Part shown: positions 1 through 64,000 of the stretch, piece by piece
Position numbering within the stretch: the first letter of the stretch is position 1
Layout of the letters: every line of letters begins with the position of its first letter
DNA from: Spirochaetia bacterium
Lineage (GTDB): Bacteria > Spirochaetota > Spirochaetia > SZUA-6 > Bin103
NCBI GenBank assembly: GCA_965215345.1
Contig: CBDCDL010000001.1
Span: 845,601 to 909,600, forward strand
Reading direction: 5' to 3'
DNA length: 64,000 nucleotides
Made by a program: the position numbers and the translations under genes
Notes under the pieces: generated by a model
Seen by the model: only the letters and a program-made list of their open reading frames with translations
The model's database searches: none
What the model was told of the DNA's origin: nothing

Positions 1-229
1 CGAGGAGTTGGCGCTGCGCTACGTCGCCTCGCTCGGAGGCATCACCGGCGTCGTGGTCGGAATGGAGACCCACGAGCAGATGGAGCGCAATGTGGCCGCC
101 GTCCTGGCCGGCCCCCTGGCCGGCCCGCTCGTGGAGGCCATCGGTGAGGCGGTGCCCGACCTACCGGACGACATCATCAACCCCGGCTTCTGGCGGTGGA
201 TCCGGGACTACGACTGGGGCACGCGCTGA
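1..229 (+). CDS. aldo/keto reductase-like protein, C-terminal fragment (5' end outside window)
   Basis: The frame is open from the window edge to a TGA at 227-229. The tail ...LRYVASLGGITGVVVGMETHEQMERNVAAV... resembles the C-terminal region of AKR-type oxidoreductases. Assigned from memory only. Confidence 0.5.
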   Translation, partial: EELALRYVASLGGITGVVVGMETHEQMERNVAAVLAGPLAGPLVEAIGEAVPDLPDDIINPGFWRWIRDYDWGTR

Positions 230-231
230 AG

Positions 232-798
232 CTACTGCACTGCGTATTCGATGCGCCGTGCCAACGAGTCGAAGTCTTCGACGCACTTCTGGCGAATCGC
301 CGATATCCGTCGCGCTGCTTCTTCCCCCAGTCGCTTGCGCCCGCCTCCAGGGCCGTCGGCCACTCCGCGCTCTTTGGCAAGTACGTCGAAGTACCGTTCT
401 TTGACGTGAATCTCGGCGCGTACCTCGGTCCAAGTCCAGCCTGAGAGCATTTTCAGGCCGGCCAGAACCCACGTCTCCACCTCTTCCCATGCATTCTCAG
501 CGAGAAAGGTCGGACCCCTTCCGAACTTGGCTTTGAGGTGATCGAGCCGTTCGCGGCGTCCCGTTACTCCGTCTCGATCCACACACAGAATGAAGAGATC
601 CGTCATTCCTCCGTAACGCGCCACAATCTCGGCCAACAGGTCCGGTTTCAAGGCTTCGCTAATGCCTCGCAGCAATGGATCCTGACAGACGCGGATCTGC
701 GCTCTCGATCTATCCAACGATCGCAAGAGCCGTTCGAACAACGGCTTGAGGATGTATTGGTCTTTGCGGAAGTCCTCCGGGATGACGAGTATGTTCAC
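232..798 (-). CDS. small Toprim-like / DUF4276-like protein, partner of the upstream ATPase
   Basis: 188 aa if it starts at GTG 798-796, which overlaps the ATPase TGA (GTGA at 795-798). The N-terminal NILVIPEDF and central LFILCVDRDG give an E...DxD acidic pattern like Toprim-type nuclease partners. The extension to 966 in the ORF track lies inside the ATPase gene. Family name not verified. Confidence 0.55.
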   Translation of the reverse strand: MNILVIPEDFRKDQYILKPLFERLLRSLDRSRAQIRVCQDPLLRGISEALKPDLLAEIVARYGGMTDLFILCVDRDGVTGRRERLDHLKAKFGRGPTFLAENAWEEVETWVLAGLKMLSGWTWTEVRAEIHVKERYFDVLAKERGVADGPGGGRKRLGEEAARRISAIRQKCVEDFDSLARRIEYAVQ

Positions 799-2096
799 GC
801 AGGATGCTCGTCGCCGTTCTTGCGGCTCTCGGTGAAGGCGAGCGCGTCTTCCATCCATCCAGACGTGTGGAGACGCCCCAGACTCTGCGACTCGCGTAAC
901 TCCGCCGCCTTGTGAAGTTCGGAAACCGGTCGGATGATCGCGTCGGTCGTCTCCGGGAGCCTGCACACGACGGACGTGTTTTCGAACGTGCGGTCGCCAA
1001 TCATGCTGAGAAGCTCGGGGGAGTGCGTAGTGGTCACCACCTGAGTCCCGCCCTTCGCGGTTTGACCCTCGATGAGGTCGAGCAGCAGGCGCAGTCGTGA
1101 CGGGTGGATTCCGTTGTCGATCTCCTCAAAGAAATACAGGCGAGCCGGATCGGTTCCGAGGAGCGCGGCAAGGATGGCGAGAAAACGCAACGTGCCGTCC
1201 GAGGCGCTGTAGGACGACACCCTCCTTCCGTCTGCATCCCGGATCAGGAGCTGGACTCGACCACTGATCGGGTCGACTGGAAAATCGAAGTCCCGTACGT
1301 CCATCGGTGTCAGCTCGCGGGTCCACTCGGTGAGCGTTTCCCGTCGCTCCGCATCAGCGCAGATTTCCCGCAGGACTGTCGGCAAGTTCTCGCCGCTGTC
1401 GCCGAGGATAGTCTGCCCTGGGAACGATGGCTGCCGGATCCGATCCGGAGCCAAATCGAGGAAGCGCATGCTGGCGAATATGTCGATGACTGCCTGGATC
1501 TGTTCCTTGTGTACCCGCGCGGCGTGCTTGATTTCCCGGATTTGTGTAAGGGCCGGTTGATCGTTGCGTACGTTGACCCGATGTCCAACTTTCCGCTGGT
1601 TTCCCGTCTTTGCCATGCGGAGCTGCAGTGACCTTTCGTCGTCCGAGCGGGGGAGACGGTCGGCTGTATACACTGGGTGACTCGTATAGGTTGGTTCGTG
1701 CCAACTCGGCGACCGAAGTTCCTCCATTTCGACTCGGAACCCACTCTGGCTTCCTTCGTTGCCGCTCAGTTCGATCCGCTGGCCGAACGTCAAGGATCGC
1801 CTTTCCTTCGTTGTCCGAACTGTGACCTGAATGCCGAACACGTTGCTCTCGAATCGGCTGATCTCGTTGGCGGCTCCTCGGATTTGCTCCCACTCGACGT
1901 GCCCGCCGGCTCCGTACTTGCCGCCGATGATGTCGGCGAGCGCGTAGCGTCGGCCGATGCCATGAAGGATCCGGAAGGCGTCGCGGATGTTGCTCTTGCC
2001 GCTGGCGTTCGCACCGACGATCACGGTGAACGGGCCAACGCGAAGCGTCTCGTCGGCGAAGTTCTTGAAGTCGCGGAGCTCCAACGCCGTTATCAT
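795..2096 (-). CDS. ABC-type (AAA_15/AAA_21-like, SMC/RecF/OLD-class) ATPase
   Basis: 433-aa ORF with Walker A GANASGKSN near the N-terminus. Walker B/D-loop LYFFEEIDNGIHP and H-loop TTTHSPELL lie near the C-terminus, with a long insert between them. G+C is about 55-62% in sampled 60-nt lines versus about 70% in the flanks. Confidence 0.85.
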   Translation of the reverse strand: MITALELRDFKNFADETLRVGPFTVIVGANASGKSNIRDAFRILHGIGRRYALADIIGGKYGAGGHVEWEQIRGAANEISRFESNVFGIQVTVRTTKERRSLTFGQRIELSGNEGSQSGFRVEMEELRSPSWHEPTYTSHPVYTADRLPRSDDERSLQLRMAKTGNQRKVGHRVNVRNDQPALTQIREIKHAARVHKEQIQAVIDIFASMRFLDLAPDRIRQPSFPGQTILGDSGENLPTVLREICADAERRETLTEWTRELTPMDVRDFDFPVDPISGRVQLLIRDADGRRVSSYSASDGTLRFLAILAALLGTDPARLYFFEEIDNGIHPSRLRLLLDLIEGQTAKGGTQVVTTTHSPELLSMIGDRTFENTSVVCRLPETTDAIIRPVSELHKAAELRESQSLGRLHTSGWMEDALAFTESRKNGDEHPA

Positions 2097-2105
2097 GATA
2101 ACAGT

Positions 2106-3452
2106 CTATCCGTCAGTTGCCGCCGCCTTGACCAGGGGATCACGAATGGCATCGGCTACCGCATCGACCAGCTCGTCGACCATCTGCGGCGTGGTCGGGA
2201 CGGAGATCGAGCACATCCCCAGGGTGTGGCCCAGGAAGAAGCCGCGGTCGAGCAGGGCCAGGAAGAGGGGCGACACCCAGCGCTTGTCCGCATCGAGCGA
2301 CGAGCGGTAGTCGCGCGGCGGCTCCGCGCGGAAGTGGATGGCGAACGCGGATCCGTTGTTGTGCGCCGAGGTCGGCACCGGGCAGGCGGCCAACGCCGTG
2401 CGGAGCCCGCGCGTCAGGCGGTCGCCCAAGGCGGCCAGGTGCTCGAAGGCGGCCGGCGTCAACTCGCGCAGCATCGCCAGGCCCGCAGCCAAGGTCACCG
2501 GGTGGCTGGCGAAGGTGCCGCTCTGGCCGATGCCCCGCCCGGCCGCCGGATCGTACCAGTCCATGATGTCGGCGCGCCCGCCGAAGGCGCCCACCGGGAA
2601 GCCGCCGCCGACGATCTTCCCGAACGTGGTCAGGTCGGGCGTGATCCCGTAGTACTCCTGGGCGCCGCCGCGTGCCAGCCGGAAGCCGACGATCTCGTCG
2701 AAGACCATCAGCACGCCGTGCCGGGCGGTGATCTCGCGCACGCCGCGGATGAAGTCCGCCGGCAGATCCAGGACGCCGCTCTTCGGATCCAGCATGACGC
2801 ACGCCAGCTCGCCGGCGTGCTCGGCGATCAGCCGCTCGGCCGCCTCCAGGTTGCCCAGGGGCAGCACCATCGTGTCGGCCACCGCCCCGGCCGACATGCC
2901 GATCGCCTGCGCGTAGGGCAGCGGGCGCTCGGCCGGGCCGGCCTCCTCCAGCGGGGGCGCGACCGAGACCTCCACCGAGTCGTGGCTGCCGTGGTAGCAG
3001 CCCTCGAACTTGGCGATCAGGTTCCTGCCGGTGAACGCGCGCGCCAGGCGTACCGCGTGCAGGCTCGCCTCCGTCCCGGAGTTGGTGAAGCGCGCCCGTT
3101 CCAGGCTGGCCACGCGGTTGCACAGCTCCGCGCACGCCTCGGTCTCGTGCCCCATGGGCGCGCCCAGGGCAACCCCGCGCTGCAACTGCGCCTGCACCGC
3201 CGCCATCACGGCCGGGTGGTTGTGGCCCAGGATCTGACCGGTGTGGTGGTTGGCGAAGTCGGCGTACCGGTTGCCGTCCACGTCGAACAGGTACGGGCCG
3301 TCGCCGCGCTCCATGGTCAGCGGGTAGGGGCGGTAGAAGTAGGCGCCCTTGGCGACGCCGCCCGGAGTGGCGTCCGCGTCGGCCATAAAGCGCTCCAGGG
3401 AGCGGGGAGTGGCGGCGAAGAAGCGCGCCTCGAGCTCATTTGCCGGTTTCAT
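2106..3452 (-). CDS. class III (glutamate-1-semialdehyde aminomutase-like) PLP aminotransferase
   Basis: 448 aa. Shows GSA-AT-like blocks: YLFDVDGNRYADF, GHNHPAV, CYHGSHD, VFDEIVGFR and a PLP-lysine context TTFGKIVGGGFP. Confidence 0.9.
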   Translation of the reverse strand: MKPANELEARFFAATPRSLERFMADADATPGGVAKGAYFYRPYPLTMERGDGPYLFDVDGNRYADFANHHTGQILGHNHPAVMAAVQAQLQRGVALGAPMGHETEACAELCNRVASLERARFTNSGTEASLHAVRLARAFTGRNLIAKFEGCYHGSHDSVEVSVAPPLEEAGPAERPLPYAQAIGMSAGAVADTMVLPLGNLEAAERLIAEHAGELACVMLDPKSGVLDLPADFIRGVREITARHGVLMVFDEIVGFRLARGGAQEYYGITPDLTTFGKIVGGGFPVGAFGGRADIMDWYDPAAGRGIGQSGTFASHPVTLAAGLAMLRELTPAAFEHLAALGDRLTRGLRTALAACPVPTSAHNNGSAFAIHFRAEPPRDYRSSLDADKRWVSPLFLALLDRGFFLGHTLGMCSISVPTTPQMVDELVDAVADAIRDPLVKAAATDG

Positions 3453-3536
3453 CGTGGGAGTCCGGGTCGACTATAGCAGCCGGTGCCCCGCGGAGCGCCG
3501 GTGCACGCCGTGAATGGCCGCGCTACCATCGCCGCC

Positions 3537-4976
3537 ATGTCGAACATGAACGTCGTCTGCATCTGCCTGGACACGTTTCGGGCGGACATCGTGGGCTCAG
3601 GCAAGAAGTACAGCCACGTCCGGACCCCCAATCTCGATGCCCTGGCCGCGCAGAGCATCCGCTTCACGCGCGCCTTCGGGGAGTGCCAGCCGACGCTGCA
3701 GATCCGGCGCGGGCTGTTCACCGGGCGGCGCAGCTTCCCGTTCCGGTACCACTTCGACCGGCGCGGCCACTGGCACCACGCGCCGGGGTGGCACAAGATC
3801 CCGCCTGACCAGGACACCATCGCCGAGGTGCTGCTGGCGCGCGGCTACCTCACCGCCCTGATCGCCGACACCTACCACATGTTCAAGCCGACCATGAACT
3901 ACTCCCGCGGATTCGCCCACCTCGACTTCGTCCGCGGGCAGGAATCCGACAACTGGAAGAGCGGCGATCCGCGCTTCGTCGAGGAGCAACTCCGCCGCCA
4001 CGTGCGCGAGCCGATCGACTGGCCGCGGCACGCCACCCTGGTCAACTACCTGCTCAACCAGCGCCACCGGCAGTCGGAGGACGACTACAGTTGCGCCCGC
4101 GTGTTCCGCGCGGCCTGCGACTGGCTGCAGGACAACCGTGCGATGAAGCCGTTCTTCCTCTGGATCGACAGCTTCGATCCGCACGAGCCGTGGGATCCGC
4201 CGAAGGCGTATGCCGATCTCTACCATCCGGACTATTCGGGCAAGGACTTCATCATGCCAGGGGCTGCGCAGGAGGACGCGACGGAGGAGGAGCTCCGCCG
4301 CATCGAGGCGCTCTACCTGGGCGAGGTCACGTTCGTGGACAAGTGGGTGGGCGCGTTGCTGGACAAGCTGGAGGAGCTGAAGCTGTTCGACGACACGCTG
4401 GTGGTCTTCGTGTCCGACCACGGCACGCAGCTCCGCGACCAGGGTCGCTTCGGCAAGTCGGACCGGGAGCTGCATCCGTTCAACACGCAGTTGAACCTGT
4501 GCCTGCGCCATCCCGGCGGGCCGGCCGACTGCGACGTCACGGCGCTGGTGCAGAACCACGACCTGATGCCCACGATTCTTGCGCGGCTGGGCGTCCCGTG
4601 CGGCTGGACCGACGGCGAGGATCTCTGGCCGCTGGTCACCGGCAAGAAGACGGCGATCCGGGAGCGGATCGTCACCGGCTGGGCGGACGGCTCGCCCGGC
4701 AACGCGCGGGCGCGGGTGAGCGTCCGCGACGACCGGTGGAACTACTGCACGGCGGTCGGCTACGAGGACGAGGACCGGGACGAGTTGTTCGACCTTGGCG
4801 ACGACCCCAAAGAGCGCCACAACGTCGTGGCCGACCATCCGCAGGTGGTGGCCGAGTGCCGGGCCGAGGTGGAGGCGCTGATCGGCCAGCCGCTTCCCGG
4901 GACGATGGTGGAGATGTCCGACCCGGCCATGGGGCCGATGCTCGAATGGCTGGACCGCAAGCTGCGCGAGCTGTAG
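3537..4976 (+). CDS. sulfatase-family hydrolase with atypical active-site motif
   Basis: Start MSNMNVVCICLDTFRAD... is a typical sulfatase N-terminus (an alternative GTG lies at 3483). DSFDPHEPW and VFVSDHG blocks are present. The formylglycine motif region reads CQPTLQIRRGLFTGR rather than CxPxRxxxxTGR. Confidence 0.8.
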   Translation: MSNMNVVCICLDTFRADIVGSGKKYSHVRTPNLDALAAQSIRFTRAFGECQPTLQIRRGLFTGRRSFPFRYHFDRRGHWHHAPGWHKIPPDQDTIAEVLLARGYLTALIADTYHMFKPTMNYSRGFAHLDFVRGQESDNWKSGDPRFVEEQLRRHVREPIDWPRHATLVNYLLNQRHRQSEDDYSCARVFRAACDWLQDNRAMKPFFLWIDSFDPHEPWDPPKAYADLYHPDYSGKDFIMPGAAQEDATEEELRRIEALYLGEVTFVDKWVGALLDKLEELKLFDDTLVVFVSDHGTQLRDQGRFGKSDRELHPFNTQLNLCLRHPGGPADCDVTALVQNHDLMPTILARLGVPCGWTDGEDLWPLVTGKKTAIRERIVTGWADGSPGNARARVSVRDDRWNYCTAVGYEDEDRDELFDLGDDPKERHNVVADHPQVVAECRAEVEALIGQPLPGTMVEMSDPAMGPMLEWLDRKLREL

Positions 4977-4978
4977 CG

Positions 4979-5836
4979 ATGAACCAGCTCACGCCAACGG
5001 CGGCGGAACGCGCCGCGGAGCGGTTCGGTGACGCCGCGCTGCAGCGGGCGGTCACGGCGCTGCAGGCCGACGGCTACGTGGTGATCGACGACGTGATCGA
5101 CCACGCCCACCTCGACCGGCTGCAGGAGCGGATGATCCAGGACCTGGAGAAGATCCGCGCACTGCCCCCGGTGCCGCACAACTTCGTGTGGGGCAACATC
5201 CAGCAGACCCCGCCCCCTGATGACGGCCTGGTGTTCCGCGACGTGATGGCCAACCCGTTCGTGTGCCAGGTGACCCGCGCGGTGCTGGGCTCAGGCGCGT
5301 TCAACAACACCCTGACCGGCAACACCAACGTCCCCGGCAGCGGGCTGCAGCCCGTGCACGTCGACGACGGTCAGCTCTGGCCGAACCTGAGCGTGGCGCA
5401 TCCGCCGGCGCGGCTGGTGGTGAACGTCCCCCTGAGCGAGACCACGGAGGAGAACGGCGCCATCGAGCTGTGGCCCGGCACGCACCTCGACACGCTCATG
5501 GTGATCGGCAACAACATCCGGGTGCCGGTGGAGCACGTCGCCGCGCGGCGAGCCGTGCGCGGACCGCTCCGGGGGTATACCCGCAAGGGGGCGGTGCTGA
5601 TTCGGGACATGCGGCTGTGGCATCGAGGCACGCCCAACCGCAGCGCAGCGCCACGTTTCATGATCGCAATGATCCACACCGTCGCGTGGTATCGACGGGG
5701 CTCCCGCGCCGAGCTGGCGCAGGAGTGCGCGCCGGTGTTCGCCGGCTGCCCGATCGAGAACGTGATCCCCCTGGTGCCCGCGCCGAAGGACCACCTGACC
5801 GGCAACAGGCCGTACGACTACTCCGGTCCCGACTGA
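4979..5836 (+). CDS. phytanoyl-CoA dioxygenase (PhyH) family Fe(II)/2-oxoglutarate oxygenase
   Basis: The ATG lies 3 nt after the sulfatase stop. 285 aa with DGYVVIDDVI, VHVDDG (HxD) and RLWHRGTPN blocks. The 581-aa ORF-track version is an upstream shadow overlapping the sulfatase gene. Confidence 0.85.
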   Translation: MNQLTPTAAERAAERFGDAALQRAVTALQADGYVVIDDVIDHAHLDRLQERMIQDLEKIRALPPVPHNFVWGNIQQTPPPDDGLVFRDVMANPFVCQVTRAVLGSGAFNNTLTGNTNVPGSGLQPVHVDDGQLWPNLSVAHPPARLVVNVPLSETTEENGAIELWPGTHLDTLMVIGNNIRVPVEHVAARRAVRGPLRGYTRKGAVLIRDMRLWHRGTPNRSAAPRFMIAMIHTVAWYRRGSRAELAQECAPVFAGCPIENVIPLVPAPKDHLTGNRPYDYSGPD

Positions 5837-5841
5837 TAGCG

Positions 5842-6721
5842 CTACAGGCCCCACCGCTTGCGGGCTTCGGCCATCGGGATGACCGCGGTCGCGTAGTGGC
5901 CGGTGGGGGAGTCTCCGCCCCAGCGCTCGTCCATCGGCTCCGAGGCCGGCTGATAGCGGACATCGCAACTGATGCGGAATCGGTTGGTGGTGTTGTTGGT
6001 GGAGCCGTGCAGGGTGTAGAGCCCGAAGGTGATGATGTCGCCGGCGTGGACGTCCGCCGTGAGCCAGCGGCCGCCGAATCGCTCGCGGATCTCTTCCGGA
6101 TCCTCGCTGAACCATCCCTGGGTGCGGTCGCGATCCACGTCGCTCCTGCCGTACGTCTCCCGCACCCGGGCGAAGCTGTCCAGGCGGTGCGACGCTTCGC
6201 ACACGGCCAGCGTGCCGTGCGCGATCGGGATGTCGCCGAACGGGATCCAGACGGTGTTCACGCGCTCGCTGCCGCGGCCCATGTACACCACGTCCATGTG
6301 CGATCCGGTGAACTGCTCGTTGCCCACCGCACGCAGCCACTTATGGGTGAACGTCGCCGGCTCCTCCCCATAGAGACGGCGATAGAACGAGTACAGCTCC
6401 GGTGCTTCGAGCACGCGCAGGACTTCCGGCCGGTAGGCGACCCGTTTTCATGCCGACGCTCCGGCCGTCACGCGGCATCACGCCTTCCATGAGCGGCGTG
6501 CCCTCGACCAGCGCGTGCTGCTCCCGCAGGTGCTCCAGCACCACGCGGCGCGCCTCCAGAACCGCGCCGCGGTCGATCAGCCCGCGGATGAACAGGTACC
6601 CGTCGGTGGCGATGCGGCGGCGCAACTCGTCGACGTCGGCCAGCGAGTCCGTGCTGTCGCGCAGGTAGCCGAGCTCCGCGCTCGGGAACTCCGCCTGCGT
6701 GCGTTGAAACTCGACTCGCAT
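5842..6721 (-). pseudogene. PhyH family dioxygenase interrupted by a +1 frameshift in an A4 run
   Basis: The N-terminal 90 aa (ORF 6341..6721) and C-terminal 190 aa (ORF 5842..6414) are both PhyH-like. The two frames meet at T4/A4 6445-6448. Removing one A gives the continuous sequence ...GRSVGMKRVAYRPEVLRVLEAPELY... Confidence 0.75.
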
Positions 6722-6813
6722 GGGCAGCGGCTACACGCTGTCATGCCACCGGGCCGGTCATCAACCGGAGTGCGAGACTCACGGTCAGCAAGGTGTGGGT
6801 TAGGCTCATCGGA

Positions 6814-7794
6814 ATGCACAGCACATCCGAGCATGCCCTGCTGATCGTGAAGCCGGACGGTGTGCAGCATCCCGAGTTTCCGTGGATGCTCGACAGGCGG
6901 CTGGCGGAGTTGTCGCTCCGTCAGGTCGCAGCCAGGGACTTGGTTCTGAGCAGTGCGCAGGCTCGCACGTTCTGGCGGGAAGGTGACGTCGAGGAGTACG
7001 TCGCGTACCTGCGCGAGGGGCCCTCGCGGGCGATCGTGGTCAGGGGAAGGCAAGCCACCTGGAAGTGCCGGCGGCTGAAGTCGGAACTGCGGAAGGCGTT
7101 CCACTGTAACAGTTACAGAAACCTCATCCATTCCACGGAACCGGGGAACGAGTACGAGGAGCAGTTCCAGCGGCTGTTTCCCGAGCTGAACATCGGCGGG
7201 CATGGGGTCTTCATCGATCAGATCGCCCTCGTGACGCCGGATCGCTTCGACTCGTTCGCGAGGCGAGCGGCGGATCACGGGACGCCCTGTTTGGCGCCCG
7301 TCCTGACCGGGAATCAGGCGATGGGTCAGGCGAGCCGGCTCGCTGCCTGGCTGCGGGGTTCCGGAGCGGTTCCATACGCCGGCATCCTGATCCGCGGGCT
7401 GTCGATGTCCGGGCATGATGACGCCCATGTCATCATGTATCTCGAAAGATACTGCGAGCTCTGCTTGCCCTCACGTTTACCTCGAGAGCTGACCCCGCTT
7501 GCCGCCCTCGCCGCGAACCTCGGAGCCGTCACGGTGTTGCTGCCCGGAACCGGGGATGCGTTCCTCCAGCCTGAGGTGATGGCCGGCGTGCGGGATTGCG
7601 GGGTGAGCGGCGTCGTGTGCTACTCCCCGGAATACGAGATGGCGAGGACGCACCGGCTCCGGTCGGCGGCATTCTCCGCCGGTCTGTTCTGCGTCGGCGG
7701 CAGCAACGGGCATCTGAATTGGGGAAGAAACAGCGTGTCGGAGGAGATGCACGACGCGCTGGCCGCGGCACTGGTCAGGTCAGGTCGCGGATGA
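6814..7794 (+). CDS. nucleoside-diphosphate-kinase-like domain fused to an uncharacterised about 190-aa C-terminal region
   Basis: The N-terminal about 130 aa aligns by eye with NDK: EHALLIVKPDGV, SSAQARTFW, GPSRAIVVRG and NLIHSTEP, which retains the phospho-His position. The C-terminal half has no motif I recognise. Alternative GTG start at 6793. Confidence 0.55.
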   Translation: MHSTSEHALLIVKPDGVQHPEFPWMLDRRLAELSLRQVAARDLVLSSAQARTFWREGDVEEYVAYLREGPSRAIVVRGRQATWKCRRLKSELRKAFHCNSYRNLIHSTEPGNEYEEQFQRLFPELNIGGHGVFIDQIALVTPDRFDSFARRAADHGTPCLAPVLTGNQAMGQASRLAAWLRGSGAVPYAGILIRGLSMSGHDDAHVIMYLERYCELCLPSRLPRELTPLAALAANLGAVTVLLPGTGDAFLQPEVMAGVRDCGVSGVVCYSPEYEMARTHRLRSAAFSAGLFCVGGSNGHLNWGRNSVSEEMHDALAAALVRSGRG

Positions 7795-8806
7795 CTTCCT
7801 GCGCGGCGTTGTGGCCCGGGATCCCGGAGATTTCGCCTCCCGGGTGCTGGCCGGCTCCGCAAAGATAGAGACCGGGGAACGGCCCGCGGTAGCGGGAGAG
7901 CTCGGGCAGCGGGCGGTTCCAGAAGAGCTGGTCGCCGCCGTGCTGGATGTGCCAGATGCATCCGTCGGTGAGTCCGTTCTCCCGCTCCAGGTCGGCCGGC
8001 GTCCGCAGCTTCAGGTGGAGGATCGATCGTCGGAAGTTCGGCGCGTGGCGCGTGATCTGCTCCACCAGCCCTTCGGCGACCCGATCGCGCACCGTGTCCC
8101 AGTCGGTGTCCCTCAGCCTGGCGGGCGCCGGGTAGATCCACACCGAGGCCGTGTGCCGGCCCTCCGGCGCCAGGGTCGGATCGAGCGCCGACGGCACTGA
8201 GAAGTTGATGATGGGCTCTGCCGGCGGGCGGCCGGCGGCGCAGTCGGCGGATGCTGCGTCGACGCTCGCTTCGCTGCGGCCCAGCCCGACCACGCCGCGG
8301 CTCGGCAGCGCCGGGTCCCCGTCCCAGGCCCGCCAGTGCGGGAGCTCGTCCACGGCCGCCAGCAGCTTGTAGCAGCTTACCTCCGTGACCAGCGCGCTGA
8401 CGCGGCGCCGGAGCTGCGCCCTCGTCAGTTCCGGCGGTACCAGCCGCTCCGCTCCGGTCTCTTCCGCGGTGAGTTGAAGCGACAGATTGCGCGGGGATTC
8501 GTGGTCGGCCGGGCCCCAGTAGTCGCCGCCTGACACCGGCACGAGTGCCCCGGTGCGGGGAATCCCCACCAGGCCGCGCTCTTCGAGCCGAAGGTCTGCC
8601 TGAATCCCCGGATCCAGCGCGTGGACCATGTGGGCGCAGGTGGAGAAGCGGTACCCGGGCCACAGCTCTTCGGTGATGGCCGCGCCACCCACGAAGGACC
8701 GTCGCTCGAAGATCGCGACCCGCAGGCCGGCGTGGGCCAGATACCACGCGGCGGTCAGACCGTTGTGGCCGCCGCCGACGATCGCGACGTCCAGGTCAGG
8801 CGACAT
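7775..8806 (-). CDS. FAD/NAD(P)-dependent oxidoreductase, phytoene-desaturase (CrtI)-like, unusually short
   Basis: Has an N-terminal Rossmann DVAIVGGGHNGLTAAWYLAHAGLRVAIFERR..GGAA and a C-terminal LYLCGAGQHPGGEISGIPGHNAA. It is 343 aa, whereas relatives as I recall them are about 520 aa, so the middle appears shortened. Confidence 0.7.
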   Translation of the reverse strand: MSPDLDVAIVGGGHNGLTAAWYLAHAGLRVAIFERRSFVGGAAITEELWPGYRFSTCAHMVHALDPGIQADLRLEERGLVGIPRTGALVPVSGGDYWGPADHESPRNLSLQLTAEETGAERLVPPELTRAQLRRRVSALVTEVSCYKLLAAVDELPHWRAWDGDPALPSRGVVGLGRSEASVDAASADCAAGRPPAEPIINFSVPSALDPTLAPEGRHTASVWIYPAPARLRDTDWDTVRDRVAEGLVEQITRHAPNFRRSILHLKLRTPADLERENGLTDGCIWHIQHGGDQLFWNRPLPELSRYRGPFPGLYLCGAGQHPGGEISGIPGHNAAQEVIRDLT

Positions 8807-8869
8807 CTCTCGGGAACCCCGGCCGTTGTGCCGGATTCACGGGTACCGCCTTCCCTTGGCCGGAGACTG

Positions 8870-9838
8870 CTACTTCCTGACTCCGCGTGCGTCAGCGGTC
8901 CGGCGGGAGCCTGGGCCCACGGCGGCGCGCGCCGCGTTCAGGTCCTCCCTCGACATGACCGTGCGGGCGGCGCCGAGCGCCTCCTCGATCTGCTGCACGG
9001 TCTTGATGCCGCAGATCGCGGTGTCGATCGACGGATGCTGCACGGTCGCGGCAAGAACGAGCTGATAGATCGACAGGTCGTAGCGCTTCGCGATCGGGGC
9101 GAGATCCTGGACATTCGCACACAGCTCGGCGAAGCGCTCGCCCTGAAAGTCGGGATGGTGGGCGCGGAAGTCGGTGAAGGTCTCGGTGCCTCCGTACTTG
9201 CCGGAGAGCAGGCCCTTGTGCAGCGGGGAGTAGACCATCACGCCGATGCCCTCCGCCTGGCAGTACGGCAGCAGGTCGTCCTCCCCGGCCGGATCGATCA
9301 TGCTGTAGGGTGCCTGCACGACGGAGTGGCCGCCGAAGCGGCGCTGCGCGCGGAGTTGCTCGACGCCGTGATTGCTCACGCCGTAGGCGCGGATCTTGCC
9401 CTGCGCGCGGAGTCGGTCGAGTTGAGCGGCGGTCTCCTCCATGGGCGTGAGCGGATCGAAGCCGTGGAGCAGGTACAGGTCGATGGTATCGAGCCGCAGG
9501 CGCGTGAGGGACACCTCGCAACGGGCGGCGATGTTCTCGGCGGACAGGTCCGGCACCCGCGAGCCGTCGGGCTTGAAGTGGCTCAGCACCTTGGTGGTGA
9601 TCACCAGCTCGTCGCGAGGCAGGTCGGCGATCGTTTCGCCCAGGACCGTCTCCGCGTGGCCGTCGCCGTAGGCGTCGGCGGTGTCGAACAGGTTGATGCC
9701 GCCGTCGAAGGCGCGCCGGATCGCCCGAGCGATCTCTTCGCTGGACTGCTCGCCCCAGAATCGCGGGCTGAGCTGCCAGGTGCCGAATGAGATCGGCGAA
9801 ACCCGCAGGCCGCTCCGCCCGAGTTGCACGTGCTCCAT
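8870..9838 (-). CDS. aldo/keto reductase
   Basis: 322 aa. MEHVQLGRSGLRVSPISFGTWQL... and FDTADAYGDGHAETVLGE are classic AKR blocks. Confidence 0.9.
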   Translation of the reverse strand: MEHVQLGRSGLRVSPISFGTWQLSPRFWGEQSSEEIARAIRRAFDGGINLFDTADAYGDGHAETVLGETIADLPRDELVITTKVLSHFKPDGSRVPDLSAENIAARCEVSLTRLRLDTIDLYLLHGFDPLTPMEETAAQLDRLRAQGKIRAYGVSNHGVEQLRAQRRFGGHSVVQAPYSMIDPAGEDDLLPYCQAEGIGVMVYSPLHKGLLSGKYGGTETFTDFRAHHPDFQGERFAELCANVQDLAPIAKRYDLSIYQLVLAATVQHPSIDTAICGIKTVQQIEEALGAARTVMSREDLNAARAAVGPGSRRTADARGVRK

Positions 9839-9920
9839 GTCCCGTTCCTCCGCGCCGCAGTATAGGGCACGAGGCCTCGCCTTGATCGCGAGGCCGGCCG
9901 GCTCCTAACCTCGGCAGTCA

Positions 9921-11333
9921 GTGGACACGGACATCCAGGCGGTCGACGCGGAGGTGTACCTGCTGCCGGTGGGGACGCGGGTGCCGCTGAAGTTCGGCGC
10001 CGAAGCGCTGACCTCGGTGACCTGCGTTCGGGTGTCGCTGCAGGTGCAGGACGCCATGGGGCGCCAAGCGGTGGGGTGGGGCGAAACGCCGCTGAGCGTT
10101 CAGTGGGCGTGGCCGGGCGAACTGCCGTACCAGGAGCGGCACGATTCGATGCTCGACCTCTGCCTGCTGATCGCGGCCGATTGGCGCGACGCGCGGTTCT
10201 CCGGGCACCCGCTGGAGGTCGGGCACGCGTTCCTGCAGGAGCGTCTGCCGGCCTTGGTCGAGCGGATCAACCGCGGCCGGGAGCCGGAGGCGCGCATGCC
10301 GCGGCTCGCTGCGCTGGTGTGCGCGTCGGCGTTCGACCTGGCCCTGCACGACGCGTTCGGCGTGCTGCACGGGGTGCCGGCGTACGCGACCTACAACCGG
10401 CGCTACCTGAACCACGACCTGAGCCGCTACCTGACGCCGGCGGCCGGCAGCGGCGTGTCGTTCGCCGGCACCTTCCCCGAGGACTTTCTGCGGCCACGCC
10501 ATGACGAGCTGCCGGCGTGGCACTTGGTCGGGGGACTGGATCCGGTCGAGCCGGCCGAGCTGGACGGGAGCGAGCCGGACGACGGGTACCCGGTGCTGCT
10601 GAGCGACTGGGTGCGGCGCGACGGGCTCACGTGCCTCAAGATCAAGCTGCGCGGCACGGACGAGGCGTGGGACTACGGCCGGCTGGTGCAGGTAGGCTCG
10701 CTGGCCGTCGAGGAGGGGGTGGCGTGGCTGTCGGCCGACTTCAACTGCACCGTCACCGACCCCTTCTACGTGACCGCCATCCTCGACCGGCTGCTGCGCG
10801 AGCAGCCGCGGATCTACGGCATGCTCCTGTACGTGGAGCAACCCTTCCCGTACGACCTGGAACGCGACCGGCTGGACGTGCGCAGCGTGGCGGCGCGCAA
10901 GCCGCTGTTCATGGACGAGAGCGCCCACGACTGGGAGATGGTGCGCCTGGGCCGCGAGCTCGGCTGGTCCGGGGTGGCGCTGAAGACCTGCAAGACCCAG
11001 ACCGGCGCGCTGCTCAGCCTCTGCTGGGCGCACGCGCACGGCATGGCCCTGATGGTGCAGGACCTGACCAATCCGATGCTGGCGCAGATCCCGCACGTGC
11101 TGCTGGCGGCGCACGCGCCGACCATCATGGGCGTGGAGTCGAACGCCATGCAGTTCTATCCCGACGCCTCCGCTCCCGAAGCCGCCGTTCACCCGGGGCT
11201 GTACGGCCGGGCACGGGGGCGGCTGGACCTGTCCACCGTGAGCGGCCCCGGCTTCGGCTATCGCCTCGACGAGATCGATCGCCGCCTCCCCAAGTCGGAG
11301 CCCATCGGCGTCGGCGGCAGACGGTCCGGGTGA
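9921..11333 (+). CDS. enolase-superfamily (mandelate racemase/muconate lactonising enzyme-like) protein
   Basis: 470 aa with a GTG start. Shows a capping-domain pattern, then barrel motifs LKIKLRG, SADFNCT, YVEQPFP and FMDESAHDW. Confidence 0.75.
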   Translation: MDTDIQAVDAEVYLLPVGTRVPLKFGAEALTSVTCVRVSLQVQDAMGRQAVGWGETPLSVQWAWPGELPYQERHDSMLDLCLLIAADWRDARFSGHPLEVGHAFLQERLPALVERINRGREPEARMPRLAALVCASAFDLALHDAFGVLHGVPAYATYNRRYLNHDLSRYLTPAAGSGVSFAGTFPEDFLRPRHDELPAWHLVGGLDPVEPAELDGSEPDDGYPVLLSDWVRRDGLTCLKIKLRGTDEAWDYGRLVQVGSLAVEEGVAWLSADFNCTVTDPFYVTAILDRLLREQPRIYGMLLYVEQPFPYDLERDRLDVRSVAARKPLFMDESAHDWEMVRLGRELGWSGVALKTCKTQTGALLSLCWAHAHGMALMVQDLTNPMLAQIPHVLLAAHAPTIMGVESNAMQFYPDASAPEAAVHPGLYGRARGRLDLSTVSGPGFGYRLDEIDRRLPKSEPIGVGGRRSG

Positions 11334-11370
11334 CGGCGTGCGTACCGCCTACCCTCTTTCGTACCCTTAT

Positions 11371-12432
11371 TCAGGCGTCGCTACCCTCTTTCGTCAACAG
11401 GCGCCAACGAGCGCCGGGGCCGCGACCGCTGCACGTGACCTCGCCGGACTTCCGCAGATCGGCCAGGAGGCGACGAATCCACTCACGTCCGACGCCCGGA
11501 CAGGCGCGTTCCAGGTCCTGCAGGCGGAAGTCTCCCGGCTGGGCGCGAATCGCGGCCAGAACCAGCGCCGCCTTGGCGCCACGCGGGGCCTGAACCTGTC
11601 CAACGCGTTCTTCCAGTTCGCGATAGCCGCGACGAACGATCGTGAGCGTGAAGTCAAGCCATGGAGTCAGTTCGTGCCTGCCCTCGTGCCAGCCCTGGGA
11701 ACTGAGGTGCAGGCACTCGTAGTACCGATCGCGAACCTCCTCGACCAGGCGTTCGAGGCTCAGGTAGCGGCCGACCCGGTAGTCGTGTCGATAGAGCGCC
11801 AGGAGGGTGATCAGGCGGGACACGCGCCCGTTGCCGTCCCGAAATGGATGGATGCAGAGAAAGTCCAGCACGAGTGCGGCGATGGCGATCAGCGGAGGGA
11901 TGTGGTCCTGGTCGAGCGCGTGCCGGTAGCGGTGGCAGAGTTCCTTCACCGCGGCCGGCGTCTCCTTGGCTGTCACGCAACGGAACCGTAAGACTGGAGC
12001 GCGTCCGGGTTGTATCTCGACGATGTCGTTGTCGATACGCTTGAACTGCCCGGCGTCGCCACTGGCGGACTGACAGAGGGCATGCAGGCGAAGCAGGGTG
12101 TCCGGAGTGATGGGAAGGTCGGCGTAGCCGGAGTGGATCTCATCCAGTGCCCGGCGATAGCCCTGCACCTCCTGTTCGGAACGATCGCGCGGATTCGACC
12201 GGCCCAGGACCAACGCGTGCAGGCGCTCGCGACCGACCGTCACGCCTTCGATGCGATTGGAGGACTCGGCGCTCTGAATGACGGCAGCGTCACGGAGGGC
12301 CTTGAGGACCTGCGGCGATTGGCGGGAGAACAGATCCTGTCTTCCCCTGGACTCCGCGATGTCGTTGAGCAGCCACGCGGTGCTCATGGGCAACTGGTGA
12401 TCGCGCAGCCGGTTGCCGCGAAACGAATTCAT
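11371..12432 (-). CDS. Fic family protein (class II, N-terminal inhibitory helix, C-terminal wHTH-like tail)
   Basis: Fic core IHPFRDGNGRVSRL matches HxFx(D/E)GNGRxxR. The upstream SSNRIEG matches the (S/T)xxxE(G/N) auto-inhibition motif. 353 aa. Confidence 0.9.
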   Translation of the reverse strand: MNSFRGNRLRDHQLPMSTAWLLNDIAESRGRQDLFSRQSPQVLKALRDAAVIQSAESSNRIEGVTVGRERLHALVLGRSNPRDRSEQEVQGYRRALDEIHSGYADLPITPDTLLRLHALCQSASGDAGQFKRIDNDIVEIQPGRAPVLRFRCVTAKETPAAVKELCHRYRHALDQDHIPPLIAIAALVLDFLCIHPFRDGNGRVSRLITLLALYRHDYRVGRYLSLERLVEEVRDRYYECLHLSSQGWHEGRHELTPWLDFTLTIVRRGYRELEERVGQVQAPRGAKAALVLAAIRAQPGDFRLQDLERACPGVGREWIRRLLADLRKSGEVTCSGRGPGARWRLLTKEGSDA

Positions 12433-12563
12433 CGATCAGCGAGGCGCTCCACCCAGCACATGACGAGCTTGCTCCCACCGTACCACGTGGCCGGAGGGCC
12501 AGGTTGCACGAGCTTTGCTTTGCTGGCAGTCGGCGCCGCCGGCAGATTACGTTAGGGATCTCG

Positions 12564-13352
12564 ATGGCTGACGTTGCGTTCTCGGTGTTCACCAAAGCGT
12601 GGAAGACGGTGCCGCTCGGCCGGCTCGGCGAGTTGGTGCGGGGCATGGGATTCGAGGGAGTCGAGCTGCCGGTGCGGCCCGGCTTTCAGGTGGAGCCCGA
12701 GCGCGCGGGCCACGACCTTCGGGCGGCGGTCCGGCAACTCGCGGACGCGGGCGTGACGGTCTCCAGCGTGGCGGCGGCAGCCGACGAGCCGATGATCATG
12801 GCCTGCGCCGACGCCGGCGTGCCGGTGATCCGCATCATGGCGCCGATCCGCTCGGGCGAGAGCTATACCGAGGCCGAGGAGTGGTATCGGCGCGAGTTCG
12901 ATGGGCTGGTCCCGGCGCTGGACCGCGCGGGGATAGCGCTGGGCGTGCAGAACCACGCCGGCAGGCAGGTGGCGAACGCGATCGGCCTGCGCAGCCTGAT
13001 CGGCCGTTATGACCCGCGGCACGTCGCCGCGGTCTGGGACGCCGGACACGAAGCGGTAGCCGGGACCGAGCCGGAACTGGCGATCGACATCATCTGGCCG
13101 CACCTGCGCCTGGTGAACCTCAAGAACGCGATCTGGCTGCAGACCGCCGAGGCGGGCGCCGGGAGCGCCGAGTGGTCCCCGTACTGGACGGCCGGCCGGC
13201 TCGGGCTCAGCCCTTGGCCACGCGTGGCCGCCGAGCTGAAGCGGCGGGGCTACGCCGGCACGGTGTGCCTGACTGCCGAGTACAGCGGCGCGGCGTCGGT
13301 CGAGCGGCAGGCCGCCGAGGACCTGGCCTTCGCGCGGACGCTCTTCGCGTAG
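12564..13352 (+). CDS. sugar phosphate isomerase/epimerase (xylose isomerase-like TIM barrel)
   Basis: ATG at 12564. MADVAFSVFTKAW...GFEGVELPV...LGVQNHAG... is typical of AP-endonuclease-2/xylose-isomerase-like barrels. Confidence 0.75.
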   Translation: MADVAFSVFTKAWKTVPLGRLGELVRGMGFEGVELPVRPGFQVEPERAGHDLRAAVRQLADAGVTVSSVAAAADEPMIMACADAGVPVIRIMAPIRSGESYTEAEEWYRREFDGLVPALDRAGIALGVQNHAGRQVANAIGLRSLIGRYDPRHVAAVWDAGHEAVAGTEPELAIDIIWPHLRLVNLKNAIWLQTAEAGAGSAEWSPYWTAGRLGLSPWPRVAAELKRRGYAGTVCLTAEYSGAASVERQAAEDLAFARTLFA

Positions 13353-13411
13353 CCGCGGCGCGCGTTGACGTTGCGCGCCACGGTGCCCATGCTCGGTCGC
13401 GGGGGGTGAAC

Positions 13412-14485
13412 ATGAGCCAGAGCGACAGCACGGGACTGCGCGTGGCGGTGGCCGGCTGCCACCGCCAAGTCACGCGGCGCCCCGGGTCCCACAACTGGGC
13501 GACGGCGTTTGCCCAGGTGCCGGAGACGCGGGTGGTCGCCGTGTACGATCGGGGAGCTGATGCGCGCGACGAATTCCGCGCTGCGTGGCAGGCGACGTGG
13601 GGGGACATCGCCGCCTACGACGACTACGGGCGGATGCTCGGGGAGGTGAGGCCGGACATCGTCTGCATCGCCACCCGGCAGACCCACCACGCGCCCCAGA
13701 TCGAGCATGCGGTGGCCGCCGGGGTGCGCGGGGTCCTGTGCGACAAGCCGTTCGTCACCACGCTCGCCGAGGCGGACGCCGCGCTGGAGGCATGCCGGCA
13801 GTCCGGCGTGGCCATCGCCTGCGGCACCGAGATGCGCTGGGACGCGGCCTACGGCCTGCTGGCTCAGCGGTTGCGCGACGGACTGGTCGGCGAGGTGCAG
13901 GCCATCGTGGGCTACGGGGCGCCCAATCTGATCTTCCACGGCTGCCACTGGTACGACACCGCGCTGCTGCTGGCCGGCGATCCGGAACCGCTGTGGGTGA
14001 GCGGCCGGGTGGACGAGGCGGCGGCCGACGAGCCCGACGAGGGGCGCCGCCTCGACCCTCCGGGCCGTGCCTGGGTGGGGCTGGACAGCGGGGTGCTGCT
14101 GACCCTGCTGCCGGAGGGCGCCGGCCGCGGCTTCTCGGTCATCGGCAGCGGCGGCCGCCTGGAGATCGTCAACGACGCCCACCAGGCGTATCTGTGGGAG
14201 GCCACGTCCGGCGGTCGCGGCGCGGATCGCCTCGCCGCCACACCGGCGTCGATCGAGGTGCCGCAGCCGGACGCGACGTGGCCGCGGGGCGCCACCCTGG
14301 TGCGTGATCTGGCGCACGCGGTGCGCACCGGCGGCGCCACGAAGGGCGACGTGCCCCACATCCGCCGCGCCACCGAGATCGGCTTCGCGATCCACGAGTC
14401 GCATGCCGCCGGCGGCGCGGCCGTCAGCCTGCCGGTGACGGATCGCAGCCGGCGCATCGATCCTCGTCCCTGGGGCAACGACTGA
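13412..14485 (+). CDS. Gfo/Idh/MocA family oxidoreductase
   Basis: ATG at 13412 preceded by a GGGGGG run. LRVAVAGCH...RVVAVYDR...PDIVCIATRQTHHAPQIEHAVAAGVRGVLCDKP is the family's N-terminal Rossmann/EKP-like block. Confidence 0.85.
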   Translation: MSQSDSTGLRVAVAGCHRQVTRRPGSHNWATAFAQVPETRVVAVYDRGADARDEFRAAWQATWGDIAAYDDYGRMLGEVRPDIVCIATRQTHHAPQIEHAVAAGVRGVLCDKPFVTTLAEADAALEACRQSGVAIACGTEMRWDAAYGLLAQRLRDGLVGEVQAIVGYGAPNLIFHGCHWYDTALLLAGDPEPLWVSGRVDEAAADEPDEGRRLDPPGRAWVGLDSGVLLTLLPEGAGRGFSVIGSGGRLEIVNDAHQAYLWEATSGGRGADRLAATPASIEVPQPDATWPRGATLVRDLAHAVRTGGATKGDVPHIRRATEIGFAIHESHAAGGAAVSLPVTDRSRRIDPRPWGND

Positions 14486-14494
14486 GCGGATCGC

Positions 14495-14962
14495 CTACCA
14501 GCACCCGAGCAGGCGCCGCAGCAGCACGATCTGCCCCACGTGGTAGGCGTTGTGGTCGGCCAGCACCAGTGCCTCGCGCAGCAGGGTCTGTCCGGTGCCG
14601 TGCGGGATGCGCCGGTACAGGTTCGCCTGCGGGTCCCTGATCAGCGCGATCATCACGTCGCGGTCGGCCAGGAACGCGTCGACGCTCCGCTGCCAGGCGC
14701 CGGCCGGCGCCGCCACGGTGTCGGGCCAGTAGCCGTCCGGGAACTCCGGCGACACGTGGCCGGGGTCGCGGCTGAACTCCAGGATGTCCCACTGCGCGAT
14801 GCGCAGGTGCTCGAGCTGCTGCCACAGGGAGGAGGCGGCGCTCTCCGGGACCACACCGCGCAGGTCCTCGGGCACGTCCGCCACCGCCCGCTCGAACGGC
14901 AGATGGGCGCCGTGACCGGACAGCAGGGTCACCACGTGCTCGCGCACGGCCCCGTCACTCAT
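14495..14962 (-). CDS. DinB-family (DinB_2-like) metal-dependent protein
   Basis: 155 aa. Shows the histidine pattern of DinB four-helix bundles (HLRIAQWDIL...ADHNAYHVGQIVLLRR). The start overlaps the RidA stop by 8 nt (ATGAGTGA). Confidence 0.75.
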   Translation of the reverse strand: MSDGAVREHVVTLLSGHGAHLPFERAVADVPEDLRGVVPESAASSLWQQLEHLRIAQWDILEFSRDPGHVSPEFPDGYWPDTVAAPAGAWQRSVDAFLADRDVMIALIRDPQANLYRRIPHGTGQTLLREALVLADHNAYHVGQIVLLRRLLGCW

Positions 14963-15362
14963 TGCCGTCCTCCCTGGACCCCACCACCGCGTCCACCTCG
15001 ATCTCCACCAGGTGCTCGGGCAACATGAGGCCGGAGACCTCGGCCATGGTCATGGCCGGCCGCACGCCGCCGAGCAGCTCCGCGTGGGCGCGGCCTACGG
15101 GGTCGGCGTCGCCGATGTCGGTCACGTAGTAGCGGGCGCGCACCACGTCGGCGAGCGAGGCGCCGACGTCGCCGAGCGCCCGCTCGATCTTGCGCAGAAT
15201 GAACAGCGTCTGCCCGTGCGGGTCGCCGGCGGCCACGGGCTTGCCGTCGCTGCCGGTGGCGCTGGTGCCGGCCACGAAGACCAGGTCGCCGACGCGCAGG
15301 GCGCGCGAGTAGCCGTAACGCTCCTCCCAGGGAGCGCCGGACGAGGTTCGTTGCCGGTTCAC
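14955..15362 (-). CDS. RidA/YjgF/TdcF family reactive-intermediate deaminase
   Basis: 135 aa from GTG 15362, which overlaps the upstream stop as GTGA. YSRALRVGDLVFVAGTSA...GDPHGQTLFILRKIERAL...RARYYVTD...PAMTMAEVSGL is the RidA signature layout. Confidence 0.85.
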   Translation of the reverse strand: MNRQRTSSGAPWEERYGYSRALRVGDLVFVAGTSATGSDGKPVAAGDPHGQTLFILRKIERALGDVGASLADVVRARYYVTDIGDADPVGRAHAELLGGVRPAMTMAEVSGLMLPEHLVEIEVDAVVGSREDGNE

Positions 15363-16193
15363 GTGATTCCTCCTCGCCGGCGGTTGACGCCGGTCGCGCG
15401 CAGCCGCTCGACGGCCGGCCGCATGCGCGCCGCCAGCCGCTCGCCCATCTGAAGCATGCCGTGGTCGCCGGGGTGGATCATGTCGACGCACAGGCCACCG
15501 ACGTCGGTCAGCACGGACGGGCCGGGCACCAGCTCGATGCGGGACCCCAGGCCGTCCCGGCGGAGCCGTTCGACCACTCGCTCCAAGGCGAGCCGGAAAT
15601 CCTCCGGCGGCGCCGTGGCGTCGGGCATCACGTTCGACCAGTCGCCGTAGTAGGGATAAATGGTGATGCAGAAGACCGGCCGGACCGGCCTTTCTCGACC
15701 AACCTGTTTTACCAGGTAATGCGTCCGGCAGCTCGGCGGCGTCCGGCGTCCTCACATCGCCCTCGACGTCGTGCAGGCGGAAGATGCCGCGGAAGAGCAC
15801 GACCCGTACCACGCGCGGATGGAACGGCATCGCCGCCGCCAGGTCGTCCGGGATCGACTCGTAGGCGCGCCGCTGATCGTCGCCGATGCCGACGTCGATG
15901 GTGGTCGGCTCGGTGCCGATCGGGAAGACGTGCGGCCTGCCTGCCAGCGGGCCGTAGAACACGCGCGCGGTGGGCTGAAACTCCTGCAGGCCCTCCGCGG
16001 ACAGGGTGAGCCGCGCGCGTGTCCCGCGCAGCACGAAGCGGATCTCGGCCCCGGCCGCCAGCAGCGTCTTCTCCTGGGCCGGCTCCTCCAGGCGGGCGCG
16101 CACCTCCTCGGGGACGCGCTGCAGCCGCACCGAGCCGTCGGATTGCGGCACGGCCTCCTCGATGCCGTGCAGGGTGACGTCGTGGTATCTCAT
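15359..16193 (-). pseudogene. SGNH/GDSL-type esterase remnant (internal deletion plus frame change)
   Basis: The N-terminal beta-domain (MRYHDVTLHG...DAAELPD) is in one frame. The C-terminal block (RPVRPVFCITIYPYYGDW...VDMIHPGDHGMLQMGERLA) is in another, and they join near 15715-15735. About 100 aa carrying the GxSxT/GxSG catalytic blocks appear to be missing. Confidence 0.55.
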
Positions 16194-16453
16194 GGTGCCG
16201 GGCAGTATGAGGCTTGGGCACCCGCGACGGCGACACGCGCCGTTCGGCACGATTGAATCCTCAGGCCCAGGATCGGGTCGAAGATGGATCGATTTGGCAC
16301 GAAAAGGCTTATATTGGCCTAATATGGATCATAATGACACGCATGGCCGGAAAGAACGAGACCAATCTGCTTGTGGGTCCGGATTCATGTAAACGATGTA
16401 ACTCAATTTATTGAAACGAGTTGCTATCTGTATTGCGATCATATGGAACGAGT

Positions 16454-16469
16454 TGGCATGGGTTGTGCT
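16454..16469 (+). promoter_or_regulatory. sigma-54-like -24/-12 element upstream of the hsp20 gene
   Basis: TGGCATGGGTTGTGCT versus consensus TGGCACG-N4-TTGCW: GG/GC spacing is correct, with two mismatches. It lies 45 nt upstream of the ATG inside a 260-nt AT-rich leader. Unverified. Confidence 0.25.
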
Positions 16470-16513
16470 TCATAGCTGGCATGAGAAACAACCTCAACCA
16501 CAGGAGGAACACC

Positions 16514-16939
16514 ATGAGGAATCTCGTACCGTATCGACCCGGCCGCTTGAGCATCTTCGACGGGCTGGACCAGATCTTCGACGCGGTCTTCACCGAGCCG
16601 GTCTGGCGCACCGGCGCCCCGGCCGTCGACATCCGCGAAGAGGATGACGGCTACCTGGTGCAGGCGGAGCTGCCCGGCGTCGCCGAGAAGGACCTGAAGG
16701 TCAGCGTCGACGACAACGTGCTGACCATCTCGGCCAAGACCGGCAAGGACGCCGAGCGCAAGGCCGACGGCTACCTGGTCCGCGAGCGCCGCCACGCGGC
16801 GTACACGCGCAGCTTCGTGCTGCCGCGCGACTCGGACCACGAGGCCCTGACCGCCTCGTTCGAGGACGGACTGCTGACGCTGACCGTCCCCAAGACCGAG
16901 GCGAGCAAGGCCCGCCGGATCCCGGTCAACGCCGCGTAG
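16514..16939 (+). CDS. Hsp20/alpha-crystallin small heat-shock protein
   Basis: ATG at 16514 with an AGGAGG 7 nt upstream. Alpha-crystallin domain: VDIREEDDGYLVQAELPGVAEKDLKVSVDDNVLTISA...FVLP...ASFEDGLLTLTVPK. Confidence 0.9.
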   Translation: MRNLVPYRPGRLSIFDGLDQIFDAVFTEPVWRTGAPAVDIREEDDGYLVQAELPGVAEKDLKVSVDDNVLTISAKTGKDAERKADGYLVRERRHAAYTRSFVLPRDSDHEALTASFEDGLLTLTVPKTEASKARRIPVNAA

Positions 16940-16958
16940 CGCCGCTGATCGGACCCGC

Positions 16959-16993
16959 GAAAGCCCCACCGGCTCCGGCCGGCCGGGGCTTTC
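16959..16993 (+). terminator. GC-rich hairpin downstream of hsp20
   Basis: GAAAGCCCC...GGGGCTTTC forms a perfect 9-bp outer stem with an inner CCGGC/GCCGG stem, 20 nt after the stop codon. No clear T-tract follows. Confidence 0.4.
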
Positions 16994-17045
16994 GTACGTT
17001 GAGGGCGCGGAGGCGCCGCGTCCGACGGACTGCTACGCTGTCGGC

Positions 17046-19553
17046 ATGACGGATTATCAGCCGGTCGAACTGGAGCGCCTCTGCAACGCGGGCGTCGACG
17101 CGCTGCCGCAACTCGATCACGAGCCGCCGGTCGGCAGGCAGCTCTTTCAGGGCCTGCCGTTCGAGGTCGGCGGGCGGCAGCCGGCGACGGAGCGCTGCCT
17201 CATCCGCTGCGGACCGGACTCGGGGTCGGTGACGATCCCGGTCGGCCGCGCCTGCCACACGGTCGTGCTGGCGCACGCCCTGACCGAGAGCAGGCTGATG
17301 GAGGGCGGACCGCTCGGCCGTCCGGTCGCCACCTACACCTTCCGCGCCGTCGGCGGCGCATCGGATGCGGCCGACGCCGTGGCGATCCGCGAGCGGTTCG
17401 AGATCGCCGCGCCGTTTCGCGACCGTCCGTTCACCGCGGTCGAGCACCAGGGCGAGTTCCTGCATCCGCGCTACGAGGGGCCCTGGGAGGAGGCCGGCCG
17501 CCGCCAGACCGAGGCGTCGCGCGGGCCGGCCACCTATTTCCTGTGGGCATGGCGCAATCCCGATCCCGAGCGCGTCGTCGAGGAGATCGTCATCGAGCCC
17601 GCTGCCGGCGGGCCGGCGTTCATCATCGCCGGGGTCACCACCGGCCACGTCGACGAGCACCCGTTCACCCGCCAGGGCCGGCGCGACGTCAAGGTCACGC
17701 TGACCGACCCGGAGGCGGCCCGGCGGCCCTTCGACCTGGACGTGACCGTCGACCGCGGCATCGCCACCTACGTCCACGCGCTGCCCGAGGCGGACGCCGA
17801 CGCGTTCGTCGCCGACGGCCGCGCCGGTTGGGGAGAGCCGCAGAACCCGGCCTCCAGTCCCGCCTACACGGAGATCGCGGCCACGCCCTCGGCCACCGTG
17901 GACGTCACCCAGGGCGGCAGCTCCCTCGGCAAGGTGCGCTGGAGTGAGGTGCAGGAGCGCGGCAGTGCCGAGGACGGCGGCGTGCGGGTCGAGTTGCTGG
18001 ACGGCGGCCGCAACTGGGTGCACGTGACCGTGCTCGACGACGACACCGGCAAGCCGGTGCCGTGCCGGGTCCACTTCCGTTCGCCGGCCGGCGTTCCCTT
18101 CCAGCCGCACGGCCACCACAACCATGTCAACTCCAACAACGGCAGTTGGCACATCGACGTGGGCGGCGACGTGCGCATGGGCCAGATGACCTACGCCTAC
18201 ATCGACGGCCGCTGCCAGGGATGGCTGCCGCGCGGCGACGTGCTCGTCGACGTGGCGCGCGGCTTCGAGTACGACCCGCTGCGCGCTCGCGTGCGCATCG
18301 AGCCCGGCCAGCGCGAGCTGACCCTGCGGCTCAAGCGCTGGACGGACATGAACGCGCACGGGTGGTACTCCGGCGACTCGCACGTCCACTTCCTGTCCGC
18401 GCAGGGCAGTCACACCGAGTCTCAGGGCGAGGACCTGAACGTGGTCAACCTGCTGCAGTCGCAGTGGGGGAGCCTGTTCACCAACACCGAGGAGTTCACC
18501 GGCGGCGCGAGCGTCCATCAGCAGGGCAACAACATCGTCTACGTCAGCCAGGAGAACCGGCAGCACTTCCTGGGACACCTGATCCTCTGGGGCCTCACGG
18601 AGCCGGTGATGCCGTGGTGCTCCGACGGTCCGGGAGAGGCGGAGCCGGGCGGCAGCCTGGACGTGACCATGAGCGACTGGGCCGATCGGACCCACGCGCA
18701 GGGCGGCCACGTGATCATCCCGCACCTGCCCAATCCGAACGGCGAGCCCGCCGCGCTGATCGCCACCGGCCGCGCCGACGGCGTGGAGATGCTGCGCCAG
18801 GGCGAGTTCAACCACCTGGAGTACTACCGCTACCTCAACTGCGGTTACCGCCTGCCCCTGGTCGGCGGCACCGACAAGATGTCCAGCGACGTGCCGATCG
18901 GCCTCTACCGGACCTACGCGCGGGTCGGCGACCAGCAGGAGTTCACCTACCGCGCCTGGTGCGACACGGTGAAGGAGGGGCGGACGTTCCTGAGCGGCGG
19001 CCCGCTGATCGGCATCACCGTGGACGGCGCCGGCATCGGCGACACGCTGCGGCTGTCGGCCGCGGGCACCGTGGAGGTGCACGCCTGGGCGGAGAGCATC
19101 CTGCCCATCCACACGCTGCAGATCGTGCAGGAGGGCCGGATCGTGGCGCAATCAGACGCCGCCGCAACCGGCGCTGGCCGCCGCAGGCTGGAACTGTGCG
19201 AGAAGGTGAAAGTCGACGGTCATAGCTGGCTGGCGGCCCGCGTCGGCGGCTCCGGCTACGGTCAGGTCGACCATCACGACGGCTGGCAGCGGGGCATCTT
19301 CGCGCACACCTCGCCGGTCTACGTGGCGGTCGGCGGCGACTGGTGGATGTTCGACCGCGACGCGGCGGAGTACATGCTCACCCTGATCGACGGCTGCCTG
19401 AACTACATGCGCCACACCGCGCCGCTGCGGCCCGACGCCGAGACCACCTTCCACCACGGTGAACCCGACCACCTGGCCTACCTGGAGCGGCCCTTCCATC
19501 AGGCGCGCGAGGCCATCCACCGCCGCATGCACCAGCTCGGCATCCCGCACTGA
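17046..19553 (+). CDS. CehA/McbA-like (PHP-type) metallohydrolase with a large uncharacterised N-terminal region
   Basis: 835 aa. The C-terminal half has WYSGDSHVHF, HFLGHLILWG, GGHVIIPHL and LVGGTDKMS histidine/aspartate blocks typical of PHP/CehA hydrolases. The first about 400 aa have no motif I recognise. Confidence 0.65.
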   Translation: MTDYQPVELERLCNAGVDALPQLDHEPPVGRQLFQGLPFEVGGRQPATERCLIRCGPDSGSVTIPVGRACHTVVLAHALTESRLMEGGPLGRPVATYTFRAVGGASDAADAVAIRERFEIAAPFRDRPFTAVEHQGEFLHPRYEGPWEEAGRRQTEASRGPATYFLWAWRNPDPERVVEEIVIEPAAGGPAFIIAGVTTGHVDEHPFTRQGRRDVKVTLTDPEAARRPFDLDVTVDRGIATYVHALPEADADAFVADGRAGWGEPQNPASSPAYTEIAATPSATVDVTQGGSSLGKVRWSEVQERGSAEDGGVRVELLDGGRNWVHVTVLDDDTGKPVPCRVHFRSPAGVPFQPHGHHNHVNSNNGSWHIDVGGDVRMGQMTYAYIDGRCQGWLPRGDVLVDVARGFEYDPLRARVRIEPGQRELTLRLKRWTDMNAHGWYSGDSHVHFLSAQGSHTESQGEDLNVVNLLQSQWGSLFTNTEEFTGGASVHQQGNNIVYVSQENRQHFLGHLILWGLTEPVMPWCSDGPGEAEPGGSLDVTMSDWADRTHAQGGHVIIPHLPNPNGEPAALIATGRADGVEMLRQGEFNHLEYYRYLNCGYRLPLVGGTDKMSSDVPIGLYRTYARVGDQQEFTYRAWCDTVKEGRTFLSGGPLIGITVDGAGIGDTLRLSAAGTVEVHAWAESILPIHTLQIVQEGRIVAQSDAAATGAGRRRLELCEKVKVDGHSWLAARVGGSGYGQVDHHDGWQRGIFAHTSPVYVAVGGDWWMFDRDAAEYMLTLIDGCLNYMRHTAPLRPDAETTFHHGEPDHLAYLERPFHQAREAIHRRMHQLGIPH

Positions 19554-19569
19554 TCCCGAGCCGCAGGCC

Positions 19570-20589
19570 ATGGAGGAGGTGATGGCGGCGGCCCGGGCCG
19601 CGGACTTCGACCCGGAGCGCACGCCGCACGGCGGCAGGAGCCGCACCACGCTGGTGGTCGATTACCTGCCCGACGGCCAGCCGCTGGCGTTTCCGGCGCT
19701 GGTCTGTCGCGGCGCCGAGCCGGGCAGGACGCTCGTGGCCACCGGCGTCATCCACGGCGACGAATACGAGGGAGCGCTGGCGATCCAGGACCTGTTCGCG
19801 GAGTTGCGGCCGGAGCGGATGTCCGGCGCCTTCATCGGCATTCCCGTGGTGAACGGCCCGGCGTTCACCGCAGGCACGCGCACCGGCAGCCACGACCATC
19901 GGGACTTGGCGCGCACCTTCCCCGGCAGTCCCGACGGCTCGCCGACCGAGCGCATTGCGCACGCGCTGGCCGAATACGTCATCCCGCGCGCCGACCTGTA
20001 CGCGGACCTGCACTCGGCCGGCAACGACGCCCGGATCAAGCAGTTCGCCGGCTATCAGCTCAGGCCGGAGCTCGGGGCGACGCAGCGCGAGGCCGCGATC
20101 GCCTTCGGCCTGGGCCTGGTCTGGGGGACGGTCGTCCTGCCCGGCCGCAGCCTGACCGCCGCCGGCGAGAAGGGTGTGCCGGCGATCTACGTGGAGCTGG
20201 AAGGCGAGGGGCGCGGCCGGCCGGAGAGCTGCGCGGCGGCACTGCAGGGGCTGCGCAACCTGCTTGCCTACCTGGGCATCGTGGCCGGCGACCACCCGAG
20301 CGGCCCGCCGCCGTTCCTGGTCGAGGACGACCGCGCCGGGTCCGGAGACATGGGGCTGGATGCTCACGCGCCCACCTCCGGCCTGTTCCTGCCCGACGTG
20401 GCGGTCTGGGACCGGGTGGCGGCGGGCGACCGGCTGGGCGTGGTGCGCCGCGCGGACGGCCGCGTGGCCGCCGAAGTGCGCTCGACGAAGGCCGGCCGGG
20501 TGCTGCTGCTGCGCACCCGGCCGCGCGTGATCACCGGTGACACCGTCGCCTGCGTCCTGGAGACGAGCCTCCGTCCCGGCTCGGCATGA
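19570..20589 (+). CDS. succinylglutamate desuccinylase/aspartoacylase (AstE/AspA, M14-like) family protein
   Basis: ATG at 19570. GVIHGDEYEG (zinc HxxE), DLARTFPG and ADLHSAG blocks are present. Confidence 0.85.
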   Translation: MEEVMAAARAADFDPERTPHGGRSRTTLVVDYLPDGQPLAFPALVCRGAEPGRTLVATGVIHGDEYEGALAIQDLFAELRPERMSGAFIGIPVVNGPAFTAGTRTGSHDHRDLARTFPGSPDGSPTERIAHALAEYVIPRADLYADLHSAGNDARIKQFAGYQLRPELGATQREAAIAFGLGLVWGTVVLPGRSLTAAGEKGVPAIYVELEGEGRGRPESCAAALQGLRNLLAYLGIVAGDHPSGPPPFLVEDDRAGSGDMGLDAHAPTSGLFLPDVAVWDRVAAGDRLGVVRRADGRVAAEVRSTKAGRVLLLRTRPRVITGDTVACVLETSLRPGSA

Positions 20590-20609
20590 ACGCCGGGAAG
20601 GGCACCCGT

Positions 20610-21926
20610 TCAACCTTCGAGGGACAGCAGCAGAGGCTCCTCCAGGGCGTCGATGATCCAGCGGAGGAACCGCATCCCGTCCGTGCCGTCGAGCACTCGG
20701 CAGTCGTAGGTCAGGGCGAGCGGCATCCGCAGCCGGTGCACGACGGTGCCGGAGGTCTCGTCCAGCACCGGCTCACGGTGCGGCGGGGACACGCCCAGGA
20801 TGGCCGGTTCCGGTGCGTTGACCGGCGGCGTGAAGTGGCCCATGCCGGTGCCGGTGGTGCCGCCGGGCTCGTAGACCGACAAGCAGCCGCCCTGCGTCCC
20901 GGCGGCGTCCAGCGTGCCGGCGCGCGCCCGCGCGGCCAGGTCGGCGATCTCCACCGAGAGCTGCAGCATGTTCTTGCGGTCGGCGTCGCGGACCACCGGA
21001 AACGACGTCCCGTGCTCGGTATCCACGGCGATGCCGACGTGGCAGCAACCCCGGCGGACCAGCCGGCCGGCGGCCAAGTCCACGCTGGCGTTGCACCGAG
21101 GGAACACCTTCAGCGCGGAGGCGGCCACCTTGGCGAGCATGGCCGCCATGGTCAGTGTACCGCCGGCCGCCTGTGCGCGGGATTCGTAGCGCTCTCGCAG
21201 CGCCTCCAGGCGGGTGACGTCGACCGTGCCGAGCTGCGTGGCCATCGGCACGGTCTGCGCCACGGTGCCCAGCCTCTCGGCAGCCATGCGCTGCCCGGCG
21301 GTCAACGGTACCATCTCGACCGGACCCCACGCGCCCAGGTCGGGCAGCGGTGTGATGGCTGCCGGCGCGAAGCCATCGCCCCGGCGTGCCGCGAGCGCGC
21401 GGACGTCGCGCTCGCGGATGCGGCCTCCCTTGCCGGAGCCGGAGGCAAGCCGCCAGTCGACACCCAGCTCGCGGGCGACCCGTCTGGCCCGGGGGCTCGA
21501 GGCAGGCCCGTCCGCCCGTTCGCCGCGGGACACGGTCTCCGCCACCAGGGCAACGGCGGCGGGCGGCTCCTCTGCCGGCGGCGCCGCGCCGGGATCCGTT
21601 TCCGGTTTCGGCGTCGAACCGTCACCCGCCTTGGCGCGCGCCAAAGCGCCCGGATCGGGGGGAGCCTCGGGAACCTCTTCCCCCTCGGCGAGCAGCCAGC
21701 CGATCACGGTGCCGACGGTCAACTCCGCGCCGGTCTCGGCGACGCCGGGCCGGATGTGCAGGACGCCCGCGTCCAGGGATTCCACCTCCTCGGTGGCCTT
21801 CTCTCCCTCGATGGTGAAGACGGGCTCGCCGGCGGCGACGGCTTCGCCGTCCTGCTTCAGCCACTCACCGAAGACGCCCGACTCCATCGACCAGCCGAGC
21901 CGCGGGACCAGGACCTCGAAAGCCAT
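20610..21926 (-). CDS. 2-oxoacid dehydrogenase E2 (dihydrolipoamide acyltransferase) with Cys replacing the catalytic His
   Basis: Has a lipoyl domain (FTIEGEKATEEVES), an E3/E1-binding domain (SPRARRVARELGVD) and a catalytic domain. The canonical DHRxxDG reads YDCRVLDG, with codon TGC at 20702-20700. Confidence 0.85.
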   Translation of the reverse strand: MAFEVLVPRLGWSMESGVFGEWLKQDGEAVAAGEPVFTIEGEKATEEVESLDAGVLHIRPGVAETGAELTVGTVIGWLLAEGEEVPEAPPDPGALARAKAGDGSTPKPETDPGAAPPAEEPPAAVALVAETVSRGERADGPASSPRARRVARELGVDWRLASGSGKGGRIRERDVRALAARRGDGFAPAAITPLPDLGAWGPVEMVPLTAGQRMAAERLGTVAQTVPMATQLGTVDVTRLEALRERYESRAQAAGGTLTMAAMLAKVAASALKVFPRCNASVDLAAGRLVRRGCCHVGIAVDTEHGTSFPVVRDADRKNMLQLSVEIADLAARARAGTLDAAGTQGGCLSVYEPGGTTGTGMGHFTPPVNAPEPAILGVSPPHREPVLDETSGTVVHRLRMPLALTYDCRVLDGTDGMRFLRWIIDALEEPLLLSLEG

Positions 21927-21936
21927 GCGCCGTGCT

Positions 21937-22914
21937 CTATTCGTCCCGCAGGTCCAGGACCGCCTGCACGATGGCGTCCGTGCCGATGGTGAGCTCGTTC
22001 TCCAGGACCGGGCTGTAGGGCGCCGGCGCGAAGCCGCAGTGCAGGCGCTTGATCGGCGCGTCCAGGTCGTCGAAGGCCTCGTCTCCGACGCGGGCGGCGA
22101 TGTCGGCGGCCACGCTGCACGGCGCGTAGTCCTCCTCCACCACCAGCAGCCGGCCGGTCTTGTGCACGGACTGCTTGATGGTCTCCAGGTCGAGCGGCGC
22201 CACGGTGAGCGGGTCGACCACCTCCACCGAGACGCCCTGCCCCTCCAGGATCGCGGCCGCCTCCACGCACTTGGGCACCATCGCCGCGATCGCGACGATC
22301 GTGACGTCCCTTCCCTGCCGGACGACCTCGGCCTGGCCGAACGGGATGGCGTACTCGCCGTCCGGCACCTCCTCCTTCAGTACGAGCAGCGCCCGATGCT
22401 CCAGGAACACGACCGGATCGTGCGAGCGCAGGGCGGTCGTCAGCAGGCCCTTCGCGGTGCGCGGACCCGAGGGCAGGGCGACGTGGAAGCCCGGCTGATG
22501 GACCAGGAACGAGTAGAAGCTGCCCGAGTGGTGCGACGACCCGGACTTGTAGAGCCCGATGCAGGCGCGGATCACCATCGGCACGCTGATGCGGCCGGAG
22601 CTCATCCAGCGCATGCGCGACGCCTGGTTGATCAGGTCGCCGAACGCGTCCAGCGCGAAGTCCACGAACATGAAGTCGACCACGGGGCGCGCGCCGGCGA
22701 TGGCCGCGCCCACGCACATGGTGGAGAACCCCCGCTCGCAGATCGGCGTGTCGCGCAGCCGCTCCGGGCCGTGCAGGTCATACAGGCCGGTGGTCGTGTT
22801 GAAGTTGCCGCCGCGCTCGCCGATCCCCTCGCCGACGACGAAGATGGTCGCGTCGCGCTCCATCTCCTGCGCCAGCGCAGCGCGCGCCGCCTCGACGTAG
22901 TTGGTCTCCGCCAT
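21937..22914 (-). CDS. 2-oxoacid (pyruvate/acetoin-type) dehydrogenase E1 beta subunit
   Basis: 325 aa. Shows FVVGEGIG, DTPICERGF and PVVFLEH transketolase-like blocks. Confidence 0.92.
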   Translation of the reverse strand: MAETNYVEAARAALAQEMERDATIFVVGEGIGERGGNFNTTTGLYDLHGPERLRDTPICERGFSTMCVGAAIAGARPVVDFMFVDFALDAFGDLINQASRMRWMSSGRISVPMVIRACIGLYKSGSSHHSGSFYSFLVHQPGFHVALPSGPRTAKGLLTTALRSHDPVVFLEHRALLVLKEEVPDGEYAIPFGQAEVVRQGRDVTIVAIAAMVPKCVEAAAILEGQGVSVEVVDPLTVAPLDLETIKQSVHKTGRLLVVEEDYAPCSVAADIAARVGDEAFDDLDAPIKRLHCGFAPAPYSPVLENELTIGTDAIVQAVLDLRDE

Positions 22915-22923
22915 GCCGCGCTC

Positions 22924-23949
22924 CTACCTTCCGTCCGCGACTTGGCCGTCGAGGACGTGGTCCAGGACGGTCGCCGGATCGGGTTCGCCTGAGGCGAGCG
23001 CCGCCTCGTTGGCCGAGTCGACCGCCGCGGCGACCTCGGCCTCCAGAGCGTCCAGTTCCTCGGCGGAGGCGGTCCCGTCATCGGTCAGAGAGGTCCGCAA
23101 CGCCACGATCGGGTCGCTGGCCTTCCACTCCTCGACCTCTTCGCGGGTCCGGTAGCCCGAGTCCCGCATCCCTTCCGCGTGCGACCGCTGCCGGTAGGTC
23201 CGGCACTCCAGCAGGGTCGGACCGCCGCCGTCCCGCGCCCGCGCGATCGCCTGAGCGGCCTCCCGGTACACCTCGCGTACGTCGTTGCCGTCGACCACGG
23301 CGTGCGGCAGCGCGTAGGCCTCGGCTTTCCTGGCGACGCTCTGCTCCCTGGTCACGGTCGCGAACGGCACCTCGGTCGCGTACAGGTTGTTCTCGCACAC
23401 GAACAGCACGGGCAGCTCCCAGACGGTCGCCATGTTGCATCCCTCGTGGAACGCGCCGTTGTTGACCGCGCCGTCGCCGAAGTAGGCCACGCTCACGCGG
23501 TCGCTCCCGGCCAGCCTGAAGCGGTAGGCGGCGCCGGCGGCCAGCAGGATGCTCGGCCCGACGATGCCGCTGGTGCCCATCAGCCCGATCTCGGGCTTGA
23601 ACAGGTGCATGCTGCCGCCGCGGCCGCCCGACGCGCCGCCTGCCAGTCCGTACAGCTCCGCGAACAGCTCGACCGGAGCCAGCCCCTTGGCCAGCGCGTG
23701 GCCGTGGCCGCGGTGCGTGCCGAACACCAGATCGTCGTCGCGCAGGTCGATGCTGACGCCGGTCGCGACCGCCTCCTCGCCGATGTAGGTGTGGCAGCCG
23801 CCGTAGATCAGCCCGGCCTGGAACGACCGCACCAGCCGCTCCTCGCACTTCCTGATCGTGACCATGATCCGGTAGCAGCGGAGCAGCAGATCCCGGTCCG
23901 GCTCGCTGCGCGCCGCGCGCTCGTTCTCCGTCGCCGACTGTGCCTTCAC
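22924..23949 (-). CDS. 2-oxoacid dehydrogenase E1 alpha subunit (TPP-binding)
   Basis: GTG at 23949 with a GGAGG 10 nt upstream. TPP motif GDGAVNNGAFHEGCNMATVWELPVLFVCENN. The ORF-track start at 24159 adds an implausible 70-aa leader. Confidence 0.88.
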   Translation of the reverse strand: MKAQSATENERAARSEPDRDLLLRCYRIMVTIRKCEERLVRSFQAGLIYGGCHTYIGEEAVATGVSIDLRDDDLVFGTHRGHGHALAKGLAPVELFAELYGLAGGASGGRGGSMHLFKPEIGLMGTSGIVGPSILLAAGAAYRFRLAGSDRVSVAYFGDGAVNNGAFHEGCNMATVWELPVLFVCENNLYATEVPFATVTREQSVARKAEAYALPHAVVDGNDVREVYREAAQAIARARDGGGPTLLECRTYRQRSHAEGMRDSGYRTREEVEEWKASDPIVALRTSLTDDGTASAEELDALEAEVAAAVDSANEAALASGEPDPATVLDHVLDGQVADGR

Positions 23950-24139
23950 GTTCGCACCACCTCCGCTCGCCGGCTCATCGGCCAGTATACTTTTATGCTC
24001 ATGCGTGATTGCTGTTCGCCACGGCGGCGCAACCGTGAGGACGGTTTCCTTATAACAGGATGCGGCGGCCGGCGAAAAGGGCGGCGTGGGTGGTTGACGG
24101 CCGCTGCCGAATCCGGTAGACGCAGGAAGAAGCCGATCC

Positions 24140-25108
24140 ATGCCGAAAGCCGTCATCACCGATCACTCGTTCGAGACGCCCGACATCGAGAAGTCCGTCC
24201 TCGAGCCGCTCGGGTGCTCGCTGATCTCCCAGAGAGCGTTCACGGATCAGGAGGCTCTCATCGACCTGGTGCGCGACGCAGACTACGTCATCACCCAGTT
24301 CGCGCCGGTGAACGCGGACGTGATCGAATGTATGCAAAAATGCACGATCATCGTGCGCTACGGCATCGGCGTGGACAACGTGGACCTCTCGGCCGCCGAA
24401 CGGAAGGGGATTCCGGTCTGCAACGTGCCCGATTACTGCATCGACGAGGTCGCCGACCACGCGATCGCGATGATCCTGGATCTGACGCGCAGGATCACCC
24501 AGAACGCCCTCACGGTGCGCAGCGGAGGCTGGGGGCTGGCGGTGGAGCCCGCCGCCATGTGCGCCCTGAAGGGACGCACCGTCGGCGTCGTGGCCTACGG
24601 CAGGATCGGGCGCGAGGTGGCTCTGCGGCTCAAGCCGTTCAAGTGCCGGGTCATCGCCTGCGACCCCGCGGTCGATCCGGCCCGGATGGAGGCCGACGGG
24701 GTGGAGCCGGTGAGCCTCCAGCGGCTCTACGCGGAGAGCGACATCGTCACCCTGCACTGCCCGAGCACCGAAGCGACCCGCTCCATGGTCGCCGCGGAAT
24801 CCATCGCGGCCATGAAGGACGGCGCGCTCCTGGTCAACGTCGCCCGCGGCACCCTGGTCGACACCGATGACCTTGCAGCCGCACTGCGGAGCGGCAAGCT
24901 CGCGGGGGCGGCCCTGGACGTAACCGATCCGGAGCCGATCGACCCCCGACATCCGCTGGTGGGGATGGACAACGTGGTCATCACGTCTCACGTCGCGTCG
25001 GTGAGCGAGCCGTCCGGCCGGAAGCTGCGCACGAGCGTCGCCAACACCGTTGCCGCCGCGATCAGGGGTGACAAGCTCCCGAACGTCGTCAACGGCGTGA
25101 GCGCCTGA
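24140..25108 (+). CDS. D-isomer-specific 2-hydroxyacid dehydrogenase (PGDH/CtBP-like)
   Basis: 322 aa with VGVVAYGRIGREVA (NAD fold), LVNVARG, ALDVTDPEP and ITSHVAS. Confidence 0.9.
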   Translation: MPKAVITDHSFETPDIEKSVLEPLGCSLISQRAFTDQEALIDLVRDADYVITQFAPVNADVIECMQKCTIIVRYGIGVDNVDLSAAERKGIPVCNVPDYCIDEVADHAIAMILDLTRRITQNALTVRSGGWGLAVEPAAMCALKGRTVGVVAYGRIGREVALRLKPFKCRVIACDPAVDPARMEADGVEPVSLQRLYAESDIVTLHCPSTEATRSMVAAESIAAMKDGALLVNVARGTLVDTDDLAAALRSGKLAGAALDVTDPEPIDPRHPLVGMDNVVITSHVASVSEPSGRKLRTSVANTVAAAIRGDKLPNVVNGVSA

Positions 25109-25121
25109 GGACACGGTCCCG

Positions 25122-27152
25122 ATGCCTGCGCTCGTCAAGCAGTCCGAACTCGACAGGGCGCGTGCCTGGCTCGACGCGTCGTTCGTGTCCGCCGGCGCGG
25201 CCGCGTTGCCGCTCTCGTACCGGTGCGGGGAGCGCCCCGTGTCGTCGGTGCTCGGCGACTGGTCGGTGCAAAGCGACGGCCCGAGCACGGATGCGGGGGT
25301 GACCCGGCAGGCCGTCACCTTCACCGACCCGTGCACCGTGCTGAGGTGCCGGATCGAGATCGCCACGTACGACGAATATCCGGCGGTCGAGTGGGTGGTC
25401 CGGTTCGAGAACGCCGGCACGCAGGACTCGCCGATCCTGTCGCAGATCATGCCGCTCGACGCCTTCTTCCCGGCCGACCGCGCGGCGGAGTGCCGCGTGC
25501 ACCACGCGCGCGGCGGGCTCACCCAGACCGACGACTTCGAGCCGCTCTGCACGCCGCTCACCTTCCGCCAGGGCGGACGCAGGCTCGACCTTGCGGCCCG
25601 CACCGGCAAGTCCTCGACGCTGCATCTGCCGTTCTTCAACCTGGAGATCGGGTCCGGCGGCGTCATCGGCGCCATCGGCTGGTCGGGCGGCTGGGCGGCG
25701 TCCTTCGAGCGCGGCGACGAGGGCGTGCGCGTGGCCGCCGGCATGGAACGCACGCATCTGACGCTGGGCCCGGGAGAGCGGATCAGGACGCCGCGCATCC
25801 TGCTGCTCTTCTGGGACGCGGACGGAGACGGCGAGCCGGGGGTCTCGACAGGGCGGGTCCGTGGACACAACGTGCTGCGCCGTCTGATCCTGTCCCACTA
25901 CACGCCGCGCCCGAACGGCAGGCCGCTGCGGCCGCCGTTCTGCGAGGGGGCATGGGGCGCTCGGCCGGAGTCCGTTCACTTGGCGAAGATCGCCTGGCTG
26001 GCCGAGCACCGCATCCCGACCGAGTGCTACTGGATCGACGCCGGCTGGTACGGGCCGCGTCCCATCGCGGAGGCGGCCGACGGGTTGAGCGGCGGCTGGA
26101 TGAAGCAGGTGGGAAGCTGGACTCCGAACGCGAAGGCGTACCCGCGTGGCTTGCGGCCGATCGGCGACGCCGCGGCGCGGGCGGGGCTGGGCCTGGTGCT
26201 GTGGGTCGAGCCGGAGCGCGCGTTTCATGGCTCCGAAATGGCGCGGGAGCATCCCGAGTGGCTCATCGGGCCGGTGCGGTCGGGATACGTGGACGGCGAC
26301 AACTACCTGGTCAACCTCGGTATCCCGGAGGCGCGGCGCCACGTCACCGAGATGCTCTCCAGCCTCATCGCCGACGGAGGGGTGACCTGCTACCGCCAGG
26401 ACTTCAACGACCTCAGGGTCCCGGAGCTGTGCGCGATGGCCGACGCGCCGGACCGGATCGGCATGACCGAGATCGGCCATATCACCGGCTTGTACGCGAT
26501 GTGGGACGAGCTGCTCGCCCGCCACCCGGGCCTGATCATCGACAACTGCGCCGGCGGCGGGCAGCGCATCGACCTGGAGACCATCTCGCGCAGTGTGCCG
26601 CTGTGGCGAAGCGACCTGCAGTGCTTTCCGTTCGACCCCATGGCCATGCAGACGCAGTCGCAGGGACTCGCGCCGTGGGTGCCGCTGAGCGCGGCGGTCG
26701 CCAAGGACACGACCGCCTACGCAATGCGCAGCGCGGCGGGCCCAGCGATCATCACGCACTTCAGCTCGCGCGCGGTCGAGGGCAGGGAAGCGGTGCCCGC
26801 CGAGCGGCTGCGCGAGCGGCTGGCGGAGGCGCGCGAGATCCGCGGCTACTTCTCCGGCGATTTCTACCCGCTGTTGACCTTCAGCCTGGCCGCGGACGCG
26901 TGGGCGGCGTGGCAGTACGACTGCCCCGAGCGGGGCGACGGGCTGGTGCTGGCATTCCGGCGCCATGAGTCGCCGTTCCGGGAATGGCAGGCGACGCTTC
27001 GCGCGCTCGACCCGGCCGCGATGTACGAGGTCCGCTCGCGGGATGACGGCGGCACGTGGAGCGCGCGGGGCGGCGCGCTGATGGACGACGGGTTCGCCGT
27101 CCGTATCGATGCTCGGCCGGGTAGTGCGCTCTACACCTACCGGTTGGTGTGA
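25122..27152 (+). CDS. GH36-like glycoside hydrolase (alpha-galactosidase family)
   Basis: 676 aa with YWIDAGWY, LVLWVEPE, CYRQDFN and IDNCAGGGQRID blocks, paralleling GH36 catalytic barrels. Paralogous to the genes at 30873 and 33058. Confidence 0.7.
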   Translation: MPALVKQSELDRARAWLDASFVSAGAAALPLSYRCGERPVSSVLGDWSVQSDGPSTDAGVTRQAVTFTDPCTVLRCRIEIATYDEYPAVEWVVRFENAGTQDSPILSQIMPLDAFFPADRAAECRVHHARGGLTQTDDFEPLCTPLTFRQGGRRLDLAARTGKSSTLHLPFFNLEIGSGGVIGAIGWSGGWAASFERGDEGVRVAAGMERTHLTLGPGERIRTPRILLLFWDADGDGEPGVSTGRVRGHNVLRRLILSHYTPRPNGRPLRPPFCEGAWGARPESVHLAKIAWLAEHRIPTECYWIDAGWYGPRPIAEAADGLSGGWMKQVGSWTPNAKAYPRGLRPIGDAAARAGLGLVLWVEPERAFHGSEMAREHPEWLIGPVRSGYVDGDNYLVNLGIPEARRHVTEMLSSLIADGGVTCYRQDFNDLRVPELCAMADAPDRIGMTEIGHITGLYAMWDELLARHPGLIIDNCAGGGQRIDLETISRSVPLWRSDLQCFPFDPMAMQTQSQGLAPWVPLSAAVAKDTTAYAMRSAAGPAIITHFSSRAVEGREAVPAERLRERLAEAREIRGYFSGDFYPLLTFSLAADAWAAWQYDCPERGDGLVLAFRRHESPFREWQATLRALDPAAMYEVRSRDDGGTWSARGGALMDDGFAVRIDARPGSALYTYRLV

Positions 27153-28582
27153 GCGCCCCCGTGACCGACCCACGCCCGAACATCGTCGTGGTCACTGCTC
27201 ACGACCTGGGCCGGCATCTGCGCTGCTATGGGATCCCGACCGTGCGGTCGCCTCACTTCGACGCGCTGGCGCGGGGCGGCGTGCGCTTCTCCGACGCGTT
27301 CGCCGTGACCTCGGAGTGCGCGCCGTCGTGGGCGGCGCTGTTCACCGGCCGCTACCCACATTCCACTGGCGTGATGGGGCGCTCGGCGCCCCACTTCGCC
27401 TGGCAACTGGGCGCCGCCGAGCGACACGTGGCAGACCTGCTCCGCTCGGCCGGCTATGCGACGGCGCTGGCTGGCGCCAACGACGTGGGTGCCGTCCCCG
27501 TGACGCGCACCGGCTCCTTCGTCGCGCCGGGCGCGGAGGCGGCGCACGACCCCGCCGGCGCCCGGCGCTGTGGGTTCGAGGAGGCGATGCCGGCCGGGCG
27601 CGGCCAAGCGGTCGCCGAGCACGCCGTGCGGTGGTTGGAGCGCAGCGCTCGCTCCGCGCGGCCGTTCTACCTGCAGGTGGGCTTCCCGGAGGTCCGCCGC
27701 CAGCGCTCCGGGGCGGCGGGGTCCGGCGACGGTGGGCACGACCGCACGGGATTCCTCGGCGCCTACCTCGCGGCCGACGATTCGCTGGGCGTGACGGTGC
27801 CTCCGTACGTACGTGACACGCCGGCGGCGCGCGAGGAGCTGGCCGAGTTGCAGGGGGCGATCCGCTACCTGGACGAGCAGGTCGGCGCGGTGCTGGACGC
27901 GCTGCGGCGGCTCGATCTGGAAGAGGACACGCTCGTGGTCTTCACCACCGACCACGGGCCGGCCGTGCCGCGGGCCAAGGCGTCCCTGCTGGACAGCGGC
28001 CTGGGCATCGCGCTGATCGTCCGCTGGCCAGCCCGCCGATGGGACGGAGGCCGCGTCGCGCGTAAGCTCGTCGCGAACATCGATGTGGTGCCGACGGTGC
28101 TGCAGGCGGCCGGCGCGCCCGTCCACGACGACGCGCAGGGGGTGAGCCTGTGCGGGCTGCTCGACGGCGAGCCCGGCGCGCCCCGCGATCGCCTGTTCGC
28201 ACAGATGAACTACCACGACTATTATGACCCGATCCGCTGCGTGCGCACCGCCACGCACAAGATGATCGTCTACTTCAGCAATGCCGGCTCCTACGGCGAC
28301 CCGTGCGCGTCGTGGAAACCGCGCATGACCGCAGCGCGGGAACCCGAACCGCCGCGGGAGCCGTTCCACCCGGTCTACGAGCTCTACGAACTTACCGCCG
28401 ACCCGGGGGAGTGGCGGAACGTCGTGGACGATCCGGTTGAGCGGAGCGTCCGCGACGAGCTGCTCGCCACGCTGCACGAGCAGATGCGGGCGACCGGCGA
28501 TCCGCTGCTGGCCGGAGCGGTGACCTCGCCGCTGCATCGCTGGGCGGTCGAGGCACTGGCCGCGGCCGGCGGGGCGGAGTAG
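27149..28582 (+). CDS. sulfatase with CxPxW instead of CxPxR
   Basis: The GTG overlaps the upstream TGA (GTGA at 27149-27152). NIVVVTAHDLG and VFTTDHG blocks are present. The active-site motif is CAPSWAALFTGRYP, with a TGG codon at 27329-27331. Confidence 0.85.
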   Translation: MSAPVTDPRPNIVVVTAHDLGRHLRCYGIPTVRSPHFDALARGGVRFSDAFAVTSECAPSWAALFTGRYPHSTGVMGRSAPHFAWQLGAAERHVADLLRSAGYATALAGANDVGAVPVTRTGSFVAPGAEAAHDPAGARRCGFEEAMPAGRGQAVAEHAVRWLERSARSARPFYLQVGFPEVRRQRSGAAGSGDGGHDRTGFLGAYLAADDSLGVTVPPYVRDTPAAREELAELQGAIRYLDEQVGAVLDALRRLDLEEDTLVVFTTDHGPAVPRAKASLLDSGLGIALIVRWPARRWDGGRVARKLVANIDVVPTVLQAAGAPVHDDAQGVSLCGLLDGEPGAPRDRLFAQMNYHDYYDPIRCVRTATHKMIVYFSNAGSYGDPCASWKPRMTAAREPEPPREPFHPVYELYELTADPGEWRNVVDDPVERSVRDELLATLHEQMRATGDPLLAGAVTSPLHRWAVEALAAAGGAE

Positions 28583-28587
28583 CGGCC

Positions 28588-30018
28588 GTGGCATCGGCCA
28601 GCGGCAGCTTCCGGCCGAACATCGTCCTCGTGCACTGCCACGACCTGGGCAGGCACCTGCACTGCTACGGGGTGCCTACCGTGCACTCCCCGAACCTGGA
28701 TGCGCTGGCCGCATCGGGCGTTCGGTTCGAGCACGCGTTCTCGACGGCGCCGCAGTGCAGTCCGTCGCGGGCCAGCATGGTGACGGGACGCTTCCCGCAC
28801 TCGCACGGCGTCATGGGGCTTTCGCAGTCCAACTTCGCCTGGGATCTCCATGACGGGGAGCGGCACGTGGCGGAGCTGCTCCGCGACGCCGGCTACCGTA
28901 CCGGGATCGTCGGCCTCCATCACGCGGGCCGCTGCGGAGCGGTGCTGCCGGCGGCCTTCTCGACACAGCAGGCGTTCGCGACCGAAAAGGAAATCGCCGT
29001 CCGCTGCGGATTCGATCACGCCGAGCTGTTCGGCAGGGGGGAGGAGGTCGCCGATCGCGCGATCGCGGAGCTGCGCCGCGCGTCGCGGAGCGATCGGCCG
29101 TTCTTCCTGGAGATCGGCTACGGAGAGCCGCATCGGCGCAAGTCGCTGCTCGCGCCCGACCCGAACTACGAGGGGTTCGTCGGCGACTACATCGAGCCGG
29201 ACGACTCGCTCGGCGTCACGGTGCCCCCCTATCTCCGCGACGAACCGTTCGCGCGGCGCGACTTCACGGAGTTCCAGGGCGCGGTGCGCTACCTGGACAC
29301 GCACGCCGGCCGGATCCTCCGGGAGATCGAGCGGCTCGGTCTGGACGAGCATACCCTGGTGGTCTTCACCACCGACCACGGCATCGCCATGACGCGGGCC
29401 AAGAGCACGCTGTACGACGCGGGCATCGGCATCGCGCTGATCGTCCGGTTCCCGGCCCGCGGTTGGGTCGGCGGGCGCGTGCAGCGCGAGCTTGCCAGCA
29501 ACATAGATCTCGTCCCGACGTTGCTGGAAGCCGCCGACGTGCCGGCGCCGCCGGCCATCCAGGGCCACAGCCTGGCCGGCCTGCTCGACGGCACGGCCGG
29601 GCCCGTCCGCGACAGCGTCTTCGCCGAGATGAGCTATCAGAACTACTACGATCCGCGGCGGTGCATCCGCACCGACCGTCACAAGCTGATCGTCTATTTC
29701 ACCGAGTCGGTGACCCTCATTCAGCAGACCGGCGCGGCGGCCCTGCACACGACCCCGGTGACGCCCGAGCGGATCTCCGGCACGTTCCATCCTCTGGCCG
29801 AGCTGTTCGATCTGCGCGAGGATCCCGAGGAGCTCGATGACGTGATCGACCGCCCGGCGTACCGGCAGGTGCGCGACGAGCTTCTCGGCCGCCTGTACCG
29901 GTGGATGCGCGATACCGGCGACCCGCTCCTGGATGGAGCGATCGCCGCGCCGATGCACGGCTGGGCGCTGCGCGTGCTGAACGAGGCGAGCGCGGCGGTC
30001 GCCGCAAAGGAGGCCTGA
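28588..30018 (+). CDS. sulfatase (canonical formylglycine motif)
   Basis: NIVLVHCHDLG, CSPSRASMVTGRFPHSHG and VFTTDHG. About 50% similar by eye to the preceding paralogue. Confidence 0.9.
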   Translation: MASASGSFRPNIVLVHCHDLGRHLHCYGVPTVHSPNLDALAASGVRFEHAFSTAPQCSPSRASMVTGRFPHSHGVMGLSQSNFAWDLHDGERHVAELLRDAGYRTGIVGLHHAGRCGAVLPAAFSTQQAFATEKEIAVRCGFDHAELFGRGEEVADRAIAELRRASRSDRPFFLEIGYGEPHRRKSLLAPDPNYEGFVGDYIEPDDSLGVTVPPYLRDEPFARRDFTEFQGAVRYLDTHAGRILREIERLGLDEHTLVVFTTDHGIAMTRAKSTLYDAGIGIALIVRFPARGWVGGRVQRELASNIDLVPTLLEAADVPAPPAIQGHSLAGLLDGTAGPVRDSVFAEMSYQNYYDPRRCIRTDRHKLIVYFTESVTLIQQTGAAALHTTPVTPERISGTFHPLAELFDLREDPEELDDVIDRPAYRQVRDELLGRLYRWMRDTGDPLLDGAIAAPMHGWALRVLNEASAAVAAKEA

Positions 30019-30019
30019 C

Positions 30020-30835
30020 ATGGCTGGCAATCTGTTCGACCTGACCGATCGCGTCGCCGTGGTGTCCGGCGCGGCCCGCGGCATGGGCCGCGCGATGTCG
30101 ATCGGTTTCGCCGAGTACGGCGCCGATCTGCTCCTCGCCGACATCGACGCGGAAGGTATGGAGGACACGGTCGCGACCATCGAAGCGCTGGGCCGGAGGG
30201 CCGTTCCGGCGGTGTGCGACGTCTCGGACACGGAGCAGATCGACGCGCTCTACGCCACGCTGGACCGGGAGTTCGGCCGCATCGACGTCCTGAGCAACGT
30301 GGCCGGGGAGGGTGGCCACGGAGACCCCGCCGAGCTCCCCGCCGACGAGATCCAACGCTCCATGCAGGGGCTCGTGATCGGGCGCTTCCACTGCACCCAG
30401 CAGGCCGGCCGGCGCATGATCGCGGCCGGCAGGGGCAGCATCATGAGCATCGTCTCCATCGCCGGCTTCACCGCACTCGGCCGGTACCACATCCCCTACA
30501 GCATGGCGATGGGCGCCGTGGCGCAGATGACCCGCGAGCTGAGCTCCGAGTGGGCGCCGCTGGGCGTGCGCGTGAACGCCATCGTCTGTGCCCAGGTGGA
30601 GAACCAGGGCCTGCGGGACCGGATGGAGGCCGATCCCGTCCTGCGCAGCAACTTCCTGCGCGGCCTGCCCATCGGTCGCCTGGGCCGGCCGGAGGAGATC
30701 AAGGGCCTGGCGATCCTGCTTGCCTCGGACGCATCGTCGTTCATGACCGGCGCGCTCGTGCCCTTCGACGGCGGTAATCTCGCCAGGAACGCGGGCGGCT
30801 CGCACCCCGGCATGCCGCCGCTCGGGCCATCGTAG
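30020..30835 (+). CDS. SDR family oxidoreductase
   Basis: VSGAARGMGRA (TGxxxGxG variant), NVAG and Y...A...(YSMAMGAV) layouts. 271 aa. The start lies 1 nt after the sulfatase stop. Confidence 0.88.
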   Translation: MAGNLFDLTDRVAVVSGAARGMGRAMSIGFAEYGADLLLADIDAEGMEDTVATIEALGRRAVPAVCDVSDTEQIDALYATLDREFGRIDVLSNVAGEGGHGDPAELPADEIQRSMQGLVIGRFHCTQQAGRRMIAAGRGSIMSIVSIAGFTALGRYHIPYSMAMGAVAQMTRELSSEWAPLGVRVNAIVCAQVENQGLRDRMEADPVLRSNFLRGLPIGRLGRPEEIKGLAILLASDASSFMTGALVPFDGGNLARNAGGSHPGMPPLGPS

Positions 30836-30872
30836 CGCTTCACGACCGTCGCCTGCGGCGCCGCGATGCTAC

Positions 30873-33095
30873 GTGAGTGACAGACGGCGAGTCATGCGGG
30901 GCGCGAACCAAGTCGGACTCCGACTACTGTGCCTGGTCGCGCTGGCGGCAGCGGTCGGCTGCTCACTGGGGGGAGCCGCGTCCGACGCGCCTACGTTTCC
31001 GCGGGCGAGCTCCGGGGAGGTGACGGGAGGGACCGCGGAAGCAGCCGAGGAGGCGAAGGAGATCGAGATGGCGGGATTCGACGCTTGGTTGGAAGCGCAC
31101 GTGAGCGGGCCGGATCCACGCCCGCCGGTTTCATTCATGTATGGCGAGACGGCGTCCGCGGAGCTGCTGCGGGCGTGGACCTTCTCGCGCGAATCGGCGG
31201 AGCCCGACGAGCACCGCACCGAGTGGACGCACCGCTACGCCGATCCCGAAACGGGGCTTGTGCTGACGTTCGTCGCCACCGTGTACCGGAACTACCCCGC
31301 GGTCGAGTGGGTGGTCTGGCTGGAGAACACCGGAGCGGCGGACACTCCCGTGCTCTCCGAGGTGTTCGCCGGCGATCTGGTCGTCACGGCCGGAGAGTCG
31401 CAGTCGGCGCGCGCTTCCGGGCCGTGGACGCTGCATCACGCCCGTGGCAGCACCGCGAAGGTGGACGACTTCGAGCCGCTCACGACCGAGATCAAGCGCA
31501 ACGAGACGGTCAGCCTCGCCCCGGTCGGCGGCCGGTCGTCGGACACGACGCTGCCCTTCTTCAACCTCGCCTTTCCCGGCAACCACGGCGTGGTCGTTGG
31601 CGTGGGCTGGACCGGCCAGTGGGCGGCGTCCGTGGAGCGCACCGGCGCGGCGTCGGCCCGCCTGCGGACGGGACTGGAGGTGATGAACACCTACCTGGCG
31701 CCTGGCGAGCGGATCAGGCTGCCCGCGACGCTCCTGCTGTTCTGGGCCGGGACCGATCGGTTGCGCGGCAACAACGTGCTGCGCCGCCTGATCGTCGACC
31801 ACTACACGCCTGTGGTGGACGGCAGGCCGACAGAGCCCATGGTCTATGCGAGCGTGCACGGCACGGTCGGGTTCCACGACTCCACCGAGCGGGTGGTGAC
31901 CTCGGTGGCGGAAGCGATCGCGCGGCGGGATCTGGCCGTGGACTACGTGCAGGTCGACGCGGGGTGGTACCGCCTGCTGCCGGACAGGCTCGGCGCGGAC
32001 GCCTGGGCGTGGTCGTGCGGCAACTGGACCCCGGATCCCGAGCGGTACCCGAACGGCATGCGGGCCGCGGCCGATGCCGTGCACGCCAACGGTCTCAAGT
32101 ACATCCTGTGGTTCGAGCCGGAGCGGGCGATGGTGGGCACCGAGACCCACCGGGAGCACCGGGAGTTCCTGATCCCGCCGCCGCCGGCCTACGCGCTGCC
32201 GCCCGAGCACCGCTACATGAGTCGCGACGGCTTTCATCTCCTCGACCTGGGGGATCCCGAGGCGCTGGCCTGGGCCATCGCCACCTTCTCGGCGAAGATC
32301 GGCGAGTGGGACCTCGACGTCTACCGCCACGACTTCAACCTTCATCCCGTGCAGTACTGGCGGCACGGCGAGGCGGACGACCGGCAGGGCATGAACGAGA
32401 TCCGCTACGTCATGGGGCTGTACGAGTACTTCGACGCGCTACGGCGCAAGCACCCGCACCTGGTCATCGACAGCTCGGCCTCCGGCGGGCGGCGCATCGA
32501 CTTCGAGATGCTCAGGAGGACGATCACGTTCTGGCGCAGCGACCTGACCTGGGTTCCCGAGCCACAGCAGGACATGACGGCCGGCCTGTCGTACTGGATC
32601 CCCTTCCACGGCGTCGGCGCGATCAGTCGCACCCCGTACGATGTCCGCAGCGGCATGGGTGCCGTCTTCGGCCTGGCCATCAACGTGCGGGAACTGACGA
32701 GCTCGGCGGTCATGCGGCAGGTCGCGGAGCTCCGGGATCTCGGGGACCTCTTCCTGGGCGACTACTACCCGCTCACCGCGTACAGCCGTGAGAACGATGT
32801 CTGGGTGGCGTGGCAGTTCGACCGTCCGGACCAGGGCAGGGGACTGGTACAGGCCTTCCGGCGGAGCGAGGCGGAACAGGGGACGCTGGAGCTCCGGCTC
32901 AGAAACCTCGAGCCGGAGGCGGCGTACGTGGTGACCGACCTGGACGCACCCGACAGGGCCGTCACGGTGAGCGGCGCGGCGCTCATGGGCGAGGGACTGT
33001 CGGCGCCCGTCGGGGCGTTCGAATCGGCGCTGTTCGTCTACGAGCGTGCCACCGTGGCTACCGGATCCGTTCGGCCAGCAGCAGCTCGCTGGTGA
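30873..33095 (+). CDS. GH36-like glycoside hydrolase, secreted/possible lipoprotein
   Basis: N-terminal LRLLCLVALAAAVGCSLGG is a signal peptide with a Cys. It is followed by the same blocks as the 25122 gene (VQVDAGWY, ILWFEPE, VYRHDFN, IDSSASGGRRID). Confidence 0.72.
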   Translation: MSDRRRVMRGANQVGLRLLCLVALAAAVGCSLGGAASDAPTFPRASSGEVTGGTAEAAEEAKEIEMAGFDAWLEAHVSGPDPRPPVSFMYGETASAELLRAWTFSRESAEPDEHRTEWTHRYADPETGLVLTFVATVYRNYPAVEWVVWLENTGAADTPVLSEVFAGDLVVTAGESQSARASGPWTLHHARGSTAKVDDFEPLTTEIKRNETVSLAPVGGRSSDTTLPFFNLAFPGNHGVVVGVGWTGQWAASVERTGAASARLRTGLEVMNTYLAPGERIRLPATLLLFWAGTDRLRGNNVLRRLIVDHYTPVVDGRPTEPMVYASVHGTVGFHDSTERVVTSVAEAIARRDLAVDYVQVDAGWYRLLPDRLGADAWAWSCGNWTPDPERYPNGMRAAADAVHANGLKYILWFEPERAMVGTETHREHREFLIPPPPAYALPPEHRYMSRDGFHLLDLGDPEALAWAIATFSAKIGEWDLDVYRHDFNLHPVQYWRHGEADDRQGMNEIRYVMGLYEYFDALRRKHPHLVIDSSASGGRRIDFEMLRRTITFWRSDLTWVPEPQQDMTAGLSYWIPFHGVGAISRTPYDVRSGMGAVFGLAINVRELTSSAVMRQVAELRDLGDLFLGDYYPLTAYSRENDVWVAWQFDRPDQGRGLVQAFRRSEAEQGTLELRLRNLEPEAAYVVTDLDAPDRAVTVSGAALMGEGLSAPVGAFESALFVYERATVATGSVRPAAARW

Positions 33096-35226
33096 GTGCC
33101 CGGCCGAGGCGCACGGTCAGGCCGTCCATGGTGACGGTGCGCCCGTCAGCCTCGAAGCACTCGCCGCCGGTGTCCAGCGTCACCCGGTAGGCCCCCGACG
33201 CGTCGAGCCCGCGGAAGCGCACGCGCCGCTCCTCGTGGTCGGGATCGGAGAGCTGGAAGATGCCCATCATCGCCCGGTCACGCTCGAGCGAGGCGACTTC
33301 CAGGATCCCCGTCCCCTTGGGGTCGGGGCCGATCACCTCGGGCGTGTGATGGAAGATCCTGGAGCTCGGCAACATCGGCCGCACAAACTCCTTGTAGAGT
33401 TCCACCGCGTGCCTGATGCGCGCGATCTGCACGCTGTTGGGCGTGAAGCCGAGCTGCGTGGCCGATCCGATCGTCGGCCGCACGAACAGCAGCAGCCGGA
33501 CCTGGAAGTCGAGGCTGGCGGTGGTGAAACCGTCCTGCCCGTTGAGCAGGCGGTCGACGTGCTCCGGCGGCAGGCACATGGTCATGCCGTTGGTGATCGC
33601 GAAGCTGCGCGGCGCCCGCTGCCAGTCGGTGACCCAGGTGTGGCAGAAGGCGCGCACCGTGCCCAGATCGGTGCGGCCGCCGCCGCTCGCGCACGCCTCG
33701 AAGATCACCTCCGGGAACCGTGCACGCAGCCGCTCCATAATCGCGTAGAACGCCTCGTGGTAGCGCCAATCGCTGTTCTCCAGGTAGCCGTCGCGCTCGT
33801 TGCAGGAGAACGGGCTGGCCGTCGTGGCGTTGAAGTCGAGGCGGAAGAAGTCGAGCTGGTAGCGCTCGATGACGCCTGCCATCTGCGCTTCCACCCAGGC
33901 GGCGGCGTCGGGCTTGGCCAGATCCACCATCCCGCCGCCGCCGGCGATCTCGCCCCGGACCCTGCCGTCGTAGCCGACCGTGCACCAATCGCTGTGCTCG
34001 GCGAAGGCGCCGGAGTCCACGCCGAAGCGCTCCGGCTCCATCCATAATCCGAACAGCATGCCCTTCGCGTGCACGTGGTCACGGATTCCGTCGATGCCCA
34101 TCGGGTACCGCTCTGCGTTCGCCTGCCAGTCGCCGACGCGGGCGAACCACCGCTCGGTCTCGTCCGGCGGCGAGTACCACGAGGCGTCGATGAAGAAGAC
34201 CTCCGCGCCGACTCCCGCGGCGGCATCGGCGTGGTGCAGCACGGCCTCCTGGCTCATCACTTCCTCGGGCCCGATGCCGGACTCGATCCACAGGCCGCGC
34301 CCTCGCGCCTGCGGCTGCATGACGCTCCGCCGGACATGCTCGTGCATGGCGTTCACGCAGTCGTCCAGGTCACCGAACAGCATGCCGATGTGGACCTCGG
34401 CGGAGTTCACGGTCTCCGCGGGCGCCACCACGCGCAGGGGCGCGGGCGCGTCCATCAGGGCCTGGAACCAGAGGTGGGCGTCCGTCCCCTCGCTGTTCAG
34501 GTCGAAGACGAACCGGTAACCACCCGACCAAGCGAGCTGACACACGAAGTGCGCCCCGGTGGCCCGGTCCTCCAGGACGAACATCGGGTGGCGGTGCCGC
34601 TTGCGCAGGAAACGCGACCCGACGTAGTAGCCGGCGTTGGGCAGATCGTGCCAGCGGAAGCCGCCTTCGTGCAGGATCGCGCTGTATTCCGGGTAGCCCA
34701 GGCGGTAGGGGGTGCCTCCGTGCACGTGATCGCGCCAGCGCGGCACCATGTGCAGTCCGCCCGAGAGCGGCGCGACCCGGCCAAGCGCCAGCGGCCTGTC
34801 TCCCGTGTTGGTGACCGAGATCCACCGCGTGAGGATCGCCGTGCCGTCGAGCAGCGTGTGGACCTGGACCTCCGCCGACCGCACCGCGTGCCGGAGGGTC
34901 ACCACCGCGTGCAGCCCCTTCTCCTCTTCGTGCTTGTCGAAGCCGGCGAGTTGCCAGTGGGAGCAGAGCGACTGCCCATCGACCTCCAGGGCGAACGCCT
35001 GCGGCTCGGCGAATTCGGCGGCGGCCAGCACCGCCGGGCCCGGCAGGTTGCGGGTCCACGCAGAGTAGCCTGATCCGTTCCAGCCGAGCGCCGCGTAGAT
35101 GCCGTCGGCAAGGCATTCCTCGTAGCCGGTCATCGCGGAGCGGTAGCTGACCGAGAGACCGGCGGCCGCGTCGAAATGCACGTCGCGAAACGGGTCCGTC
35201 ATGCGTTCCATGGATCGCGGCTCCAT
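33058..35226 (-). CDS. alpha-galactosidase, GH36
   Basis: 722 aa with FFIDASWY, LFGLWMEPE, FFRLDFN and EACASGGGRTD blocks. The 3' end overlaps the convergent GH36-like gene by 38 nt. Confidence 0.82.
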   Translation of the reverse strand: MEPRSMERMTDPFRDVHFDAAAGLSVSYRSAMTGYEECLADGIYAALGWNGSGYSAWTRNLPGPAVLAAAEFAEPQAFALEVDGQSLCSHWQLAGFDKHEEEKGLHAVVTLRHAVRSAEVQVHTLLDGTAILTRWISVTNTGDRPLALGRVAPLSGGLHMVPRWRDHVHGGTPYRLGYPEYSAILHEGGFRWHDLPNAGYYVGSRFLRKRHRHPMFVLEDRATGAHFVCQLAWSGGYRFVFDLNSEGTDAHLWFQALMDAPAPLRVVAPAETVNSAEVHIGMLFGDLDDCVNAMHEHVRRSVMQPQARGRGLWIESGIGPEEVMSQEAVLHHADAAAGVGAEVFFIDASWYSPPDETERWFARVGDWQANAERYPMGIDGIRDHVHAKGMLFGLWMEPERFGVDSGAFAEHSDWCTVGYDGRVRGEIAGGGGMVDLAKPDAAAWVEAQMAGVIERYQLDFFRLDFNATTASPFSCNERDGYLENSDWRYHEAFYAIMERLRARFPEVIFEACASGGGRTDLGTVRAFCHTWVTDWQRAPRSFAITNGMTMCLPPEHVDRLLNGQDGFTTASLDFQVRLLLFVRPTIGSATQLGFTPNSVQIARIRHAVELYKEFVRPMLPSSRIFHHTPEVIGPDPKGTGILEVASLERDRAMMGIFQLSDPDHEERRVRFRGLDASGAYRVTLDTGGECFEADGRTVTMDGLTVRLGRALTSELLLAERIR

Positions 35227-35287
35227 TGGCGAGCAGGAGGCCGGGGCCTTGCCCGGCCTCCTGCCGCGATTCGTCGGTATGGTCGGT

Positions 35288-36940
35288 CTAGTTGCCGACG
35301 TACCGGTTGTAGGCGGCGGTTACCACCTCGACGAACTGGTCGAAGTTGCCGGACTTGACCTTTGCAACGTGGTCATCCCACTCGCTGAAGGGCACCTGGC
35401 CGGCCATGAACTGCGCCTCCATCTCGTTGACGTACTGGCCGGTCTCGGTCATGTAGTCGGCGACCACCTGCGCCTCCGCCTCCGTGAACGACAGACCGCG
35501 CAGTATCTCCTCCGGGAAGTACGGCTCGTATAACGCAAGACTTTCGGCGTTGAGAAGGACGTTGGGATAGTTCGCGATCGGCGACTTGATCCAGACTTCC
35601 TGGAACGTCTCGTTCGACCAGAGAATGGGGATCCGGCCGCCGTGGAACGGAGTCCAAACGCCGCGGGGCCCCTTGTTCGGCCAGTCGGAGTTGGCGTCCG
35701 GAGCCCAGATGGCCTTGCCCTGGTCATCCCGAATGAAGTCCCAGATGCCGTTCTCGTCCACCTGGTAGGTCACGCCCTCGACACCCCAGTCCAGCAGGAC
35801 GTAGCCGTCCTCGCTGAAGAAGTAGTCGACCCAGCGCATGGTCGCCTCCGGGTGCGGGTTGGCCGACGTGATCGCGAACGTGTGCGGCTGCACGACGGTC
35901 GGATTGACCGCCGAGAAGAGCTGGTCGCCGTACGGTCCGATCAGCGGACCGGCGATGGCGAAGTCCACGTCATGCGGATGCATGAAGGCCGGGGAGGTCT
36001 GCGGATGCGAGCCGAGCCGATCGGTGGCTCCCAGCGCCTGCCAGTCCGCGACCGAGTGGGCGAAGTGATCGGGATCGATCAGGTTCTCCTCCCACATCAG
36101 GTTCAGATACTCCAGGATCTCCCGGTACCCGTCGCTGATGGGGATGTAACGGAGATTGCCGTCGGGCCCGACGTCCATGCCCGTCTGGCCGCGCAGGCCG
36201 TTCCCTCTGGTGCCGAGACCCCAGGCGCCCAGAAACTGTTCCACGAAGCGGCCGGTGCCGGTGCTGAAGTCGGCCAGCCCCACTTCGTCCTGTCGTCCGT
36301 TGCCGTTGGGATCCCCATCCCGGAAGGCGAGCAGCGTGTCCAGGTACTCGTCGGTGGTGGTCGGCATCGGCAGGCTCAGGTTGTCCAGGAACTTCTGGTT
36401 CACCCACATCCGGTGGACCCGGTTGAGGGCCACCTCCTGGATGTTGCCCAAGGTGTACTTGCCTCCGTCCGCGGATTCCAGCTTCCACTCGGGGTGCCGG
36501 GCGAAGATCACGTTGAGATTGGGGGAGTAGTCGGTGAGCGTGTTCATGTCGACGAACACGCCGGCCGCCCCGTACTTCAGCACGTCCAGGTCACCCAGGT
36601 CCAACCGATAGAAGAAATCCGGGAGGTCGCCGGTCGCCAGCTTCAGTGCCTGCCGCTCGCCGTACCCGGCATCCGGCACGATCTCCCACTCGATCCGGAT
36701 GTTGGTGCGCTTCTCCATCTCCTGGAACACCAGCATCTCGTCGAACGGGCCCTGCTGCGGATGGTAGCCGCCAAAACCGCGCAGCGTGATCGGCTCGTCC
36801 ACGATCGGCAGGCCGGTCATCCGGGCACCGCTCTCGGTGGTCGCCGCCTCTTCGACACCCGTCGCCCACGCCGCTCCGCTCACGAAGCAGAGGGCGACGA
36901 TCAGGGCCACTACGGACCACTGTCTCTTGTGCATGTGCAC
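35288..36940 (-). CDS. extracellular solute-binding protein of a carbohydrate ABC transporter (large LplA-like type)
   Basis: 550 aa with an N-terminal signal peptide (WSVVALIVALCFVSGAAWA). It sits immediately downstream of two sugar-type permease genes. Confidence 0.8.
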   Translation of the reverse strand: MHMHKRQWSVVALIVALCFVSGAAWATGVEEAATTESGARMTGLPIVDEPITLRGFGGYHPQQGPFDEMLVFQEMEKRTNIRIEWEIVPDAGYGERQALKLATGDLPDFFYRLDLGDLDVLKYGAAGVFVDMNTLTDYSPNLNVIFARHPEWKLESADGGKYTLGNIQEVALNRVHRMWVNQKFLDNLSLPMPTTTDEYLDTLLAFRDGDPNGNGRQDEVGLADFSTGTGRFVEQFLGAWGLGTRGNGLRGQTGMDVGPDGNLRYIPISDGYREILEYLNLMWEENLIDPDHFAHSVADWQALGATDRLGSHPQTSPAFMHPHDVDFAIAGPLIGPYGDQLFSAVNPTVVQPHTFAITSANPHPEATMRWVDYFFSEDGYVLLDWGVEGVTYQVDENGIWDFIRDDQGKAIWAPDANSDWPNKGPRGVWTPFHGGRIPILWSNETFQEVWIKSPIANYPNVLLNAESLALYEPYFPEEILRGLSFTEAEAQVVADYMTETGQYVNEMEAQFMAGQVPFSEWDDHVAKVKSGNFDQFVEVVTAAYNRYVGN

Positions 36941-37070
36941 TTCTCCTCTAGGGAACTGTTCGAGTGCGATTGAACCCGCCAGCCGGCTCGACGAGCCCGC
37001 CGCGCGTCCAACTTCATACGACTATTCGCAAGGCGCTTCCTTCGTCACCTCCTTGATCCGTGGATATGCT

Positions 37071-37964
37071 TCATCCCTTGATCGCTCCGATCATCACGCC
37101 CTTCACGAAATATCTCTGCAGGAACGGGTAGAGCAGCAGGACCGGCACGCTCGCGAAGATGATCACGGCGTACTTGAGGATTTCCGCCAGCATCGCCTGC
37201 TCGAAATACGCCTCGTCGGCGATGTCGACCATCTCGTCGATGCGCTCCTGCACCAGGATCTCCCGCAGGATGAGCTGCAGGGTGAACCGCTCGCGGTCGC
37301 TCAGGTAGATGAGCGCGTTGAAGTATGAGTTCCAGTGCCCCACTCCGTAGAACAGGATCATGACCGCCAGCACGGGACCGGAGACCGGCAGCACGACCCG
37401 GACCAGCGTATGCACGTGGCTGCTGCCGTCGATCGCGGCCGCATCGTACAGCTCGTCCGGAATCGTCCGCAGAAAGAACGTCCGCATGATGAAGATCAGG
37501 AACACCGACACGGCGTTCGGGATGATCATGACCCAGAATGTGTTGACCAGCCCCAGCCCGTCCACCACCAGGTAGGTGGGGATCAGACCGCCGTTGAAGA
37601 ACATGGTGAAGGTCAGGTAGATGAGGATGATCTTCCTGCCGAAGAACCGTTTGCGCGACAGCGGATACGCCGCCAGCACGGTCATGGTGACGTTCACGGC
37701 AACGCCGGCGATGGTGTAGAAGATCGTGTTGCGGTAGCCCATGAGGATGTCGTCGTTGGTGAGCACCCGCCGGTACGCTTCTATCGTGGTGCCGCGCGGC
37801 ACGATCCACACGTTGCCCTGCGAGATCTCCACCGGCGTGGAGAGCGACGCGATGGCCACGAACCAGAGCGGGTAGGAGTACAGGAGCAGGATGCCGATCA
37901 GGAACGCGGTGTTGGCGACGTGGAACACCTTGTCCGCGCCGGTGTCCTTGACGACAGGGGGCAT
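37071..37964 (-). CDS. carbohydrate ABC transporter permease (LplC/MalG-like)
   Basis: 297 aa with six hydrophobic spans and the EAA-type loop AAAIDGSSHVHTLVRVVLPVSGP. Confidence 0.88.
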   Translation of the reverse strand: MPPVVKDTGADKVFHVANTAFLIGILLLYSYPLWFVAIASLSTPVEISQGNVWIVPRGTTIEAYRRVLTNDDILMGYRNTIFYTIAGVAVNVTMTVLAAYPLSRKRFFGRKIILIYLTFTMFFNGGLIPTYLVVDGLGLVNTFWVMIIPNAVSVFLIFIMRTFFLRTIPDELYDAAAIDGSSHVHTLVRVVLPVSGPVLAVMILFYGVGHWNSYFNALIYLSDRERFTLQLILREILVQERIDEMVDIADEAYFEQAMLAEILKYAVIIFASVPVLLLYPFLQRYFVKGVMIGAIKG

Positions 37965-37993
37965 CGCTGCGCGTTCCTACTCGCCTTCGGGCC

Positions 37994-38962
37994 TCACCAC
38001 AGGCTGGACCCGGTGAGACGCCGCGATGCCGCGTTGACGATGATGAGGACGATGAAGTTGACGACCGAATTGAACAGCCCCACGGCTGCACCGAAGCTGA
38101 ACTGCGCGCCGAGGAGACCCACCCGGTAGACATAGGTCGATATGACGTCGGACGTCGGCAGATTGAGCTGATTCTGCATCAGGTAGATCTTCTCGAAGCC
38201 GACCGCGAGAATGCCGGCCGCCGACAGGATCAGCAGCACGATCGCGGTGGACATGATGCCGGGGATCATCACGTGACGGATGCGCTGCAGCCGGCTCGTC
38301 CCATCGATGATCGACGCCTCCACCACTTCGTGATCGATGCCGGCCAGCGCGGCCATGTAGATCACGGAGCCCCAGCCGGCGTGCTGCCAGACGCCGGACC
38401 ATACGTAGACGTGCTTGAACCACCCGGGCTCCGTCATGAAGGACACCGGCTCGAAGCCGACCAGCCCGATCACCGCGTTGATGACGCCTCTGCTCGGCGA
38501 CAGGAACAGGATGATCATGCCGACCATGACCACCGGGGACAGGAAGTACGGGGCATAGGTGATGTTCTGGACCACCTTCTTGAAGCCCAGGAGCCGCAGC
38601 TCGTTCATGGAGAGCGCCAGGATGATCGGGATCGGGAATCCGACCAGCAACTCGTAGAGGCTGATGGTCAAGGTGTTCCTGATGACGCGGACGAAGTGGA
38701 ACGAGCTGAAGAAGCGGACGAAATGCTTGAATCCCACCCACGGGCTGCCCAGGATGCCGAGCGGGCCGAGATACTCCTTGAAGGCGATCTGCACGCCGTA
38801 CATCGGCCAGTAGTGGAATATGGCGAAGAAGACGAGCACCGGCAGGATGAGCGCGTAGAGCTGCCAGTCCTGCCGAACGTAGCGCAGCTTGCCCTTCGCG
38901 GTGAGCCTGCCGTCGATCTGCAGGGCGCCGGCTGGTCGTCGCCGCGTGCGGATGTCGCTCAT
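37994..38962 (-). CDS. carbohydrate ABC transporter permease (LplB/MalF-like)
   Basis: ATG at 38962 (MSDIRTRRR...). EAA loop EASIIDGTSRLQRIRHVMIPGI. The ORF-track start at 39040 adds 26 unlikely residues. Confidence 0.85.
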   Translation of the reverse strand: MSDIRTRRRPAGALQIDGRLTAKGKLRYVRQDWQLYALILPVLVFFAIFHYWPMYGVQIAFKEYLGPLGILGSPWVGFKHFVRFFSSFHFVRVIRNTLTISLYELLVGFPIPIILALSMNELRLLGFKKVVQNITYAPYFLSPVVMVGMIILFLSPSRGVINAVIGLVGFEPVSFMTEPGWFKHVYVWSGVWQHAGWGSVIYMAALAGIDHEVVEASIIDGTSRLQRIRHVMIPGIMSTAIVLLILSAAGILAVGFEKIYLMQNQLNLPTSDVISTYVYRVGLLGAQFSFGAAVGLFNSVVNFIVLIIVNAASRRLTGSSLW

Positions 38963-39122
38963 GGCCGAGTTCGGCTGCGCAGGGGGCTGGATGTCAAGGT
39001 GAAGCCCGAACGATACGCTGCGACGCCTCGGTAACGTCAAGGCGATTCCGGCGGGGTTGCCTGCATTTCGTTGATCTGCTGGCCGTTCTCAAGCACGGAG
39101 CTGGCAAGACGTCCATGCGGTT

Positions 39123-39956
39123 TCAAGCGCGCACGGCGACGAAGAACAGGCGGCTGAAGGGGTAGAGGGTGGTTCCGTCGGGGCGCGCGGGGTACGCGCG
39201 CCTGAGCCGGTCGCGGTACCGGTCCAGGAAGGTCGCGCGGTCCGCATCGCCGAGGCCGGCCAGGATCGGGCGCAGACTGGTGGCGGTAACCCACTCCAGA
39301 ACGGCGTCCGCGCCGGTGAGGGCGTGCAGGTACTCGGTGGTCCACACGTCGACGTGGGCGGCGTCCGCGGCCAGCAGGTCGTAGTAGAAGCCGGGATCGT
39401 GCAGCGAGCGGCTCGCCATCGCCCGCCGCAACTCGGTGTCGCCAAGCGGGGCGCCGTCTGCGCCTCCGTCGGCAAGTGTCCCGCGCATGAGGCGGTGCGA
39501 GGGCAGGTCGCGGCTCATCGGCGCCTGCACCGCCAGGCAGCCGCCCGGCGGCAGCAGCGACCAGAGGCGGGTGATCAGCGAGCGATGGTCGGGCAGCCAG
39601 TGAATCACCGCGTTGGAGAAGAGGAGCGACGGAGTCTCCTCCGGCTGCCAGTCCGCGAGGTGGCCGTGTTGCCATCGCACCCGCGACGGGGTGGCGCGCG
39701 CCTGCTCAAGCATCTGTGGCGAGTGGTCGATCCCGAGGACATCGGCGGCCGGCCAGCGCTCGGCCAGCATGCGGGTGACGTTGCCGGTGCCGCATCCGAG
39801 GTCGTAGATGCGCACGGGGTCCGCCAGCGGGATCCGCCCCATGAGGTCCACGGCCGGCCGCAGGCGATGGTCGGCGAACTTCAGGTACTGACCGGGGTCC
39901 CACGATGCTCGGGCGATGTCGCGTGCGTGCGGCGTCTGCAGCGGATCGGGGCGCAT
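39123..39956 (-). CDS. tam: SAM-dependent methyltransferase, trans-aconitate 2-methyltransferase-like
   Basis: WDPGQYLKFADHRLRPAVDLM, then the SAM motif I IYDLGCGTGN, then SNAVIHWLPDH. This layout matches Tam as I remember it. Confidence 0.7.
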   Translation of the reverse strand: MRPDPLQTPHARDIARASWDPGQYLKFADHRLRPAVDLMGRIPLADPVRIYDLGCGTGNVTRMLAERWPAADVLGIDHSPQMLEQARATPSRVRWQHGHLADWQPEETPSLLFSNAVIHWLPDHRSLITRLWSLLPPGGCLAVQAPMSRDLPSHRLMRGTLADGGADGAPLGDTELRRAMASRSLHDPGFYYDLLAADAAHVDVWTTEYLHALTGADAVLEWVTATSLRPILAGLGDADRATFLDRYRDRLRRAYPARPDGTTLYPFSRLFFVAVRA

Positions 39957-39959
39957 CGG

Positions 39960-40958
39960 TCAGTCCCAGTCGAACAGGATGCTCATCCAGCCGGCGGTGC
40001 CTTCCAGCACCTGACGGTAGAGCCGCGGCGCCTGCTCCGGCTTGGCGACGTGGCTGATGAGGGGATCCACCACCAGCGCCCCCTGCGCGATCAGGCGCAT
40101 GATCGCGCGGCGGTTGCGGCGACGGGTCCAGGGGAACTTCGGGTGGGCGGTGTCCTCCAGCCCGCGCCCGTACACGCCGCGGATGTCCAGCTCGCGGCGC
40201 AGCAGCTCGGTCTGCAGGCCGAGCTCGACCGTGCCCGGGGGACTGCCGACCAGGATGACCTTGCCGCGGTCGCCCGCCGCCTGCATGGCAGGAACCAGCA
40301 CGGCCGGATCGCGGGCGGCGTGGAACACGCACTGCGCGCCGCCGCCGGTCAGGTCGCGGATCGCCGCGACCGGGTCGTCCGCGGACGCGTCGACGGTGTG
40401 CGTGGCGCCGTTGCCGCGCGCCAGCTCCAGGCGCCGCGTGTCGAGATCGACGGCGATGATCGGGTGGGCGCCGGAAATGCGGCACAGCGCGGTGGTGAGC
40501 TGGCCGACCACGCCCTGGCCGAATATGGCGACCGATTCGTCGATCTGCAGCTCGGCGCGGCGGATGCCGAGCAGCGCCACGTCGCCGAGCACGGCGAAGG
40601 TGGCCTGCTCGTCGCTGAGCTCCGCCGCGTCGTGCTCGATGGGCTGCACCGATGCGCCCAACTCGGACTGCCCCTCCTGCGCGGTGAGCCAGTGGCTGCC
40701 GTGGTTGCCGAACGCCAGCACCCGGTCGTCCACGCGGCAGGCATCCACCCCGGGGCCGCAGGCCTGTACGGCGCCGGCCAGCGTATAGCCGAGCGGCCGG
40801 CGCCCCCCGCTCGCCGCGAGGAGGGCGTTCTTCTCGGACCCGGCGCTCACCTGGCTCCGCGAGACGCGCACCAGCATCTGCCCGGGACCCGGCTCCGGGA
40901 TTCCGAACGATTCGATCTCGACGTGGCCGTCGACGGCCATCAGGCGGCGTCCTTCCAT
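39960..40958 (-). CDS. zinc-type/MDR alcohol dehydrogenase family oxidoreductase
   Basis: ATG at 40958 shares its A with the upstream TGA (TGATG). Shows a GroES-like N-terminus and a Rossmann block VAIFGQGVVGQL. 332 aa. Confidence 0.8.
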   Translation of the reverse strand: MEGRRLMAVDGHVEIESFGIPEPGPGQMLVRVSRSQVSAGSEKNALLAASGGRRPLGYTLAGAVQACGPGVDACRVDDRVLAFGNHGSHWLTAQEGQSELGASVQPIEHDAAELSDEQATFAVLGDVALLGIRRAELQIDESVAIFGQGVVGQLTTALCRISGAHPIIAVDLDTRRLELARGNGATHTVDASADDPVAAIRDLTGGGAQCVFHAARDPAVLVPAMQAAGDRGKVILVGSPPGTVELGLQTELLRRELDIRGVYGRGLEDTAHPKFPWTRRRNRRAIMRLIAQGALVVDPLISHVAKPEQAPRLYRQVLEGTAGWMSILFDWD

Positions 40959-41989
40959 CACGCCGGCATCCCGCGAGGACGGATGACGTTGAGCAGCGGC
41001 TCGCCCGCCGCAAAGCGGCGCAGGTTCTCGGCCACCATGTTGGCGATCTCGCCTTGGAAGAACGGAGATTCCGGCGAGCAATGGGGTGACAGCAGCAGGT
41101 TGGGAGCGTCGCGCAGCGGGTCGTCGGCCGGCAGCGGCTCCGTCTGGAACACGTCGAGCGCGGCGCCGCCGATGCGTCCGGCGGCCAGCGCGGCGGCCAG
41201 CGCCTCCTGGTCCACCAAGCCCCCGCGCGCCATGTTGACGAGGACCGCCTCCGGCTTGCACCGCCGCAGGAACGCATCGTCGACCAGCCGCTCGGTCTGC
41301 CCGTCCAGCCGCAACGCCAGGACGATGAAGTCCAGGTCGCCGAGCGCGCCGTCGAGCTCCTCCCAGCCGATCCAGCGGCCTGCCAGATCACCATCCGGGT
41401 CGCCGGTGCCGGGTGTCCGGTAGGTGAGCTGCTGCCGCCTGCCCCCGCGGCCAAGCGTGGCCACGACCTGCATGCCGAGCATGCGGCAGAGGCGTCCCAC
41501 CTGCCGGCCGATCGCCCCGTAGCCCAGGATGCCGACCGTCCTGCCGTGCAGCACGGACGCCGACATCTCCGCCGCCCGGTCGCGGTGCCAGGTCCGGCCC
41601 CGCTCGTGCGCCAGGATGCGGCGGAACCGATGCCCGAAGAACAGCATCGCGGCCAGCGTCCACTCCGCGATCGGCACCGCGGCCGGGCCGCTGCCGTGAC
41701 AGACCTCCACGTTCGGGGCCGACACCAGCGCGTCGGGCAGATCCTCGTGCCCGGCGTTGAGCGTCTGCACCCAGCGCAGTCGCGGCGTACGAGCAGGTTC
41801 CGGCAGCCAGCCGTTGCTGATCAGCCCCTCGATCTCCGGGAGCAGGCCGTCGCGCGGCGCATCCGCGAAGGTGCGCAGCTCGACGCCGGGCGGGATGCCG
41901 CCGAGCGCGTCGCGGATGCCCGCCTCGCTGATTCGATGGCGGGGATTGAGCAGGGCGACCAGGCGAGGGGAGGGCCGAGGTTCGGACAC
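40958..41989 (-). CDS. D-2-hydroxyacid dehydrogenase family protein (NAD-binding)
   Basis: GRTVGILGYGAIGRQVG, LVNMARGGLVD, ALDVFQTEPLP and LLSPHCS. Confidence 0.85.
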   Translation of the reverse strand: MSEPRPSPRLVALLNPRHRISEAGIRDALGGIPPGVELRTFADAPRDGLLPEIEGLISNGWLPEPARTPRLRWVQTLNAGHEDLPDALVSAPNVEVCHGSGPAAVPIAEWTLAAMLFFGHRFRRILAHERGRTWHRDRAAEMSASVLHGRTVGILGYGAIGRQVGRLCRMLGMQVVATLGRGGRRQQLTYRTPGTGDPDGDLAGRWIGWEELDGALGDLDFIVLALRLDGQTERLVDDAFLRRCKPEAVLVNMARGGLVDQEALAAALAAGRIGGAALDVFQTEPLPADDPLRDAPNLLLSPHCSPESPFFQGEIANMVAENLRRFAAGEPLLNVIRPRGMPA

Positions 41990-42035
41990 GGCCCCGGTTA
42001 TCGCCTCACCGGCGGCGTGCTGTAAAGTCGGCGCG

Positions 42036-43142
42036 ATGGCACAGGCTCAAGACGCGATTCAGCGCCTCCAGGTGGACCCGCTCGAAGGGGGCGAGATCCT
42101 CATCCGCCTGCACACCGGCGGCGGCGTGGTCGGCATCAGCGCCTTCCGCGCGCACCCGAGCGTCGGCGTCGCGGTCGTCCGCGACCTGCTGGCGCCGGAC
42201 GTGGTGGGCATGAGCGTGCATGCGCCGGCCGTGGTGTGGGACCGGCTGTTCTACCGCCACGGCCGCACCGGCCAGCACATCCAGGCGATCGCCGCCGTCG
42301 ACATCGCCTGCTGGGACGCGCTCGGCAAGACACTCGGCCGGCCGGTGTACGACCTGTGGGGCGGCGCCGCGCGCACCACGCTGCCGCTCTACTGGAGCCA
42401 GGGGCTCGGCAGCCGCAAGACCCCGCAAGAGATGCTGGCCGATGTGCGGCGCGGATACGGGATGGGCTTCCGCGCGTACAAGATCCGTATGGACTGGGGC
42501 CCGACCGTGCTGGACGCCGACCCGGCCGCGGACATGGAGCGCTACCGCGTGTGCCGGGACTTCCTGCCCGACGACTGCTCGCTCAGCTTCGACTGCAACT
42601 GGGGCTACAGCGTCAGCACCGCCATCCGCCAGGGGGAGATCCTGCAGGAACTGGGAGCGTTCCATTACGAGGAGCCGCTCCCGCACGTCGATCTGCCCGG
42701 ATATCGGCAGGTGGCCGACGCCCTGTCGATCCCGGTGTCGTGCGGAGAGCTGGAGGCGACCCGCTGGCGCTTCCGCGACCTGATCCTGCTGGCCAATCCC
42801 GACATCCTGCAGCCCGACATCCTCAACGCTGGCGGCCCCACCGAGATACGGCGCATCTACCACTTGGCCGACGCGTACGGCAAGCCGCTCATGCCGCACA
42901 GCCCGGCGATCGGCATCCGCTCGTTCGCCAGCCTGCACCTGTTCGCCACCGGGCTCGGCAACACCCTCCCGCACGAGTTCTCGGACGAGGAGCTGGCCGA
43001 CCGCAACCTGGAGCGCGCCCAGGAGCTGTACCACGAGCCGGTGCTGCCGGTGGACGGCGCCGTCACCCTCGGCGACGCCCCCGGCTTCGGACTGACCCTG
43101 AATGAGACCGTCCTCGAACGGCGCCTGACACGAGGTGGATGA
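42036..43142 (+). CDS. enolase-superfamily (mandelate racemase/muconate lactonising enzyme) protein
   Basis: ATG at 42036. AAVDIACWDALGK, FRAYKIRMD, SFDCNWG, YEEPLP and SCGELE metal-ligand blocks. Confidence 0.85.
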   Translation: MAQAQDAIQRLQVDPLEGGEILIRLHTGGGVVGISAFRAHPSVGVAVVRDLLAPDVVGMSVHAPAVVWDRLFYRHGRTGQHIQAIAAVDIACWDALGKTLGRPVYDLWGGAARTTLPLYWSQGLGSRKTPQEMLADVRRGYGMGFRAYKIRMDWGPTVLDADPAADMERYRVCRDFLPDDCSLSFDCNWGYSVSTAIRQGEILQELGAFHYEEPLPHVDLPGYRQVADALSIPVSCGELEATRWRFRDLILLANPDILQPDILNAGGPTEIRRIYHLADAYGKPLMPHSPAIGIRSFASLHLFATGLGNTLPHEFSDEELADRNLERAQELYHEPVLPVDGAVTLGDAPGFGLTLNETVLERRLTRGG

Positions 43143-43143
43143 G

Positions 43144-44304
43144 ATGAAGATCACGGACATCAAGCTGATCACGCTGGAGCTGCCCGAGGGAGGCGAGCCG
43201 CAGCGCATCCCGCAGCTCGTGCAGGTGCCCGGCCTGCACCGCATCCAGTACCGGGCGGGGATGAACCCGGAGCGGGAGCCGATCATGACGCCCCCGGCGA
43301 AGCCGCACGAGCACATCGTGGAGGTGCGCACGGACCAGGGTATCACCGGCCGGGTGCCGGCCTCGACCATGGAGGCGTTCCAGGTCGACTTGGTGCGCTC
43401 GATGGCCATCGGCGAGAACCCGTTGCACCGCGAGCGGCTCTACCAGATGTTCCACAAGGGGACCCGCTGGGTGTATCAGAAGCCGGGCTGGTTCGGGGAC
43501 TTCGACAACTGCCTGTGGGACATCGCCGGCAAGGCGGCCGGGTTGCCCGTGCACGCGCTGATCGGCCGGGTGCGCGACCGCTTCCCCTGCTACCTGACCG
43601 GCGGCGACATGGACCGCAACGGCTACTTCGAGCACATCGACGCCGCCCGCGAGATGGGGATCGGCGCCTACAAGTTCCACACCTACAAGGGCGGCGCGGA
43701 AGACATCCCGCTGTTCGAGGAGGTGCGCGAGGCGGTAGGGCCCGACTTCGACCTCATCAACGACCCGGTCTGCTCATACGACCTGCGCGAGGCGATCGAG
43801 GTCGGCCGCGTGATGGATGAGTTGGGGTTCGTCTGGCTGGAGGAGCCCTTCCACGAGCAGAAGATGCATCATTACCAGGAGCTGTGCAGCGCACTCGACC
43901 TGCCCGTGATGGCCAACGAAATGCTCATGCACGACATCGGCATCTCGACCCAGTGGCTGATGCACGGCGCCACCGACCTGTTGCGCGCCAACGCCCGCCA
44001 CGGCACCACGCTGGTGCTGAAAATGGCGCACTTCGCCGAGCTGTACGACACCACCATCGAGATGAACGCGGCCGGCGGGGTGTACGGCCACGTTCACGCC
44101 ACGCTCGGCTGCTGCATCGACAACACCAGCTACTACGAGTACATGAGCCACGCCCCGGACACGCTCCGCACGCAGGGCGAGCAGTGGGGGATGGTGAACG
44201 CCCCCGTTGTCGAGGCCGGCCATCTGGCCCCGACCGACCTGCCCGGCTGGGGCGCTGAATGGGACGAGGATCGCTTCCGGTCGCTGATCGTGGCCGAGCG
44301 GTAA
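43144..44304 (+). CDS. enolase-superfamily protein (second tandem paralogue)
   Basis: ATG at 43144 after GAGGTGGA (alternative GTG at 43135). NCLWDIAGK, GAYKFHTY, LINDPVCSY, WLEEPF and MANEML blocks. Confidence 0.8.
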   Translation: MKITDIKLITLELPEGGEPQRIPQLVQVPGLHRIQYRAGMNPEREPIMTPPAKPHEHIVEVRTDQGITGRVPASTMEAFQVDLVRSMAIGENPLHRERLYQMFHKGTRWVYQKPGWFGDFDNCLWDIAGKAAGLPVHALIGRVRDRFPCYLTGGDMDRNGYFEHIDAAREMGIGAYKFHTYKGGAEDIPLFEEVREAVGPDFDLINDPVCSYDLREAIEVGRVMDELGFVWLEEPFHEQKMHHYQELCSALDLPVMANEMLMHDIGISTQWLMHGATDLLRANARHGTTLVLKMAHFAELYDTTIEMNAAGGVYGHVHATLGCCIDNTSYYEYMSHAPDTLRTQGEQWGMVNAPVVEAGHLAPTDLPGWGAEWDEDRFRSLIVAER

Positions 44305-44414
44305 ACCGCTCTCCCGCAACCGGCAGCCTGCCCGTCGCTCCGCCGGCGCGTTCGGACCCTCGATGCGCACGACCGCGGCGTGGATGTCGCAGGTTCCTGA
44401 TGCCGGTCTCCCGG

Positions 44415-45551
44415 TCAGGTTCCGGCGACCGTCTCTTCGGCCAGCCAGTCGACGACCGTGCGCAACGCGGCGGCGGAGTCGGCGCCGGCGGCCTGCGCTT
44501 CCTTCCGGATCGCCAGTTGGCGATGGGCGCTGGTGCCCTCGGCCAGGATGTCACGCGCCCGCTCGACTTCCGCGGCGCAGCAGAAGTGGGCGGCGTCTTC
44601 TTCGACCAGGTCGAGCAGTTCCGACAGCAGCCGGTCGTACGGGACGACCTCGCCTGTGCCGAAGTCGACCAGGCCGCGGTCGCTCCCGTAGCGCTGCGCC
44701 AGCCAGCGGTTCTCGTTGACCAGCAGGCGCGAGTGGATGCGCCAGCTCTGGTTGTTGCGGCGCAGCCGGTAGAGCAGGCGGCAGATGCAGCGGAACAGCG
44801 CGGCAAGGCACAGCGCGTCCTCCAGCCGCGTGCACACGTCGGTGATGCGCATCTCCAGCGTGGGGAAGCGCACGCTGGGGCGGATGTCCCACCACAGCTT
44901 GGTGGCGTCCTCGATCAGGCCGGCGCTCACCAGCGTGGCGACCGTCCGGTCGTACTCGCCCGCACTCTGGAACGGGTCGGGGAGCCCGGCGCGCGGCAGC
45001 TCGTCCAGCACCGAGAGCCGGTAGGACATCAGGCCCGAGTCCGCTCCGTCCCAGAAAGGGGAAGAGGTCGATAGCGCCAGCAGGTGGGGGAGGAAGTAGA
45101 CCGCCTGGTTCATCAGGTCGATGCGCAGCTCCGGGTCCTCGATGGCGACGTGCACGTGCATCCCGCACGTCAGCAGGCGCTGCGCGACCAGCCGCAGGTC
45201 CTCGGCGATCCGGGAATAGCGGGCGGCGGCGGTGTGCTTCTGGTCCTGCCATCGCCCGAACGGGTGGGTGGAGGCGGCGATGAGAGCGCAGTCGAAACGG
45301 CCGACGACGCGCTCGACGGTGCCGCGCAGGTCGGCGAGCTGCTCGCGCGCCTCGCCCGGGTCGTGGCAGACCCCGGTGGCGACCTCGATCTGGGAGCGCA
45401 GGAACTCCGGGCCGACCGAGTTGCCGAGCGCCGAGAGGCACTCCTCCATCATCTCGGGTCGCGGGTCGATGACGAGATCGCGGGTGGCGAGGTCGATCAG
45501 GAGGTATTCCTCCTCGATGCCGAACGTGAAACTGGGTTCCGAGAAATTCAT
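44415..45551 (-). CDS. ybdK: carboxylate-amine ligase, glutamate-cysteine ligase family 2 (YbdK-like)
   Basis: MNFSEPSFTFGIEEEYLLID..., EFLRSQIEVATGVC and CGMHVHVAI are GCS2 hallmarks. Confidence 0.82.
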   Translation of the reverse strand: MNFSEPSFTFGIEEEYLLIDLATRDLVIDPRPEMMEECLSALGNSVGPEFLRSQIEVATGVCHDPGEAREQLADLRGTVERVVGRFDCALIAASTHPFGRWQDQKHTAAARYSRIAEDLRLVAQRLLTCGMHVHVAIEDPELRIDLMNQAVYFLPHLLALSTSSPFWDGADSGLMSYRLSVLDELPRAGLPDPFQSAGEYDRTVATLVSAGLIEDATKLWWDIRPSVRFPTLEMRITDVCTRLEDALCLAALFRCICRLLYRLRRNNQSWRIHSRLLVNENRWLAQRYGSDRGLVDFGTGEVVPYDRLLSELLDLVEEDAAHFCCAAEVERARDILAEGTSAHRQLAIRKEAQAAGADSAAALRTVVDWLAEETVAGT

Positions 45552-45638
45552 GCGCGGTTCCGGGTGCGGTCCTCTGCTACGATCATGCCGTGCGCGGACA
45601 CGTCTGGTCGATCCCGCCGTGGGCACCCTGGTAACGCG

Positions 45639-47330
45639 ATGGCCGAGCACCTGACCGGCATCGACCGCAACCTCACCACCTACGGCGATCCCACCTTCAG
45701 CCGTTTCATCCGCCGCGCGTTCCTGGCGTCACGGGGGTTCGACGGTACCGACCTGGAACGGCCGGTGGTCGGCATCGCCGACACGTCGAGCGACTACAAC
45801 ACCTGCCACGCGCACATGCCGGCGCTGGTGGACGCCGTGAAGCGGGGCGTGCTGCAGGCCGGCGGGCTGCCCCTGGTGTTCCCGACGATCTCCCTGAACG
45901 AGATCCTGTTCTCGCCCACGACCATGTTCTACCGGAACCTCCTGGCCATGGAAACCGAGGAGATGATCCGGGCGCAGCCGATGGACGCCGTGGTGCTCCT
46001 GGGCGGCTGCGACAAGACCGTGCCCGCGCAGCTCATGGCGGCCGCCTCCGCGAACGTGCCGGCCGTGGTGTGCGTGACCGGCGCCATGCGCACCGGTGCA
46101 TGGCGGGGCGATCGGGTCGGCGCCTGCACCGACTGCCGCCGCTACTACGCGGGCTTCCGCGAGGGGAGGATAGGCGAGGACGAGCTCCGGGAGGTGCAGC
46201 AGCAACTGTGCTCCACCCCCGGCACCTGCATGGTGATGGGCTCCGCCTCCACCATCGCCTGCGTGGCCGAGACGGTCGGGCTGATGCTGCCCGGCGGGGC
46301 GTCACCGACGTCGGGCAGCGCGGACCGGCTGCGCAACGCGGTGGCCTCCGGCCGGCGCGCGGCCCTGTTGGCGCGCGAGCCGGTCACGCCCGGCCGGGTC
46401 CTGACCAGGGAGGCATTCGAGAACGCGCTCACGGTGCTGATCGCCCTGGGCGGTTCGACCAACACGATCATCCACCTGACGGCCATCGCACGGCGGGCGG
46501 GCGTCGCGCTGTCGCTGGCCGACCTGCAGGCGGCCGCCGGGCGTGTGCCGTTGCTGGTGGACTGCAAGCCGTCCGGCGCCCGCTACATGGAGGACTTCCA
46601 CGAAGCCGGTGGGCTGCCGGCCGTGCTGAAGGCGCTGGAGCCGTTGCTGCACCCGGAGCCGATCGACGTCGCGGGTCGGACGCTGCGGGCGCGGCTGGCG
46701 GAGGTGCCGCCGCCGGGAGCGTGGCAGTCGGTGATCCGCACCCTGGACGAGCCGCTCGGCGGTACCGGGGCGCTCACCGTACTGAGCGGCTCGCTCGCTC
46801 CGGACGGCGCGATCATCAAGAGCGCCGCGGCCGGCCCCGAGCTCTGCGAGCACGAGGGCCCGGCCGTGGTGTTCGACTCGCCTGCCGACGTGGCGGCGCG
46901 CATCGACGATCCCGGCCTGCAGGTCGGCCCCGGGCACGTGCTGGTGCTGCGCAACGCCGGCCCGGTGGCGGCCGGCATGCCGGAGGCCGGCTCCCTGCCC
47001 ATCCCCCGCAAGCTCTCCGAGCAGGGCGTCAAGGACATGGTGCGCGTGTCGGACGCCCGCATGAGCGGCACCGCGTACGGTACGGTCGTCCTGCACTGCG
47101 CGCCGGAAGCCGCGGTGGGCGGTCCGCTGGCGCTGGTCCGCGACGGCGACCCGATCCGGCTGTCGGTCGCGCGCGGCACGATCGACCTGCGGGTGGCTTC
47201 AGACGAGCTTGCGCGCCGACGCCGCGACTGGCGGCCCCGGCCGGCGCCGGAGCGTGGCTGGGCGCGCATCCACTCCGAGCACGTCCTGCAGGCCGACCAG
47301 GGCGCCGACCTCGACCTGATGGCGCCGTAG
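45639..47330 (+). CDS. IlvD/Edd family dehydratase (dihydroxy-acid / sugar-acid dehydratase)
   Basis: ATG at 45639. RPVVGIADTSSDYNTCHAHM, LLGGCDKTVPA, CSTPGTCMVMGSASTIA, GGSTNTIIHL and RMSGTAYGT. Confidence 0.9.
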   Translation: MAEHLTGIDRNLTTYGDPTFSRFIRRAFLASRGFDGTDLERPVVGIADTSSDYNTCHAHMPALVDAVKRGVLQAGGLPLVFPTISLNEILFSPTTMFYRNLLAMETEEMIRAQPMDAVVLLGGCDKTVPAQLMAAASANVPAVVCVTGAMRTGAWRGDRVGACTDCRRYYAGFREGRIGEDELREVQQQLCSTPGTCMVMGSASTIACVAETVGLMLPGGASPTSGSADRLRNAVASGRRAALLAREPVTPGRVLTREAFENALTVLIALGGSTNTIIHLTAIARRAGVALSLADLQAAAGRVPLLVDCKPSGARYMEDFHEAGGLPAVLKALEPLLHPEPIDVAGRTLRARLAEVPPPGAWQSVIRTLDEPLGGTGALTVLSGSLAPDGAIIKSAAAGPELCEHEGPAVVFDSPADVAARIDDPGLQVGPGHVLVLRNAGPVAAGMPEAGSLPIPRKLSEQGVKDMVRVSDARMSGTAYGTVVLHCAPEAAVGGPLALVRDGDPIRLSVARGTIDLRVASDELARRRRDWRPRPAPERGWARIHSEHVLQADQGADLDLMAP

Positions 47331-47359
47331 CACGTACCATGGATCACGGGAGACGGGAA

Positions 47360-48388
47360 ATGGCATTCACCGTGGCGGATGTGCGCGACTTGGTGCGACT
47401 CCTGGACGAACGACCGGAGTGGCGGGCCGAGGTCCGTCGTCAGGTGCTCAGCGACGAGTTTCTGGCCCTGCCGGAACAGGTCGCGGAGCAACGACGCGAC
47501 ATTCAGCGAATCGAGGGTCAGATCGCCGAGCAGCGACGCGACATTCAGCGAATCGAGGGTCAGATCGCCGAGCAGCGGCTCGAGACCGAGCGGCGCTTTC
47601 AGCGAGTCGAGGACCAGATAGCGAAGCATCGGCTCGAAACCGAGGCGCGTTTCGAGCAGGTCGAGAACCAGATCGCGGAGTTGCGGCTCGAAATGGAGCG
47701 GCGCTTTCAGCGGGTCGAGGATCAGATAGCGAAGCAGCGGCTCGAGACCGAGGCGCGTTTCGAGCAGGTCGAGAACCAGATCGCGGAGTTGCGGCTCGAA
47801 ACGGAGCGGCGCTTTCAGCGGGTCGAGGACCAGATGGCGAAGCAGCGGCTCGAGACCGAGGCGCGTTTCGAGCAGGTCGAGAACCAGATCTCGGCCCTGA
47901 CCCGGGTCGTCGACACCATCAGGAACGACGTTGGCGAACTGAAGGGCGACAGTCTGGAGCGTCGCTATCGGGAGAAGGCGACCGCCTATTTCGGCCGGTT
48001 GCTGCGGCGTACCCACGTCCTGACCGACGACGAATTGAACGAGATGCTCGACAAGGCGGTCGAGCAGGGCGTGCTCTCCGAAGACGAGTCGGACGAGGTG
48101 AGCTGGGCCGACGCCATCGTGCGCGGGCGGCGGCGCGGCGACCGTGCGGAGGTCATCGCGGTCGCGGAGATCTCGTGGGGCGTCGGATGCGGTGACGTGC
48201 AGCGTGCGCTACGCCGCGCCGAGCTGGTCGCCAGGATGGGCTTCACTGCCCTGCCGGTGGTCGGCGGCAAGTCGGTGACCAAAGAGGCGGGCGAGCTGGC
48301 CAGCGCGGTGGGCGTGTGGCAACTGTGCGACGGCAAGCTGGAAGCCCCCGACTCGGCCGTTCCCGGCACGGCCGCCGGGCGCGCATAG
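47360..48388 (+). CDS. coiled-coil repeat protein with a conserved uncharacterised C-terminal alpha/beta domain
   Basis: 342 aa (alternative ATG at 47339). Residues about 42-177 are 14- and 18-aa heptad-like repeats. The C-terminus, LKGDSLERRYREKATAYFGRLLRR...ADAIVRG...VIAVAEISWGVGCGDVQRALRRAELV...ALPVVGG, resembles a hypothetical-protein family I recall from cyanobacteria and Chloroflexi. Confidence 0.7.
   Translation: MAFTVADVRDLVRLLDERPEWRAEVRRQVLSDEFLALPEQVAEQRRDIQRIEGQIAEQRRDIQRIEGQIAEQRLETERRFQRVEDQIAKHRLETEARFEQVENQIAELRLEMERRFQRVEDQIAKQRLETEARFEQVENQIAELRLETERRFQRVEDQMAKQRLETEARFEQVENQISALTRVVDTIRNDVGELKGDSLERRYREKATAYFGRLLRRTHVLTDDELNEMLDKAVEQGVLSEDESDEVSWADAIVRGRRRGDRAEVIAVAEISWGVGCGDVQRALRRAELVARMGFTALPVVGGKSVTKEAGELASAVGVWQLCDGKLEAPDSAVPGTAAGRA
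47483..47890 (+). repeat. in-frame tandem repeat array: 2 x 42 nt followed by 6 x 54 nt (3 x 108-nt super-repeats)
   Basis: Read directly from the sequence. The 42-nt units are at 47483 and 47525. The 54-nt units start at 47567, 47621, 47675, 47729, 47783 and 47837. Units 47729-47782 and 47837-47890 are identical. Confidence 0.9.
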
Positions 48389-48399
48389 CCGACGGGAGC

Positions 48400-49698
48400 A
48401 TGCCCACCATAGCCCTGATCGGGGCCGGCAGCGTCGTGTTCGCCCAGAAGCTCATCAGCGACATCCTGCAGCGCGACGGCATCGGGACGCCCGAGTTCCG
48501 CCTGATGGACATCGACGCGGAACGCCTGCGGATCGCCGGCATCGCCGCCGGGAAGACCGCCCGCTCGCTGGACAAACCGGCCGTCATCCGCACCACTCCG
48601 GATCAGCGTGAGGCGATCCGGGACGCCAACTACGTGATCTGCTGCGTGCAGATCGGCGACACGGAGACCATCAACCAGGACTTCGAGATTCCGGCCCGCT
48701 ACGGGCTGCGCCAGACCATCGCCGACACGCTCGGCATCGGCGGCATCTTCCGCGCGCTGCGCACTTACCCGGTGATGATGGATCTGGTCGAGAACATCAC
48801 CACCGTCGGCGCTCCGCGCTGCCTGCTGCTCAATTACACCAACCCGATGGCGATGAACATGCTGGCCCTGCTGCGCGCCGCCGACATCCCCGCGGTCGGT
48901 CTCTGCCACAGCGTGCAGGGCACGGCCGCCAAGCTCGCCGGCATCGCGGGCGTCGCCGAGGAAGAGGTGCGCTTCCGCTGCGCGGGGGTCAACCACATGG
49001 CCTTCTACACCGAGTTCCGCACCGCCGAGCGCGACCTGTACCCGGTGCTGTTCGAGCGCCTGCGCGGCGATCCGGACGGACTGGGCCGCACCGTGCGCTT
49101 CGAGATGCTGAAGCGCACCGGCTACTTCGTGACCGAGAGCTCCGAGCACCAAGCCGAGTACACGCCGTACTTCATCCACCACGGCGGCGGGATGATCGAC
49201 CGTTACCGGGTGCCGCTGGACGAGCTGATCCGCCGCCGCACCATCCAGGTGGCCGAGTGGGAGCAGCAGCAGCGGGAGTTCTCCGACCCCGATCACGAGG
49301 TGGACACCAAGCCGTTGAGCCACGAGTACGGTTCGGCGATCATCGAGGCGATCGAGACCGGCGTGCCGGCCACCATCCACGGCAACGTGCTGAACCACGG
49401 GCTGATCGACAACCTGCCGGCGGATGCCTGCGTGGAGGTGGCCTGCCACGTGGACGGCGCCGGCTTGGCGCCGGTGGCGTTCGGCCGCCTGCCGACCGTG
49501 CTTGCCGGCATCGTCGGCAGCAATGTGGCGGTGCAGCTCGCCACCGTGGAGGCGGCGGAGTCACGGCGGCGGGAGGCGGTCTACCACGCCGCCATGCTCG
49601 ATCCGCACACCGCCGCCACCCTCACCCTGGACCAGATCTGGCAGGTGTGCGACGACATGTTCGAGGCGCAGGCGCCCCTGCTGCCGGCCTTCGACTGA
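48400..49698 (+). CDS. GH4 family NAD+/Mn2+-dependent glycosidase (alpha-galactosidase/alpha-glucosidase type)
   Basis: ATG at 48400 after GGGAG. IALIGAGSVVFA, NYTNPMAMN and GLCHSVQGT blocks. Confidence 0.88.
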   Translation: MPTIALIGAGSVVFAQKLISDILQRDGIGTPEFRLMDIDAERLRIAGIAAGKTARSLDKPAVIRTTPDQREAIRDANYVICCVQIGDTETINQDFEIPARYGLRQTIADTLGIGGIFRALRTYPVMMDLVENITTVGAPRCLLLNYTNPMAMNMLALLRAADIPAVGLCHSVQGTAAKLAGIAGVAEEEVRFRCAGVNHMAFYTEFRTAERDLYPVLFERLRGDPDGLGRTVRFEMLKRTGYFVTESSEHQAEYTPYFIHHGGGMIDRYRVPLDELIRRRTIQVAEWEQQQREFSDPDHEVDTKPLSHEYGSAIIEAIETGVPATIHGNVLNHGLIDNLPADACVEVACHVDGAGLAPVAFGRLPTVLAGIVGSNVAVQLATVEAAESRRREAVYHAAMLDPHTAATLTLDQIWQVCDDMFEAQAPLLPAFD

Positions 49699-49714
49699 GG
49701 AGCCGCGAAGGTCA

Positions 49715-49971
49715 GGTGCATGATGCGCGGGCAGCGCAGGAGCGGATCGCTGCTGTCGGGCTCGGGGTCCCAGTGGTCCGGGATCGGCGTGCCGGCCGCG
49801 GTGATCTCCGCGAACCGTTCGGTGCACTCGGCGATCTCCTCGCGCTCCCACATCCCGCGCGCCACCAGGAAACCGTCCGTCCGCCACCGCGCCAGTTCCT
49901 TGGCGCTCACGGGTGCTGCCGTCATGGCTCGACCGTACTCTGCCACGGCGCTCGCCGACCTCCAAGGGCGA
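49715..49971 (-). repeat. direct repeat copy A (PhyH leader plus first 70 codons)
   Basis: Aligns by eye with 55075-55332 in the same orientation, at roughly 85% identity. Confidence 0.75.
49716..49925 (-). pseudogene. 5' fragment (70 codons) of a PhyH dioxygenase gene, truncated
   Basis: MTAAPVSAKELARWRTDGFLVARGMWEREE...PLLRCPRIMH parallels residues 1-70 of the intact gene at 54401..55288. Similarity ends abruptly 17 nt from the GH4 stop codon. Confidence 0.65.
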
Positions 49972-50469
49972 CATCGCTCACGACATGCCCGCGCCACGCA
50001 CACGGGCTGGCGCGCGATGCGCGAGGTGCGGAAAGCGCCAGCAGACCGAGCAGTTCGACATTCGCTGCCGGCCACGGCGGCTGATCCTCGGAGGCAGGCG
50101 AGGCGCCGCCCGCTACAAAAGCTGGATGGAGGGCTCGATCGACGGTCCGCCCTGCATAAGCGTGCGGCCATCCGGACCGACTACTATGCAGATGTACCCC
50201 TATTGTGAACTGCCTGTAGCGATGCTATCTCATCCCCTGCAAGACAAGAGCCCGCATGTCGGGTCTCCTGCGGAATACAAGAGCCTCATATGCCCTGCGA
50301 GGTAGCTCCCCGTCGGCCGAGGTAAACCTCTATGGTGGTAGTCCATGCGGCAACAATAGGGCGCCACTCGATCAAGTCGGCTGTTCTAGTAATATTGCGG
50401 CTACTAAGCTGATGTCAGCAGGCGGCAAGTGCTCTAGCGGACCGAGTGGCACGGGAATCTGTGGTTGGT

Positions 50470-50477
50470 GTCGAGAG
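50470..50477 (+). repeat. target-site duplication GTCGAGAG, left copy
   Basis: Identical 8-mer at 52925-52932 immediately outside the right IS end. The last G could alternatively be the first base of the IS inverted repeat. Confidence 0.7.
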
Positions 50478-50548
50478 TAAGCGTCCGCTGAACCCCACCT
50501 TACGAGAAGGATAGGAACGGGCGATCGTCCCGGTAGGAGGGACGAACG

Positions 50549-50866
50549 ATGCAGCAAGGACGCGAGTACTGGAGCCGGCATGTGGAAACGTGGCGGGGCA
50601 GCGGGCTGACGAAGAAGGCGTACTGCGAGCAGCACGGGGTGCCGTACTGGTCGCTGTGCCGTTGGGCGGGCAAGCTGTCGCCGTCGCAGCAGCCGCAGCC
50701 GCCGGGGCAACGGTTGGTGGAACTGGAGCCGATGGGCGGCGGGAACGTCGAGCAGGGGGCGGCCATCGAATTGGTGGTGGGCGAGCGGTACGTGCTGAGG
50801 CTGAGGCCGAATCTGCGTGCGGACCATCTGCGCGAGGTGCTGGCGGTGCTGGAGAGCCTGAGATGA
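50549..50866 (+). CDS. tnpA: IS66 family accessory protein TnpA (orf1)
   Basis: 105 aa. YWSRHVETWRGSGLTKKAYCEQHGVPYWSLCRW is an HTH-like IS66 orf1 pattern. The stop overlaps the tnpB ATG (ATGA). Confidence 0.82.
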   Translation: MQQGREYWSRHVETWRGSGLTKKAYCEQHGVPYWSLCRWAGKLSPSQQPQPPGQRLVELEPMGGGNVEQGAAIELVVGERYVLRLRPNLRADHLREVLAVLESLR

Positions 50867-51216
50867 TTCATCTGCAACTGGGCACGGCGCGGATCTTCGT
50901 ACGGCCGGGGGCGACCGACCTGCGCAAGCAGATCAACGGGCTGGTGCTTGAGGTGCAGGAGCAGATGCAGCTGAGTCCGTTCGAGGCGGCGCTGTTCGTA
51001 TTCTGCAACGCGCAGCGGCGGGTCCTGAAGGCGGTGTACTGGGACCGCACGGGATTCTGTCTGTGGATGAAGCGGCTGGAGAAAGGGCGTTTTCCGTGGC
51101 CGCGAACGGCGGCTGAGGCGCGCCGGGAGATCGATGTCAAGCAGCTTCGGATGCTGCTGACCGGCATCGATTTCTGGCACGAACACGCGGAGCTTCGGTA
51201 CCGGGAAATCGCCTGA
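50863..51216 (+). CDS. tnpB: IS66 family accessory protein TnpB (orf2)
   Basis: 117 aa. RIFVRPGATDLRKQINGLVLEVQEQM...FVFCNAQRRVLKAVYWDRTGFCLWMKRLEKGRFPWP is the highly conserved IS66 Orf2 signature. Confidence 0.9.
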   Translation: MIHLQLGTARIFVRPGATDLRKQINGLVLEVQEQMQLSPFEAALFVFCNAQRRVLKAVYWDRTGFCLWMKRLEKGRFPWPRTAAEARREIDVKQLRMLLTGIDFWHEHAELRYREIA

Positions 51217-51259
51217 AAGGGGTTGACATGTTCGGCGTATTTCGTGCTATGGTATCGAT

Positions 51260-52900
51260 ATGTCCAGCGCTCTACCGGTCGCCGAACAACGCGATGCGTT
51301 GCGCGAAGAGAATCGCCGTCTGATCCTGGAGAAGGACGAGCTGACGGCGAAAAACGGTGAGCTGGACACGAAACTCCGAGCACTGAACAAGAAGCTGGAT
51401 CTCTACGAAGAGCAGGTGGCGTGGTTCAAGAACAAGCTGTACGGCCGCAGCAGCGAACAACTCACCGCCGCCGAGCTGCAGCAGATCCGGCTGTTCGATG
51501 AGGTCGAACACGCCGCCGACACCGACCCCCCAGAGGACCAAGCGCCCGCTGAGCCGCCCCCGGATGAGGCGACCGCCGAAGTGCTTGAGCGAACCCGCCG
51601 TCGCCCGCGGCGCAGACCGCTGCCGCAGGCGCTGCCGCGCGTCGAGCAGGTCATCGACCTGACCGAGCAGGACAAGCAGTGTGAGTGCGGCCACCGCTTG
51701 GTGCGCATCGGCGAGGACACCTCCGAGAAGCTCGACGTGATCCCGCCGCAGGTGCAGGTGATCCGCACGGTGCGGCCCAAGTACGCCTGCCATCACTGCG
51801 AGGGCTCCGGCGACGAAGGGCATCCGGCGGTCCGGGTGGCGCCGCCGCCAGCGGCGCTGATCCCGAAGGGCCTGGCCTCGGAGGGGCTGCTGGCGTTCAT
51901 CGCCACGGCGAAGTTCTGCGACGCGCTGCCGCTGTATCGGCAGGAGCGGCAGTTCGCGCGCCTTGGAGTCGAGTTGTCGCGGCGCACGATGTCGGACTGG
52001 ATGATCGCGGCCGCCGGCGCCTGCCAGCCGTTGATGGCGGCGTTGCTCGACAAGCTGCGCAGTGGGCCGACGCTGCAGATCGACGAGACCACCGTGCAGG
52101 TGCTCAAGGAGCACGAGCGCGCCAACACCGATCTCAGCTACGTGTGGGTGGCCCGCGGCGGCCCGCCTGATGAGCCGGTGCTGGTCTATCGCTATGAGCC
52201 CAGCCGCGCCGCGCGGGTGGCCTTCCAGATCATCGACGACTACCAAGGCTACGTGCAGACCGACGGCTACGACGGCTACACGCGTCCGTGCGCGCAGCCC
52301 GGCATCGTGCACGTGGGCTGTTGGGCGCACGTGCGCCGAGCGTTCAAAGAGGCCGCCGACGCGCTGGGCAAGGTGTCCGGCCGCGTCGGAGCGGCGCTGC
52401 AAGCGCTGGGGTTCATCGCCAAGCTGTACCGCGCCGAGGCGCAGCTAGCGAAGCACCGCAAGGAGGATCCGGCGGGGTTCGTGGCCGCGCGGCGCGCACA
52501 GGTACAGCCGGTGCTCGACACGTTCCACCGCTGGCTGCAGGACAAACGCGATCAGGTGCTGCCCGGCTCGGCGCTCGGCAAGGCGGTCGCCTTCGCGCTC
52601 GGTGAGTGGCCGAAGCTGATCCGCTATCTGGAACACCCGCAGCTCACGCCGGACAACAACGCCTGCGAGCAGGCGATCCGGCCGTTCGTGGTGGGCCGCA
52701 AGAACTGGCTGTTCTCTGGAAGCCCGCGCGGAGCGGCGGCGAGCGCGATCCTGTACAGCCTGATCGAGACCGCCAAGGCCAACCGCCGCGAGCCGTACTG
52801 GTATCTGCGCGAGCTGTTCGAGAAGCTGCCCCATGCGCGCACCCGCGCTGACTACCTTACACTCCTGCCCACTGCACGTCCGCCGCCGCCGGCTTCATAG
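51260..52900 (+). CDS. tnpC: IS66 family transposase TnpC
   Basis: 546 aa with an N-terminal leucine-zipper region, a CxxC...CxxC zinc-ribbon (CECGH...CHHCEG), DETTVQVL and GCWAHVRRAF DDE-region blocks. Confidence 0.92.
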   Translation: MSSALPVAEQRDALREENRRLILEKDELTAKNGELDTKLRALNKKLDLYEEQVAWFKNKLYGRSSEQLTAAELQQIRLFDEVEHAADTDPPEDQAPAEPPPDEATAEVLERTRRRPRRRPLPQALPRVEQVIDLTEQDKQCECGHRLVRIGEDTSEKLDVIPPQVQVIRTVRPKYACHHCEGSGDEGHPAVRVAPPPAALIPKGLASEGLLAFIATAKFCDALPLYRQERQFARLGVELSRRTMSDWMIAAAGACQPLMAALLDKLRSGPTLQIDETTVQVLKEHERANTDLSYVWVARGGPPDEPVLVYRYEPSRAARVAFQIIDDYQGYVQTDGYDGYTRPCAQPGIVHVGCWAHVRRAFKEAADALGKVSGRVGAALQALGFIAKLYRAEAQLAKHRKEDPAGFVAARRAQVQPVLDTFHRWLQDKRDQVLPGSALGKAVAFALGEWPKLIRYLEHPQLTPDNNACEQAIRPFVVGRKNWLFSGSPRGAAASAILYSLIETAKANRREPYWYLRELFEKLPHARTRADYLTLLPTARPPPPAS

Positions 52901-52924
52901 AGACTGGTTTCGCCGGTCGCTTAC

Positions 52925-52932
52925 GTCGAGAG
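52925..52932 (+). repeat. target-site duplication GTCGAGAG, right copy
   Basis: See the left copy at 50470-50477. Confidence 0.7.
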
Positions 52933-53292
52933 AGAAAAACGTATTGGATATGTGTCTCAGGGAGTAGTGCGCGGATTCCCACGCGCCCTCGATGCGCCGC
53001 ACTATCTGTTCATCGACGATCGCTCGTCTCGGCACGCCGCTCAGAGCTCTCCCACGTATCGAACGAGTCTCAGGGGACGTTCGCAGTTGGGTGCTGTAGC
53101 TGCGACGGCACTTGGCCGTCGGCGTAGCGCTGCCGATGGGTACGCTCCCACTCCTGCGCCTCATGGCATGTCCGGCGGGCTGAGGCACTGCAAGAAGATC
53201 GCGCCACCATCAGCAAACACTCCACGGCAACCTGAGATTCTCCGTGCGGCTGTCGTACACGACGGGATGAGGGTCGACCGGAGCTTCGCTAG

Positions 53293-54348
53293 TCACCGTT
53301 CCGGTTGATAGTCGAGGTACCGATCTGATTGCGACAGAGACTCGTCCAGCAGCACCAGCGGCCCGACCTCATCGATCTCGCCCTGAGACACCACTACACC
53401 GTCCTCGCCCTGAGACAGGGCAAAGTAACGTTGCTCGACCTTCGTATATTCCGCATCGTTGCGGAGGAGGTCGAATTCTCTCATCAGGAACAAACTGTGT
53501 GTGGCGACGAATATCTGCATTCCTTCGGAACATACGCCGAGGATGGCTTTTGCTACCTCGCGGACCAACTTCGGGTTCAGGTTGGCTTCAGGTTCGTCCC
53601 AGAACAGACAGCTTCCGTTCAGCAGTGATCCTGTGGCGATCAACCTCACCAGCGTGGCGATCTTGCTCCATCCTTCAGCAACCAGCGGCACTTCCATATT
53701 CCCTGTTCCCGGAGATCGCAGATAAAAGCGCCCGTTGGGGTCAAGTACCACTTTGCCGATTTGCTCCTCGAGCGGTGCGAGCAGACGCGCGACCGTCTGC
53801 TCCCGAGGTCCCCTGAGCGTGGGAGAGCCGAGCAGAAGGCAGGTGTCGCGCCATGTCTCTTCGAACTCCAGGTGACGGGTAGCATAGAGCGACACGGATC
53901 CAGGGTAGATCGTCAGCAATTCGCGCGTGGGCAGGTAGACGGGAGCAGCTTCGAGCCAACGTGACGGGCAGAGGTCGACTTCGACCTCCGACCTGTTCTG
54001 GGTGGCGAAGTTGAAGGCCAGCGACGTTTGCGGGTCGTGGAAACGCACTTCCACTGCGCACCGCCGGCGACCCGGCGCACGCCGTGTCAAACGGCCGAGG
54101 GACTCAGGGCGAAACACGCCGATGAGTTTTTCAGCCAAGCGCCCTCTGAGCAGTGCTTTGGTAGGCTCCCGCGGGTTCGACCTCCGGCTCTCCTCGGCAA
54201 TCACCGCCATCACCGTGTAGGGGAGCTTGAGTAACTGCGTTTTTCCCAATCCGTTTTCGCCGACGATGACGTTGAGTCCCGCGCAGAAACTCAGTTCCGC
54301 TTCCTTGAATGCCATGAAGTTCTTGACGTTCAGAGTCTTCAACATCAT
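53293..54348 (-). CDS. orphan ABC-type (AAA_15/AAA_21-like) ATPase in low-GC DNA
   Basis: 351 aa with Walker A GENGLGKTQ, Walker B/D-loop CLFWDEPEANLNP and H-loop VATHSLFLM. G+C is about 57% by eye. Confidence 0.8.
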   Translation of the reverse strand: MMLKTLNVKNFMAFKEAELSFCAGLNVIVGENGLGKTQLLKLPYTVMAVIAEESRRSNPREPTKALLRGRLAEKLIGVFRPESLGRLTRRAPGRRRCAVEVRFHDPQTSLAFNFATQNRSEVEVDLCPSRWLEAAPVYLPTRELLTIYPGSVSLYATRHLEFEETWRDTCLLLGSPTLRGPREQTVARLLAPLEEQIGKVVLDPNGRFYLRSPGTGNMEVPLVAEGWSKIATLVRLIATGSLLNGSCLFWDEPEANLNPKLVREVAKAILGVCSEGMQIFVATHSLFLMREFDLLRNDAEYTKVEQRYFALSQGEDGVVVSQGEIDEVGPLVLLDESLSQSDRYLDYQPER

Positions 54349-54400
54349 CTATCCACTCTCGACCCGCAGGAGTCAGGCCACGTCAGGGCCGCCGGTCGAA

Positions 54401-55288
54401 TCAGCCTGCCGCGTCTCCGGTCTGCAGGACGCTTCCGACCGCCGCCGAGCGGAGCCCGAGCCGCTGTACCTCCTCCCAGCTCCACGGCGCGTACCCGTCG
54501 CCGAACGCAGTGCCGCACGGCCCGCCGCCGGTCGCGTCGTCGAAGCGGTGCTCGCGCCCGTCGAAGCGCAGTGCGGGGCGGTAGTGCCCGGACATCTCGC
54601 GGAAACTCGCCGGCACGTAGTGGCAGATGAAGCTGCGCCGCCACTCGTGGTCGGAGCCGTTCGGTCGTGAGCCGTGCACGATGCTGCCGCCGAAGAACAG
54701 CACGTCCCCCGGGTCGAGCTCGACGGGCACCGGCGTGATCCCGGCGGGAGGCCGTACGAAGTGGGTGGTGAAGCTCTCCTCCGGGTCAGCCACCTCCGGG
54801 CACGCCACCTCCATCGTGTGCGTGCCCGGGCAGACGTACAGGCCGCCGTTCTCGGGGACGGAGCGGTCCACCGCCGTCCACGCCGCGATGCAGGTGTGCG
54901 GCCGCACGCGCAGGTAGTAGTTGTCCTGGTGCAGCGCCTGGCCCTTGGAGCCGGGCGGCTTGAAGTAGAACATCGACTGGGCGGCGATCGGCTCCTCGCC
55001 CATCAGCGCGGCCAGCACCGCCTCGATCCGCGCGTCGAGCAGCATGCGGAGCGCCAACTCGTCGAACCGATGGGGGTGCATGATGCGCGGGCAGCGCAGG
55101 AGCGGATCGTCGCTGTCCGGGTCGGGGTCCCAGTGCCCGGGGATCGGGGTGCCGGCAGCGGTGACCTCCGCGAACCGCTCGGCGCAGGCGGCGACCTCGC
55201 TGCGCTCCCACAGCCCGCGCACCACCAGAAAACCGTCGGCCCGCCACCGGGCCAGTTCCTTGGCGCTCACGGATGCCGCCGTGGTCAT
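54401..55288 (-). CDS. PhyH family Fe(II)/2-oxoglutarate dioxygenase (intact)
   Basis: ATG at 55288. 295 aa with FLVVRGLW, ALHQDNYY (HxD) and FFGGSIVHGSRPN. Confidence 0.85.
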   Translation of the reverse strand: MTTAASVSAKELARWRADGFLVVRGLWERSEVAACAERFAEVTAAGTPIPGHWDPDPDSDDPLLRCPRIMHPHRFDELALRMLLDARIEAVLAALMGEEPIAAQSMFYFKPPGSKGQALHQDNYYLRVRPHTCIAAWTAVDRSVPENGGLYVCPGTHTMEVACPEVADPEESFTTHFVRPPAGITPVPVELDPGDVLFFGGSIVHGSRPNGSDHEWRRSFICHYVPASFREMSGHYRPALRFDGREHRFDDATGGGPCGTAFGDGYAPWSWEEVQRLGLRSAAVGSVLQTGDAAG

Positions 55289-55332
55289 CGCCCGATTACT
55301 CTGGCACAGCCTCAGGCGACCTCCAAGGGCGA
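55075..55332 (-). repeat. direct repeat copy B (PhyH leader plus first 70 codons)
   Basis: See copy A at 49715-49971. Confidence 0.75.
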
Positions 55333-55390
55333 TCGGGGGTGACCGGGACATCCACCTTCGAGGATCGAGGGCTGTCGGCAGGACATGCCA

Positions 55391-55412
55391 TCATGGAGTG
55401 ATGTCATGGAGT
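55391..55412 (+). promoter_or_regulatory. direct repeat TCATGGAGT-N4-TCATGGAGT just upstream of vapB (candidate operator)
   Basis: Two identical 9-mers at 55391-55399 and 55404-55412, ending 8 nt before the antitoxin ATG. RHH antitoxins commonly autoregulate through repeated sites. Confidence 0.3.
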
Positions 55413-55419
55413 CACGGCA

Positions 55420-55677
55420 ATGAATCAGTTCTCTCTTCGTAGGGTCCCGCTCGAAGTGGAGCGGCGCCTCCGCGCCGTTGCGCAGGAGAACGGCGAGAGC
55501 CTGAACGCGGCGATCAACAGGATCCTGGCAGAGTCGCTCGGCGTCGTTCCCGAAGGATCCAGGAAGCGTGATCTATCGGATCTCGCCGGAACATGGAGCG
55601 AGGAGGAAGCGGTGGAGTTCGAACGGGCGACCGAGCACTTCGGTCAGATCGACCACGAGATGTGGGAACAGGGGTGA
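55420..55677 (+). CDS. vapB: ribbon-helix-helix (Arc/FitA/VapB-type) antitoxin
   Basis: 85 aa. The N-terminal FSLRRVPLEVERRLRAVAQENGESLNAAINRILAESLG is an RHH pattern. The stop overlaps the PIN gene GTG (GTGA at 55674-55677). Confidence 0.72.
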   Translation: MNQFSLRRVPLEVERRLRAVAQENGESLNAAINRILAESLGVVPEGSRKRDLSDLAGTWSEEEAVEFERATEHFGQIDHEMWEQG

Positions 55678-56306
55678 CCGTCTGCATCGACACGAATGTC
55701 TACAGCGCCTTGCGGCGTGGGCATGTCCGGGTTCGTTCGGTGCTGGAGTCCGCCGATGTGGCGATCGTTCCCACCGTGGTCCTGGGCGAACTCCACGCAG
55801 GGTTCGCCGCCGGTTCCCGCAAGCAAACCAATCTCTCGGAGTTGGAGAGGTTCCTCGCCAAGCCCGGCGTGCAGGTGTACTCGGTCACCGCAGCCGTCGC
55901 CGCACGTTATGGGAGCATCTTCCATGCGCTGCGCCGTGCCGGCACTCCGATACCGACCAACGATATCTGGATCGCGGCGATCGCCCTCGAGCGCGGCGCT
56001 CGCCTCGTGACGCTGGACACCCACTTCGACGCCATCCCCACTCTCATCGTTGATCGGTATGAGCCGATGGAACAACGGAGCAGCGAGCGCCGGGCTACTC
56101 CTGGCCGGTACCGGCCGGCTCGACAACCAGGATACCCTCCGGGCCGACCGACAGGCCGTCGTTCTGGCCCGCGAGCAGCGTCCGCAGCTCGGGCGGCGCG
56201 GTGCGGACGACCTCGTCCGGCCACTCCTCGACCGGCGAGAGCGGGGCGGCCCAGCCGGGGCGATAGGACAGGAACGCGCTCGGCCGCGGCCGCCGGGAGC
56301 CCATGA
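55674..56306 (+). CDS. vapC: PIN-domain toxin VapC with an about 75-aa low-complexity C-terminal extension
   Basis: The acidic quartet is in the expected places (CIDTNV, LGELHAG, TNDIWIAA, VTLDTHF). The PIN fold should end near ...PTLIVDRY, but the frame stays open to 56306 and overlaps the convergent gene by 212 nt. Confidence 0.75.
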   Translation: MTVCIDTNVYSALRRGHVRVRSVLESADVAIVPTVVLGELHAGFAAGSRKQTNLSELERFLAKPGVQVYSVTAAVAARYGSIFHALRRAGTPIPTNDIWIAAIALERGARLVTLDTHFDAIPTLIVDRYEPMEQRSSERRATPGRYRPARQPGYPPGRPTGRRSGPRAASAARAARCGRPRPATPRPARAGRPSRGDRTGTRSAAAAGSP

Positions 56307-56916
56307 CACCCCCCGCGTGGATGGTCCGGCAGTGGAACAGCACCGCGTCGCCGGCCCTGGCCAGCACCATGCGCGCCTCGGCGGCGTGCTCCTCCAGGGT
56401 GTCGCGGTTGCGCAGGTCGGCGAAGCGATGGCTGCCGGGAACGACCCACAGCGGGCCCTCGCCGACGTCCAGGTCGACGAAGTAGAAGCCGACGTTGCAC
56501 CACGATGCCTGCGTGTTGCGCGGGTCCTCCGGCGGCGCGAAGCCGGTGTAGTCGCGGTGCAGGATCTGCCGCCCGCGCGCCAGGTTGTCGTCGCTCTGCT
56601 GCCTCCAGGTCGCGAACACGCCCTTGAAGAAGCGGATGTCGTCGCCGTAGCAGGCACGCAACGCGCCGAGCACCGCGGGGCAGGGGATGATCGCGGCGAG
56701 GGTGCCTCCCGGCCAGTGCTCGTCGAACTCCAGCCGGTTGGGCGCCTCGTCGCCGCCCATCTCTTCGACGATGCGCGCCGCCTGCTCCGGCGACACCGCG
56801 TCCGGGATCCACAGGAAGCCGTGCTCGGCGAAGAAGGCGTGCTGCTGGCGGATGGTGAGGACGGCGAAGTCCTCGCGCCGGCCGGCCGGCCGGGTGTCGG
56901 CGTCGGTCGCCGTCAT
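56095..56916 (-). CDS. PhyH family dioxygenase
   Basis: FLWIPDAVS, ILHRDYTG (HxD) and LFHCRTIHAG blocks. Start chosen at ATG 56916; the ORF track starts at 56976. Confidence 0.75.
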   Translation of the reverse strand: MTATDADTRPAGRREDFAVLTIRQQHAFFAEHGFLWIPDAVSPEQAARIVEEMGGDEAPNRLEFDEHWPGGTLAAIIPCPAVLGALRACYGDDIRFFKGVFATWRQQSDDNLARGRQILHRDYTGFAPPEDPRNTQASWCNVGFYFVDLDVGEGPLWVVPGSHRFADLRNRDTLEEHAAEARMVLARAGDAVLFHCRTIHAGGVMGSRRPRPSAFLSYRPGWAAPLSPVEEWPDEVVRTAPPELRTLLAGQNDGLSVGPEGILVVEPAGTGQE

Positions 56917-57003
56917 GGTCGGACCAGCGTAATGCGTGCGGCCGGCCGGATCACGCGGGTATCCGAATCCGCTCACGGTCTCCGGCAGAGAATGTGCGGC
57001 CGT

Positions 57004-58032
57004 TCATGTGGTCCCATCCACGTCCACGGTGCGCCCCTCGGCGGCCGATTGGTAGGCGGCGTGGATGATGCGCAGCGCGGCCAGCCCGTCGCGCGCGGTG
57101 ACCGGCGGCTCCGCCTTGCCCATGCATGCCGCAAGCGCGGACCTCACCCAGGGCGTGTAGCCGCCGCCCCGGCCGCCGTAGCTGACCACGCGGGTGGGCT
57201 GGCCGGTGGCGGACCATTCCAGCCGCCCCTGCTCGGCCACGTTGATGCGCAGCCAGCCGGCGTCGCCGTACACGGTGATGGTGGCGTGTCCCGCCCTCTC
57301 CTCCATCAGGTAGCCGGAGAACAGCGACCCGTGCGCGCCGCCGGCGAAGCGGAAGTTGACCAGCGCAAGGTCCTCCACGTCGATCGGCTGGCCGCCGACC
57401 ACCGGCGCCATCGCCTGCACCGCCTCAATCTCGCCGCCGGTCAGCCAGCGGATCAGGTCCAGCGCGTGGATGCCGAGCCAGGTGAGGTGGCCGCCGCCGG
57501 CCAGCGCCTTGCGGAAGGTCCAGTCGCTGGTGGCCACCTTGCCCGGGATGCGCGACTGGTCGCTCACCTGCGACGCCTGCACCGCGTAGAGCGATCCGAT
57601 GCCGCCCTCGGCGATGATCCGCTGCGCGTCGACCTTGACGGGGTCGCGGCGCTGCGCGAACGCCATCATCAGGTGCACGCCGCGCCGCTCGGCGACCCGC
57701 ACCAGCCGCTCGAACTGGTCGGGATGCACGCAGGAGGGCTTCTCCGCCATCACGTGCACGCCGGCCTCCAGCAGCGGCTCGATCACCGCCGGCGCGTGGG
57801 CGCCGATCATGGTCACGATCGCCATGTCCGGCGCTCCGAGCCGAAGCAATGCCTCCACCGAAGTCTCGGCGGCCTGCACCTTCGCCCCGCAGGCGCGCCG
57901 GGACTCCTCCAGCGTCGTGCCGTCCGGATCCATCAGCAGCGCCCGGTCGATCGCGGCGATGCTGTCGATCGCCTCGCGATACGGCGCCTGGTGGGCGGCG
58001 CCCTTCTCGGTCACGAACGCGACGGTTGCCAT
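57004..58032 (-). CDS. Gfo/Idh/MocA family oxidoreductase
   Basis: 342 aa with PDMAIVTMIGAHAPAVIEPLLEAGVHVMAEKP (EKP motif) and the family's C-terminal alpha/beta domain. Confidence 0.85.
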   Translation of the reverse strand: MATVAFVTEKGAAHQAPYREAIDSIAAIDRALLMDPDGTTLEESRRACGAKVQAAETSVEALLRLGAPDMAIVTMIGAHAPAVIEPLLEAGVHVMAEKPSCVHPDQFERLVRVAERRGVHLMMAFAQRRDPVKVDAQRIIAEGGIGSLYAVQASQVSDQSRIPGKVATSDWTFRKALAGGGHLTWLGIHALDLIRWLTGGEIEAVQAMAPVVGGQPIDVEDLALVNFRFAGGAHGSLFSGYLMEERAGHATITVYGDAGWLRINVAEQGRLEWSATGQPTRVVSYGGRGGGYTPWVRSALAACMGKAEPPVTARDGLAALRIIHAAYQSAAEGRTVDVDGTT

Positions 58033-58079
58033 GTCTCTGCCGTTCTCCTTGCGATGCGGTACTATAGCCGAGCGACCTC

Positions 58080-59066
58080 ATGGTGAAGTTCATCGTCCGG
58101 CGTGCGCTTCTCATGATCCCCACGCTGGTCGCCGTGTCGATCCTGTCGTTCCTGATCATCCAGGCGCCGGCCGGGGACTTCGTCGACAGCTACGTGGCGG
58201 GGCTCCGGCAGTTCGGGCAGATCGTCGAGCAGGGACAGATCGACGCCCTGCGCGACCGCTACGGGTTGAACCAGTCGGTGCACGTCCAGTACTGGAAGTG
58301 GGTGTCCAGGATGATCCGCGGCGATCTGGGGCGATCGTTCGCGTGGAACCAGTCGGTGACGAGCCTGCTGTACGAGCGGCTGCCGTGGACGATCCTGATC
58401 GCCTTCAGCTCGCTGCTGGTGGTGTACCTCATCGCCATTCCGATCGGCAACACGTCGGCGATCCATCAATACTCCGTGCGCGACTACGTGTTCACGAGCG
58501 TCGGCTTCATCGGCCTGGCGGTGCCCAATTTCCTGTTCGCCCTGATCTTCCTGTGGCTGTTCTTCCTGTGGACGGGCAAGGCGGCGGTGGGACTGTTCTC
58601 CAAGGAGTATCTCACCGCTTCGTGGAGCCTGGGAAAGTTCGCCGATCTGCTCTCGCACCTGTGGATCCCGGCGCTGATCGTCGGCACCGCCGGCACCGCC
58701 AGCCTGATCCGCATCATGCGCGCCAACATGCTCGACGAGCTGCACCGGCCGTACGTGATGGTGGCGCGCGCCAAGGGTCTGACCGAGCGCCGCCTGCTCT
58801 ACAAGTACCCGTTTCGCGCCGCGCTCAACCCGGTGGTCAGCACCATCGGCTACACCCTGCCGGAGATGGTCAACGGCGCGCTGCTGACCTCGATCGTGCT
58901 GGGGCTGCCGACGATCGCGCCGGTGCTGCTGTCGGCGCTGCTCACCCAGGACATGTTCCTGGCCGGCAGCATCATCTTCGTGCTCAGCGTCCTGACGGTG
59001 ATCGGCACGCTGCTGTCCGACATCCTGCTCGCGTGGCTCGATCCGCGCATCCGCGAGGCTGTCTGA
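58080..59066 (+). CDS. Opp/Dpp-type ABC transporter permease (B subunit)
   Basis: MVKFIVRRALLMIPTLVAVSILSFLIIQ... is the canonical DppB/OppB N-terminus. 328 aa. Confidence 0.9.
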   Translation: MVKFIVRRALLMIPTLVAVSILSFLIIQAPAGDFVDSYVAGLRQFGQIVEQGQIDALRDRYGLNQSVHVQYWKWVSRMIRGDLGRSFAWNQSVTSLLYERLPWTILIAFSSLLVVYLIAIPIGNTSAIHQYSVRDYVFTSVGFIGLAVPNFLFALIFLWLFFLWTGKAAVGLFSKEYLTASWSLGKFADLLSHLWIPALIVGTAGTASLIRIMRANMLDELHRPYVMVARAKGLTERRLLYKYPFRAALNPVVSTIGYTLPEMVNGALLTSIVLGLPTIAPVLLSALLTQDMFLAGSIIFVLSVLTVIGTLLSDILLAWLDPRIREAV

Positions 59067-59081
59067 TGAGGGAGGTCTGAC

Positions 59082-60212
59082 GTGGCGCAACCGGCGGTTC
59101 CGGCCGGCACCGCGGCTCCGTCCGAGGAGCGGCTGTTCGTCGCCTCGCAGTGGCAGCTCATCCGCTGGAAATTCCTGCGGCACCGGGTCGCGGTGGCCGC
59201 CCTGGGCGTGCTGGGACTCTTCTATATGGGCGCTTTCTTCGCCGAGTTCATCGCCCCCTACGACGCCCGGCTGTACGATCAGGACCGCGTGCTGCAACCG
59301 CCGCAGCGCCTGCGGTTCGTGGACGTGGACGGGCGCTTTCATCTCCGCCCGTTCGTGTACGGCCTCACGCAGACGATCAACGAGGTCACCTACGGCAAGG
59401 AGTACGCGATCGACCCGGAGCGGCGCCACCCGCTGGCGCTGTTCGTGCGCGGCGACGAGTACGAGTTCTGGGGGATGTTCAAGACCGACGTCCATCTGTT
59501 CGGCTTCGCAGGCGGGCGCGGCTACGTGTTCGGCGCGGACTCGCTCGGCCGCGACCTGCTGTCCCGCATCATCTACGGCAGCAGGATCTCACTGACCGTC
59601 GGACTTCTCGGGATTGCACTGAGCTTCGTGCTGGGCATCGTGCTGGGGGGCGTCTCCGGCTACCTGGGCGGCGCCCCCGACGTGATCATCCAGCGGCTGA
59701 TCGAGTTCCTGCGGTCGATCCCGACCCTGCCGCTGTGGATGGGCCTGAGCGCGGCGCTGCCGCCCCACTGGAGCGTGACCAAGGTCTACTTCGCCATCGT
59801 CGTGATCCTGTCGTTCGTCGGCTGGACGTCGCTGGCGCGGGTCGTGCGCGGCAAGTTCCTGTCGGTGCGCGAGGAGGATTTCGTGGTGGCGGCGCAGATC
59901 CACGTGGCGGGCCGGGGCTACATCATCATGCGGCACCTGCTGCCGTCGCTGTACAGCTACATCATCGCCTCGCTCACCCTGTCGGTTCCCGGCATGATCC
60001 TGGGCGAGACCGCGCTCAGCTTCATCGGCCTGGGGCTGCAGACGCCGGCCATAAGCTGGGGGGTGCTGCTGCGCGACGCCCAGGCCATACGGGTCCTGGC
60101 CAACGCGCCCTGGCTCCTGATCCCGGCGCTGTCCGTGATCGTCTCCATCCTGGCGTTCAACTTCCTGGGCGACGGCCTGCGCGACGCCGCCGACCCCTAC
60201 GCCACGGTCTGA
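59082..60212 (+). CDS. Opp/Dpp-type ABC transporter permease (C subunit)
   Basis: GTG start. FGADSLGRDLLSRIIYGSRISL and ...FNFLGDGLRDAADPY are hallmark DppC/OppC ends. Confidence 0.9.
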   Translation: MAQPAVPAGTAAPSEERLFVASQWQLIRWKFLRHRVAVAALGVLGLFYMGAFFAEFIAPYDARLYDQDRVLQPPQRLRFVDVDGRFHLRPFVYGLTQTINEVTYGKEYAIDPERRHPLALFVRGDEYEFWGMFKTDVHLFGFAGGRGYVFGADSLGRDLLSRIIYGSRISLTVGLLGIALSFVLGIVLGGVSGYLGGAPDVIIQRLIEFLRSIPTLPLWMGLSAALPPHWSVTKVYFAIVVILSFVGWTSLARVVRGKFLSVREEDFVVAAQIHVAGRGYIIMRHLLPSLYSYIIASLTLSVPGMILGETALSFIGLGLQTPAISWGVLLRDAQAIRVLANAPWLLIPALSVIVSILAFNFLGDGLRDAADPYATV

Positions 60213-61267
60213 TGGCCGACCCTGCGCCTCGCGCGGAGGCCGCCCTGCTCAGCGTGCGCGGGCTGAAGACCCACTTTTTCTCCCGGCAGGGCACGGTCAA
60301 GGCCGTGGACGGCCTGAGCTTCGAGCTCGCGCCCGGCGAGACCCTGGGCATCGCCGGCGAGAGCGGCTGCGGCAAGAGCGTCACCACCCAGTCGATCCTG
60401 CGCATCGTGCCCAAGAACGGCGCGATCGTGGACGGCAGCATCATGTTCGACTCTCCCAGCCAGGGCCCGGTCGACCTGGTGGCCCTGGATCCCCAGGGCA
60501 GCGCCATACGCGAGATCCGCGGCGCCGAGATCGCGATGGTGTTCCAGGAGCCGATGACCTCGTTCTCGGCCATGCACACCGTCGGCAACCAGATCATGGA
60601 AGCGATCACGCTGCACCAGCAGGTCAGCAAGCGGCAGGCGCGCGCCGAGGCGATCGAGATGCTGGACCGGGTGGGCATGCCGCAGCCGGCGGCGACTATC
60701 GACTCCTACTCGTTCAATCTCTCCGGCGGCATGCGCCAGCGCGCCATGATCGCCATGGCGCTGTCGTGCCGGCCGCGGCTGCTGATCGCCGACGAGCCGA
60801 CTACCGCCGTGGACGTGACGATCCAGGCGCAGGTGTTGGACCTGATCAAGGACCTGCAGCAGGAGCTGGGGATGGCGCTGATCATCATCACCCATGACCT
60901 GGCGGTGATCGCCGAGCTGGCGGACACGGTGCTGATCATGTACCTGGGCCAGGAGGTGGAGTCGGCCCCCGTGGACGACATCTTCTACCAGCCCAGGCAT
61001 CCGTACACGCGCGGTCTGCTCGGCTCGGTGCCGAAGCTGGGCGAGGGGGCGGCGCAGAAGATCACGCCGATCCGGGGGTCGGTGCCCACGCATGTCGAAC
61101 GCGTGCACGGCTGCCTGTTCCATCCGCGCTGTCCCGACTGCATCCCCGGCGTGTGCGACGGCGATGCGCCGCCCCTGCTGGAGGTGGGGGCGGGACACAG
61201 CGCGGCGTGTTATCTGTACGGCGAGCCGGACGGCGACGGGGCGGCCGGCGGCGGCGGAGAAGCGTGA
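60212..61267 (+). CDS. Opp/Dpp-type ABC transporter ATP-binding protein (D subunit)
   Basis: The ATG shares its A with the upstream TGA. Walker A GESGCGKS, signature LSGGMRQR, Walker B LLIADEPT and the C-terminal oligopeptide-type extension CLFHPRC. Confidence 0.9.
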
Positions 61268-62298
61268 TGGCCGACCGGCAGCCGCTGCTGGAGGTCAGGA
61301 ACCTCACCAAGCACTTCCAGCGCACCCGCGGGCTGCGCCGGCAGGTGACCGGCATCGTCAAGGCGGTCGACGACGTGAGCTTCACCGTGCACGCCGGGGA
61401 GACGCTGGCGCTGGTGGGTGAGAGCGGGTGCGGCAAGACGACCACCGGGCGCTGCATTCAGCGGGCGGTGGAGCCCACCTCCGGCCAGGTGCTCTTTCAT
61501 CCCGATGGCGGCGATGCCGCGGTCAACCTTCCCGAGCTGGGCCGCAGCGAGCTCAAGGTGGTCATGACCCAGATGGGCATGATCTTCCAGGACCCCTATT
61601 CGTCGCTCAATCCGCGCATGACCATCTATCAGACGATCGCCGAGCCGTTCGTCATCCACGGGCAGCTCCAGAGCCGGCGCGAGATGGAGGAGCGCGTGGC
61701 CGAGCTGCTGCGCATGGTCCGCCTGGATCCGGTCTACATGATGCGCTACCCGCACGCGTTCAGTGGCGGCCAGCGGCAGCGCATCGCCATCGCGCGGTCC
61801 CTGGCGCTGATGCCGAAGTTCATCGTCGCCGACGAGCCGGTGTCCGCCCTGGACGTGTCGGTGCAGGCGCAGATCCTGGAGCTGCTGCAGGATCTGCAGC
61901 AGGACTACCACTTCGCCTACCTGTTCATCGCCCACAACCTGGCGGTGGTCGAGTACTTCAGCGAGCGGATCGCCGTCATGTACGTGGGCAAGATCGTGGA
62001 GTTGACCAGCACGCGCCGGCTGTTCGCCATGCCCCGGCACCCCTACACGGAGGCGCTGTTCTCGGCGGTGCCGAAGCCCGATCCCCGCTCCCGCGGCACG
62101 CGCATCCTGCTCGGCGGTGACATCGCCGACCCGGCGAATCCGCCGTCGGGCTGCTACTTCCATCCGCGCTGCCGCTTCGCGCAGCCGATCTGCAGGGAGC
62201 AGGAGCCGCCGCTGGTCGAGGTCGGTACGGAGCGGAGCGATCCGCATCTTGCCGCCTGCCACTTCGCGAAGGAGCTGGAGCTGGCCGGCGTGGTTTGA
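61267..62298 (+). CDS. Opp/Dpp-type ABC transporter ATP-binding protein (F subunit)
   Basis: TGATG overlap with the upstream gene. GESGCGKTT, FSGGQRQR, FIVADEPVSALD and CYFHPRC. Confidence 0.9.
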   Translation: MADRQPLLEVRNLTKHFQRTRGLRRQVTGIVKAVDDVSFTVHAGETLALVGESGCGKTTTGRCIQRAVEPTSGQVLFHPDGGDAAVNLPELGRSELKVVMTQMGMIFQDPYSSLNPRMTIYQTIAEPFVIHGQLQSRREMEERVAELLRMVRLDPVYMMRYPHAFSGGQRQRIAIARSLALMPKFIVADEPVSALDVSVQAQILELLQDLQQDYHFAYLFIAHNLAVVEYFSERIAVMYVGKIVELTSTRRLFAMPRHPYTEALFSAVPKPDPRSRGTRILLGGDIADPANPPSGCYFHPRCRFAQPICREQEPPLVEVGTERSDPHLAACHFAKELELAGVV

Positions 62299-62404
62299 CA
62301 GCGCAGGGCCGCCTCACCACGATGAGGCGACGAACGGGGCAGTCGGCTCGCGCGACCGTTCGTGGCCCTCATGCTCCGCATTCAAGGCATTCAAGGAGAA
62401 GAGT

Positions 62405-64000
62405 ATGAGGAAAGTGACTGCCCTCGCCTTGGCGCTGGCCCTGGTTGCGGCCATGGACCAGGCCACCGGCCAGACGGAAGCAGGGGGCGCGCCCGTGCGC
62501 AGCGGCCAGTACGGAGAGGCGCCGATGCTGGCCGCCATGGTCGCCAGCGGAGAGCTGCCCCCGATCGAGGAGCGCCTGCCCGAGACGCCGCGCGTTCTGG
62601 AGGTCGCCGAGATCGGCACCTACGGCGGGGCGCTGCAGCAGGTCCGCACCCTGGACGAGTCCGACTGGCTGGCCTGGGTCATGACCAAGGAGCCGCTGAC
62701 GATCGTCTCCCCGGATCTCCTGACCACGCTGCCGAACGTCGCCAGGGAGTTCGAGGTGTCCGAGGACGGCACCGCCATCACCTTCACGCTGCGGTCCGGC
62801 ATGCGCTGGAGCGACGGCGCGCCGTTCGGGGTCGACGACCTCATGTTCTGGTACGAGGACCTGATCAGCAACAAGGAGCTGACTCCGGAGCCGATCAGCT
62901 ACTTCACCCGCGACAACGAGCTGCTGGTCGTCAGCAAGGTGGACGACAACACGGTGACGTTCACGTTCAGCCTGCCCAACAGCCCGTTCGTGGACATGAT
63001 CGGGACGTGGTGGATGTACTTCGTGCCGCAGTACGCGCCGAAGCACTACATGAGCCAGTTCCACCCGACCTACACCGACCGCGAGAAGCTGGACGCGCTG
63101 GTGAAGTCGGAGGGATTCGCGAGCTGGCCGGAGCTCTACCACAGCAAGGACTGCGTCGGGCACCCGTCACAGGGCGTCCATGACTCGGCCTGCCCCTCGC
63201 TGGCTCCCTGGCAATTCCAGGATCCGAAGACCGCGCCGGTGCAGACGGCGGTGCGCAACCCGTACTACTGGAAGGTCGATCCCGAGGGCAATCAGCTTCC
63301 CTACATCGATCGCGTCGAGCGCCCGCTGATCTCCGACACGGAGGCGTGGCTGCTCAAGGTGGTCGCGGGCGAGGAGGACGTGGTCCTGGGCTCGTACCTG
63401 GATCCGGGCAAGAACTTCACCTTCCTGAAGCAGAACGAGGCGCGCGGCAACTACACGGTCAAGTCCTTCGTCTGGTGGCGCAACCACTCGGCGCTGTACT
63501 TCAACCACACCACCGCCGACCCGGCGAAGTCGGCGCTGTACGCAAACAAGGACTTCCGCATTGCGCTGTCGCACGCCATCAACCGGGACGAGATCAACGG
63601 CCTGCTGTTCGGCGGGCGCTACACCCCCAGCCAGCTCGCCCCGAACTCGGGTCCGCCCTTCCACGGCGAGCGCGACATGTTCAAGCAGTTCATCGAGTAC
63701 GACCCGGAAAAGGCCAATCAGATGCTCGACGAGATCGGCCTGGCGGCCCGCGATCGCGACGGCAACCGCCTCGATCCCGACGGCAACGCGCTGCAGTTCA
63801 TTCTGTACCACCCGTCGTGGCCGCCCGAGAATCCCGAGCTCGGCGATCTCATCAGGGGCTACTGGGCCGAGGTCGGCATCAACTTGGCGGTCAAGGCGCT
63901 GGACGGAGCGGCCTATACGGCGATCAACGATGCGGACGAGGCGGACATGCGCCTGCGCGTCGGCTACTACGTCGGCCCGCCGATGGTGCCGATCATGAGC
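62405..64000 (+). CDS. ABC transporter substrate-binding protein, family 5 (peptide/oligosaccharide type), 3' end outside window
   Basis: Not in the supplied ORF track because it has no stop within the window. ATG at 62405 after AAGGAGAAG. Signal peptide MRKVTALALALALVAAM. The frame is open for 532 codons with family-5 SBP blocks (WSDGAPF, YYWKVD, RIALSHAINRDEI). Confidence 0.85.
   Translation, partial: MRKVTALALALALVAAMDQATGQTEAGGAPVRSGQYGEAPMLAAMVASGELPPIEERLPETPRVLEVAEIGTYGGALQQVRTLDESDWLAWVMTKEPLTIVSPDLLTTLPNVAREFEVSEDGTAITFTLRSGMRWSDGAPFGVDDLMFWYEDLISNKELTPEPISYFTRDNELLVVSKVDDNTVTFTFSLPNSPFVDMIGTWWMYFVPQYAPKHYMSQFHPTYTDREKLDALVKSEGFASWPELYHSKDCVGHPSQGVHDSACPSLAPWQFQDPKTAPVQTAVRNPYYWKVDPEGNQLPYIDRVERPLISDTEAWLLKVVAGEEDVVLGSYLDPGKNFTFLKQNEARGNYTVKSFVWWRNHSALYFNHTTADPAKSALYANKDFRIALSHAINRDEINGLLFGGRYTPSQLAPNSGPPFHGERDMFKQFIEYDPEKANQMLDEIGLAARDRDGNRLDPDGNALQFILYHPSWPPENPELGDLIRGYWAEVGINLAVKALDGAAYTAINDADEADMRLRVGYYVGPPMVPIMS

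Follow-up and report, generated by a model that had tools for sequence, protein, structure and literature searches.

Two genes on the reverse strand of a spirochaete genome, lying near the start of a 64,000-nucleotide stretch of DNA that was analysed as a whole (hereafter the window), encode an ABC-type ATPase and a small Toprim-like protein. The pair belongs to an already catalogued type of candidate anti-phage module and is not a new system. Comparison with close relatives indicates that it is a horizontally inserted, bare cassette of about 1.9 kb, placed between two metabolic genes. Judging from its sequence and from analogy with better-studied systems, it is probably a self-contained, horizontally mobile conflict module, anti-phage or anti-mobile-element, of the ABC-ATPase plus Toprim-nuclease type.

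A bare cassette between two metabolic genes

The ATPase gene (795–2096, reverse strand) starts with ATG and encodes 433 residues with an AAA_21 / SMC-head-like architecture, and the small gene (232–798, reverse strand), which starts with GTG at 798 and stops at 232–234, encodes a divergent DUF4276-type, Toprim-like protein of 188 residues. The TGA of the former and the GTG of the latter share four nucleotides (GTGA, 795–798, reverse strand), an overlap that is read as translational coupling of the two genes. The longest open reading frame for the small gene (244 residues, 232–966) was rejected as the true gene, since homologs measure 187–196 residues and start with MN(V/I)L. Upstream of the pair, 9 nt (2097–2105) separate the ATPase ATG from the stop of a class-III aminotransferase gene (2106–3452, reverse strand; Pfam Aminotran_3, 7.6e-53). 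On the other side, 2 nt (230–231) separate the stop of the small gene from that of a convergent aldo/keto reductase, cut by the window start so that its 3' end is present (8–229, forward strand); this fragment matches Aldo_ket_red weakly, and its full-length orthologs carry PF00248. Both genes flank the insertion site and lie outside the module. Re-reading of the sequence reproduced the two reading frames, their overlap and both gaps as given in a preliminary description of this DNA. A promoter scan at the locus found no promoter-like site. A 14-bp palindrome, GTTATCATGATAAC, spans the ATPase start; it was considered as an operator or att site and rejected, as no other locus conserves it, not even the orthologous L001.

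The pair is absent from L088, the closest relative (aminotransferase 92% identical), whose neighbourhood is otherwise identical, and also from the empty sites L090, L091 and L092. The aminotransferase and reductase genes adjoin where the pair is missing, their stops lying 14 nt apart in L088 and L092. On the aminotransferase side, homology to these two loci is lost after the ...AAA codons (window position 2118); on the reductase side, it is regained exactly at the stop (position 229). This gives an insert of about 1,888 bp (230–2117, not assigned to a strand) that provides the aminotransferase with a new C-terminus, TDG* in place of EAS*. Inspection of the insert ends by eye revealed neither a target-site duplication nor inverted repeats. 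The GC content of the pair is 0.602, whereas the window averages 0.690 (z = -3.1), and no other 1,865-bp stretch in the 64 kb is as low. Its GC3 values (0.75 in the ATPase gene, 0.67 in the small gene) are lower than those of the aminotransferase (0.94), the reductase fragment (0.92) and a sulfatase gene (0.93). Across related loci the GC content of the pair is likewise lower than that of the flanks (0.576 against 0.642). The low-GC islet proposed earlier is therefore real, its GC and GC3 being distinguishable from those of the flanks. The horizontal acquisition proposed with it is borne out by the empty sites in close relatives, by the odd composition and by the varied contexts of the pair in about ten phyla, where its neighbours differ from genome to genome instead of keeping a link to the aminotransferase. 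The window copy and its ortholog L001 were inserted at one and the same junction. Identity between the two has fallen to 78% for the ATPase and 82% for the small protein without decay, which implies purifying selection on a standalone pair.

The ATPase and its small partner

The ATPase matches the Pfam model AAA_21 (PF13304) over its whole length (positions 1–304 of 304; 1.7e-33, 117.4 bits against a cut-off of 27), and also SMC_N and AAA_15. Its strongest match in PADLOC-DB v2.0.0 is PDC-M07A, at full length and 8.3e-62, and four PDC-M07A models align at full length with values from 1.8e-57 to 8.3e-62; further PADLOC matches are HEC-01A (8.7e-40), AriA (2.3e-35), mad3 (3.3e-26), AbiLi (1.2e-21) and Old (8.5e-11). 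The best sequence matches in the PDB are SMC heads (1.5e-10). Pfam, PADLOC and PDB sequence matches thus agree with the assignment to the SMC/RecF/OLD class of ABC ATPases made in the preliminary description, which had also recognised Walker A, Walker B/D-loop and H-loop motifs with a long insert between them. These motifs are present on the reverse strand as Walker A GANASGKSN (residues 28–36; 1989–2015), Walker B/D-loop LYFFEEIDNGIHP (residues 320–332; 1101–1139) and H-loop TTTHSPELL (residues 355–363; 1008–1034). With them comes an ABC signature-like motif, SASDGTLRFL (residues 297–306; 1179–1208), and conservation of all four among 83 orthologs is 90% or more. In the same orthologs, a core that is at least 90% conserved surrounds a hypervariable insert (approximately residues 90–230; 1407–1829, reverse strand) with almost no column at 60% conservation. 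This insert is a candidate trigger-recognition region, following the discussion in Payne et al. 2024 (10.1101/2024.01.29.577857), and the ATPase is presumed to act as sensor or regulator.

The small partner escapes current models. Neither the 188-residue protein nor its 244-residue long form matches any Pfam or PADLOC HMM at E <= 10, and the 188-residue protein matches no NCBIfam HMM at E <= 0.1; against Pfam DUF4276 (PF14103, cut-off 30.2 bits) it stays below threshold, with no match even at E <= 10. Its family is large, with 2,795 clusters at 90% identity, 656 at 50%, and at least 517 genome loci. One member, P0195, which is 41% identical to the window protein (E 2e-41), passes the DUF4276 cut-off with 31.9 bits over model positions 7–191 of 192, and by transitivity the window protein is therefore a DUF4276 homolog at the edge of the current model or outside it. 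Among 54 diverse family members, 25 give weak DUF4276 matches below threshold, 16 match HEC-01B (best 1.6e-6), three match mad4, and six match RloB weakly (best E 0.0018).

Toprim domains are recognised by a Glu in the loop between strand 1 and helix 1 and a DxD right after strand 3, and both DUF4276 and RloB belong to the Toprim superfamily (PMC12065111). The AlphaFold2 model of the window protein (pLDDT 83.8) has the order b-a-b-a-b-a-b-a followed by a helical tail, with strand 1 at residues 2–7 and strand 3 at residues 68–73, so that E8 follows the former and D74xD76 the latter, in the Toprim arrangement. In an alignment of the 54 diverse sequences (35% mean column identity) E8 is invariant; it lies in IPED (residues 6–9; 772–783, reverse strand), an acidic pair right after strand 1 at the Toprim Glu position, whose counterpart at residues 6–9 of canonical DUF4276 is LVED. 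The nearly invariant D74-R75-D76 (571–579, reverse strand) is set by hhalign on the CDLDD of DUF4276, and the acidic cluster AWEEVETWVLAG after strand 4 (residues 103–114; 457–492, reverse strand), in which E108 is invariant and E106, W110, L112 and A113 nearly so, is in register with AIEEGEAWLLGD of DUF4276. P7, D13/Q14, C38/C72/C172 and a GPGGGR loop are conserved in the sub-family, and the canonical DUF4276 alignment showed no counterpart of them.

Solved Toprim domains have a three-layer alpha/beta fold with sheet order 2-1-3-4, and the predicted succession of strands and helices in the window protein fits it. Remote-homology searches gave a more mixed picture. The best structural match of the model in BFVD is an RloB-like phage protein (probability 1.0, TM 0.51, E 4.8e-3). 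Toprim and OLD entries are lacking among the top 50 Foldseek matches in the PDB, which all have E > 0.01 and are generic three-layer alpha/beta folds, flavodoxin- or lumazine-synthase-like. The family profile found only chance-level matches among PDB sequences. Its hhalign comparison with two DUF4276 profiles placed the motifs in register without significance (E about 0.01, probability 4–5%), because these profiles, built from Hma-locus proteins, are too narrow. In a local reciprocal hmmsearch with decoys, the partner family and the DUF4276 families enriched for each other at non-significant scores. A control model of a bona fide DUF4276 protein reached a pLDDT of 62.9, which made its Foldseek search uninformative. 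Evidence for a Toprim fold is thus indirect. The Toprim-likeness suggested earlier is supported by the placement of the Glu and DxD residues, the predicted strand order and the links of the family to DUF4276 and RloB. The small protein would thus be a divergent, Toprim-like protein of the DUF4276/RloB type, presumably a metal-dependent nuclease effector. Among related loci it is conserved more strongly than the ATPase.

Genomic contexts and known relatives

The ATPase gene lies directly upstream of the small gene in all 85 related loci, and the 4-nt overlap is kept in 74 of 81. These loci cover about ten phyla and include, at 60–73% identity, Acidobacteriota, Alpha- and Gammaproteobacteria, Latescibacterota, Binatia, Chloroflexota, Spirochaetia, Gemmatimonadota, Rhodothermaceae and Actinomycetota. 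Some genomes carry two or three copies. An Hma helicase–methylase–ATPase operon houses the pair in 22 of 81 loci, where it lies between HmaB and HmaC, with HmaA upstream, and is joined to its neighbours by tight or overlapping junctions. Standalone copies (60 of 82) have intact reading frames, conserved catalytic motifs and the 4-nt overlap, and they are intermixed with Hma-embedded ones, the two being up to 85% identical. The window copy is standalone, with no Hma genes within the 64 kb, and lies outside any defence island. Plasmid copies number two among 72,556 plasmids, near an integrase and a relaxase, and a search of 50,697 phage records found no copy of the pair. A third conserved gene was sought and rejected: beyond the Hma genes, present in a quarter of the loci, no neighbour family recurs past lineage-specific synteny. 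Toxin–antitoxin genes (Xre/RES) occur near the locus in relatives.

HEC-01 (Hma-embedded candidate 01) consists of the ABC ATPase HEC-01A and the DUF4276/TOPRIM protein HEC-01B, and its sole representative tested, that of Pseudomonas agarici expressed in E. coli, gave no protection against any phage in the test (10.1101/2024.01.29.577857). The window pair resembles it in gene order, an ABC ATPase followed by a small DUF4276-type Toprim protein, in the embedding of its relatives between HmaB and HmaC, and in the matches of its ATPase to HEC-01A and of 16 of the 54 partner-family members to HEC-01B. It differs in that the window partner itself matches no HEC-01B model, PDC-M07A suits the ATPase better than HEC-01A does, and the window copy stands alone. 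The Hma loci that hold the partner family also contain bona fide HEC-01B/DUF4276 genes in separate, extra pairs, and the partner family is therefore a distinct sub-family. PDC-M07 is a PADLOC candidate (cassette FAM_00005>>FAM_01367), for which a literature search found no papers. Its first component matches the window ATPase at full length, and the ATPase super-family FAM_00005 is common to HEC-01 and HEC-02; PDC-M07B, in contrast, matches neither the window partner nor any of the 54 diverse family members, so that the second of the two components is missing.

MADS contains an ABC ATPase plus DUF4276 sub-module, Mad3/Mad4, within a methylase-containing defence operon, and both proteins have counterparts in the matches of the window ATPase to mad3 and of three partner-family members to mad4. 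However, the window ATPase reaches 86.7 bits against the NCBIfam MAD3 equivalog cut-off of 420 and is hence not an ortholog, and no other mad genes lie near the pair. PARIS is the best-understood mechanistic analogue: on trigger sensing, a Toprim tRNA nuclease is set free by its ATPase scaffold (PMC11464382). It shares with the window pair the two-gene layout with a separate Toprim effector and the match of the ATPase to AriA, although the AriA model is a generic, AAA_21-like one of 304 positions. The nucleases differ, AriB being a DUF4435 protein of about 300 residues and the window partner a DUF4276-like one of 188 with no AriB or DUF4435 match. AbiL (AbiLi ATPase with RloB-like AbiLii) also couples an ABC ATPase to a Toprim-superfamily nuclease; the window ATPase matches AbiLi, and the partner's best structural match is RloB-like, but the RloB matches of its family are the weak ones given above. 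The same coupling is found in class 1 OLD and Gabija GajA, where ATPase and Toprim are fused, whereas in the window, whose ATPase matches Old, they are two separate reading frames joined by the GTGA overlap. The preliminary description had seen in the pair a candidate uncharacterised module, perhaps an undescribed variant, which is only partly right. Such pairs are already known from HEC-01, from MADS (Mad3/Mad4) and, for the ATPase, from PDC-M07, and what is new is confined to the escape of the partner sub-family from Pfam, PADLOC and NCBIfam HMMs.

Proposed function and its alternatives

If PARIS, OLD/Gabija and Mad3/Mad4 are taken as analogues, an oligomer of the ATPase may hold or gate the small Toprim nuclease, and the variable insert would respond to a sign of infection, which could be an anti-restriction protein of a phage where the pair is embedded in Hma. 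ATP binding or hydrolysis would then release or activate the nuclease, which would cut a conserved nucleic-acid target (tRNA/RNA or DNA), so that the infection is aborted or the invader destroyed. It is from these analogues that we infer the target, the trigger and a physical complex of ATPase and nuclease. The ATPase–nuclease conflict module had already been proposed in the preliminary description. Its mobility, the ABC class of its ATPase and the Toprim-likeness of its partner stand; its defence role is one that we infer, and the HEC-01 representative tested was not protective. In favour of such a role are the occurrence of one cassette both alone and inside Hma operons of unrelated phyla, the matches of both components to candidate or known defence families, and the lower MADS protection after deletion of mad3 or mad4; against it count the position of the window copy outside a defence island, the lack of copies in the phage records and their rarity on plasmids. 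A bolder and rather doubtful proposal is that the pair is a self-sufficient defence system and not HEC-01 renamed, with an unusually conserved Toprim effector (67% mean identity over about ten phyla) that carries the residues typical of the sub-family and would attack a universally conserved cellular or viral target. The system would then circulate through sponge and coral symbiont communities as a bare 1.9-kb cassette and would dock into Hma operons as a guard against anti-restriction factors.

It could be argued that the pair is no more than a sub-module that assists or guards methylation-based systems (Hma, MADS) and works solely together with them, and that its standalone copies are orphans without independent function. 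The precise position between HmaB and HmaC in 22 of 81 loci, with tight or overlapping junctions, fits this proposal, as do the failure of HEC-01 expressed alone and the finding that deletion of mad3 or mad4 reduces MADS protection, each gene being individually needed (10.1101/2023.03.30.534895). It is nevertheless unlikely, as most copies are standalone with intact reading frames, motifs and overlap, the divergence between the window copy and L001 points to purifying selection on the pair by itself, and standalone and embedded copies interchange frequently. We give a similarly low likelihood to a selfish, toxin–antitoxin-like addiction module, in which the ATPase would restrain a nuclease toxin and the pair would persist by post-segregational killing without anti-phage benefit. 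The minimal, translationally coupled two-gene form, patchy distribution and plasmid copies are what such a module would show, the Pfam label of AAA_21 reads "putative AbiEii toxin, type IV TA", and the Xre/RES genes of relatives lie nearby. Plasmid copies are very rare, though, recurrent embedding in a restriction-like operon is more typical of defence genes, and a hypervariable insert beside a highly conserved effector fits an arms-race sensor better than an antitoxin.

A housekeeping function, either in DNA repair or chromosome maintenance of the RecF/SbcC/OLD kind or in the pathway of the aminotransferase, seems very improbable. The ATPase does resemble SMC/RecF/Rad50 heads, and the 9-nt gap, together with the lack of a promoter-like site in the scan, suggests co-transcription with the aminotransferase. 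The presence/absence polymorphism largely refutes it, however, since the closest relative lacks the pair in an otherwise identical neighbourhood, as do the other empty sites, and the different neighbours elsewhere, the foreign GC3 and the two or three copies in some genomes speak against it as well.

Conceptually, the window pair adds neither a new mechanism nor a new architecture. It exposes a detection gap: HMMs of Pfam, NCBIfam and PADLOC-DB v2.0.0 overlook a widespread partner sub-family, and no model among them picks up the window partner. Such pairs therefore probably go uncalled in model-based defence surveys, for example of metagenome-assembled genomes of sponge and coral symbionts. 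It also offers a natural experiment, with a clean pair of empty and occupied sites and one cassette that exists both standalone and Hma-embedded. These two forms may help to explain the negative HEC-01 test, in that the native trigger or the Hma context may be needed.

A two-gene insertion in a low-GC islet

The pair occupies 232-2096 on the minus strand, where an ATPase gene (795-2096, 433 aa, ATG start) is translationally coupled to the gene of a small protein (232-798, 188 aa), whose GTG start overlaps the ATPase stop TGA as GTGA. Upstream, 9 nt separate the ATPase ATG from the stop codon of the preceding gene, a class-III aminotransferase (2106-3452; Pfam Aminotran_3, 7.6e-53). Downstream, 2 nt lie between the stop codon of the small ORF and that of an aldo/keto-reductase gene (8-229) of convergent orientation, truncated by the start of the window. 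This two-gene layout, as the preliminary description had it, is correct in every detail. A 244-aa form, mechanically the longest small ORF, was rejected, since about 2,800 homologs have 187-196 aa and begin MN(V/I)L. A perfect 14-bp palindrome, GTTATCATGATAAC (2087-2100, minus strand), has the ATPase start codon at its centre, but probably by chance, because it is conserved neither in the related locus L001 nor in the other loci. The low-GC islet first noticed in sampled lines is confirmed by a GC of 0.602, where the window averages 0.690 (z = -3.1), the lowest of any 1.9-kb stretch within the 64 kb, and by GC3 values (0.75 and 0.67) far below the 0.92-0.94 of three neighbouring genes.

The proposed horizontal acquisition is supported by synteny, because relatives have empty sites that lack the pair between the same flanking genes. 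The closest aminotransferase ortholog (92% identical), on the 7.4-Mb contig L088, lies in the same setting of sulfatase, PhyH and Xre-RES genes, and just 14 nt separate its stop codon from that of the reductase; the pair is also absent in L092 (89%) and in L090 and L091 (78%). The window shares a single insertion junction with L001, whose aminotransferase is 88% identical. Compared with the empty sites, homology breaks off behind the ...AAA codons of the aminotransferase and returns precisely with the reductase stop; the insert therefore measures about 1,888 bp (230-2117). It gives the aminotransferase a new C-terminus, TDG-stop replacing EAS-stop, and no repeats or target duplication are visible at its ends. 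In the orthologous neighbourhoods of L001 (9651-10672) and L088 (8450-9479), the reductase is flanked on its far side by an Xre-family antitoxin / RES toxin pair, with or without the ATPase pair; the corresponding region falls outside the window's start. In L088, an 848-aa HD-CE + HATPase_c_3 protein (1-2107) is encoded a few genes upstream of the aminotransferase.

A second, unrelated ABC/AAA_21-like ATPase (53293-54348, minus strand, 351 aa; motifs GENGLGKTQ, FWDEPEANLNP and FVATHSLF) lies within a further islet of low GC (~0.61) and has as its immediate neighbour an ORF (51260-52900, plus strand) that is presumed, from its sequence, to be an IS66-family-like transposase. It gives only weak ABC matches among PDB sequences, no partner ORF is evident in 52900-53293, and it may be another mobile defence-type gene. 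A third low-GC stretch (~35300-39100, minimum GC 0.612) holds three ORFs which, judged by eye, look like an ABC sugar-transporter operon, with a presumed solute-binding protein (35288-36940) and two presumed permeases (37071-37964 and 37994-39040).

The ATPase and its Toprim-like partner

The larger protein is, as claimed, an ABC-type ATPase of SMC-like layout: Pfam AAA_21 scores 117 bits across the whole model, with SMC_N and AAA_15 ranking behind, and SMC heads are the nearest solved relatives by sequence (1.5e-10 among PDB sequences). PADLOC-DB ranks four PDC-M07A models first, each matching over the full length (8.3e-62 to 1.8e-57), with HEC-01A (8.7e-40), an AriA model (2.3e-35) and mad3 (3.3e-26) at lower rank; it falls far under the cut-off of the NCBIfam MAD3 equivalog (86.7 vs 420). 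Across 83 orthologs, Walker A, a signature-like SASDGTLRFL, the Walker B/D-loop and the H-loop are conserved at 90% or more, and residues ~90-230 are almost unalignable.

For the small protein, neither Pfam nor PADLOC yields a match at thresholds as loose as E <= 10, and NCBIfam (E <= 0.1) and the PDB sequences yield none either. Its family is large and tight (2,795 clusters at 90% identity, 656 at 50%), and in a diverse 54-sequence alignment E8, D13, E108 and C172 are invariant and D74, R75, D76, R81, E106, W110 and K133 nearly so. The AlphaFold2 model (pLDDT 83.8) runs from strand 1 (2-7) through a helix, strand 2 (34-37) and helices to strand 3 (68-73), a helix, strand 4 (97-102), a helix and a helical tail, so that E8/D9 are predicted to follow strand 1, the DxD strand 3, and the EExE cluster strand 4. 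In this model the placement of the acidic residues fits the Toprim signature defined for DUF4276 and RloB (PMC12065111). Scanned individually, 25 of the 54 family members match DUF4276, 6 RloB, 16 HEC-01B and 3 mad4. One homolog, P0195, exceeds the Pfam DUF4276 gathering threshold (31.9 vs 30.2 bits, model positions 7-191 of 192) and shares 41% identity with the window protein (E 2e-41), whose link to DUF4276 is, at the sequence level, transitive through such members. Residues 6-9 read LVED in bona fide DUF4276 proteins of like loci and IPED in the window protein; their VCDLDD and AIEEGEAWLLGD have CVDRDG and AWEEVETWVLAG as counterparts in the latter. Alignment of the family to DUF4276 by hhalign puts the motifs in register, at a score that is not significant. 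The best structural match of the model is a phage "RloB-like protein" (prob 1.0, TM 0.51, E 4.8e-3), and Foldseek against the PDB gave generic alpha/beta matches only. The earlier Toprim-like assignment is backed by motif order, predicted strands and DUF4276-matching relatives, but not by an HMM match of the protein itself or by a specific PDB fold. The small protein is likely a divergent DUF4276-type Toprim protein, of predicted fold, beyond the reach of current HMMs.

Linkage, spread and Hma embedding

All 85 loci retrieved via the small protein have an ATPase ortholog (44-78% identical) as the gene directly upstream, and the 4-nt gene overlap is retained in 74 of 81. At least 517 genome loci match; the best 80 of these, with 60-73% identity to the small protein of the window, belong to MAGs of Acidobacteriota, Alpha- and Gammaproteobacteria, Latescibacterota, Binatia, Chloroflexota, Spirochaetia, Gemmatimonadota, Rhodothermaceae and Actinomycetota. 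Flank GC is above pair GC at nearly all loci (means 0.642 vs 0.576), and in 96% of pairwise comparisons the small protein shows the higher identity (67%, against 55% for the ATPase). The pair is mobile: it is present on two plasmids (of 72,556), annotated "hypothetical protein", close to integrase and relaxase genes; it was not found in 50,697 phage records. Two copies per genome occur in a Dehalococcoidia contig (L075/L077), a Binatia genome (L026/L059) and a Defluviicoccus MAG (L018/L066), and in CBDDDS010000003.1 the two copies, ~17 kb apart and inverted relative to each other, have identical match statistics. Many relatives bear isolate names such as RHO3_bin, APA_bin, CAR2_bin, SB0661_bin, Langseth_MAG, Plut_88886 and Ca. 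Palauibacter poriticola; one aminotransferase, at 86% identity, carries a Geodia barretti label, and there is a Poribacteria match. Going by such names and study codes (titles of L006-L085, protein P0395, samples of L004, L091 and L093), and not by metadata, these appear to be sponge/coral holobiont MAGs.

Clustering of neighbouring genes shows that, in 22 of 81 loci, the pair has a DUF1156 methylase on one side and a DUF499 ATPase on the other, and that an SNF2 helicase lies farther upstream; PADLOC identifies these as HmaB (2.9e-113), HmaC (6.9e-77) and HmaA (4.8e-163) of the helicase-methylase-ATPase operon. Several such operons carry two or three tandem ATPase + Toprim pairs, canonical DUF4276 ones among them. 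Tandem pairs of different sub-families lie between HmaB and HmaC in L032, L049, L059, L063 and L080 (at about 10.6-14 kb within each locus), with truncated DUF4276 ORFs in L032 and L063. In the Hma locus L016, an AbiJ_NTD4 / PDC-S32 protein (4594-5499; 1.7e-54) and a small ORF for a retropepsin-like aspartyl protease (4170-4589) are positioned between HmaA and HmaB. No Hma genes are present in the window.

Known relatives and proposed function

HEC-01 is an Hma-embedded pair of an ABC ATPase and a DUF4276-family TOPRIM protein, one representative of which gave no protection against BASEL and classic coliphages, and PDC-M07, one of 145 candidates without an assay in the same study, joins partner FAM_01367 to ATPase super-family FAM_00005, the same as that of HEC-01 (Payne et al., bioRxiv 10.1101/2024.01.29.577857). 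In the methylation-associated defence system MADS, deletion of mad3 (ATPase) or mad4 reduces protection (10.1101/2023.03.30.534895), and mad4 is DUF4276 (PMC12065111). Among separate ABC ATPase + Toprim pairs, PARIS has the best-understood mechanism (PMC11464382). The suggestion of an uncharacterised variant holds for the partner, a large cross-phylum sub-family missed by current HMMs, which is new here together with the clean insertion polymorphism; it does not extend to the architecture and the two protein superfamilies, already catalogued as HEC-01, PDC-M07 and Mad3/Mad4.

The pair is probably a conflict module of the sensor-ATPase and Toprim-nuclease type. Its embedding in Hma operons could instead point to an Hma/MADS-dependent accessory, an unlikely reading: copies inside Hma and standalone ones are intermixed, with a mean identity of 85%, for example, between embedded L055 and standalone L042. 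That these coupled, mobile genes form a selfish TA-like module is about equally doubtful. A housekeeping role is highly improbable, and one tied to the aminotransferase is ruled out by the pair-less sites in relatives with the same neighbourhood.

For the conflict module, the proposed model is that an oligomer of the ABC ATPase, in complex with its partner, would serve both as sensor and as gate, the hypervariable insert providing the surface that recognises the trigger. The tightly conserved small Toprim protein would be a metal-dependent nuclease that, freed or activated upon sensing, would cleave a conserved RNA or DNA target, giving a putative defence phenotype, and within Hma operons the pair may serve as a guard against anti-restriction factors.
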